A stretch of DNA of 57,751 nt, the filler included, from Sphacelaria rigidula (Eukaryota): NCBI GenBank assembly GCA_964200075.2. It is 8 parts of 8 records of this genome, joined end to end, with 100 filler letters (N's around TTAATTAATTAA, not from the genome) between each part and the next. Parts side by side here need not be neighbours in the genome. Positions count along the whole stretch, not along the records: positions 28,928 to 36,058 come from CAXNAA020016331.1; 7 more parts are not named here. One strand, given 5' to 3'. The notes under the pieces are model-generated. The model searched no databases, was not told where the DNA came from, and saw nothing but the letters and a program-made list of their open reading frames with translations. The position numbers were made by a program, and so were the translations under genes. The stretch's first letter is position 1, and each line of letters begins with the position of its first letter. Positions 1 through 57,751 of this stretch are shown here, piece after piece.

Positions 1-424
1 CACACTTATGAGCCTCTTTTTTCGTGCGACCAAATACCCCCCCCCCTATCGTAGGATGACTCCCCCCATGCCGTTTTTGTGTTTCACATAGGTAAATGCA
101 ACATGGTTCATACGCACATAGCTTTGGGCACGGAGCACATCGCCCCGGGCGCGACGAGAAAACACCGAACGTCCATCGTTTGTCTGTTGATGACAAAGCG
201 CACCCCCGCATACAATCCCGTGTGTCGAACGATATTGGGACATTGATCATCAAAACAGCTTTCTACGGCTCAGCCGTCACAGTTTCCACAACCAGAATGC
301 TGTTGAGGTTTATCGGGCCTCGGATCATGCTCCGTAGCGGATCGAATTACGCTGAGTTTTTCTTTCATGGCCGGCGAAACACATCGTGACCAAAAGCTCG
401 ATTCTTCACTGGTAACCCGCGCAC

Positions 425-559
425 CTTGACAACGCCAACGCTAAGCTGCAGCTTTCGAGGGTCAACTTCTGCGGCCGATGATATGGAGTAGTGCCGAGGC
501 TTCATTCGCGGGAGAGTCAGGACTAAATCCTCGACGCTAACGTGTGCGGAGGAAAACGC
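425..559 (-). CDS. Exon encoding the FAD-binding RxYSISS motif of a diflavin reductase
   Basis: 135 nt, open, cag acceptor and gtgcgc donor; AFSSAHVSVEDLVLTLPRMKPRHYSISSAAEVDPRKLQLSVGVVK. Absent from the ORF track in this frame. Confidence 0.85.
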
Positions 560-744
560 CTGAAGGTGAACAATACGACAGGGCAGCCAGCGGGTAGAGG
601 TTGGCGAGTCGTCCAGCGATACGTGGAGGCCTCGATTATAGCTGTTTCATAACGCAGTCCGGATTTAATTCCTCGGATAACAAGCTCACTTCCAGTGCGA
701 TGTCGCCAGCTAACAACTTCGCGGATAGAATTCGGGCGAAGCGG

Positions 745-920
745 GTTGAGGTTAGTCATGATTTTGCACGTCTTTGGCAAAAGACCTTTGGCCACGCATC
801 CCTACAAAGCCGTGACGGAGCACGCCGGGTTTCGCCGGGCCAGGCTCGGAATCAATCACCAAGCGCAAAGCGCTGTCATGTGTCCGGCGAGTCGTATAGA
901 GGACGAGCTGCCTCCTACGA
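745..920 (-). repeat. Dispersed ~190-bp repeat family R1 (C-rich tail), intronic copy
   Basis: Reverse complement matches 17580-17740 and 32965-33150 (gactcgccg.acac...cgcttggtgattgatt.cgagcctgg.ccggcga.acccggcgtgctccgtc.cggctttgtagggatgcg). Confidence 0.85.
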
Positions 921-2612
921 AGATTACTCAGCCCGAAGCGAACCAATACCTTGCACATTGATGACAGCTCCGATTGAGTTCCATTTTTCTCCCCGCAACG
1001 CAATTTCTAGATTAGGGGGTGAAGGGGGATGTTACTGGCAAAAATTTGGGTGGTATAGTAGCCGTAGTGACTCCACTGTAGATTGCACATGAAACTGACA
1101 CCCATGTGGGTTTGAGCAATTGGGTTTGCTGACATTGAGAATTCGGGGTTGGCGTGATCATACAGGAGGATTTCCGATCCGTGTAATGTCCTGGCCGGAT
1201 CGGTCAAGGACGGGTTTGTTCTCTTCCTTTTTCTGTGCGAAGGGCCAAACGCTGCCGTACGTTCCGCCCGCAGCATCATATCATCAGCACCTGGCTCGGG
1301 TGCTTTTCTCCTTGGAAAGCAAAGATGATGGAGTCTTCATCGCAGCTGTAACCACATATTACAGGGATAGCTAGGTGCTCAAACATGAGACAGGGGCTCT
1401 GGTTATTGCCATGCATTTGGTTTGGCTAGTATTGTGGGAGCGAAGCATGTTCTTTCCTGCCGAGATAGATCGGCGCCTTGGTCGATCGGCCCGAACGACG
1501 AATATAAGAGCCCCACGCTAGCAATGAACCAATTTTGTTTTTTTCTATGCTCTGGATTGCACGTTAGTAGACAACACTGGTACTGCTCTTGTCATTTGCT
1601 TTCCATTAGCCAAGCTGACACAGTAGGCAATTCAACATTGCTAGTATTTGAAAAAAATCATTAGGTACTCCGATGGTGCCATCTACCATCATTTGCGCCC
1701 TATGATTACTTATACTGATGGCGGTAGAACGGTAGCTATATTAGTGACAGTCTCGTTCCCAACACACAAAATAATATATACTTTCACGGTTATTCATGTT
1801 CTTTGATCGTATTTTAGTAGTGGTAGCGATAGCAGTAGCAAGGTAGTTTTATTACTGTAGACTTGTTCCTATCATATCGAGGAATCACCCGGGCGTCAAC
1901 CACGGCAATAGATGTCGCAAAATGGTCAGCACTGTCCTACGTGCATGACGATCCTCACCTGTAGGGCAGCCAGAACCGTGACGTACTTGCTCAAGAATTC
2001 CTGTTCGATCCGGAAAATTAGTTTTTGTGCACGAGGCACGAATAAGGTCAACATGGTCAGTCAAACGAAAGATATCGACGACATGTAAACGTGAATACGC
2101 ATTGGACAGGGTCCCGGATATCGATAACCAACTTAACGGGGGTTTGGAGTTCACAGCTTTTCATGTTACCATAATGAAGATAGTTACCAAGTACACGACT
2201 AAACCCGCACTATGTTCCCGAACCACACAAGTGATTTTTGTGGTTTCGGGTTCAATGGCTGTCCACTTGCTGGCTTGATTGATTACAATAGAGAGTTTCG
2301 GAAAACGTTTTTTTCTGTCATTTCAGAGTGCACATATCTCAGGATCAGAGCGCAGGATGAAAAAAAACACCTCATCGATAAACAATGAAGGGGACACCAC
2401 ATATGACGAAGGGGGAAATGTTTTTCACACTCTGATCTCAGATAATTGCACTCTACAAAAACAAAAGAAGGCTTTCCAAAACTCTTCTTTGTCGCACATC
2501 AGCTTATTCCCGAGGGACCTAGCCGTAGTCATTATCCACAAGGTAGGCGTGCAGTATCTAAGGTGAACAAAAGAGAAACAATCGATGCTCGCTTATTGTG
2601 GGAACCACCACA

Positions 2613-2945
2613 TCTTCTTCTTCTATTATCATTAGCATTATTGTTATCATTATTATCATTATTCTCATTATTATAATTTTTATCACTATTATTACTATCA
2701 TTATTACCATCATTATTACTATCATTATTACTATTATTATTACTATTACTATTATTATTGTTATGATGATGATTATTATTATGATTGTGATTCTTATTAT
2801 GATTATGATTATGATTATGATTATTTTGATTATGATCATGATTATGATGATTATGACTTTGATTCTGATTCTGATTCTGATTATGGTTATGATGATTATG
2901 ATTATGGTTATGATGATTATGATTATGGCTATGATGATTATGATG

Positions 2946-2977
<32 letters not shown>

Positions 2978-3111
2978 TATGATTATGATTATGATTCTGA
3001 GTATGATTATGGTCATGATTATGATTGTGATTATGATTATTATGATTATGATTATTATGATTATGGTAATTATGATGATCATCCATTATTATTATCATCA
3101 TCATCATCATT
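2613..3111. repeat. Compound ATT/ATC/ATG/ATTATG microsatellite (~500 bp)
   Basis: Directly visible tri- and hexanucleotide runs; they produce the spurious poly-N/H/I/M ORFs. Confidence 0.95.
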
Positions 3112-5817
3112 AATATTTCCACAAATCAGTCTGATCTTTCGAAAAGGTGGTCACAGACGTAGGCTCGTCTTTTAAATATGGTCCCTGCTATGCCTTACAA
3201 GACATGGAGTCCTCTATCATGTTGTTTTCGAGACTCCAGTCTAATTACAAGAACAAACGTAATCGACTAAAATATTACCAAAATGAAAATGAGAAGAGCA
3301 TGAAGGGAAAAACTCCCATAAGTGTAATGTGATGGGAGATACAGAGGCGTAATTTCCGTTTTCTGAAGATAGACCGACGGGTACTAAAATTGTATATATT
3401 TGGCAAATATTTCAGCGGCTTTTGGATGCCCCACAACCCAGCTGTTGGATTGATACGGGCGTAGCTGGTCGCTATCATATTGCATGACGTGGATTTATCG
3501 GTAGATATGTACGCAAGCTTGTTGAAGTTGAGCCTAGATGATTTGAGTTGAGTTAGGGGATTTGAGTTATGACTTGAATGAAGTTATGTTTTGGGACTGG
3601 GCATGATGGGTTCCCCGCAGGGAAGCCCCATGGTCCCACTCCCTCACCGCCCCAAGGTCTCAGCAGTATAGTAAAGGACTAATCAACACCTTGGCAGCGT
3701 GCGACAGGCTTCAACTATCCCCTTTCTGCGGCGATTGAGCCTCAGAATCAAGGAGACTATACATGAGTCTCCCTTGAGTGTACTACATAACTTTTGTTCT
3801 GCTCACTTTCTCGATTTGTACACATCTGTTTGATAGCTCCGCCAGCCGAGCATACAACCAACTTTAGCAAGCATTCGATTGAAAAGTCATTTGATCCTTT
3901 GGACATCCGGCATCACTACCCTGCGCCAAACAGCTACGGTGACAATCCTCTCATCATTCGATACAAGTGTCTGTCAAGGAATCACCTTTTCACACCATGT
4001 TCGATTCGATGCCATCTTTCCTGACTACTGCCATAGGAAGAGCATCGACGAAATATGCGCATATTCGAGCTACACAGCAATCAGCAAGGTCTGATTGTGA
4101 TTGTACATACAGGGTGGTATACGCTTTCGACCCAAAAACCACTGATATCAGCACATGATTTTCCACGACACCTTTCCAATTGTTGCATGCACGGTATCAT
4201 ACTGGCCGCCATGGACAACTGAAGAGGGTGAGGGCCAAATTTCCGATCAAGTCCATCGTGGTGGCACTCAGGGCAAAACGAGGCGAACGAGTACCTCGAT
4301 CAATCAGCGGCTATGACGTTGTTCTGAATTTTTTAAAATGTAAATTCTCAGCCCAATTTCTCTCTAATCTTCACATGCTTCACATCGCACCAACTGCCGT
4401 TGGCTCAGGAACCTGAAGGAAAAAAGCAATTTGAAAATGATTTCCGTGTGATCAACGTATACCCACTACCATTGTCTTCGGTAATGTGGGATTTTGGCGT
4501 CACCGGATCTCCACTGATAATATGCGCCCAAGACCCGGAAAGGCCTGGCGATTTTTCGTATATATGTCGTAGGAAAGGTCCGACCGCCATCAGAACTTGG
4601 CAGTTCGCTACCTATTGCAGCTTCAACGAGAAAAAAATAATTCTTGAAAATTTTCAAATGTCTCGCCGCCCTATGCCGGCTTCCGGGGATCTCCGTGCAA
4701 GGACCACCGAAAGTCGGTACAGATTGCCCCCCAAAATGTACACAGATAATATATGCAAGATCAGTCTAAGAAACATTTTGGGTTATGTTAACGTCACATA
4801 TCCCCGAAAAAGTCAATATAATACTCGAAGGAAGTAATTAGAATATTGTGCCTTTTAAGCCCACTTTATCGCAGAAAAGGTCAAATTGTCACGCTGACTC
4901 TTGGAGTTAAGCTAAAATTTCGCGAGCTTCTCTATGGGGTATTTCGAAACTTCTGAGAAATGCCTTGTTAAATTTTTCCTCCAGTCGTTGTCGCGGTCCA
5001 AGAATAGCACGTTACTGCTCAGGACCCTGGGACCCCCGATGGCTGGCGATCGTTTTTGAACAAGATACTCCTTGAAACTTTCAGTCTATCTCCAAGACTC
5101 CGCGCGAACATTTACGAAAGTGTGAATTTTGGATCGAAGCGTGAACCAACCGGCAGCGGATTTCGCAGTTATTTGCGTCAAAATACACTGTGTGAATTCG
5201 CGTTGTCTTGAGTATTTTGCGTAAGCGTGTATACATTTGTCGAATATCTTATTCTTCGGATACGAGTATCGCTCTTCATGAGCTGCTCGCCTCGGAGCCG
5301 CCTGAACATCGCCGATCGAACTTGATCATTAGCCACTCCTACTCCTTTCACAACGAAGAGCTCAACAATCGACTCGCTTGGAAGTAAGACTCACGTGAGC
5401 AAAAGAGTTAGGCTGAAGAGTTTTGGTCAAGAAGGAATGGAGGAGGGATCCACGAGCTCGGTTTCACCTGCTATCCAAAAAAATTGGTTACTCTAACCTC
5501 CGACATAGATTCCTACCCAACCCTAATCGTAACCCTGAATCTAAGAACTTCAAACGTTGGGTGGGGCTAAGATAGGGTTGAGTCAGTAGGCCCAAAACAG
5601 TACTTCGTGTTCACGAGCTAGTTTATTTCTGTTGTTGTTACAATATGATCCAGCGACCATGTGTCCCGATACGAGCACCTGTCAGCAACTGGGAAGAATA
5701 GTTGCTCTGAACCCGAACGCCGAATATTCCACAGTTGTCTCACCTACCGGCGAGGCGCCCAGATAATGCATGCGAGGCCGCCCGCCCATCTCTGACTTCC
5801 GACCGCAAAGTCGGAGG

Positions 5818-5975
5818 TTGGGGGGGAGGGGGACGTGTACTCATAATATTTCGTGTCGTAGTCATGAGAACATTGACCTCGTCTCCCTACAAAGCAAGAC
5901 AGAGCACGCCGGAGGGAGGAGGCGTACTCATTTGTTCCTTGTTCCTTGCCTCGGTCGCTTGACCTTTGACCGTGT
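5818..5975 (-). repeat. R1 family partial copy (3' modules)
   Basis: Reverse complement contains ggtcaa..gtcaagcgaccgaggcaag...atgagtacgcc and ctttgtagggagacgaggtcaatg..catgactacg...atgagtacac-polyC, as at 16157-16323. Confidence 0.7.
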
Positions 5976-7132
5976 TGAGAACCTAAATGATGCAGTCTAT
6001 ATTCATCGCGTTTGAATAAAGTCGTTGCTACAAAGGTAAGCGGTACAACTTATGACGGTTCAAGGAAATCACGAGCCACGTTCATCTTTTTCACGGAAAG
6101 TCTCTGTTGTCGGAATTTATAATTTACTTGTCTGAGTTACGTTTCAAGTAGGATATTGCTGTAGTAGGTGTGTATCATGATTTGTCAGTAAAAGATACTC
6201 TAGCAAAGTATCGAGGCCAGGTGAGCTGAAAAACATTGTGTGCATGAGATTGCAGTTGATTTAAGCTAAACGTTGGTAAGGCTACCGCGTCAGCAGGAGC
6301 AATATTGAATCGAATGATACGTTTTGCTCTCACGTATTAGGTGTACCGATTTGGCTTCTTGTTCCAGGAATGACGATGCTTGGACTCAGCCACCTCGGCC
6401 CCCAACGCAATCACTCCCCAAAAATTACCCAGTTTTCCCTCCAGCACTCTGCGTGCAAAAGAGGCTATTTGACTTTGTTTTGGCCAAGTGAAGCGCCCCA
6501 ACAAAACATCTGACTTTGTATTTTTTCGCTGCACACATCGCGAGGTAGCTTCACCGCTACTGTGCAAGCCTCTGCCATACTGTCTGAGAGCTGGGCCAGC
6601 TTGAAAGCGGCTAAAAGCTGCTCACACCACAGCTTTCCCAGTTTCCCGAGTGAACCCGATGAAAGCACATCACCGTGAAGTGGGGACCAACCTCGTAACA
6701 CACGGCACCGCCGCTGAATGAAGAAAAACAAAATGATACTGCAAAATGTGTGACCTTGGCGACGGACGAAAAAAAAAGAGTATCTGTCGGGATTCGAACT
6801 CATCATCTCCATAATTGGAGTCTCCCTTCACTTGAATTATAGGGGTGCAGCAGCGTCACGCAAAATATTGCACGCAAGGCCCAATTCGACGACTCTTAAG
6901 CTCAAATTTCAGGAAGAACTTCTGCACCCAAGGAAATGATACATCACTTGAGCAGCTGCAGATTCTCATTTTTTTCCTGGACCTATGACATTATCTTATT
7001 TTTGCTGAAATTTTATATCCCTCATATATATATATATATTTCCTTTGCTGCTCGCGTGATCTTCTGTATTTCGATCATAAGAAGCTGCTGTCAAAATTTC
7101 AGCGTCCAATTCCTACTATCGCGCCGTGCGTC

Positions 7133-7232
7133 NNNNNNNNNNNNNNNNNNNNNNNNNNNNNNNNNNNNNNNNNNNNTTAATTAATTAANNNNNNNNNNNN
7201 NNNNNNNNNNNNNNNNNNNNNNNNNNNNNNNN
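7133..7232. other. Artificial contig linker
   Basis: N44-TTAATTAATTAA-N44; the 12-mer has stops in all six frames. Confidence 0.99.
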
Positions 7233-9254
7233 GGCCCACGTTTGGTTGTTGTGTATTGAAATTTTGTGTGGGCCCTCGTCAGCGCATAATTAACAAAACT
7301 CAGTGGCCCAGTTTTTTTGTAAGTCATTTTTTCACTGGTTGAGGGCGTTTCGGTATAGTAAAGACCACTTCTTCACGATAACGCCCTAACCTCTATGAAA
7401 AAATATAAAAAATGAAGGCCCGTTTTTTTTCTTCCATCCGGCACTCTTTCGTGGTCCTCCATGCTAACTTTTAGATCAAAATTCTAAAACTTGAGCTTAA
7501 ACATTGCGATAAGGCTAACAGCGATGTACATTTCTCCTCAAAACTCCACTAAAAACACGAAGAAAATGAAAAAAAATGAAGAAAAAATTAGAGAGGTAAG
7601 AAGCTGTTTTTATTTATTTCTTTTATGCACTAGCGGTTCACCACACGAAATTTTATGGAACAACTCTCAAAAACTGAGACGCGATATCCAGATTCAGGGC
7701 ATCTAGTGCCTTTGCTCGTAATATTTTTGATTTTAGTATAGACACTTATGTGCGCCATATCTCGGGATAGAGGACGAATTAGGTGAAGGTGAAGGTATCT
7801 GTCGTCTCCCCTTGCTCCAGAGAGTGTCCACACCGAACTTCGTTGCCATCCGCTAAATACATCGATCGGGGTTCCATAGAGATTTCAGTATAGGCGCTAT
7901 CTCCCTCAGGTATAGGAACTACTAGACATGGGGTTTAATCAACGAGAAAATATGGGCCCAAAATTTTGAGCAGATGGGCAACTCGTCTGTGTCGATGAGA
8001 TATTGCTTTTCGAGCATAAATCCGTCTGAAGGCTGACCCAGCTCGTATCGAGTGACGAAGTCTACTGCTTGAATTAGAATGACTGCCAGGGATATCAGGT
8101 CCCAAAGGGATTCGCACCCGATGTGCATAACTCGCACAGAGAGATGCGCACAGCTATATCATCTCCTAGCACTTTGCCTGTTGAGGAAGCATTGACTTAT
8201 GAGCGGGCGGTACGAGCCAGGGCTTTCCGGCATGGTGGCTATCACGCGCAAGGTGCGTGGGCGTTGTAGCACGATTGAAACGCGGACCGTCTCTCCCATG
8301 AGGAAAAACGGCAGCAGCAGCGGCAGCAGCAGTTTCGGCACCGGCTGATTTAGACCCACCCCAGCCGCGTACATATACTGGCAATAACGATGCTGCTGAT
8401 ATTGCTGTTGCTTCTTCTCCTTCTCGTGCGAAAGGTGGTCCGCGTTTCGATCTGCGACAATACTCATACCCTTGCGCGTGGTTGCCGCCCTCCTTGAAGT
8501 CGCTGGTCTGTTCGCGTGCTGTTTTGCCGTCTTTGTATCACTTGTTCCCCCCCTAGCATACTCGATTAGAACGACGCGTGGTTTCTCGTGATAGTGAAGT
8601 TGTGAACCGTCACTTCACCATCACTATCACGAAATAATTATCAGTGAAAGAAATTACACGCGCGGAGAGCGTTATGTTCGAGCAGCACGAGCGCTAGTGT
8701 TTTCCGTGCTGTCGATATCGTGCCAGCGCGCTTGTGCCTAGAGTGCTGTACTCCCCTGTGGCAGCCCGTCACGGTAGTGCTCCTCATGCTTTATCACGCT
8801 TTATTCGAAAACACGCAGAAGAGATGCCAGCGAGTCCACCTTTGTTTCACTTGGATTGTGGTGAACCAGTTCTTTTTCGATAGAACCCCCGCATGCTGGG
8901 TGTTGTACCAGATAGTATATACCGTACCAGTTCAAAAACGGATATGCAATATATAATATGTACGCCACCGACTTGCTCTGGTTATCATGAACTGTGTACG
9001 ACGCGCGGGAAGCGTAGCTTTCGTTAGAGAATGCTAGGACGCGACCATCCTGCAGTACAGGTGTCATATGGAAGGTAGCTAATGCAGTGGCTGGGGTCTC
9101 TCAGTATGAGTGCCAGGAGATACCATGGTGTCAGCCTCACCAAGCTCCCACGTGGGCAAACTCACACAGACCTAGCTATCCATCCTTGACTTATCACAAG
9201 TAGATTCATTCATGTTCCGACTCTTGATGAGGAACTCACGTGTTTGCTTAGCAT

Positions 9255-12200
9255 CATGTTTGATCTACAAGCCTCCCTTACTCAGTACAGCCGCAGGGCA
9301 GCCATAGGAGCAGAGCGTAGTGATGGCCCAGGGTAGACCACGGTAAGGGCAGCAACGGATCAAGAAGGGACTCCGCGGCGTGGGGCCGCGGCTAAACAGC
9401 CCTAACTTATGACAGTAGCAAACGCGATGACAACGCGTCACAGAATCCAGGGTCTACGAGCAGACCCGCACAGAGTATATCTTGCAACGCCTCTGAGCTT
9501 CATCACACTACTGTATGTTGAACAAGACAACACACACGCAAGTCCATTTACAAAGTAAAGCACTAAATGGTACGCACGCGTAGACTTTCATCTACAAACG
9601 GAACAAGGACAGAATGCCAGAAAATCCGGAAAAAGGGGAGGGAAAACACAGTTGCGGCATAGCATCGCGGCAACTGCTCTGGTCGAACGTAGATCCAAGT
9701 GAGCTCCACATCTTTGTTCAAGTCCGTCCCGACACATCCGTCGCGTATAGCGAGAGTGGCATCCCGCCCGTTTCCTTGACAGGGCGTTTGAAGTGGCAAA
9801 CCTGCCTTGAAAAAGGCGTGCAGCGTGGAGTACAATGCGATGGGGGGGCTACGCAGCAATAGGGAAATAAAAGCCGGGGTGCAGCCGATGTTTAGGTTTG
9901 GTGTGCCCGAAGTGCGAATTCAAAACCTCTGCGGGGGTGGGTACTAGCCCATCCAAGACGACACTCAGGGCAAGGAGCCAAGGGTCGATGGGGAGAACTT
10001 GTCGTTCAGCGCGGCGGATCAACTATCACGTGATATGAGCGAAAACGTAGTGCCAAGTGAAAAAACAAACAAAAAATTCGTCAGAGCGTAATACCCAACT
10101 CAAAGCAATCGTCCGGCGAAAATATGGCCTACAACTAGGGCGGTATAAGTGGTCATTTCCGGTGGAACACTGGACCACGCCCAACGGAACGTCACAAGAG
10201 AACACACCTGTGTCGCCAGCTGACCAGGCTGCGCCACGGGATAGGGGGAGAACAAATGACGAACACATCCAGATGAGTTGTCGAAATGCAGTTACTCACC
10301 TCGACCTCAAACAGTCGTCGGGCATGAATACGGCCTACATCAAGGGCGGTATAAACAGCAGTACATGGTGTAACCAAGGACCCGTGCAACAAGACGATGT
10401 AAGGGAGACCCGTGCGGCGAGCTCTCTTGGCTGGCGGCAGGGGGTTGAGCAGTGACAACAACAAACACATCCAGAAAACGAGTCATCAAAATTCCAAACA
10501 TGCGGGAGGCTGGACAAAATCTACAGTCCTCTCGTCGCCTAAAGAAACCTCGAAGACAAGAAGAAAAAGAAGCACTTGATGCTCAGGGGACACGGACAGA
10601 GATGCGACAGCGACAAGAAATATGACTACGGTTACTGGAAATGGAATAACCAAGAAGGTGAACTCAGCACAAAGAAACACGGTACCAACACCTGTGGGGG
10701 GCTACAATGCAGCGAAAAGGGGGGGGCTACGATCTGATATCTGACCAGAGCGCATCAGGGTTTTGAAATCCTCCAAGGTGAGCTGGGCGCTCGCCGCATT
10801 ACCGAGGGATGCGGATTAGGGTTCTGAAATCCTCCAAGGTGAGCTCGGCGCTCGCCGCATTACCGAGGGATGCGGACGGCGTGTCGTAGCAACTCAAATA
10901 TAGGCTTACGATACAACTGGTGTTGGGGGAGGGTACGATCGGATACCTGACCAGATCGGGGGCGTGGGTGCTGGGAAGCAGCCAGGGTAGCGGCGGATGG
11001 AAGGGGCATAGTGGGCCGTGTCCGAAGGCGTTTCTTCTACAAGAGAAAATGTTCGATCACGGGTATATTTCCGTCGTACAGCAAAAGAATACACTTTGCA
11101 CTGATAAAGGGGGACATGTGCACTAGAAAACCCTGCGCGGTTACGGAACCAGCTCTCTCTCCTTGACAAGGGACGGGGACCATCTGATACTAAAAGGGGA
11201 AAACTCAATCGGGCCGGACTGAAGGCATGTCAATTATCGTGGGGTGGTCATGCAAAACTCGTGGGCTTCCATCCGAGGGCAAGTTTTGTCGCTAAAACCA
11301 TAATACTCCAGAGGGGAGTCATCTGTAGGTACAGGAAAAGGTTGGTCAGGCCGGACTGAAGTGATGTGGGCAAACATCGGGAAAGGCCAACTGTGGACCT
11401 ACATCCAAAGCCCAATTTCTTTGCGGAAGGCCATCGTGGTCGTGGGCTTACTTCCGTCAACTGCTTGTGGAAGGCCAACGAGGTTGTGGTCTTACATCCG
11501 AAGGCGAAGTTGTAGTAGTACCTTGACAGAAAACAAAAATACATACACCATGACAAGGAAATCGAGGGGCGCGGCGTTGTCCTAGAATGGCGGAAATCAA
11601 CTACTGTCGACTCGAATCGGTTGTGCCAACGTCAACAACGCGACGTACGGTATTTATGCGCGTGCTGTCACAGGGGCGCTATTGTTTCCACGACTAACGG
11701 TTTAGGTTCCCATACCTCAGAACCATGCTGCGCAGTGGGGTACCGCAGCATACAAAAGGGGCGCCCGGGGGGGAGGGGGGGGTTTGCGCATCTACTAATA
11801 TCTGGTGTGCTCGCCGAGGTACAGCGGGGGGGTTGAGGACAGCATAAGCCGTCGAAACCAACTTCGTCGAAACCAACTTGCAACCACCACAAATGTAGGA
11901 ATGACCGGCGGGCACACAGTTTGCACAGGGCACAATGGCGCGTGCGATACCCTGTTCGAAAGCAGAGTCGACACACTGTAGTGAGATAGAGTTACGGATG
12001 GCTACATGCAGGTGCACAGAGTCACGGTTGACTACATGCACGAGGCGGAACTTGGACGCAGTTTCGGCCAAATCGACGCGTGGTCGGGAAACCAACAAAC
12101 TGCGTCACCATGGCACTCACGCGGATGTAACAAGCGGGAAGAGGACCAAGGGCAGCTACGGCAAATAGCTCACAGCTACCAGCAGTGTACCAAGGGAAAC

Positions 12201-14364
12201 GTACAGCAGTCTTCACTACCAGTGTACAGTACAACCGAGCCCCGAGTGAGCTGACGCCCGTGACTATCCGAAAGCACAAGGGAGCCTCAGTAAATACAAG
12301 TAAAAGAACGCGGAAAAAAAAAAAGCGAGTTACTAACAACTGCTTGAGCAGCAAAACACAACGCCAAGCAACACATGAACTTCCTAACCAAGCAGAACAA
12401 GGTCCGTTTATCGATCTATATCACACTGGCGTACGACGAATTGGCCGTGTTTTGCTTGGTTTTTCAGTAGCCCGCGCGTCTTCTCATAGCCTTGCCGCGT
12501 TGTCAAGTTGTCCCTTACTGTAGCCCTTTGCTGCTCCTCACTTTTGGTTCATCTGTATTTTGACCCCCCGGTTAGGAGCAGTTCCAACAGTCCTTCGTTT
12601 TCATTTAGCTTTAGAGTGCTTTTCTTTCCCAGTCAATCAGTGTGCCTCCCTGCATTTGTTTCCGCTACATTTCCGCTGCAGCAGCAACGATTGCAACCTG
12701 CCCTTTGCCCCTCTCTTGTTTGGGTCGCTTCTTTTGTCTGGCGACACCCTTGTTTGGTAGTGCCGTTGTGCTGTTGCCATCGTCCTTTTCAACCCGCTCA
12801 ACGTTCGGTCCACTGGGGTGCTGTACAACCTTCACGAACAGTTGAACATATCCCTTACTGAACCGATACAGAACACGCCGCTTCTCTCTTACGGTGACAT
12901 CGACTATACCTTTTCTCCTTGAGAACGTCGCCACTTGTGTGCCGCTGCTGTGCTTATAGTGTGGTGTCCTTTTACTTTTGACACTGACTACTTGAGTGTA
13001 TTCATACTTTTCTGCACGACTATTTGCGTTGCCAGCTTTACCGCGCAACTGTTCAGGTCGTCGCGCTTGCCGCCCCAGCTGTGTAGAGTACTGTCGCACA
13101 CACTAATTGTTCTTCCGCGCGATCATCTGCACCAACCTACTCGATATATTCGGTGCTATCATCTCTCGCCGCACCTCTCCCCAGGTTTTCTATCACACAC
13201 CGCCCTGCTACTCCATTTTTCGCTGGGTGAGCACTACGTGGTCAATTTTTCACCTTCGGGTCGTGCATTTCCCAACGCGCTCTTCATTTTTTGTGCGAGC
13301 ACTGGTACATACATATATATATTATCTTTCGCGCGGGTACTACACGCTTCTCTTTTCCTTTTAGCCTTAGCCAGCGTGTTCCATTGTTTCCCCTCTGGTG
13401 CTCCACCCCCTGGATCCCTCTACATTTCCCTGAATTCTTGTTCGAAAGTTTTCGCATTTTCTGCAAGCCTTTCCGCTTGGCACCTGACCTGCACCAACAA
13501 CTCGTGTTTCAGTCGACTGCTACAGCGGTCCTCTCTTGAACCCCTGCACTTCAGTTCTCTGTTTCACACTTTCGTAGCCGCACTTTTTATCCTCTTTCTG
13601 TCTGGACTTTCACAGAGCTTTACACGTCGCCACCCTTTTTAGCAACGTATTCTACCTTAGTATTGGTGCCCTCTTCGGCGGTCTCGAGTAGTTTTTTTGT
13701 ACACCTCCTGTGTGCGGTATTTTTACTTGCCCCACTGCAATACCCTTCTCGAGCGTGTGCCTGATCACTACGTATACCTGTCATCTTTGCCGTGCGCAGC
13801 GCGCTCGTAGGACATTTTGTCCAAGTGTCTCCCTCCTTTCCCAGTCGCCTCATTGCTAGTTTTACCCTCGCATCCAACCCCTCGTGCGACCACTATTAGG
13901 TTTCTCTCGGTATATCTGTGAGCTTGTTCCCTTGCGACTATTTACGCCTTGGTACACTCTCCGCGCGCCCACTCTACTTCCCCATATACAGTTTTCTCTG
14001 GAGGTGTCTTATTTCCGCCGCAGATTCTCCCTTTTTGGCGCTTAATCAGCTCTACCTTTTTGCGCTGCTGTTTGCCTTTTAAGACTCGGAATTGCCGCAA
14101 TTACACTGTTTGTTATTTATTATCACAACAGTCTACTCTAGTTTGGTATAACTCCGTTTATAAAATCCTGTAGTCCTTACTGCTTAATTTTTCCTGTTTT
14201 TCGGTACTTACCATCTCCTGCCGAGTTTACACTACCTCTTATTATTATTATCCCACAACCTTTATACTCTGGTATCTGACGTCTATTTCTACTTCTTCAC
14301 CTTAATATGAAACAACAGCAGAAAATAACTTTCCCCTCGGTATTGCCTACTTACGAATCTTTAC
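9255..14364. mobile_element. Probable heavily decayed retroelement-derived sequence (unclassified)
   Basis: No splice-compatible exons found; strong strand-asymmetric composition switching near 12400; many broken coding-like stretches. Minus-strand ~13620-13900 (SGRT.../LDARVKLAMRRLGKEGDTWTKCPTSALRTAKMT) weakly recalls the integrase NG-x-x-ER...W...LP-x-AL region. Confidence 0.3.
10757..10876 (+). repeat. Tandem duplication, 2 x 61 bp
   Basis: agggtt(t/c)tgaaatcctccaaggtgagct(g/c)ggcgctcgccgcattaccgagggatgcgga starts at 10757 and 10818, with 2 mismatches. Confidence 0.95.
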
Positions 14365-14464
14365 NNNNNNNNNNNNNNNNNNNNNNNNNNNNNNNNNNNN
14401 NNNNNNNNTTAATTAATTAANNNNNNNNNNNNNNNNNNNNNNNNNNNNNNNNNNNNNNNNNNNN
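14365..14464. other. Artificial contig linker
   Basis: N44-TTAATTAATTAA-N44. Confidence 0.99.
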
Positions 14465-15809
14465 GGTCGGTTTCGGTGGGTTTGAAAAAAAAAACGAACA
14501 TAAACGAAAAAAAACGAAACCGAGCACTTCTCGGTCGGTTTTTCGGTCGGCTTTTCGACGAAACTAAAAAACAAAATTATTATTTTTTAATTTCCGAAGA
14601 GCTCGTTGCGCATTACGGGCGGTTGGCATTATTATGTGACGAGTGACGAGATGGATCGTATGATAGCGGTGTCCAGTGGCCTTCCTGCCTATCCCTCCGG
14701 CCGCTGCGCCAGATGATATGCACACTCGACACTATATTCTAGATATTGTGTAGATACAACTTCCGGCATAAGTGTCATAAGGCTTCAAATTCCTCGAAGC
14801 TGCAAATTGTTCGAGGGGGATGTAAGATGTGAGCATGAATAAGCACTGTGTAGGCTGAGGGCGCCAGTTCACCACGAAACATGGAACATGTCACACATTA
14901 TACGGAACACAATGCAAACACACACACAGCAATCGCATGGCTCGTGAACTCACCGTTCATGAGGGAGCGGTACGGGCGGTGGGTAATCCGAGGCGTTGGG
15001 CGCTGAAATTTTGACACACCATACCATCACTACGTACAACCTTCCCGGGAATGCTAAGAAAAAAAATAGAAGAACGGAGCGATGGAGCGGTTTGAAGTTT
15101 CTGCAAAAACGAGCAAAATGCTATAACTCCGTGAAAATGAAGAAGTACGGGGGTATCTCCAGTGTAGTTGTGCGTCCTTGTGTGGAGGAGATCCTCGTGC
15201 AATTTCGGCCCAAAATTCCAGACATTCGAAAAATGAGCACCTAGATCGGCCTGGTATGATAAATAATGATGTGAACTTATGCACACGGCCTATTGGCGAT
15301 CGATACCTGACCAGCATTTATTTCCCCGAGTCGATAGGCTCTTGTTCGTTTTTTTTGTCAAAAATGTTTCCGTATAGAAGGTGTGTTCTGCTCGTCGTTT
15401 GTTTATTTTTTTGCTGTACTTTCGTCTTTTTTATTTTTTCTTGACGTTTTCGCGCGTCGATTAAGCTTTGTTTGTCTCGCAGGAAGTAAATATTCGTACA
15501 AGAGTTTTTTTCGTGTCTTGCCTCAATGGAGGGAAAAAAAAAAAAAGACTGCCTGTATCCAGTGGGCACGAGTGACACTGAAATATTCACGGGTCGAACA
15601 AAAAATAGTGACTCGTCTGACGATTACTTTTTTTTTCTCCTCTGGTGCGATTCATGCGTTCCGTACGAACCAATCAGTGATCCCTGGGCTTCGTTTTCAG
15701 CATTGCACTCCAACTACGCCTTCACGACGGGAATGAGATACTCCTGAGGCATAAAAAAGAAGAGAAAGAAAAAAGAAGTCAATCTCAGACGCATCTGGCA
15801 AGAACCAAT

Positions 15810-15870
15810 GAAACCCGCATTTTTCCCGCCCCTAATGGTGCCAGTTGTACCATTAGATCACCAGGGCGCG
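15810..15870 (-). mobile_element. Diverged head of tRNA-derived SINE
   Basis: Reverse complement cgcgccctggtgatctaatggtacaactggcaccattagggg...gggttt aligns to the SINE head at 48733. Confidence 0.6.
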
Positions 15871-16156
15871 TTGTTCCTCTTCCTATTATCCTCCTTTTTT
15901 TCCCCATCATTATTGTTTTCGTGTGTCGTGCCCTTCCTCCCGCCTCTTCCGCCTAGTGGTTGGAGGTGGCATGAAATCGTTTGATGCACTATACAGGCAG
16001 TAGGGAGAAAACGATGGCTATAGTACGCGATAGATGGTGGCCACAGACGGCGAAACAGGACGGGTATGAGATATGTAAAAAAACTTTCGTGTAATGTATG
16101 GAATAAACGTCATGAGTGCCTTAATGTTGTAGGTGTCTTCACGAGGAGTAGGAATG

Positions 16157-16323
16157 GTGCTCCTTGTCGAAAGGGATGCGTGGTCAATGGTCAAACGACG
16201 AAGGCAAGCAACAAGTGAGTACCCCCTCCCCCTCCTCTGCGAGGTCAACGGTCATATGACTATGGCATGCAAGATCATGAGTACGCCCCCCCCCCTCCCC
16301 CCGCCACCCGCTCCCCCGCCCCC
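16157..16323 (+). repeat. R1 family partial copy (two tandem ~55-bp modules plus poly-C) just upstream of an exon
   Basis: gggatgcgtggtcaatggtcaaacgacgaaggcaagcaacaagtgagtacccc followed by gaggtcaacggtcatatgactatggcatgcaagatcatgagtacgccccc. Confidence 0.75.
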
Positions 16324-16355
16324 GATGCGCCTCGTAAAGTCTCAACTGCAACAAG

Positions 16356-19300
16356 GTAACGAGGACTTGGTGCAGCAGCTGATGCACGATCCTGACTTCC
16401 CGTGGGAGCCGTCCGTGGTGAGAAAACGGCGGGGGGCATGGGTCTGGAGTGTTACTTTTTTTCTTGCGTTCTATCGTGGTACCGTTTCATTCAACCTCTC
16501 CCGTTTTGTCCCGCGGGGTCTCGATCAGATTCGGCGTTACTGTACTGCACTGCACGTTCCCACCTGATATCTGGCGTTATCCTCGCGGATTGGATCATGA
16601 CCACAACTCCCGCACCCCGTCTACGTTCTCGTTATTGGTAGCATCGGTGATAGTTTAGTAGTATTCATCTGCTACTCATGTTTTCATGCTTTCGACGGTG
16701 GAAATCATAATATTCTGGAACAAGACGTCCGTCATTTGTTTGTGTTCGAGAAAAAAACATTATGTGAAGACAACCACAAATGAAACGTTTCGCCGTGACT
16801 GGCTGATGGTTCATTTTAATTTACATCGCCAGGACACGGCGACAATACACTGCCGTTTTGCTTTTTTCTGTTTCTTTTTTTTTGCCGTACATATTCAGAT
16901 CACCCCTTTCCCCCGTCGCCCCGTTCCCATGCCCCTTGCTCGGGACAAATCTGTTGAGTAATGTCGACGGATCAACGTCACCTCTCCCTCAAGTGACTTG
17001 CCCAAATATAATGGTGAATAAAATAAATAACATGCATCATTTCATGGTGGCATGGTAGCGGTAAAGGCTCAATTCAAATACTCGATTTGCTTTCTATTCG
17101 ATAGGGGGATCGTTGGCATGCATGCAATCGATCCGTCATAATCCACTCAAAATTCGTGAGAATCAGTAGGCATTGGTGGAAATAAGAGGGGAAAAAAACG
17201 TGCTTGGAAAGCATTTCGCGACATTTGTGCTAGCAGTCATTTTTTGTCCGCTAAAAAATGTCGGTCAGCTATTCGGGTGTTAGCCTCCGTCATTAGCCAG
17301 AGGTCAGATTCTAGTCCCTGAGCATAAGTGCCGCAGTTTCCCCGCACGAACCAAAGCTTCTTCGGAATTTTGACGTCTTGTTTGGGCTATGACTGGTTTT
17401 GCACCATCATTTATGTCCTCACTCCATCAAGCAGCACCCCCCCGTCCCCGTCCATGAGGCAGCGTGTAACCCGTGGCTGTCTCTGGAAGTGGCGATGCCA
17501 GAAAATGGACTAACTTATCGTAGGCTGTCATCCATATGCATGATAATCAACACGATCCTGGCCGAGAAATCTTGGTACGATGCAGCTCACCCCTCACGCG
17601 ACTCGCCGAACACATCACGGCGCTTCGCGCTTGGTGATTGATTGCGAGCCTGGTTCGGCGAGAGCCCGGCGTGCTCCGTCTCTGTTTTGCAGGGATGTCA
17701 CGTCAATGGTTTTATGAGTACACCTCCCCCCTGCCCTCAACCCGTTCACTGGACGTCCGTTGTAACTTTGCCCTCAAGCCTGGGGCATCCGGCGAGAGAC
17801 CAGGGTCATCTTCCTCTGCAAGTGCGGGGGCCGCCGCGGCTGCTGCCGCAGCAATGGGGGAGTCGCCCGCGTTTCCTTCCCAGCGCAGGCTCTCGCTCCA
17901 GTTGGAACCATCGCAACAAGAGCTGGAGAACCAAGAAGAAGTAGACAAGAGGTGCGCGGGGTTTTACCGTACCGGAGGGTGCCGTGGATGGTGACCCCTC
18001 TCGCTTCCCCCTCCTTCCCCGTTTGACTTGTGATTCGAACGTGTTTCGTTGTCGTTTTGGTGGTACTTGTCGCGCACCTAATTTTACCTATGTGTGCTGA
18101 CTCCGATAGAGTTCACCGGCGTTGAGCTACACATGTTCATGGTTGATGGTACTTGATTTTGAGTGTGTGCAACGAGAATCGGGTGTTTGATAGGGCTGAT
18201 AGTCCCGTGTGCTCCTCGCGTGCGCAAAACGCGTTTTCGTTGAAATCGGCGCCACAGGCGTCGATTTCGGGTTGGAGTCTACTACGGCCGCACCTTACCC
18301 AGGGAATGTATGTACCGGCCTTGCCCGAGGGTTCTCGATATGCGTTGGGGTCGGGGTTAGGGTGAGGGTTAGGGGCAGCGATAATTGTAAAATTGTGTCA
18401 ACCATGGACATTTGTAGCCCAACGCCGGTAAACTAGCCTCGCTTACTTGCCCCTTGCTTGTAATTCTGTCACCGATGATCGACATCGAAAATTCCCTCGG
18501 AATATTTTTTCCTCTTCTTTTTATTTTTCCTTGCGCTCGGTCCCTTTTGTTGATGCGGTCAATCTTGAGCCATTGGTGGTTGCATGTGGGCCTTACACTC
18601 AATACTGAGTGAATAAACGGCGGATGCCCGCTATTTTTGATGAAGAAAAACCGCAAGAGGTGTAATGCGTACAGTATGGAATCTATCATCTCTATAGATC
18701 AATACTTACACTGTCAAGGCGTGTACTGCTTACAGTATGGAATCTATAATCTGTATAGATCACTGCTTTTGTCAAGAAGTGTACTGCGTACAGTATGGAA
18801 TCTGTGGTCTATTATTGCAAATAGACCACGGTTCGGACGAATCATCGCCAGTTCGAATCACCAAATCCACGATTTCTTGGGCCTTATTGGTCGAAGGAGA
18901 GAAAAAAAAAAGTCCACCGCTGACCGAACAGGTCTCCACACCGCTTTTGTGCCATTCCACGTGCCTGGGCTGCGCGTACCTGGCTTGCAACGCTGAAAAC
19001 AAAGCGTAAGGATTGATTCGTACGGTACGAATCATTCACACTAAAATCAAATAATCCCAGGACGAATCATTGCTTCGTCCGACCCGTGAAATATACACAA
19101 CTGTCGGTACTGCTGTACGCATCGCACTTTTTGACAAGGTCATGTTTCGTCATTTTAAGGATGTGGTGTCTTGAGCACCCGATATATATTCCAGGGTACC
19201 CCACCAGGGTAACGACCACCGAAACTTTCGAGAATCCTGGATACCTGGAGTATGGTCAGAGGGAAAAAAGTAGCGGCCCGCTCATAAAAAGACTGAAAAT

Positions 19301-21256
19301 CAGCCTCAATCGGATTATTCTAATCTGATGGAAAGGCGTACTGTAGTAGACTCACGCACATTCTTTGGTATTCCCAGCCGCACAGTGAACCCAAGGTAAA
19401 GAGCGTGGCGTGTAGTGTAACAGACAACATCATGGTGACTGGCTGTATTGAATCCTGCGTCTGTAATTTGTTTCAAGTTCATCGGTACCGTCATGTGCAC
19501 CGTGCTGTTTTGTGTAGCGTCCATCCGCTGCGACAGAGCTTCATCTTTGTTCATTCGGAAGGCACGAGAGCAAGTATCACCCCCTTCCCAGTGAGGGCCA
19601 TAATGTTGGATTCACCGTCCAGACTTGAAAAAGGAAGACGATACCCAGATGACCCACCCTGGTGCACCCTGGTGGTCAAAGCATCAACTTTTCACACGTC
19701 GGACATCTCATGAGCTAGCTGTCTGAAATAACCAATCGAGTAAGACTCTCGGATCAATTGTAGAAGAACACGAAACACGTGACAGCAGTGTCGACGAGAA
19801 GCCAAAGCGTTACCTTCTCGCTACACGGCGTGCTCGCCGTCCATCGCTGTCGGGAGCTGATGCGGAAATAGTGGCCAAATGAGCTAGCTCATGATCCGGA
19901 TTAGTACTCTAATAACAAGTAATATCGAGGTACTGTAGCTCATGACCTGCAACGTTTAGAGCTGGTGGGAAGAAGAGTTCATGCCCTTTGAAGGCTTCGT
20001 GTAATATGACTCTTGGGTGTTATTCATCGGAGGGAAGGAACAGGGAGGGGGAAGGAGAAGACTGTACTGTACTGCTGTTGTATTACTGGTGTACTGCGCG
20101 TCCTAGTTCGGCTTTCCTTGTCTATACCATCAGCCCCAGGGTGTGTAATCTGCTACACTGGCATATTTTAACTTGAAAAATGAAAAATGTTGTACAGACA
20201 GTACGGCCGTAAGCAATACACCAGAGCAGTGTGCGTGTGTGTGTCAAGTGCACAGAAGGTCTCTTCGCGTTCTTCGGAAGCAACCGGATGGTTCCTTCTT
20301 TTCTGACTGGTTGAGCTTGATTATTCCACCGGGAAGAATCGGACACACTTATTTTTTCATGATTAGCATCCCTAACTGTATGCAGTTCAGCAGAGTACAT
20401 TTCGTACTCTGCCCTACCCCAGGCACCTTTGCAATACCATTTATCTGTGCGACCCGGATAGTTTTTTTTATATTTTTCCGTAAATTTCATACTGTACTTG
20501 CTCCAATACATCGTTTTGTCTTTTGTCGTTGTTATTACATTCCGCGGGACGGTCAAAGTTCCTCCTTTTTTTTAAATTCTTCTTGTTCAACAAAACCACT
20601 TCGAGATAATGATGCCACATATCTTTTTCAGTGAGGACTTCCTCCATTGCTCGTTCGTTGCAATGTTCGGTTGTTTGTCATGTCTGTATTTCAGCCCGGA
20701 TTTTAAGGGGTTTCTAGTGCCCGTGGCGGCTGTAGACGCGGCGACGGGAGGTGGGGTGCCGGCGTCCACGGCCGAGGATCATTTACTGGAAAGGGGTCCG
20801 ATCCTCACGAAGAGGCTTTCGCTTGAAGAAGGCATCTTGCCGGCGGTGGAGCCCGTGCGTTCGTTTTTTATATTCTGTTCCGTTTTGTTCCGTTCTGTTC
20901 CCGACTTCACGTGACGTATACATTTTTGTCTTTTCCTGTGTGTGTGCGTATTTTTTCTTTTCCTTGTCTTTTATTGATTGATTGACTGTATACAATGATG
21001 TCCTTTTTTGTGTGTGTGTTTTTTTTTCTGTCTCTTATTGTATAACTTTTTGCTACTTTTTTTTCTTGTATACTTCATTATGACTTGAGGGTATAACTTC
21101 GTTTTATAACCTTGTTGTATAACTCTTTTGGACCACAATACACAGGATTTGGAGGCAGGCGATGGTGGAGGTGGCACCGGCGGCGCGGCAGTGACCCTCC
21201 CCTGGAATGCAAACGCCTCCCGCGACGTTGGCTACATTGTGTCTCTCCCGGGAGAG
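16356..21256 (+). CDS. Internal exons of an unknown protein (partial gene)
   Basis: Exons 16356-16417 (NEDLVQQLMHDPDFPWEPSV|gtgaga), 17779-17951 (PGASGERP...QEEVDK-ag|gtgcgc), 20695-20854 (cag|c-PDFKGFLVPV...ILPAVEP|gtgcgt), 21146-21256 (cag|DLEAGDGGG...YIVSLPGE|gtgggt). The three junctions are phase-compatible (0, 2, 0) with no stops; GC-rich exons in AT-richer introns. Confidence 0.75.
17580..17740 (+). repeat. R1 family copy, intronic
   Basis: tgcagctcacccctcacgcgactcgccgaacacatcacggcgcttcgcgcttggtgattgattgcgagcctggttcggcgagagcccggcgtgctccgtc... ends in a C-rich tail ~40 nt before the 17779 exon. Confidence 0.9.
18661..18805 (+). repeat. Tandem repeat, ~60-bp unit x 2.4
   Basis: tgta(a/c)tgc(g/t)tacagtatggaatct starts at 18661, 18722 and 18780. 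Confidence 0.85.
19693..19894. mobile_element. MITE-like element related to 30787-31043
   Basis: Begins cacacgtcggacatctcatgagctag (same terminus as 30787) and contains the inverted agctagctcatga at ~19882-19894. Confidence 0.55.
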
Positions 21257-21596
21257 GTGGGTTCGTTGCTCGCTGTTCGTTGGCGAATATGTGGAGATAT
21301 ACAACGTGACAGATAAATATATATTTTGGAGTTGGGTGGTTTTCATTGTTTGTGGTTCAACTCATATCGCCGTACAGTCGACGCGTAAATTACAATCTTG
21401 GTACAGCGAGCCAAGAGAGTAAGCAGGCAACAAGCAACACTCAACCTGTCAATCTGATGCAATAGTAGTTGTGGGCACTTTCATCCTTTTTCGGTTCATT
21501 TTCTGGGTTAGGCTCTTCACTTTTTAACTCTTTTGGGACCGGATCTCCAGAACGACCAATGATGCTGGTCAGGAATGACGTGTCTGGCGTCTAAAC

Positions 21597-21696
21597 NNNN
21601 NNNNNNNNNNNNNNNNNNNNNNNNNNNNNNNNNNNNNNNNTTAATTAATTAANNNNNNNNNNNNNNNNNNNNNNNNNNNNNNNNNNNNNNNNNNNN
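21597..21696. other. Artificial contig linker
   Basis: N44-TTAATTAATTAA-N44. Confidence 0.99.
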
Positions 21697-21890
21697 CCCA
21701 TCCTCCTTCGCTAAAAGGATCCGTCCTCTATGGTCAAACTATGCAGGCAAACCAAAACTGAGCACCCCCCCCCCCCCCCCTTGTTGACATGGAGTTGTTA
21801 TCTTTCACCCAGAAGTCTGAAGTTGTTGAATATATGACCGTAATGATATTTGGAAATTGTCATGAAATTGTTCATGTTGTGACTGCTTAA

Positions 21891-22203
21891 CTTTAATTTA
21901 TTTATTTTTATCTGTCGCACATCAACCCCCCTTCGTCGGGAGGAGTCCGTGGTGTCGAGGGATCAAGCCATCTGTCCCCGTTACACACCTGGTATTTTCG
22001 TCTCGCGAAATGGGTCAGCACTCCCTAATCGCGTCAACTCTCGTCAAACAAGCTCAGTCAACTACTTTTTGTTTACTCACGTACTATTCAAAAACGCTTT
22101 CGACGATGGACGCCAGATTAAAAAAAAAAACATCGCATCGGGATTCGAACCCTCGTTCTTTCCACCCTAATGGTGACAGTCCGACCATTACACCACCAGG
22201 GCG
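21891..22203 (-). mobile_element. tRNA-derived SINE, near full-length copy
   Basis: Reverse complement: gccctggtggtgtaatggtcggactgtcaccattagggtggaaagaacgagggttcgaatcccgatgcg (A box TGGTGTAATGG, B box GGTTCGAATCC); body colinear with 48733-49039; A-rich tail. Confidence 0.85.
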
Positions 22204-22483
22204 TGGCGGCAAACCCGTTTGCGGCCACGTCATGTACTCGCACCAGGCGATGTCGACAGCGTACTCCCTGTGTTGAAGCTCTTCGTTCCCTGGGATACTA
22301 TACGTATCCCTACACCGCGCGCGCAGATGGAAACAACAGAATATACTACGAACAAGAGTTGGTACAAACATATGTTTTACAAACCGAATGCTGTACTGTA
22401 GTCACTGACAACAAACCGAACACACTGAAAACACACAAATATGACCATGTACACACACATGTTTTCACCTACGAAACAAACAG

Positions 22484-23043
22484 GCGGTACACATGTCCGT
22501 CTACGACGGCGTGAAGGAAACCGCGCCGAGCGTCAAAGACATCCCGCCGCTTCTGTCGGGCTTCTTCGAGCGAGAGATCAGCGCGAGGTACAACATCGAA
22601 GAAGACGTGGTCACCGTCAAGCCCACGCGCCAGGCCGCCTCGCGACCTGGCTGGGCTGCCGCCGCTGCCTCCGCGGCTGCCGCGTCAGCAAACTCAACCA
22701 ACGGGACTTACGGCGGGGGAGGTGCAGGTAACGCCGGCGCCGGCTATGGGAGTTATGCCGCCCCTGCCCCAGTAGCGTCGGCCGCGTCGGCGGGAGCTGG
22801 TGTTCCGGGAATGCCGGCGATGGCTGCGCCGCCGCTGCCGCCGAAGCCTAAGCCCCCCAGTGATCCGCAGGCTAGGGTGTTGTATGACTATGATCCGGCA
22901 GGGCAGGAGGGGATGATCGCTGTGTCCGCTGGCCAGGTACGCGTTGTGTCGAGTTGGGGGTGTTTTGACGTACGAGTGTTCGTTGGGGAGACGGGGGCGG
23001 GGGGGGGGGGGGGGGGGGGGGGGGGGGTGTGTGTTGGGGGGGG

Positions 23044-23077
<34 letters not shown>

Positions 23078-23818
23078 GATATGTCGTGTTGTGTTTATTG
23101 ATGGGTTTGTTTCGGTGGGGGGGTGATGTTGTGGTTTTGTGGAAGAGGTTCTCTGTGTCGACAGGGTCGGGTTTTTGCCCTCTTTTTTTGTGTTCGCATG
23201 TGAGCCCCGGAGAAGCGGTAGCATATTCAGGGTGTCGATGTGGTCGGTTCGAGTACGAACAGACCGAGCAGGAAGCGAGGCCATTGCTCTTTTGCACCCA
23301 GACTCGCCATTATGTTCGTTGTATGGTGATTCATTTGCGTATGTTGCGTTTTGGAGATGCCTTTTCAGATAAATTTCGTCATGTACTTTCATCATACATG
23401 AATATGGACAAGAAAATTCATTGGGTAACTGACAATTTCGCAGTCCGAATAGAATCTCGTGTTTGATTCGTGTCTATACTACTTTATTTGCATCCAAAAT
23501 GGAGTGACTCCCCTTCCCTTCTCCCTGTACACGTGCCAATGAGCAAGGAAGAGCAGGACGTTCCCGTTGACCCCACCACTTAGCGCACTCAAATATACGC
23601 CACCCACGATGTATTAGCCTTGCACCATCGGCAGCTCACCCTGACGACGACAGTTTCTAATTTTTAATATCCCCTTCTCGTACCCCCTGCCCTTCAACCG
23701 TCCCTAATTTTTACAGATGGTTGGCATCAAGAACCGAGATAGTCCTGATTGGTGGATGGCCGCAACAGATGCCGGCCAAGAAGGCTGGGTGCCGGCAAAC
23801 TATCTGGAGATGCAGTGA
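22484..23818 (+). CDS. 3' end of a gene encoding a Gly/Ala/Pro-rich linker and C-terminal SH3 domain
   Basis: Exon 22484-22936 (cag|AVHMSVYDG...PPLPPKPKPPSDPQARVLYDYDPAGQEGMIAVSAGQ|gtacgc) joins in phase 0 to terminal exon 23717-23818 (cag|MVGIKNRDSPDWWMAATDAGQEGWVPANYLEMQ-TGA). The join has canonical SH3 motifs ALYDY-like, WW and GxVPxNY. Confidence 0.92.
22992..23074. repeat. Long poly-G tracts in the SH3-gene intron
   Basis: Two G runs of more than 25 nt each. Confidence 0.9.
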
Positions 23819-26800
23819 TTTTCGTTTTATTGCAAGTCGCATGATGTTTTGTGCATTTGTTGGTACCCGCTGAATTGATCAAATTGGAATTTAATGCAAT
23901 CGAAATCGCCGCAGTGGTGGATGCGGCGTTCGCAAGCGGCAACGTGTGGGATGCCGAGATTTGAAAGACGAGGTGAAGGGTTCGCATTGGGGAGGGCAGT
24001 GATTTTTTTTTCTGTTTTCGCCTTATGATTTTATCTCCATTTGTGTTTCTCAAACAATTTTGATATTTTTTTCGCGCTGTAGGGGAGCGGAGATGCGGCT
24101 GCTTTTTCGTCCGCTGTCTCTGCCTCGAGGCGCTGCCTCCCGGCTATGATTTTTAGCTGCAAAGGCTGTTGTTGTGAGCAGACGGTTGCGGGAACTGTTG
24201 GTGGGTATAAGGCCCGATCAAGTAATTTGTGTACTGCGAGGTTGTTGCTGTTTCTTTGCCGTCTCGGTGTATTGTCCGTGCGTGTTATGCATGAGCTACG
24301 TGCTGCGTCGAAATTGCCTGTGCGGCCCACCACTCCCGTGCGTTGGATGTCAAATTGATGTCGTTTTGCCTGTATGGATATTATTCGGATGGCAGAGTCG
24401 TATCTTGGTCGGCATATCCCTGGGTTTTTCCTCAAGGGTGCTGTTTGTTACTCTACACACAGGAACCGTGCAGGCTTAATGTCGACAACACGCGTCTTGG
24501 TGCTTGGTTTTCGTTTGTTTTCTCGAGTGTAGTAGTAATGTAGTGTAGTGCGCTAGCTTTGTGGTACTGGCGTATCTCTTAGTTTTTCATGCGATTGGTT
24601 TCGGTAGCAGAGGGTGATCAGGGTACGGAGCTATCACGTGTAAAATATTTCGACGTTCCGATCCAAGGATTTGTATTTTGTCTCCGTTTACCTCTTTTCT
24701 CGGCCTGTTGCCTGTCTGTATTCTGTCCGTGTCTGTATGCCTTTTACCTCTCTGTTTCTGTTTCTGCATTTCCCCCACCATTTGCTCCTATTACCTTCTG
24801 TAGCTGTTAGCCTAATTTCTTCATGTAGCCGTAGTGTTGTTGGGCGAGGGTAGTTGTCCTTGTGACTAGGGAATGGAGGAAACGGGCGTTAGGGCCTGTA
24901 GATGTGTCGATGTGCGGTGTGATTTCGAGTGTCGAGGTCCTTTCTACGCTCGTGTGTGGGTAGGGTAGCGTGCGCTGCGTGGTGTGGTGTGGCGTGGCGT
25001 GGCGTGGCGTGGCGCACAGGAGAGCTGGTTCTTTCTCCTCCACACAGAGTTCCCCTAGTGCTGTATGTGTGCGCGTCATATCTCATTTTTTAAAATGTAA
25101 AGAACACTCACTGTCTTGATGTACTGGAATATTGACCGAGTTGCTCAGGTGCTTGGGGTAGGGCATAGATTCGGGTGCGGGCATTTTGGGGAAGGTACAA
25201 CCCTGGAATAGTCGGTGTTTTATTTGAAGCCGATCACTATACTTCGGGTAACCTGAACACTCAGATTTATGGCAATCGATGCCGCAGGTACATTAAACGT
25301 TGAGGACTCACTCGGTATCGTTTTTGGCACTCAGTGGGTATACTCTACCCCGGATATTTCGAAATACCCACGCTCTCCGCAGTCAATAACCGACGTACTC
25401 TGGGATCATTCAACGGCCCGTTTCTCAGTGGTAGGGGCGGTATACTCCAGGTGCTCTGAGTAGACTCAAGATTTTCGTTCGGCTGTTGAAACCGCGCCGA
25501 AGATATCCCGGAGCACGCAATATTCGGCAGTCCATACCCAGCTCACGTTGTATCAATGCTCAGCATCTCCGTCGACCACCTTTGCAGAGAACTACTGGAT
25601 GTCGAAGTGATCATCTATCTAACACAATCACTGGTGCGTTTTATTCTTCTCACCCCTTCCCCCCTTTTTTTTCAGCGAATGTTTAAGTTTTGTTCACCTT
25701 GGGTGTGCCGATTTGGTGGCCACAGCTAGATCCCTTGGGCGCTAGCTCATGTGACGATCAGTACGAAAGTAGGTGAAAAAATAAACGCGTATCGAAGTCG
25801 TGGGTGGCTGGCTATCTTGTATGACCAATATATAATACATACTTGCATCAGTTCCAATGTTGGGACAGTACGTGCCGACCCGCCTCGTGCGCCAGCATAT
25901 TATTGGACCAATGTATGTCGTGCACCGCGGATCGTCGACGTATTATCGTGGAGGAGATATGTATCATGTGTCGACCCGTGTGCAATCTTGACGTTGCCCG
26001 CTTAACTTTGAAGATTTTTAAATGTCATTGCTTTGGTGGGAAACCTGATGAGACCCAAATTCGGGCGCTTCTTTTAATCGTGGAGCATACGGAGTTGGCT
26101 CATGGTGTGGCCAATGTGAACTAAGGCGATTCTCTTTACACTTTGGAGAGTTTCCCCCCTTTCATGTGCGGCAGCGTCCGCAAAAGCGAAACAAGGACGT
26201 CTCATCATATGGATGGGTGTGTGCTGTTGATGAGAAGAGCATCTGTACACAAATCGCCGCTTGCAACAACGCCTCAAACCGGCTCCTTCGCGCAAGAAGA
26301 GGCCCAAAACGCCCCCCCCCCTGTCGTAGGGTGACTCCAAAGTGACTCCTTCGTGGGATTGGTGGCCCGCAACCCGCCCCTGTCGTAGGATGGCTATTTT
26401 TCGAGTTTCAGGTTCGAAGAAAATAGTTTGTTTAGAAGGCGGTGGAACAGTCGCACACAGCAACACCGAACTTCTTTTCGGTTCTCGATTTTCGATATTT
26501 TTATGTATCATATGAAGTATAACAAGGTTTTGGTGAGATTGAGAGTTGGGTGCGGATTGAGAGTGGCTTTGATCACTCGCTTTTACTTGGCCAATTTTTC
26601 ATTCCGTGTGTACTTTTGTTCGTCATCACTGCCATGTGCTTACAGCTATACGTTGATATCCCACTCAGGGGTATCGAGGGCCTTGGTGGCCTGGTGGAGG
26701 TGCATTTTGGAACTGAAACGGCTTATTCACTAATTGACTGTTTTTCACTCTCAATCATACTTTCAACTCTCAATTTCACGAAAACGTTGTCGTATATACT

Positions 26801-26837
26801 TCGTGTAATATACATGTTTTACAAAACACAAGCCCAT

Positions 26838-27261
26838 ACACGGGATCTTATAAATTGGGCATGAGAAACCCGGAGAATTAAAATCTTCGTATCCACATCA
26901 AATATTGGAAACATGTTTTCATTTCTTCACCTACTGAGAGCTATTGACAACTGCTACGAGCGGTCGAAATTTGGATTTCGATAATTGAAACATTGGGGTC
27001 CTAGGTGAAAAACCAATTTCGGGGAATTCCGGGTGTCCGAACGGACGCCAAAATGGTTCCGAAATTGGTTTCCGACCTAGGACCCCAACATTTCGGTGGT
27101 CGAAATCCAAATCTCTATGGCGTGTAGCAGTTGTCAATAGCTATCAGTAGGTGAAGAAATGGAGCCATATTTCGAAGATTTGGTGTGGATACGAGGATTT
27201 TAATTTTCCGGGTTTCTCATCCCCAATAAAAGATCCATCCCCAATTTGTAAGATCCCGTGT
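26838..27261. mobile_element. Foldback / MITE-like element with ~185-bp inverted arms
   Basis: Left acacgggatcttataaattgggcatgagaaacccggagaattaaaatcttcgtatccaca...aaaccaatttcgg is the reverse complement of right ccgaaattggttt...tgtggatacgaggattttaattttccgggtttctcat...taagatcccgtgt; ~35-40 nt spacer. Confidence 0.9.
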
Positions 27262-27885
27262 TTAATGGTTACATGAATTTTTCGGATAATCGTTTCAAAC
27301 CATTATTTACCGTTACCGGCTTTATAAGCCGTTACCGGCTACGAATGCTACATACAGCCCTTGAAAATTGGCCCAAACTCAACGTATCTTCTAGCTCTAG
27401 TGAGGCCAAATCGCGTAAAAACTTACCCTCGGCACGGCGCCTCCAGCGGAGCCCTCCGGGGGCGCCTCCGACGGGGCCCCCTCTGCCGGGGGGGAGGGAT
27501 TTTTGGCTCGCGGCTACGCCGCTCGATGACCAAAACATTATGTACCATTTAACAGGTCAATGAGTGCGCTACGCGTAACCATTCAACTAGTTAATGGTTA
27601 GACAAACCATTTCCGAGCTCTACCCACCCCGATTTCTGTTTCAAAGAAGATTTGATAGAGGAGGGAGCCGGATATCGCAGCACAGAGAGCCATAGTCTGT
27701 CGATCCTTCTCCCTTAATTCGCCTATAGTTGATTGCGCACGTTCGCAAGCGGGTATTACAGCCGCTGTCACCAATATGTTACAGTTTACCAGCTACATGC
27801 CGGCTGCTCACATCGCAGGTGGACGTACCCCAATTCGTTGATACCATTCATGTTTTCTGCAATATCTTCGCGGCTTAAACTACAG

Positions 27886-28098
27886 GTGGAGTATGCCCGC
27901 GGCGTGTTGCGGAGGCTAGGGTCGGATACTGTAGAGGACCGGGAGCTTGCCGTAGTCAGCCTAGAGAGCGCCATAGAAGACTATGAGGCGAGCATGCGCA
28001 CGATCGATGTAGCAGAGTGCGAATCCGCATCGAGACATCGAGCTGCTGACCACTGTTTCTGTCGTCCCCGGTCTCTACAGCAGTTCGCTGGTTGGTAG
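27886..28098 (+). CDS. Possible isolated exon or gene remnant, unknown helical protein
   Basis: ttaaactacag| acceptor then VEYARGVLRRLGSDTVEDRELAVVSLESAIEDYEASMRTIDVAE; no clear partner exons found. Confidence 0.3.
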   Translation: MEYARGVLRRLGSDTVEDRELAVVSLESAIEDYEASMRTIDVAECESASRHRAADHCFCRPRSLQQFAGW

Positions 28099-28403
28099 TA
28101 TCAAGAGCGTTTTCCAATATGGTGTGAACGCTGCCTGTATTGAACGGTGAGATCGGGGGTATTCTCCCGGATATTTGGGTGCTTCTTCGTACTCTGGAGA
28201 GTTCTTGTATAGCGCATAACTGGGCGACAAGATTAGCACTACTACATAACTCATCTGTCACCTGAACTGACCAGCTTTCAGCTCGACACGACTATGACGG
28301 CACAGGTCGTGAGCGCCGGCATTCTATCCCGCCGTGGTAGGACCGGCACAACCCGCCCCGCCCCGTCCCGTCCCCCCCCCCTCTCCCCCCCTCTCCCCCC
28401 CCT

Positions 28404-28495
28404 TGCTCCGTCTCGAAAGGGATGCGTGGTCAACGATCACACGACTAAGGCAAGCAGCACATGAGTACGCCCCCCCTCCCCCCCTCCCTCCTTTC
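28404..28495 (+). repeat. R1 family module
   Basis: gctccgtctcgaaagggatgcgtggtcaacgatcacacgactaaggcaagcagcacatgagtacgccccccct matches 16157-16230. Confidence 0.75.
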
Positions 28496-28827
28496 CTGAG
28501 ACCCTATTGCATACTTGTCTTGGGTGCACATGTGATATTTCGCATGGACACCAAACATGGGTGAAACACAAGGTACATATGTGAACAAGATAAACGTTCG
28601 GCAAGACTTCCCGCCTACACACAAAATGGATACTCCTTCCGCCTTATCACAAAATGGATACTACTTCCACCTTATCTTCTTGAATGCTGAGTAGCACACG
28701 TAGATCTGGCGTTTGTTGTTTGTTTGTTTGTTTGTTTGTCTTTTTTTTTTTTTTCTCTCTCCGTTGAACTCGGGGGAGCTACTTCTCTCCGGTTTTCCTT
28801 GCGTCGCACCTCTGATTTTTTTTATTT

Positions 28828-28927
28828 NNNNNNNNNNNNNNNNNNNNNNNNNNNNNNNNNNNNNNNNNNNNTTAATTAATTAANNNNNNNNNNNNNNNNN
28901 NNNNNNNNNNNNNNNNNNNNNNNNNNN
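28828..28927. other. Artificial contig linker
   Basis: N44-TTAATTAATTAA-N44. Confidence 0.99.
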
Positions 28928-29649
28928 GGGAACTACCAGCTTCTCGTTGTGCTCGGCTTTTCCCTTTTCGATTTACGTGAAGATTTCGCCTTCCAAAGCC
29001 ATGCACTTTTGGGGGGGGGGCTATCGTAGAAAGTGTCGTACTTGGAACTGTCAGGTCATCTAAAGATCCAGTTATCAGTGTTTATTCTTTAATCCAGTAA
29101 CAACCATTGTTTCCAACCATTGCGTACACTCTCCTGTCTTTTCATCCGAAGATGAAGGCGCATATTTGTTTTTAGGAAATCCGGTCAAATGGACCGGGGA
29201 CCTCTCCTGGGAAGGACAACGCCGAGCAAAAAAGTGTTTATGGTCACGCCCGTGCGGATATGGGGCTATTTTTCCCCAAACCGAAGATATTGTGTTTTCA
29301 TGAAGTCTCCGAAGGTACGCCAAACGTCGAAAATTGTAGTCACCTTTTTTCGTTGAAAAAGTCGAACGAATGTGACCCCTGGATCCTTTTGATTGCGCCG
29401 CAATAGAATCATTGCTCAATCCCTTGTGCAAGTCAACATGAGCATGGAATACACGACACACATCATCCTACACCGGTCGTAATGTATGCACAAGAGCAAT
29501 CAGAGCCGCGGGGAATGTTGTGCGCTGGTACAGTAAGATGTCGGCAATGATGCCCTTGCTTTGAGCTGTCCAGAAGTCATAGAAATGTGTTTTTTTTTCC
29601 TTCTTGTGCAAAACAGGCAGTGCTGCTGCAAAAGACGGTGCAGCACACT

Positions 29650-29842
29650 AAGGCCGTGTCTTCGCACATAACCTTTCGATCGAAAAAGTGCAGCGGAAAA
29701 CAAATATTCCCATCTGATAAGTCGTGATTTCAACCATCTCTAAAATAAACTACGATGGTTGGAATCACGACCTACCAGATCGGAGTTTTCGTTTTCCACC
29801 GCATATTTTTGATAAAAAAACAGTGTGCTACGACACGTCCTA
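29650..29842. repeat. Imperfect ~190-nt inverted repeat (hairpin)
   Basis: Core atctgataagtcgtgatttcaaccatc / gatggttggaatcacgacctaccagat around a 15-nt loop; outer ggccgtgtc..gcaca / tgtgc..gacacgtcc. Confidence 0.75.
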
Positions 29843-30786
29843 ATTACAGTACATTTGAAACTCTACAGTCGGTATTTCAACCCCAAGACAGTTGTAACGT
29901 CTATAGTTAGTGCCCACGCGGATTACCGTGGCTGGCGAAGGAGTAGATGGATTCCAGATAACACAAGCCTTGGGTATGTGTAGCTGAGCGGTGGACTGGG
30001 CTCGGAGCTATTATTACGCGTACGCTGAAGCTCTCTGTACGTGTCGTAAGGCTGCACAGGGACAACGTGGGATCCTGACCGCTACTGTATGCGTTCATGT
30101 CCCTCGCACCCCGATGTTACATGCCACCCATTGCGCTCTAAATGAAACAAACTATCCGGTGCCGGGACCCATTTTTCAGTGCACAGCTGAAAAGTGGCGA
30201 GCTTCACAAATGTTGGTATCTGGTTGACGTAGCCCCTTCCAGTAACGCTAGACTTGTTCAAATGGCGGTGGTCGTGGTTGGGTGTGCAGTGCTGTTGAAT
30301 TTGGAGCATGCATACCTCCACCGCTCATAATAGAGAGTGCCCCCTGCGCCCATAGCAACGTGCACGATCGAAAAGTGATGGACCCCCCCCCCCTCTCGAG
30401 AAGAATAAAACATCTCCCCTGGTGCGACTGTTTCGTTTCATCAACAAAGCGGTCTAACTCCTAAAAACATTGAAAAAAAATGTCCCCTAGGCATGGTCGA
30501 TTCGCACCTCTCCTCGAAAGTTCAGGTCTCAACTCTTTTAGCAGCAGCGCGGTACCATAGCGTACGGTTGACATGATGTTACACAGTGTAACATGAAGAC
30601 ATGCAGGCGGGGCGCCAGTAATGTCTTGAGTGCACCAAGACTTCCTTCAAGCAAGGCAGAAGGTGTGTTGCAGGCGTCCATCGCAGCAGTCGTGATAGCC
30701 AGCGTGCGCCGCTTACTTGCACATGACAGGACAGTATGTGCATCGCCGTCGCCCATTTAGTATACCAAGACGTGTACCCAATAGTT

Positions 30787-31043
30787 CACACGTCGGACAG
30801 CTTATGAGCTACCTGAATATTACTTTTTATTAGTGTACTGATGCGGACCACGAGCTAGCTCATGTGGCCGCTTTCCCCATATTTGCTCCCCACAGCACTG
30901 GACACCGAGCCCGCGGAGTAGTGTAAAGGTAGCGCTTTTGCTTCTCAGGCCCTGCTGACACGTAATTTGTGTTTTTGGATGAGGGATCTGAGAGTCCCGT
31001 TCGATTGGATATTTTGGGTAGCTCATGAGCTGTCCGACGTGTG
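30787..31043. mobile_element. MITE-like element with ~35-bp TIRs
   Basis: Left CACACGTCGGACAGCTTATGAGCTACCTGAATAT; reverse complement of right end CACACGTCGGACAGCTCATGAGCTACCCAAAATAT. Confidence 0.85.
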
Positions 31044-32964
31044 CAAATGTTTGGTCCGAAAAAGCGGTGAGGGGTCCTCACCATTTTCCATACAAACACT
31101 CAACATCCACCTGTCCGGATAGATGAGCGTGTTGTACTACTTGAAGAACAAATTTGAAGCCAAAACTGACCATAGGTAATATTAGGCGATGTGGGAGGGA
31201 CTGAGGGTCAACGGGACATCAGGAAAATTCGGATGTACGACTCCAATCAACTGTTCGTATATGTTCACGGCACCGCCTCGTTAGTGGCGTTACAAGACAG
31301 CGTGTGAGTTGCAGACAGGAAATCGCATGCTGACCCTGGGCAAAACGGGAAATGTGGTATTATCCATTTAAAAACAGATTCGGATGCGATATATGTTATA
31401 CTCCAAAACACAAAACGCGAAATCTTCGCGGGCCGTGGGGATTTGTTGCAACCGAACGGGAAACAAGAGCATATTACTCGAACATGTGTCGGGCATCGCT
31501 GTGGGTGCTTCGTATACCAATTCGCCAATATCATCTTGCAATCCAGAGAACGGGAAAATACTGGAGGGCATAATACCAGGGCTTGTCACGGGAAAAAAAC
31601 GCCCTCTCTGTCTATTTGGCGATGCGAGCACGGTCCCGTCTCCTGTCGTCTTTTTCTTGACAGGAAAACGTTGCCGTCCCGATCCGTCCTCACGGGGGAA
31701 TTCCCGTCCAATCTGACAAGAACTTGAGTGCATGTCAACGATATATGTGTTCTGGGATTTTTTTTTTTTGCATCCTGCGACTCCTTCCACAACCCACTCC
31801 GAACTCAAACTTCACATGAAACGACGTACGGTCGCAAATTATGGAGACGAAGACTTGTGACGGGACTTCGGGATCGGACCATTCCCGTGAATATGAGATG
31901 GTCTAACAACCGTTGTAATATGCTGTGCCTCCGACACCGGTGTTGGATTTCTTCGTGAACGTGTCCGAGCATCGCTGTACATGATTCATCTTTATCGTTC
32001 TTGTTCAGCGGGGGTCACACTCATATTACCGCAAGCATCCCGTCCCGTCAGTCCTCGAAATTCCCGTCCTGTTCCGGCATTGTTGGCGACGGAGGAACAG
32101 CTCCCGCCCTGTCGTTTGTTGACGAGAGGAAAACGGGCCCGTCCCGGAGCCCGGTGGCAAGTCCTGCATGATGTTGTCGTAAGTAGAATACAGATCATAT
32201 GCACGACTTGTGTCGAGTGCTGCAAATCCATCCATTGTTCCGGCAACAGCGCGCGCGCTTGTGCGGAACAGAGGTCTCGGAATGCTTGGGTATCCGTCGA
32301 AAATGGATGTGCAAAATAGTTCGCACTGTACGTGCACTACACAATTGCACAATGTTTCGAATCCGCTCAGCCTCCGCCGTCCTTTCCCCGGTGTCTAGAA
32401 AATAAAAGTGGTCGACATCTCCTCACCAGCACGTGACAAAGGCGGGCGAAACAGTGGGCCATCGAAGAGTCGTTTTCCACTCAAAGTATGTATTGCAAAA
32501 AGCGCGGACGGCACGTACGCGATATAAGTGTACGACGAGTCGAACCCTAACCCTGCCGCCGCTCTTGCCACCCTTCCACTGCCCCCCAACATCCCCCCCC
32601 CCCCGCCGCGCCGTCAAACACACTCCCCCGATGGGATTGGCGTCGGTTGGCAACGACGCTGTAAAGCACGCCACTCACTGCGTAAGGTAGTCAACCAGGC
32701 TACCGTTTTTTTGTGCTTGTGTTTTCTTTTGCGGTAGCCATGATGGTGGTCGAGATATATCGTTTTGTGCGGGGTGGGAGAACCTCAACTCCGCGCAAAG
32801 GGGGTGGTCAGACATACCACGTAGTGTTACATGGTGAAACACCCGTGAAGCAGTGTGGAACCCGGGGCTGTCTCCGGAAACGGCGAAACCAGAAAAGAAA
32901 GCAACTCAATGAAGGCTGTCATCCGTAAGCAAGATAACCAAGTACGCTTCGGGCCGAATAGTAT

Positions 32965-33150
32965 TAGCAGGATGCAGCTCATCGGTCATGCGACTCGCGG
33001 AACACATCACGGCGCTTCGCGCTTGGTGATTGATTGTGAACCTGGTCCGGCAAATACCCGTCGTGCTCCGTGCTGGCTTTGTTGGAATGCGACGTCAATT
33101 ATCTAATGGCTACGGCATGCAAGATGATGAATGTCCCCCCCCCCCCTCCG
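32965..33150 (+). repeat. R1 family full-length copy
   Basis: Starts tagcaggatgcagctc (same 5' end as the 47461-47655 copy) and ends caagatgatgaatgt-polyC. Confidence 0.9.
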
Positions 33151-33679
33151 ACGAACAGACGGATTGAAGTATGTAACAATTACTGCCGCGGGCATACCAG
33201 GCAGTGGCTTCGAACGAGAAGGCGACTATTGCACGAAAGCTTCTGCCGCCGCCCCCCGAAAACCAGGAAGCAACGCAAACATATTCTAACCCGTCCAACG
33301 GAATGGAATAACTTGGGGTTCACGAAGAAAGCTGCCATGATATCACGGATTGTTTAGGCTCTAGTCTCCTTCCATCCCTTGTCCTTACCCGGGATAAGTT
33401 CGTGCTTTCAGGGGATCGTTCTGTGTCTCCTCCGGTATGCACTTGGCTTACTCTTTATGTTACAAAGCGCTGGGTTAGCACTCCTGCAGCCTCTCGGCTT
33501 TTATGGAATTCCCAACTTGTGCATGTGGGCCATGAAGGTTGGACAGCCTGAAGTTCATAACAACGCGACAGCAGCACACTGTGATCAGATTGACGGATGG
33601 TCCGGTTACACTGTCTTTTTCTGTCCCTGTTTTGTTCACAGAACGTGACTACTTGTCTCAGTTTTTTCAAGGCTGTGCA

Positions 33680-33811
33680 ATGGCATCCCCGGGCGTCGTG
33701 GGCAGTCCGGTCCAGGTGAGATCCGAGAATCTCGCGTCTTTGAAGAGTTTTGGTGTATGCAACGTAGAGGCGTACTGTTGAGCGGTATGCGCGAGAATGA
33801 ACAAGAAGCAC
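33680..33811 (+). pseudogene. Candidate upstream exon of the NB-ARC gene, with an in-frame TGA
   Basis: ATG at 33680 reads MASPGVVGSPVQVRSENLASLKSFGVCNVEAYC*AVCARMNKKH|gtgagg; the phase-0 donor matches the phase-0 acceptor at 34135; TGA at 33779-33781. Confidence 0.35.
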
Positions 33812-34134
33812 GTGAGGACGTGGATATCATGAGTAGTACACTGAAATACGCTTTTGGGCAATGCCAGTGGAGAAAGGTGGAGTCGTTAGTAAGAAAGTGT
33901 GGAAGAGACTGAAATTCACTAAACATGTGGATGAGGAACAACACCATGCGAAACACCGGGAAATGCGTATATCGTGCATGAAGGCTATGCCTTGAGTCAC
34001 ATTTGCTTGAGACTGCAGCTCTGTGCATGCGCCCAGCATTCAGCTACCGAGTTTCATTTTCGAAACATAGAGGGGGCGATTTGCGTCTGACATCCCGTCT
34101 ACTGAATGTCGGGTGATATTATCTCGTCCGTTAG

Positions 34135-35864
34135 GCACTGGATAAGACGAAGAAGGTCATCGAAGAGAATAGGCCGTGGTACCAAGCTGTCCTCCTTCGG
34201 GCGGAAACGGCAGAAGCTGCGGCCGGAGAGACTGCCACCGAGGTGGTAATCGAGGGGTTCCGTGTACTGGTGAATGCGGCTAACGTGGACGCTGTGAAGC
34301 CCGCTTTTGTTGTCCTTCGTGCTCTGTTCGAGGCTGTGAAAGGAGCCACCGCTGCCCGGGAGGCACTGCTAGACCTCCTGAGCTACTGCGTCTTGATCAC
34401 AAGTATCGTACTAGATAATGCCCGTGCGCCGGAGCTTCCTGCACACATCCAGATGGCTTTGCAGCAGTTGCGAGTCGAGATCACCAACATTCATAATACC
34501 GCCAACCACTTCGACGACAAGGCGAGCTGTTCTTGGCCTTGGCGGAGGTTGCGTCTGCACACCAGAGACAGAAGAAGGATCAAGATGCACAGGACGACAC
34601 TCGAGGAAATCCTGGCCGCAGCGACGAGCGCCGCCGCGCTCTCTATAACTGCGGACGCCAGCGCTGTACGCACCATCTTTACCCACTCCTCCACGGCTGG
34701 AGGTATGGCGGAAGTTCCGTATGAAGCGCGGTCGCGACCTTCAAGCTACGTGGAGCGCCCTGCTCTGGTGTCTGGCATCGTATCTGACCTCACGGCAGCA
34801 GATGCTAGCAGTGATCCATACGTACTATTTGGTATGGGGGGAGCGGGCAAGACAATGCTAGCATCTTCAGTCGTTCGCAACCCAGACGTCAGGAAGCATT
34901 TCAAGGGGGGAATCTTCTGGCTTAGCGTAGGACGAACTAGTGAGACTCGACTTTTAGCGCTTCTCGTGGGGCTAGCCGCCAAGGTGATCGCATCGCCCAC
35001 GGCCCCGCACAACTTCAACAGCGAGGACGAAGTAGTTCGGAGCCTGACTACAGCCATTTCAGCAGATGGCCTGCATCGCCTGGTTGTGGTGGACGATGTG
35101 TGGCAGCGTGATGTTGTGGATCTGCTGGTGCCCACAGGAATTCGACTGCTGGTGACTACGCGTGTCCGTGCAGCAATTGCCATGGACGGGGGGTGCACGG
35201 AGGTGGGGAGCATGAGCCAGGTGGAAGCGCGACAGCTGCTAAAGTCGAAGAGCGGAGCAGTGGTACTTCCCGAGAGAGAAGCTGATCAGGTACAAGTACA
35301 ACGGTCATTGGTTCACGATGGAGCGTTTGAGAGGTGCCAGCCACCCTCGTTTGTCGACCGCAAACATGGCCCTGTCCATAGCAATGACTAATGCGATTGC
35401 TAATTTATTGGTTGGCGCAAGATTGTCCCGGTTAACGGAATAAACTCTGTCGCTGTTAAAGTGAGACGGCCAGCGGCGTTGTCTTCGTAGCCGATGTTTT
35501 TAAATAGTGCCGTTATCCGCCCTCTTCCGTCGTGATGTATTCGTCGTAGGTTGCTGAGGAATGCGGGTGGCTAGCGCTGGCCCTAGCTATTGCAGGGTCG
35601 CTCCCGGGTGTTACCAAAAGTCCAGACTCTGCTCTATCGTGGCACCAGCTGCACGTAGATATCAAAGAGAAAAAAACAACGCGCCTAGGCCTGCAGATGA
35701 CCAGAGACATCGCCGACGACAAGTCCAAGACGTCACTGTTTCCCGTGCTGTCCGTGAGCCTTGAAGAGTTGGGTCGAGAGGAGCAGGACATGTTTTTGAG
35801 TCTGGTTGTGCTCGCCCGCGGTGTAGGGGCATCAACCGCTATGCTGGCCACGCTCTGGGAGAAG
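34135..35864 (+). CDS. NB-ARC (Apaf-1/NLR-like STAND ATPase) protein with an N-terminal helical domain; partial, C-terminus off contig
   Basis: Exon 34135-35289 (ttag|ALDKTKK...EREADQ|gtacaa) carries Walker A GMGGAGKT (34831-34854), GGIFWLSVG, Walker B LVVVDDVW (35080-35103) and LLVTTR. It joins in phase 0 to exon 35550-35864 (tag|VAEECGWLALALAIAGS...SLFPVLSVSLEEL...MFLSLVVL...LATLWEK|gtgctg), which has the GLPLAL-like and winged-helix region motifs. Confidence 0.93.
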
Positions 35865-35991
35865 GTGCTGTTCACTCCAAAGCGCCGTTGCATCGGTCAT
35901 ATTATTTTGCACATGCGCATTACCCGTTGATGGTTGCGAGATGGGCGGAACTTCACGAAGCTATGCCCCCCCCCCCTCTCCCCTTATGTTC

Positions 35992-36040
35992 GCCTGGTCC
36001 GGCGAGAACCCGGCGTGCTCCGTCCCGGCTTTGTAGGGGC
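35992..36040 (+). repeat. R1 family fragment in the NB-ARC intron
   Basis: gcctggtccggcgagaacccggcgtgctccgtcccggctttgtagggg. Confidence 0.8.
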
Positions 36041-36058
36041 GGACCCCCGATGGGGTTG

Positions 36059-36158
36059 NNNNNNNNNNNNNNNNNNNNNNNNNNNNNNNNNNNNNNNNNN
36101 NNTTAATTAATTAANNNNNNNNNNNNNNNNNNNNNNNNNNNNNNNNNNNNNNNNNNNN
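36059..36158. other. Artificial contig linker
   Basis: N44-TTAATTAATTAA-N44. Confidence 0.99.
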
Positions 36159-38358
36159 GGCTGGTGTTGCCTCGGGTGAGGCGGTGGTCAAGGCCGAGGC
36201 GATAGACGGGGACTCGACCGTTGCCGGCATCGAGGGGGCACATGACGTGGCCACCTCGCGGCCAGCCGCCCCGGCCATCAACACCGCCCCCATCGCCGCC
36301 GCCGCCGCCGCCGCCGCAGCAGCAGCAGCAGCAGCAGCAGAAGCAGACCCTGACGCCGACATCGCCGACACACTCACCCGGGGCAAGTCTGGTGACAAGG
36401 TCGATGGAGTAGACGAAGGCGGAGATATACTCGACGCCGGCGGAGGCGATGGTGTCGACGGAAGGCCAGACTCTGCGGGGAGAGGAGCAATATTGGGTCC
36501 CGCACGCCAGGGCAGGATATTGGGACTGAACTCCGATGACGTGGCCGTGGTGGGCGAGGAGGTGCCACGCGGGCGTGCAAGTAGCCCGGAGGAGGAAGAT
36601 GCCTGTGACAGAGGCGATGTGGTCGGGTCTTCCGAGAACGTGGATGCACAGCTAGAGCAAACGAATGGAGCGAGGGGAGCGGCTGCTGGTGCTCGTACTA
36701 ATGCCGAACAGGAGGAGAAAGACTCCCTGGGGGGCGGCATCCATGGAGCGACGTCGGCCCAGCGATCAGAGACGGTGGAGGCCGATCGTCCGGTGGGTCG
36801 CGACAAGCAATGGTGGAGACGGCTGATTCTCAGGATGATCGTGATGGCACTATTGGGCGTTGGGGGCGCACTTCTATGCGGCGGAGAAAGGTATGCATAC
36901 GACACGAGCAGTCACTAGTGTGACAGCGGAGAGTGGGCACAGTGACAGGGCGCGATATGCTTTGCGCTACCGAGGTCGCCGCATTTCGCATGGCAGGGCA
37001 CGATATGATGTTTGTTGTGGAAAGATCGTTGGTGCTGTAGTTTTTGTATTGGTTGCAGTGCTGGGTCATCTGGCTTTGGAACAACCGCACACCGTCTCGA
37101 ACGGCTGCCACACCTTGTGTTGTATCTGTGTGTATGCAATGGGTGCGTGTTTCTTCGCATGTCATTGTTGAGTTGGAGCACCGAGAGCTGTGATCCGTAA
37201 CTGTGTTGCTGTTTTCGACAAAATCTTTGTGTTTCCGTCGACCGGAGGACGTGCGTCGCCGTCGTGAATGCTACGTGCCACCGCATGTGATGTGCTGATC
37301 GCTCAGGTCGACGTACCGGGGTAGCACCTTGACGCCGGGGGAAGTGGTTGGGGTCGGGCAACACCTGGAGAGGAAGGGAACGTTCCCATGGATCGGTCGC
37401 GTGTCGGTGACGCAGGGCGGCGGTGTCAGGGCAGCCCGCAAGCTGGGCGGCATCTTCCCTTATGACGCGGTGGGTGCGACGGGCTCGGGTTCTGGAGTGT
37501 TGGTCAGTAGTATATAGTGTGTGTGCCGCGGACGGGCGAGACTGCATGTTTTTCACCGTCGGGAGGGTTTGGAAAGGCTTACTCTGCAGCGATGATGTTC
37601 GCGGTCTAATAACGAATGTTGACGTGTGGCAAGTGCCTGATCACGCCGTCGTCATTTCAGCATGTGTTGTTTTTATCGTTGCCAGTTGAGTTCGGCAGCA
37701 CACACGCGCCACCCTCATATGCTAAATCTAGCGTTTGCAGTCACTATCCGATTGCTGTCGGGGAAAGAGTGATCAGCAGGCTTGTTGCGAAGAACCCCGC
37801 CGCGTCGCCAAATGCGTCACGTTGTTTGCACGCCATGTTTCTTTCCATCGTTAGGCATCTATCGCAGAGGATGTCGGCGAGGAGCAGAGGACGGGAGGCC
37901 TCTGGTGCACAGCCGAGCGCTTCGCGCGCAAGGTAACGGGGCAGCAAGACGCCGAATACGGGCTGTTCATTGACAACGGCCAGCTCGTACTCGGGAGTGG
38001 GAGGTACTGCCGGGTATTTGAGACCCCGGTGACCCGAGGTCTGGCGGATCGCCTCGGCGTGGGGAAGCGCGTGGGTGAGATTCGCGATGCCCGGGGCTCG
38101 TTCGACGACTCGGGTAAGTTCCAGGTGGTGACGCCGAAGGGGGAAGTGCTGTGGCGAGTCACCAGCTCTGCGGAGAAGGGTGGCGGTGGCGGCGGGTGGT
38201 GGAGTTTCGGTGCTGAGGCGAAGGCGAAGACTACCGAAGACACAAAGAGCCCGAAGCAGACAAAGCGCAGGGCGGGTGTAGCTCCTAGAGGTGACGGGCG
38301 GGTCCACGGCGGATTTTTGGGGAAGTGGTGGAGGAGTGGGACACGTAGGGCTTCGTGA
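36159..38358 (+). CDS. 3' part of a single-pass membrane protein with an acidic disordered region, a TM helix and a C-terminal bulb-type (B-) lectin-like domain
   Basis: Exon <36159-36890 (...KQWWRRLILRMIVMALLGVGGALLCGGE-ag|gtatgc), exon 37307-37502 (cag|g-STYRGSTLTPGEVVGVGQHLERKG...GSGVL|gtcagt), exon 37855-38358 (tag|ASIAEDVG...EYGLFIDNGQLVLGSG...DARGSFDDSGKFQVVTPKGEVLWR...RRAS-TGA). Phases 2 and 0 are consistent with no stops. STLxPGExxxxGQxL, DNGQLVL and DSGKFxVxxxxGEVLW resemble B-lectin repeats. Confidence 0.8.
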
Positions 38359-39202
38359 TAGCAGTGTTGGTGCGAATCCTTTGGTCGGTCTGTAGGGGGC
38401 GGTCACGGTGTTTCCACCTTGTTGACCCTCCTTGCCCTTCCTGACGTGGTCTTGTCCGAACGTGTGCCGTTTGTTGTTACATTTACCTGGTATGGCGTTC
38501 AGGTGGTGTTTCCCTGTGTATGCTGCCACCATTTCCGTCCCTGTGGTGTTATCTCGGTGTTGTGTTTCTCGTCCTACGCCTTGGTGTTGCTGGGTGTGCT
38601 AAGCTTGGCGGTGCTGTAGTGGGTGTCGTAGTTGGTGTTGTGGGTGTCGTTGATCATCTTCGAGATTAGTTCTCGTGAGGTCGATGATGTCACACTCCGT
38701 CTCATCGCCTGATAACTAGTTTGTGCTGTGAGTTGGTAGTGTGGTGAAAACACCAAGTCTGTAACGTCAGGCGGCTCTCCTCTCCGTCCTGTTTGTTGAA
38801 TGTCACACGCGCATACAGTGGATGTATTTGGCGATGTGTGTGTAGACGTTTTCAACCCGGACAGTGGGCTGCAAAAATAGGATAGGTCAAGAGGTGATTC
38901 CTTGCCGAACACTTGGGAGTTTTTCATTCTATGTAGTAGTATCCACAGATATTCATGTAAGTACACGGATTATGTGTGTGTTCGACCGTGCTGTGTATCG
39001 TGTAAAGCCCTTATCGTGCGTCTAGCGCACTTTTAGTGCCTGCGTTGCTGCGTTCGGTGGGTGTTGCGCTGCTGGGATTCGTAATCGCCGGGAAACGGGC
39101 ATGCTCACGTGCTGCATGTCACCTCAATGTCCGCCTCGAGGTTTGTCTATGACGGTGGCATTTTGGTAGGGGTGGGTGTACGTGATCGCAGCGAGTGGTG
39201 TG

Positions 39203-39480
39203 TGTGTGGTGCGGTGTGGTGAGCTCTTGCTGAGCGATAGGCAGTCTTTCCGGCTGTTGTTTACAGTTTTCCAGGGGCAGGCGTTGTATGTAGGCTAGAC
39301 TCCTGTTGTGTGTGCTGCTAATGCTGGTCCTCGTGTCTGTGTGGTGCAGTGTGTTGAGTTTTTGCGGAGCAATAGGCAGTACTTCCAGCTGTTGCTGACG
39401 GTTTTCCAGGGGCAGGTGTTGTATCTAGGCTAGACTCGTGTGGTGCATGCTGCTTACGCCAGTCCTCGGACATTTGGCGC
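39203..39480 (+). repeat. Diverged tandem repeat, ~135-bp unit x 2, with a further partial copy at ~39668-39730
   Basis: tgtgtggtgc.gtgtg.tgag...ttgc.gagc.ataggcagt..ttcc.gctgttg.t.ac.gttttccaggggcagg.gttgtat.taggctagactc repeated. Confidence 0.8.
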
Positions 39481-41999
39481 AGTGTAGTGTCGAGGCTCCT
39501 CAGCGTGAGCCCTAGCAGTCCGGGTTTTGTTTTCCGTTCGAGTCATGATAAGTACGTGCTAGAGCCAAGCCTTATATGCCTAGTTTTCACATCGTGAGTG
39601 GCCTGGTCGCAATGCTAGCGTGGTGGTGAACAGACGTGAACACTGCAAGAAATATGCATGTTTGGTGGGTGTGGTGCAGTGGTTTGAGCTCTTGCAGAGC
39701 GATAGGCATTCTTTCTGGCTGTTTTTGTTGCTTTTCAAGGGAGAGACGGAACATCTATGCAACTATAGCGTATTTCGCATGTTGCTATCGTAACGCCAAT
39801 TCTCGAACATGTGGTGCACCTCAAGGTCCGCGTTGTCATGTGAGATGGGCGATACACCGTTCGATGAAGGTCGGGTGTGTGAGCAGCGTCATGTGTGTTG
39901 TAAGCCACCCGGGACACCCATCGTGGCTCAGCGTGTACGAAAGTGGTGTTCGCGTAGTAGTGGATACACGCCAACGTGGCGTGTGTTGTTTGCTCGTGTA
40001 TAGATGCGAATGTGAGGGTGGGCGCCGTGCCGTGGACTGAGCTGTGAGAGAGCGGCAGACGTCCAATTTACTCTGATCACGTATCAGATTCATGTCATTT
40101 GACAATTGTCTGTATTCACGGACAATATGTTCACAGATATTTCGCTTTTATGGCGCGGAGAAGTTGGCTGTCGTTGCCCCATGACTAAGCATATTACGAA
40201 CGCATGTTGCTTTGCATCACGTGGTGTACGACATGTAGTGAGGTGTTCATGACTCGCTTCTGGCGGCGGCCATCTTGTTGCCCATGTTTAGCTGTTTTCT
40301 GTGCCATCTCGTTTTGCCCTTGGTTCAGTGTAGCGTGGTGTTGTTGATTGGGTGTGGTTGTACTAGAACACCCCCCCCCCACACTTTTGGTGTAGGTCAT
40401 TTTGTTCCAGCGGTTCGCTAGGGCGTCGACGGTAGAGCGCCCTTGCTCTCAGTGCAGTGCGGTACAGTTCATCATATCTGGGGTGTGTACGGCCCCGCCC
40501 GACATGACCTCTGACCTAGATTGTGTCAAGTGTGGCATGTGCTGTGGATATATCGGGTGTTTTGGCGACAAATTGCGCGGTAGCTGTTTCTGGTATGACT
40601 GTTGGTTGATCGCTGCTGCTTTGGAGAGTTGAAGAATGCTCTCTCGTCACGCAGGACGTACAGTACATGGGTCGATGAGCCTGTAATTGCGTTTTTGACG
40701 CATGTTGGAATATTGTGACGCACTTCATGCATCTGCCTTGGAGGTCGCCGGTGACTGTCATCAAATTCCTCTGTATTTGTAGCTTCGCACCGTAACGTGT
40801 TACACATGTATGTACGACGTGTCTATCGTCACCACAACACCGCACTGGTCAGTGCTGTAGATACGGAAAAGGGTCGCAAACGGGAGCAATGCGCTGATTA
40901 CTGTGCTGGAGTTGCATGTGACAGTCGCGTGCGTGCCAACTTTATTGCTGTGTCGGTGTGGAGCGCTACGCTCATGGTTTTGGCAATGTAGCGTGTAAAG
41001 CATCGTAGCCCCGATTCGTTTGTGAAGGCGCAACCAACGCCGAGCTGGGGTGCTCCACATTCCCTGGACAAGTGCTGTTATTGACGTGAGAAGAATATCA
41101 GAGAGGTGCCAGTTGTTTGTATGGATGTTTTGTGGGTCTAGCTGTAGGTGTTGCTGTCGCAGTAAAGGTTCCGGGAGCGTCTCGAGTGTGAGTTTGGGTT
41201 GCTGTTTGTGAGGATCCTTTGCTCGCCGGAGGGTCACCTTGTCCCTCCAACCTTTCGCACAGCAGTATATATGTATATATATTGCAGTCGCCGTTCAAAC
41301 AAAGAGCCCACTCAGCCATGAATTTTCCGCAGGCTGTTCTTCATCTCTCCCCAAAAGTTCTGGAATAGATGGACATGGGAAGGAGAAACAGGCCGTTCAC
41401 AAGAAGTACTCCCCAACTCGATGTTGTCGGGGCAACACGGGGTAAATGACCGTTTTCGTGCCTGAGTAGTTGGGAAGGTGATACCCATACATGGATCCAA
41501 AAAACATGGTTTTCCGGCTGTAGTGCAACACCCAGCTACAAATTACAGAGACTGGGGTTGCACAATAGTTCGCCAGAATGATGAGGGTTGGTTTGATCGA
41601 GCGATAGCATTGAAGAGCCAGTCTGCGGCTGTGCACTCGTGGGACCCCCGACGACCGGTCGAGGCCGGCAATCGTTCAAAGTTGGTGTGTGCAAAGAATT
41701 GACTTTATCCTCGGGATTCGTTACACGGGTGATGATGCCTATCCATCCCCAAAATGTCATATCAAAACTTTCTCCTTGATTGGTGATTGTGACTGAATCA
41801 CAATCTGGACAGTGAACACAACTGTAGTAACAGTCCATTGCTTCAGCAACAGACACGGGGAATAATATATTGATATATATATATTATTGAACACGATATA
41901 TGGTGAAACGCATCTATTGATATGTATTGCAAGGGACAAAAGATGTTGCAATAATAGTCGATCGATAGCCTATGGAAATTGTAATAGATAAAAGATCAC

Positions 42000-42185
42000 T
42001 CGCCATCCATGGACATCGTGTACCGCAATAGATTCTGGCATATATATATATCGATAGCCATTGCCGTAATGAATATAGCTTTGGTGAGCCATCCATCGAT
42101 AGTCATTGCCGTGATGAGTAGGTCTGGCGAGCCATCCATCGATAGTCACTGCCGTCATCAAAAGATTGGGTGAACCATCTATCAA
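42000..42185 (+). repeat. Diverged ~42-bp tandem repeat
   Basis: gccatccatcgatagtca(t/c)tgccgt recurs at ~42088 and ~42132, with degenerate flanking copies. Confidence 0.7.
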
Positions 42186-43289
42186 TACCTAGCTTGTATT
42201 TTGTAGGAGAATCCGCAACATATATGTGTGGACAAAAGTTACGATTATTGTTGTTGATGTGGTGTTGGTACTCATGGTTCTCCCTCTTGTGGACATCAGC
42301 GCTTACAATACTTTCGTGCGTGTGGGTGAGATGTGCTTATACCCTGGACGATGGACTATGTAATAGAACACTGGCGCTGCAATAGCCCCGAAAAATTGTC
42401 AGTGTTCATCGTCAGCCAAAATCGACTGGCATCGAAGTCTATCGATAGCTTTTGTGCACACGTGGACAGATAGCACCCTGTGGGGCGCACTGTGCAGGGT
42501 CCATACAGGGTCCTCCACAGTCTTTGTGAAAAAACCCTGACAGTGAAATGCAAAATCTGTACCCGTCGCAGCGTTTTGATAGGGTTTTCCCCAGGGTTGG
42601 ATTTGCAGCGCTGTGTAGGCACGTCGGCAAAGCCCTGCACAGTCATGTGGTAGTGTTTTGGTGAAAAAACCTCAAGTGCTTTTTTTTCGAAAATTCCAAA
42701 TATTTTGGTACAAAATCTGTAAATTTATATATCTTCAATACCTTGTCCTCCTGTCCGAGGTAAATTCCTCTTCACCCGATTTGAGTCGAGCGAAAACGAA
42801 TTTATTTCGGACAGCAGATCAAGCTAGATCCAAAACAGATCCTTTTCTCGCCCGATTAATTTCGGCAAAGGAAAGGATTTATTTAGAACAGCAGAAGAAG
42901 CTGTTCAAGATCGATCCTTTTTTCGCCCATTTTCGAGATGAGCGAAAAAGGATCTATTTCGAACAGCTCCTTTTGCTGCGCAAATCCCATTCACACTGGC
43001 AGATTCAGAATTTGACCGGCAGAAGAAGCTCGAAATGAATATTTACTTTTCCCTCCAATTCATCCAGAGATTGGGGGAAACGAAATTCATGGCGAGCAGC
43101 GTTAGCTGCTGGGCAAATCCCGCATACTGCATCGTCACCGGCGCATGGGATCCGAGACGCAGAAAAAGTTGCTGAAAGGTATTCATCCTTTTACCCCGGA
43201 GTCCATGTATACATGGGCTGAAGGATGAATAGCTCTCTACCGCTTTCGCTGAACAGAGATCCCACACGTCGGATGCGTGGGTATGTCCG

Positions 43290-43389
43290 NNNNNNNNNNN
43301 NNNNNNNNNNNNNNNNNNNNNNNNNNNNNNNNNTTAATTAATTAANNNNNNNNNNNNNNNNNNNNNNNNNNNNNNNNNNNNNNNNNNNN
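43290..43389. other. Artificial contig linker
   Basis: N44-TTAATTAATTAA-N44. Confidence 0.99.
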
Positions 43390-43449
43390 GGTCAATGGTC
43401 TGATAACTATGGCAAGCATGTTCAGGCCTCCACCCCCCCCCCCCCCCCT
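43390..43449 (+). repeat. R1 family 3' module at contig start
   Basis: ggtcaatggtctgataactatggcaagcatgttcagg followed by poly-C. Confidence 0.6.
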
Positions 43450-43709
43450 AGCAACGAACAGACCCTTAGAATGAACAGATTCTTGGAATGATCGACCGCG
43501 AATGACGCACTCAATTAACTGGTCCCTCATCGAACCTACAGGCCTACCGATCTCACATAAACACATACACCAATACCCACCACCAGCAAGAAATGACTGT
43601 TTCCCGCATTCACATCGGTTATACTCCACGACACTCTCTGTTGCATGTTCATTCGCTGATCGGTACTTTTTGTTCAATCGGTGTTTTTTGCGGTACCTAA
43701 TGCGATAAG

Positions 43710-44850
43710 GTGTTGGTTTTCGACACTAGCAACGACAAGGAAGTGGGTCAGCTATGGATTTCTATGGACAGGGTGGTGTTGAGGCTGGACGAAGCCCTTC
43801 TGCAAGCGGAGGTTTGGTCTTGGATAAAACATTGCGTTGGCGTTACTATTATACCGCGAATTTCGGGACGTTTCCGATGGATGACACAGGAATCTCGCAC
43901 TCTGTAAACTGTTCAGCTTAGTAAGAAATTTCCGAAGTGTTCGTTAAAAAGTGGATAAAGTTAGCGGAGACACGACACAAGATCATCGCTGACCACCTGG
44001 AAGTTGGATGCCGACACCTGAAGCCGCCAAGTTTTTCCTCGGCGCGGTACAAGATGCGGAGGGATTCTCGTCACGCGTTTCGTACGCATAGTTCGGTTCG
44101 AGTGGGCATTCATTGCACCCGCGTTTAAAAGTTGTACAACTGCTGTGCACAGAGTTATTCTCGGATAGTGTGAAGAAGAGACTCTTCAACGAGGGGGGGT
44201 CATTCCCGTGAGTGCATCACGTGAAGAATATACCATAATGTTAAACGATACTTTTGGAAGAACTGTCCGCCGCAGAACCAGAGGGTCGGGGGTTTCGAGT
44301 TTGGTCGCAAAGTTAAGCCTACCGCAAACGATACAGGGCATGAAACATGGCTTCCGCCTAGAGTCGTAACAAGGTTCTACTGATCCTCTTCGACAATGCC
44401 ACATATGGGAGGTGACTATCCACACTCAGGAAGGCTGAGGATTGCGAACATGAAATGGTGGTGAGTATCCACCACCAGCGGTCGAAAAATAGTTCTCCCG
44501 TAAAGCCTCTCGCTGACCCAGCAACGTGAGTCATCGTGGACGGCGGCGAAAAGATATAGTGTGGAAAATACTCATGTAGGCGGACTATTCCCACATGTGC
44601 CCGTGGAGGAAGATAATACCTCTTTCTACGAGAATAGCGTTTTCAAAGCACTGTCAACATTTTCTTGGGGGAAAATGGGAAAATATCTTACTTCGTGCAA
44701 CTACTGTTTCTGTTCGCATTGCCAGGTGAAGGTGATAAAAAAAGATCTGGAGGACCTTGACTTCGACACCAAACCGGAGGACGCATTGGCCGAAGCTAAG
44801 CGGAGACTCGCCGTCTCATTTATTGTCAAACGAATAACGGTGCGCTCTCT

Positions 44851-44881
<31 letters not shown>

Positions 44882-46736
44882 CTTTCCACGTACATTTTTT
44901 ACGACAATTAACACTTTCAGGCAGATTGCTTTCCGAACGAAAAGCAATGATATCCGAAGGAGGCTTGTAAGCGCTTTGATCGCCAAGACCGTGAAAACAT
45001 TTTTTTCTGCCGATATGCGTCGGAAAAGGCTCCGCTTCGCTTACCGATGTTCCACGCGAACGTATTCTAGCGTCATGCCGTCTTCCTCTCAAAACTTGAG
45101 GTCGTCGAAGCGAATCAAACGAGCGTGAAGTCATGAATTTTTGCCTATGATAGAAACGAGGGCAACGATGAGCCACAACAGCGTTTCAAGCCGCGCGGAC
45201 TTACGGACTACAGGTCGCATACCAGCAGTCCCTAGCGTAGAACCCTAACATCCCCAGGGAGTCTCAAACAACAAACAAATTAAATTTCAATTAATTTATA
45301 AATACATGTATATATGACCTGAACAGGGCATATAAAAAAGAAATCATGAAAGAAAGATTGTTTGAGGATAGATGGTTGGATGGTTGGATGGTTGGTTGGA
45401 TTTATTTTTTGTTGGATTTATGTTTTGGACAAGGGAAGGACAATATGTATCGAGGTCCACACGTTGCCATTCTCGAGATCGGTGCTAACATACTTTATTC
45501 AATACCTAACGTCGTCGGATATATCTTCGTACCTTCTGAGCCTTTTATCGCCATCCGGCGTTCACAGCGTATGATCACCCCTTGAAAAACCGCCACTTTT
45601 TCCCTGTGCCTTTAACTACTGGTACACCAGGTCGAAGAGACGGCGGGTGACACTACAGAGACGGCTGGTGACACTACAGACCCTAGGCCTCAAAAGTCCT
45701 ACAAGTTGGACATGATCCGGATGGCCTCAGATGAAGTTGGAGAAAAGTTGCCGTGGGACTTGGTGATGGAAAAACCGGCTGACATCGACGGTGCCTTCAG
45801 CCGCGCTGCTCTCAAGCTAGCGTCAATGTACGTCAAAACTCTTTGAGGGTAGCGTAGTCTCCATATGCAGATCAGTGGCTGGCCTCTTTTGTTTTCTGTG
45901 TGTGTCCTGAGGCATGAAGACTTCGAAGCTACAGTCGTGCTACTCTCAGTACTGTGCGCAATACAAAAAATGAGTCCACAGGAAGATTTTCAATCGTTGA
46001 AGGTTATACGTATTGGCATGTGACAGTTACACCTCCTCCATCTCCATCACAAACTGTGCAGACAGAACAAATAAGGGAGGCACACCAGTATGATATACAT
46101 TTCACCCACGATACCTGATCGAGGCCTCAATCTCGCGATCGCTCGATTTTGTTACGCTCTGCATGCAGGCAGCAAGTAGCGGAGGTGGTCGCTATTCTCA
46201 CGGAAAACATCACGGCGGCCCGGGAAACGTCGCAGGATGCCGTCAAAAGCTTGGACGTAGCTGAGAAAGTCGTTGCAAAGGTGAACATAGATGACGCGCA
46301 ACAATATATCGTGTCAACCCTCTGCTGCGGTACGTAGTTGGAGAATCCTTACGCTCTGGTCACCAAGTACAGGCGGTGCTCCTCTCACCTCTCACAACGA
46401 ACTCGTATGTCATATGTCACGACCCATAGCCCAAAGCCCCGAATTTTGGCAAAATTCTGTCCAAGAGCAGTCAATGGGAGGAAGGAGGGGCGCTAAGAAT
46501 GGCATATACTTTGTTATTATCCGACGCGCATCGCAGGTGTGTTTCACTTGACGAAAGCGACCGTTACACCCGATATGTTTAGTGTGGTCCTCATTTGCTC
46601 TCGACCAGCGTTGGAAGACCTGGAGATTCAGATCGATGGGTCCTGGGAGTCCCATGGGAGTTCCGTGCTACTCCGATGGGCGTTTTGTTGTACTTCGTGT
46701 AATATAGCTAGAGAGCATATCTGGCGGCACTGCTAG
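43710..46736 (+). CDS. Multi-exon unknown helical protein (partial), with one apparent 1-nt frameshift
   Basis: Exons 43710-43811 (VLVFDTSND...EALLQAE), 43917-44046 (LSKKFP/[E]VFVKKWIKLAE...FSSA-cg), 44430-44460 (g-KAEDCEHEMV|gtgagt), 44726-44839 (VKVIKKDLE...VKRIT), 45631-45827 (VEETAGDTT...LKLAS-at|gtacgt), 46169-46329 (g-QQVAEVV...STLCC-g|gtacgt), 46609-46736 (cg-LEDLEIQIDGSWESHG...; end uncertain). Junction phases 2, 0, 0, 2, 1 all match. Confidence 0.72.
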
Positions 46737-47460
46737 ATGACCGTCCTGAAGACGCGTTCGAGTGTTCGCTACCCCTATAGAGGTCGAGAACTATGATGCG
46801 TCCAAAATCTTGTTCAAACAGCAGTTCATTATTTTTGGGGGGTTGCCGCCATCGTCGCGGCGCGCGCATTACTAACCGGCCGGTTGATGCGTATTTCACT
46901 TCAACACCTTGGACCATTTTAGTTCATGGTGGGGCCGAACCACACCCAGTGGCATGTAACGCATGTTTGCGCGCAACACGTGGACCTACGTACGTAGCCG
47001 GGCATGTTCCCACGTCCCAATTTCTATGCCTGCGGCGGTGGTAACAGTAATCACTCGCTCCGCTCTTCATAAGTTCTGCATTAAAACTCGCCTGAGCCTG
47101 ACGTGAAGACCCAGGGAGACAACGGTGCGTGCGTGGAGGATGGGGGTACGTTGCGGCCACAATAAGGCTTTTCCCACCTTAACAAGGGGGGGCTAACTTG
47201 CCGCCGATTGTTCGCTTTTTGCATGTGCCTGAACCCCAACCTACGCTGTGTTGCCCTCGACATCAGGGACGCAGAGCTTCACTCGCGGTCGCGCGTCGGG
47301 CATCACTGACACCGTTGGCAAAGGAAAAGAGGTAGACCTCGTCCCCCTGTCAGCGTCAGGATTCTGCAGGATGAAGAATTTTGTCCTGTGAAATATGGGT
47401 AGTTCGAATTCACGTAAGTGAACGGGAAAATTTGAAAACTGACCATGATGAATGACGACG

Positions 47461-47655
47461 GCGGGGGGGGGTTGGGGTGGGGTCTACTCATGATCGTGCC
47501 TGCCGTAGTCATAAGACCATTGACGTCGTATCTCCTACAAAGCCGGGACGCAGCACGCCGGGTTTTCGCCGGACCAGGCTCGCAGATAATCACCAAGGGG
47601 CAAAGCGCCGTCATGTCTTCGGCGAGTCGCGTGAAGTATGAGCTGCATCCTGCTA
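47461..47655 (-). repeat. R1 family full-length copy
   Basis: Reverse complement tagcaggatgcagctcatacttcacgcgactcgccgaagacatgacggcgcttt...gacgtcaatggtcttatgactacggcaggcacgatcatgagtag plus C-rich tail. Confidence 0.9.
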
Positions 47656-48732
47656 AGGTAGTGCTGGGAGGGGGGGGGGGATCACAAGCTTCAGATGGGA
47701 CGGTACGCTCTTATTAGACGACGAGTCGTGGTCGAAAATAGTGTAAATAACTGCGTGCGAAAATGGTGTGAATAGCTGCTGCGTGCGAAAATGTTGGTTT
47801 GTCCTCCAACCTCCTCTGGTGAAAATTGTCCCTTTTTGTAGATACAAGTCCTCCACATCATCACCATCCCCTTTACGATCCTCTACACTATTCTAGCGGG
47901 AGGCTTCAAGGGGTTACCTTCTTCCGCCGGCCGACGATGACAACTTTCCACTACAGCAAGCGGAAGTATACTAAGTATGAGTATGTTATGAAGGGGGAAA
48001 CGTAGTAGATAGTTCACCGTATACTTTTGTTCAGATGTACCTAGCATAATATAGGTGGACCCACATAATATCGGCATTTTCGGGGTAAACAATCGTGCTT
48101 AAAATTGGTCCAATACTTTGTGTTGTAGAGATACTGTACATAGGTCCGCGTACTGTATTTTATGAGTTCAAAATCTTCGGACTTGCTGTATGTGGGCCGC
48201 CACCTCCACAGCGTACATTCAGAAAATTATCCCAAACGAGTACGCTTGTCTTAACTCTTGCACGATGACCTCTGGTATGCGAAGGCATGTGTCGTTTTTT
48301 CTCACGACTGTTCTTCGTTCGGCGTCTGTCTCTGTTAGCGTTTCCCTCTGCTTGTTTCTCGTTGTTGCTTCGTATTCGTACTGCATGTTTCTCTTGTTCT
48401 GTCCTGTGCATATGTTCGAGGGTCCCTTACCGCGTCTTACCGTTTAGCTTGATCGAGTAACGCCTCCGTATTTATGCTGTGATAGCGACTGAATTCGAGG
48501 CAGAAGAGTTACCGTTAGGCAAGGAGGGATCAGTGCAACTGCCCATCGCTCAGTTGATGGTCTGACGGGTGAAGTACTGAAATTGTGTACGGTCCCCCAC
48601 CGCTGTTCGTTGTAGCTGGCGTACAAATCTCCCGATCCCGCGGTGTGTAATCCTACTGTCGACTCCAGTTATCGTGGAATCAACAAGTTGTCCTTACCCT
48701 CTCTCGAGAAATACCGACTTTCGTACTTAATC

Positions 48733-57751: not shown

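Follow-up and report, generated by a model that had tools for sequence, protein, structure and literature searches.

The Sphacelaria rigidula locus described here carries the 5' half of an NB-ARC gene of STAND / NLR-like kind, probably one of the NB-ARC-TPR genes of brown algae, and the N-terminal domain of its product is predicted to be a four-helix bundle that bears a weak and suggestive, not proven, resemblance to the cell-killing domain of MLKL. The sequence of positions 33680-35864 confirms an NLR-like gene, with the TPR part supplied by a relative, and structure prediction confirms the layout of the N-domain as a bundle behind a conserved extension of ~62 aa.

The leading candidates for intracellular immune receptors in seaweeds have, since 2012, been the NB-ARC-TPR genes of brown algae, and the literature covered, some of it in part, proposes no output mechanism for them. 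If the N-domain were an executioner of MLKL/HeLo type, the design of "NOD plus four-helix death domain," found in plants and fungi and, split over separate proteins, in animals, would also occur in stramenopiles. Regulated, NLR-triggered death by membrane rupture would then extend to the stramenopile seaweeds, one more lineage that became multicellular on its own, and hypersensitive-type cell death in algae would become testable with one small domain. Its fusions to TIR connect the N-domain to known immune signalling in another way that can be tested. If only the fold is shared, what emerges is an unannotated N-terminal domain family specific to brown algae, useful for annotation but ordinary. 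The literature searched, exclusive of any domain tables in the supplements of PMC3341825 and of the Phaeoexplorer preprint, holds no description of an N-terminal domain of brown-alga NB-ARC-TPR proteins or of a brown-alga MLKL/HeLo-like domain, and the covered part of Andolfo et al. 2019 (PMC7145615) mentions for brown-alga NB proteins a "transmembrane signature" alone.

The window, i.e., the whole stretch of DNA analysed (57,751 nucleotides, filler included), consists of 8 unlinked chunks of 7131-7132 bp each, with N spacers between them. The chunk of interest, 28,928-36,058, comes from CAXNAA020016331.1 (Sphacelaria rigidula, GCA_964200075.2). Three exons of the NB-ARC gene lie on 33680-35864 (+), intact up to the chunk end; the gene is incomplete at 36058 because the chunk ends there (N spacer from 36059), and the DNA past 36159, which belongs to another chunk, is unrelated to it. 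The features are as follows.

33680-33715, + strand: exon 1, 36 nt, start codon plus 12 codons (MASPGVVGSPVQ), then donor GTGAGA
33716-34134, + strand: intron 1, 419 nt, GT..AG; the relatives' proteins run exon 1 straight into ALEKT...
34135-35289, + strand: exon 2, 385 codons, encoding the helical N-domain, the linker, and the beginning of NB-ARC
34135-34284, + strand: N-terminal extension, ~62 aa together with exon 1; three short helices; PWY[EQ]xxGL motif
34285-34650, + strand: four-helix bundle predicted by AlphaFold2, residues 51-172 of the exon 2 translation
34297-34344, + strand: helix h1 (AlphaFold2)
34357-34419, + strand: helix h2 (AlphaFold2)
34441-34521, + strand: helix h3 (AlphaFold2), followed by a short connecting helix
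from 34537, + strand: helix h4 (AlphaFold2)
34543-34602, + strand: basic conserved start of h4, RRLRLHTRDRRRIKMHRTTL; family pattern ++h....RDR..I..H+.+L
34693-34818, + strand: linker between bundle and NB-ARC; A.VP..AP.LP..YV.R conserved in family alignments
34819-35289, + strand: nucleotide-binding part of NB-ARC (Pfam PF00931, E 1.3e-14)
34831-34854, + strand: P-loop GMGGAGKT, located in the translation
35080-35103, + strand: Walker B LVVVDDVW, located in the translation
35146-35163, + strand: LLVTTR, located in the translation
35290-35549, + strand: intron 2, GT..AG, in the gap between tblastn pieces
35550-35864, + strand: exon 3, 105 codons, ARC part with the GLPL-like motif; donor GT at 35865
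35562-35585, + strand: CGWLALAL, GLPL-like, located in exon 3
35865-36058, + strand: start of intron 3, running to the chunk end; no frame extends the protein

Exon 1 agrees with the N-termini of the relatives P0002, P0049, and P0051 (MVSPVIVGTPVQ / MASPAVVGTRVQ / MSSPAVVGTRVQ), and tblastn with the same three proteins matches exon 2 over 34135-35292/35298, within an open frame (34135-35391, +) beyond which in-frame stops appear. An alternative exon 2 donor lies 6 nt downstream (35295), and the exon 2/3 junction reads ...ADQ/VAEECG in P0049 and P0051 and ...ADQVQ/VAEECG in P0002. Exon 3, which alone has no Pfam match, is 86.5% identical to P0002 residues 401-504 (tblastn). Both limits of the gene segment drawn in the first-pass annotation proved to be exon boundaries: 34135 is directly 3' of an AG acceptor and 35864 directly 5' of a GT donor. 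Exon 1 and the chunked make-up of the window were absent from that annotation. None of the 9 stop-to-stop frames of at least 110 aa in the upstream DNA (28928-33679) looks coding, and a tblastn search of the rest of the window with the relatives found no TPR exon. Toward the chunk end, 35981-36058 is a very high-copy repeat, with a summed contig depth of 3.4e5 to 7.8e6.

Sequencing runs listed as containing the locus include none recorded as RNA. Three runs whose RNA nature is guessed (X6-X8) yield a 484-base contig identical to 34371-34854; they cover only portions of exons 2 and 3, with no joints and no contig spanning an intron, and therefore neither transcription nor splice sites are shown and the exons are predicted ones.

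Residues 229-373 of the exon 2 translation (385 aa) match Pfam NB-ARC (PF00931) with an E value of 1.3e-14 and 54.5 bits, the curated cut-off being 23.5 bits. All four motifs that had been read as an intact NB-ARC (GMGGAGKT, LVVVDDVW, LLVTTR, and CGWLALAL) were recovered where they had been placed, and a profile match above the gathering score together with four motifs in order identifies the gene as an NB-ARC STAND NTPase. We take these motifs to be, in turn, the P-loop, Walker B (hhhhDD), an RNBS-B-like TTR, and a GLPL-like motif. The best match of the relatives' NB-ARC among solved proteins is Apaf-1 (E 1.3e-13; 4.9e-24 with a clade profile), and P0014 and P0038, compared whole with the PDB by phmmer, match NB-ARC proteins only.

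The best relatives are Sphacelaria rigidula proteins with 78-81% identity, in keeping with the NB-ARC match and with the proposal that this is an NLR-like gene of a brown alga. P0002 (1226 aa) reaches 78% identity across 98% of the first 190 aa (E 1.7e-78), and three paralogues from the same species at 79-81% identity indicate that the gene is multi-copy. An exhaustive single-sequence search gathered 37 representative proteins at E <= 0.001 into an N-domain family; given these and the 78%-identical relative, the gene is far beyond chance. After its NB-ARC, P0002 continues into TPR repeats (many TPR families match), and thus the question of whether downstream exons would encode TPR or WD40 is settled for this relative in favor of TPR and against WD40, while the window's own gene is cut off at 36058.

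Wherever a source is named, the members of the N-domain family are brown algal, with Hapterophycus, Choristocarpus, and Cladosiphon represented besides Sphacelaria, and the domain is kept across distant orders. Word-indexed profile searches for relatives outside the brown algae, which scored 8000 candidates each, returned the same family only (10 "near"-length and 6 "longer" proteins), none of them with a precomputed MLKL_N/HeLo annotation. The N-domain heads three kinds of protein: NB-ARC(-TPR) proteins, TIR proteins, and short forms. Among the 37 representatives, 22 carry NB-ARC and 2 carry TIR, and 2 have TPR in addition. The members with TIR group together as a single clade, which is surrounded by members fused to NB-ARC; the TIR matches in members other than the window's gene (P0035, TIR_2, E 7e-16; P0036, 1.4e-13; P0045, 1.7e-13) are all above the 28-bit cut-off. 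Since the same N-domain also precedes TIR in this clade, it acts like an output or adaptor module that can be moved between proteins within an immune-type set of brown-alga genes. A strongly hydrophobic segment follows the N-domain in the short forms P0008 and P0028, and P0011 has two, ahead of its NB-ARC. The contigs behind the short forms are themselves short, and the gene models may have been truncated.

Two AlphaFold2 models predict the same bundle, with a pLDDT of 80.4 in model 1 and 88.4 in model 2 (residues 49-180; pTM, 0.78). A four-helix bundle had been suggested for the ~110 aa before the NB-ARC (VKPAFVV... from 34294), a stretch that coincides with the modeled one. The bundle runs up and down and superposes helix for helix on a solved member of the MLKL_N / HeLo-like / RPW8 superfamily. 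In model 2, a short helix (H87-90) lies between H55-83 and H95-131, where model 1 has a 5-residue break. Helix h1 is not the free N-terminal helix of the protein; it starts at residue 55 of exon 2, behind 12 exon 1 residues, an arrangement like that of the Goodbye-like / basidiomycete MLKL-like variant. The extension ahead of it is modeled with three helices (H2-10, H15-29, and H34-48 in model 1; pLDDT, 65-70) and contains PWYQ at 34174-34185, part of a PWYE.hGL motif conserved over 28 aligned members. Residues 132-178 of the exon 2 translation have a net charge of +5. A four-copy homo-oligomer prediction of the 178-aa domain, made with neither alignment nor controls, is uninformative, its scores of 0.24 and 0.14 lying below the mark of 0.32.

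Sequence comparison leaves the ancestry of this bundle at about even chances between homology of the MLKL/HeLo type and no such homology. The window's own domain did not show the similarity to MLKL_N, RPW8, or HeLo profiles for which a HMMER check had been proposed: its N-terminal ~185 aa have no Pfam family of their own at E <= 10. We scanned 43 family members, 28 at E <= 10 and 15 at E <= 1, with HMMER filters that drop most matches above E ~0.1. Three of the 43, all among the first 28, match MLKL_N, the best of them with an E value of 0.0011 and 18.9 bits (cut-off, 27). The other 40, including the 15 further members at E <= 1, do not. Among the first 28, MLKL_N is the only Pfam family matched by more than one member (3/28), and the two matches that were located are co-linear (P0014, 62-148 to profile positions 10-94; P0038, 86-162 to 41-117). 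RPW8 is matched by one member of the 43 (P0038, 78-163 to profile positions 12-89; E 2.6e-4, 21.1 bits; cut-off, 30.4); this match appears to lie about one helix out of register with respect to the superposition on the NRG1.1 CC-R and may reflect a helical pattern. HeLo (PF14479), Helo_like_N, Goodbye, and Rx_N (PF18052) appear in none of the Pfam lists for the 43 members, and no member reaches a curated Pfam threshold for the MLKL_N / HeLo-like / RPW8 superfamily.

A profile of the whole family, compared with PDB sequences, finds MLKL in 8 of 21 rows, human MLKL being best, and aligns 83 of its positions (93-175) to MLKL 47-127. The suggestion that the "W..R......D...I......L" segment (RRLRLHTRDRRRIKMHRTTL) recalls MLKL is borne out to the extent that this profile sets it against the h4 region of human MLKL; the E value is 0.059. 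A profile from 20 full-length members of one clade finds MLKL in none of 41 PDB rows, and the single N-domain sequence gives one phmmer row against the PDB (PrrA, E 0.95). Structural similarity as a Foldseek search might detect it was likewise not borne out: against the PDB, neither model has a match at E <= 0.001, helical proteins of artificial design lead the lists, and MLKL (6d74) ranks 19th with an E value of 1.2. Protein-atlas features, which involve neither alignment nor E value, place basidiomycete hypothetical proteins of 142-186 aa nearest (0.95); among clusters to which a family is assigned, the first are two with MLKL_N, found in 36% of the members of one (0.92) and 22% of the other (0.89). 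A TNFAIP8-like lipid-binding fold (atlas, 0.86-0.87) was dropped, as no other tool pointed to it. HET-s/HeLo structures are absent from the structural lists (best 50 each), which is uninformative either way.

The explanation that we prefer, with about an even chance of being right, is that the gene encodes an NB-ARC-TPR receptor whose N-domain is a membrane-breaching output of the MLKL_N/HeLo-like/Goodbye-like/RPW8 (CC-R) superfamily. The TPR array would bind a ligand, and the NB-ARC switch would exchange nucleotide and oligomerise as in Apaf-1 and plant NLRs, gathering the N-terminal bundles that serve as the output module. The extension ahead of h1 would move first, as proposed for fungal Goodbye-like domains; the clustered bundles would then release a helix or expose the basic face of h4, bind to a membrane, and break through it, so that the infected cell dies. 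Such a protein would be a self-contained sensor-executioner in a stramenopile. A more far-reaching version is possible but on the doubtful side: brown algae would have sensor-executioners of their own, in which a lineage-specific MLKL/HeLo/Goodbye-type death domain with the PWYE-motif extension is fused to NB-ARC-TPR and, in one clade, to TIR, with some members membrane anchored, so that one module provides NLR-triggered membrane rupture and links NLR and TIR signalling.

The sharing of the N-domain among NB-ARC(-TPR), TIR, and short forms, some with a hydrophobic segment, would also suit a homotypic recruitment or adaptor module (compare the CARD of Apaf-1 and the death-fold) that does not itself breach membranes; the activated NB-ARC-TPR oligomer would call in partners that carry the same domain (the TIR-fused proteins, or short or membrane-anchored ones), and these would deliver the output. 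The solved protein closest in NB-ARC, Apaf-1, has a recruiter at its N-terminus, and in the structural lists the four-helix fold is no closer to MLKL than to protein-binding bundles, Cbl TKB among them. We nevertheless regard recruitment as unlikely: among sequence profiles, only MLKL_N and RPW8 come up repeatedly, death-fold is absent among the structural matches listed, and the uncertain gene models of the short forms leave stand-alone partners unestablished. A structural or regulatory helical domain that has no output role and instead inhibits the NB-ARC or directs targeting, making the immune or cell-death reading wrong, would fit similarity to executioner domains that is entirely below threshold. 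It would also fit the literature, in which function is shown for no brown-alga NB-ARC-TPR protein and Zambounis et al. 2012, in the sections covered, disclaim direct evidence that these proteins act in immune responses (PMC3341825). Conservation over distant orders argues against a domain of this kind, and swapping between NB-ARC and TIR is easier to reconcile with a signalling module that moves between proteins than with a regulator dedicated to NB-ARC; we hold it to be quite improbable.

In our estimate very improbable is a plant-CC-like channel former in place of an MLKL/HeLo relative, of its own origin or too diverged to place, whose first helices would build a resistosome-type funnel or calcium channel once the NB-ARC oligomerises. 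In plant CNLs the channel-forming helix is the extreme N-terminus, whereas here ~62 residues stand ahead of h1; Rx_N is missing from the Pfam lists of all 43 members, and the NB-ARC resembles Apaf-1 more closely than it does plant NLRs.

Set beside known systems, the N-domain differs from MLKL_N (PF22215; PDB 4btf, 6ux8, and 6ka4) in scoring below every threshold, in having conserved residues ahead of h1 where the MLKL bundle is the extreme N-terminus, and in being joined to NB-ARC or TIR rather than to a pseudokinase. Plant RPW8 / CC-R (PF05659; NRG1.1, PDB 7l7v) is matched by a single member, below threshold and apparently out of register, and the sensor of RPW8 helper NLRs is an LRR, not the TPR of the relative here. 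Within the Apaf-1 / CED-4 type of NB-ARC, Apaf-1 shares the likeness noted above but combines its NB-ARC with CARD and WD40 instead of a four-helix bundle and TPR. The NB-ARC-TPR family of Ectocarpus (24 genes) is similar in its order of NB-ARC then TPR (as in P0002), its multiple copies, and its brown-alga origin; in the covered sections of Zambounis et al. 2012, only the NB-ARC and TPR parts are described, without an N-terminal domain (PMC3341825).

Fungal NLRs with Goodbye-like or basidiomycete MLKL-like domains are alike in placing a four-helix core before a NOD and TPR-type repeats, and the covered part of Wojciechowski et al. 2022 describes for both domains an N-terminal extension ahead of h1 (PMC9815663). 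The atlas clusters nearest to our N-domain are basidiomycete too, a likeness in features with neither alignment nor E value behind it. [quoted passage not shown] A short helix between h3 and h4, which the same source in its covered part reports for human MLKL, basidiomycete MLKL-likes, and HeLo-likes alike (PMC9815663), is also present in model 2.

The brown algal NB-ARC-TPR family is already known: a 2012 study (PMC3341825) proposed its 24 Ectocarpus genes as immune receptor candidates but offered no direct evidence, and the Phaeoexplorer preprint (10.1101/2024.02.19.579948) reports its expansion in brown algae. What appears, suggestively, to be new in the Sphacelaria rigidula gene is an unannotated, portable N-terminal four-helix domain (the N-domain) with MLKL-like pointers, and this is cheap to test. 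Our literature search turned up no account of the N-terminal domain in brown algal NB-ARC-TPR proteins, no MLKL/HeLo-like domain reported from brown algae, and no fusions of the N-domain to TIR.

The window contains 14 runs of 44 N in the pattern N44-TTAATTAATTAA-N44, one spacer per 7231 bases; the window is therefore eight separate chunks of 7131-7132 bp each, and features flanking a spacer are not genomic neighbors. Chunk 28928-36058 contains the NB-ARC gene, and DNA past 36159 is not contiguous with it. Within the open frame 34135-35391 (+), the first 385 residues match Pfam NB-ARC (E 1.3e-14, 54.5 bits, cut-off 23.5), and all motifs quoted by the first-pass annotation, which had called an NB-ARC gene here, lie where it placed them; that call is confirmed.

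Features of the window and of the NB-ARC gene
7133-7232, 14365-14464, 21597-21696, 28828-28927, 36059-36158, 43290-43389, 50521-50620: N44-TTAATTAATTAA-N44 spacers
33680-33715, + strand: exon 1, encoding MASPGVVGSPVQ, donor GTGAGA
33716-34134, + strand: intron 1
34285-34650, + strand: four-helix bundle core, predicted by AlphaFold2
34831-34854, + strand: P-loop GMGGAGKT
35080-35103, + strand: LVVVDDVW
35146-35163, + strand: LLVTTR
35289, + strand: end of exon 2 (P0049 and P0051 read ADQ/VAEECG)
35550-35864, + strand: exon 3, GT donor at 35865
35562-35585, + strand: CGWLALAL, in exon 3

Used as the query of a word-indexed search, the first 190 residues retrieved P0002, described as "unnamed protein product, partial [Sphacelaria rigidula]"; it is 1226 aa long, shares 78% identity across 98% of the query (E 1.7e-78), and contains NB-ARC and many TPR families. 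Two S. rigidula paralogues, P0049 and P0051, are 79-81% identical. The N termini of these three proteins read M[AVS]SP.VVG..VQ followed by ALEK or ALET. Exon 1 and intron 1 were placed because MASPGVVGSPVQ with its GTGAGA donor, and the AG immediately before 34135, fit these N termini; the exon 2 donor of P0002 lies 6 nt further downstream than in the P0049/P0051 reading. The part of the gene present has neither a stop nor a frameshift, tblastn of the three relatives gave no other match in the window at E <= 0.001, and the remaining ARC region and TPR exons lie past the chunk end. The nearest solved protein to the family's NB-ARC is Apaf-1 (E 1.3e-13 and 4.9e-24 in two PDB searches). Sequencing run X1 yielded a 537-base contig on 35064-35598 with 18 differences concentrated at 35098-35148, probably a paralogue or second allele of the NB-ARC exon, and exact contigs elsewhere.

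AlphaFold2, run with the family alignment, predicted helices at 2-10, 15-29, 34-48, 55-70, 75-95, 103-129, and 135-186 of residues 1-190 (pLDDT 80.4, pTM 0.66); residues 49-180 alone (pLDDT 88.4, pTM 0.78) gave four long helices, with a further helix of 4 residues separating the third from the fourth. The modeling thus lends good support to a predicted four-helix bundle, and the first-pass boundaries (34294-34623) fit it well. Some 62 residues, exon 1 included, precede the bundle and contain a conserved PWYE.hGL motif. A conserved basic stretch, ++h....RDR..I..H+.+L, opens the fourth helix, and residues 132-178 carry a net charge of +5.

We compared the 190-residue query exhaustively with 1.84 billion representatives in HMMER; 37 proteins scored E <= 0.001, of which 14 reached <= 1e-10 and 3 reached <= 1e-30. 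Named sources, available for 3 of 10 members looked up, were in every case brown algae, namely Hapterophycus canaliculatus, Choristocarpus tenellus, and Cladosiphon okamuranus. Pfam assigned NB-ARC to 22 of the 37 (2 of them with TPR besides), TIR to 2, only a weak unrelated match to 1, and no family to 12, a group that includes many short fragments. A profile search added P0045 as a further TIR fusion; in P0035, P0036, and P0045 the N-domain is joined directly to TIR (TIR_2 E 7e-16 to 1.7e-13), and P0031 is probably another such fusion. A midpoint-rooted FastTree phylogeny of the bundle region (42 rows) groups the TIR fusions in a single clade that branches from within the NB-ARC-fused members; therefore, the N-domain moved between partners. 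Both its portability and the domain order are shown. Strongly hydrophobic 19-mers (Kyte-Doolittle mean 2.0-3.2) directly follow the helical domain in P0008 (216-234), P0028 (208-226), and P0011 (229-247 and 266-284), in P0011 ahead of NB-ARC. These may be the "transmembrane signature" that, with a TPR domain, marks most brown algal NB proteins according to PMC7145615, or they may be gene-model artefacts.

The first-pass annotation had likened the N terminus to MLKL, HeLo, and RPW8 domains. When 28 aligned N-domains were scanned separately, MLKL_N was the sole Pfam family matched by more than one (3 of 28, best E 0.0011, the two located matches mutually co-linear); RPW8 matched one (E 2.6e-4), seemingly about one helix out of register relative to superposition on NRG1.1 CC-R, and fourteen further families matched once each. 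The gene's own N-domain had no Pfam match at E <= 10, and fifteen further members had no MLKL_N or RPW8 at E <= 1 (overall, 3 of 43 and 1 of 43). A 28-member profile searched against all PDB sequences gave MLKL in 8 of 21 rows (human, E 0.059-0.07; mouse 4btf, E 0.39), including the only long alignment, 83 profile positions (93-175) onto MLKL 47-127, within which falls the segment singled out by the first-pass annotation; a second profile, built from 20 full-length sequences of a single clade, gave MLKL in 0 of 41 rows. A protein-atlas feature search ranked basidiomycete hypothetical proteins first (0.95), and the first family-bearing clusters had MLKL_N on 36% (0.92) and 22% (0.89, mostly Oomycota) of members. 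None of these N-domain matches to Pfam reached a curated threshold, and Foldseek searches with each of the two models gave no match at E <= 0.001. We judge the chances that the N-domain is kin to the MLKL_N/HeLo-like superfamily to be evenly balanced. PMC9815663 describes this layout for fungal NLR N termini: the core has four helices; MLKL, basidiomycete MLKL-likes, and HeLo-likes have a short helix inserted between h3 and h4; and basidiomycete MLKL-likes and Goodbye-likes have an additional helix or extension at the N terminus. The extended Goodbye-like/basidiomycete MLKL-like variant is the nearest layout described.

By analogy with Apaf-1 and with plant and fungal NLRs, the TPR array would sense a ligand, NB-ARC would then oligomerise, and the clustered N-domains would deliver the output. 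That this output is directed at membranes and kills cells, in the manner of MLKL/HeLo/CC-R domains, has in our estimate about an equal chance of being right or wrong. A homotypic adaptor is a weaker candidate, a regulatory role rather than output seems improbable, and a plant-CC-like channel of separate origin is less probable still.

The end of the gene's chunk (35981-36058) holds a very high-copy repeat and a poly-C tract, with summed contig depths of ~3.4e5 (runs X6-X8) and 7.8e6 (run X1) and many loose contig ends at 35992 and 36038; it is probably a dispersed repeat within intron 3. In the next chunk, an open frame at 36159-36918 (+) has no relation to the NB-ARC gene; its (GCC)n/(GCA)n tract encodes a long Ala run, its middle is acidic, and a hydrophobic stretch (RMIVMALLGVGGALLCGG) lies close to its end. 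In another chunk, adjoining 2-kb bins across 10001-14000 show strong opposite skews (GC skew +0.117 then -0.194; AT skew +0.212 then -0.210).
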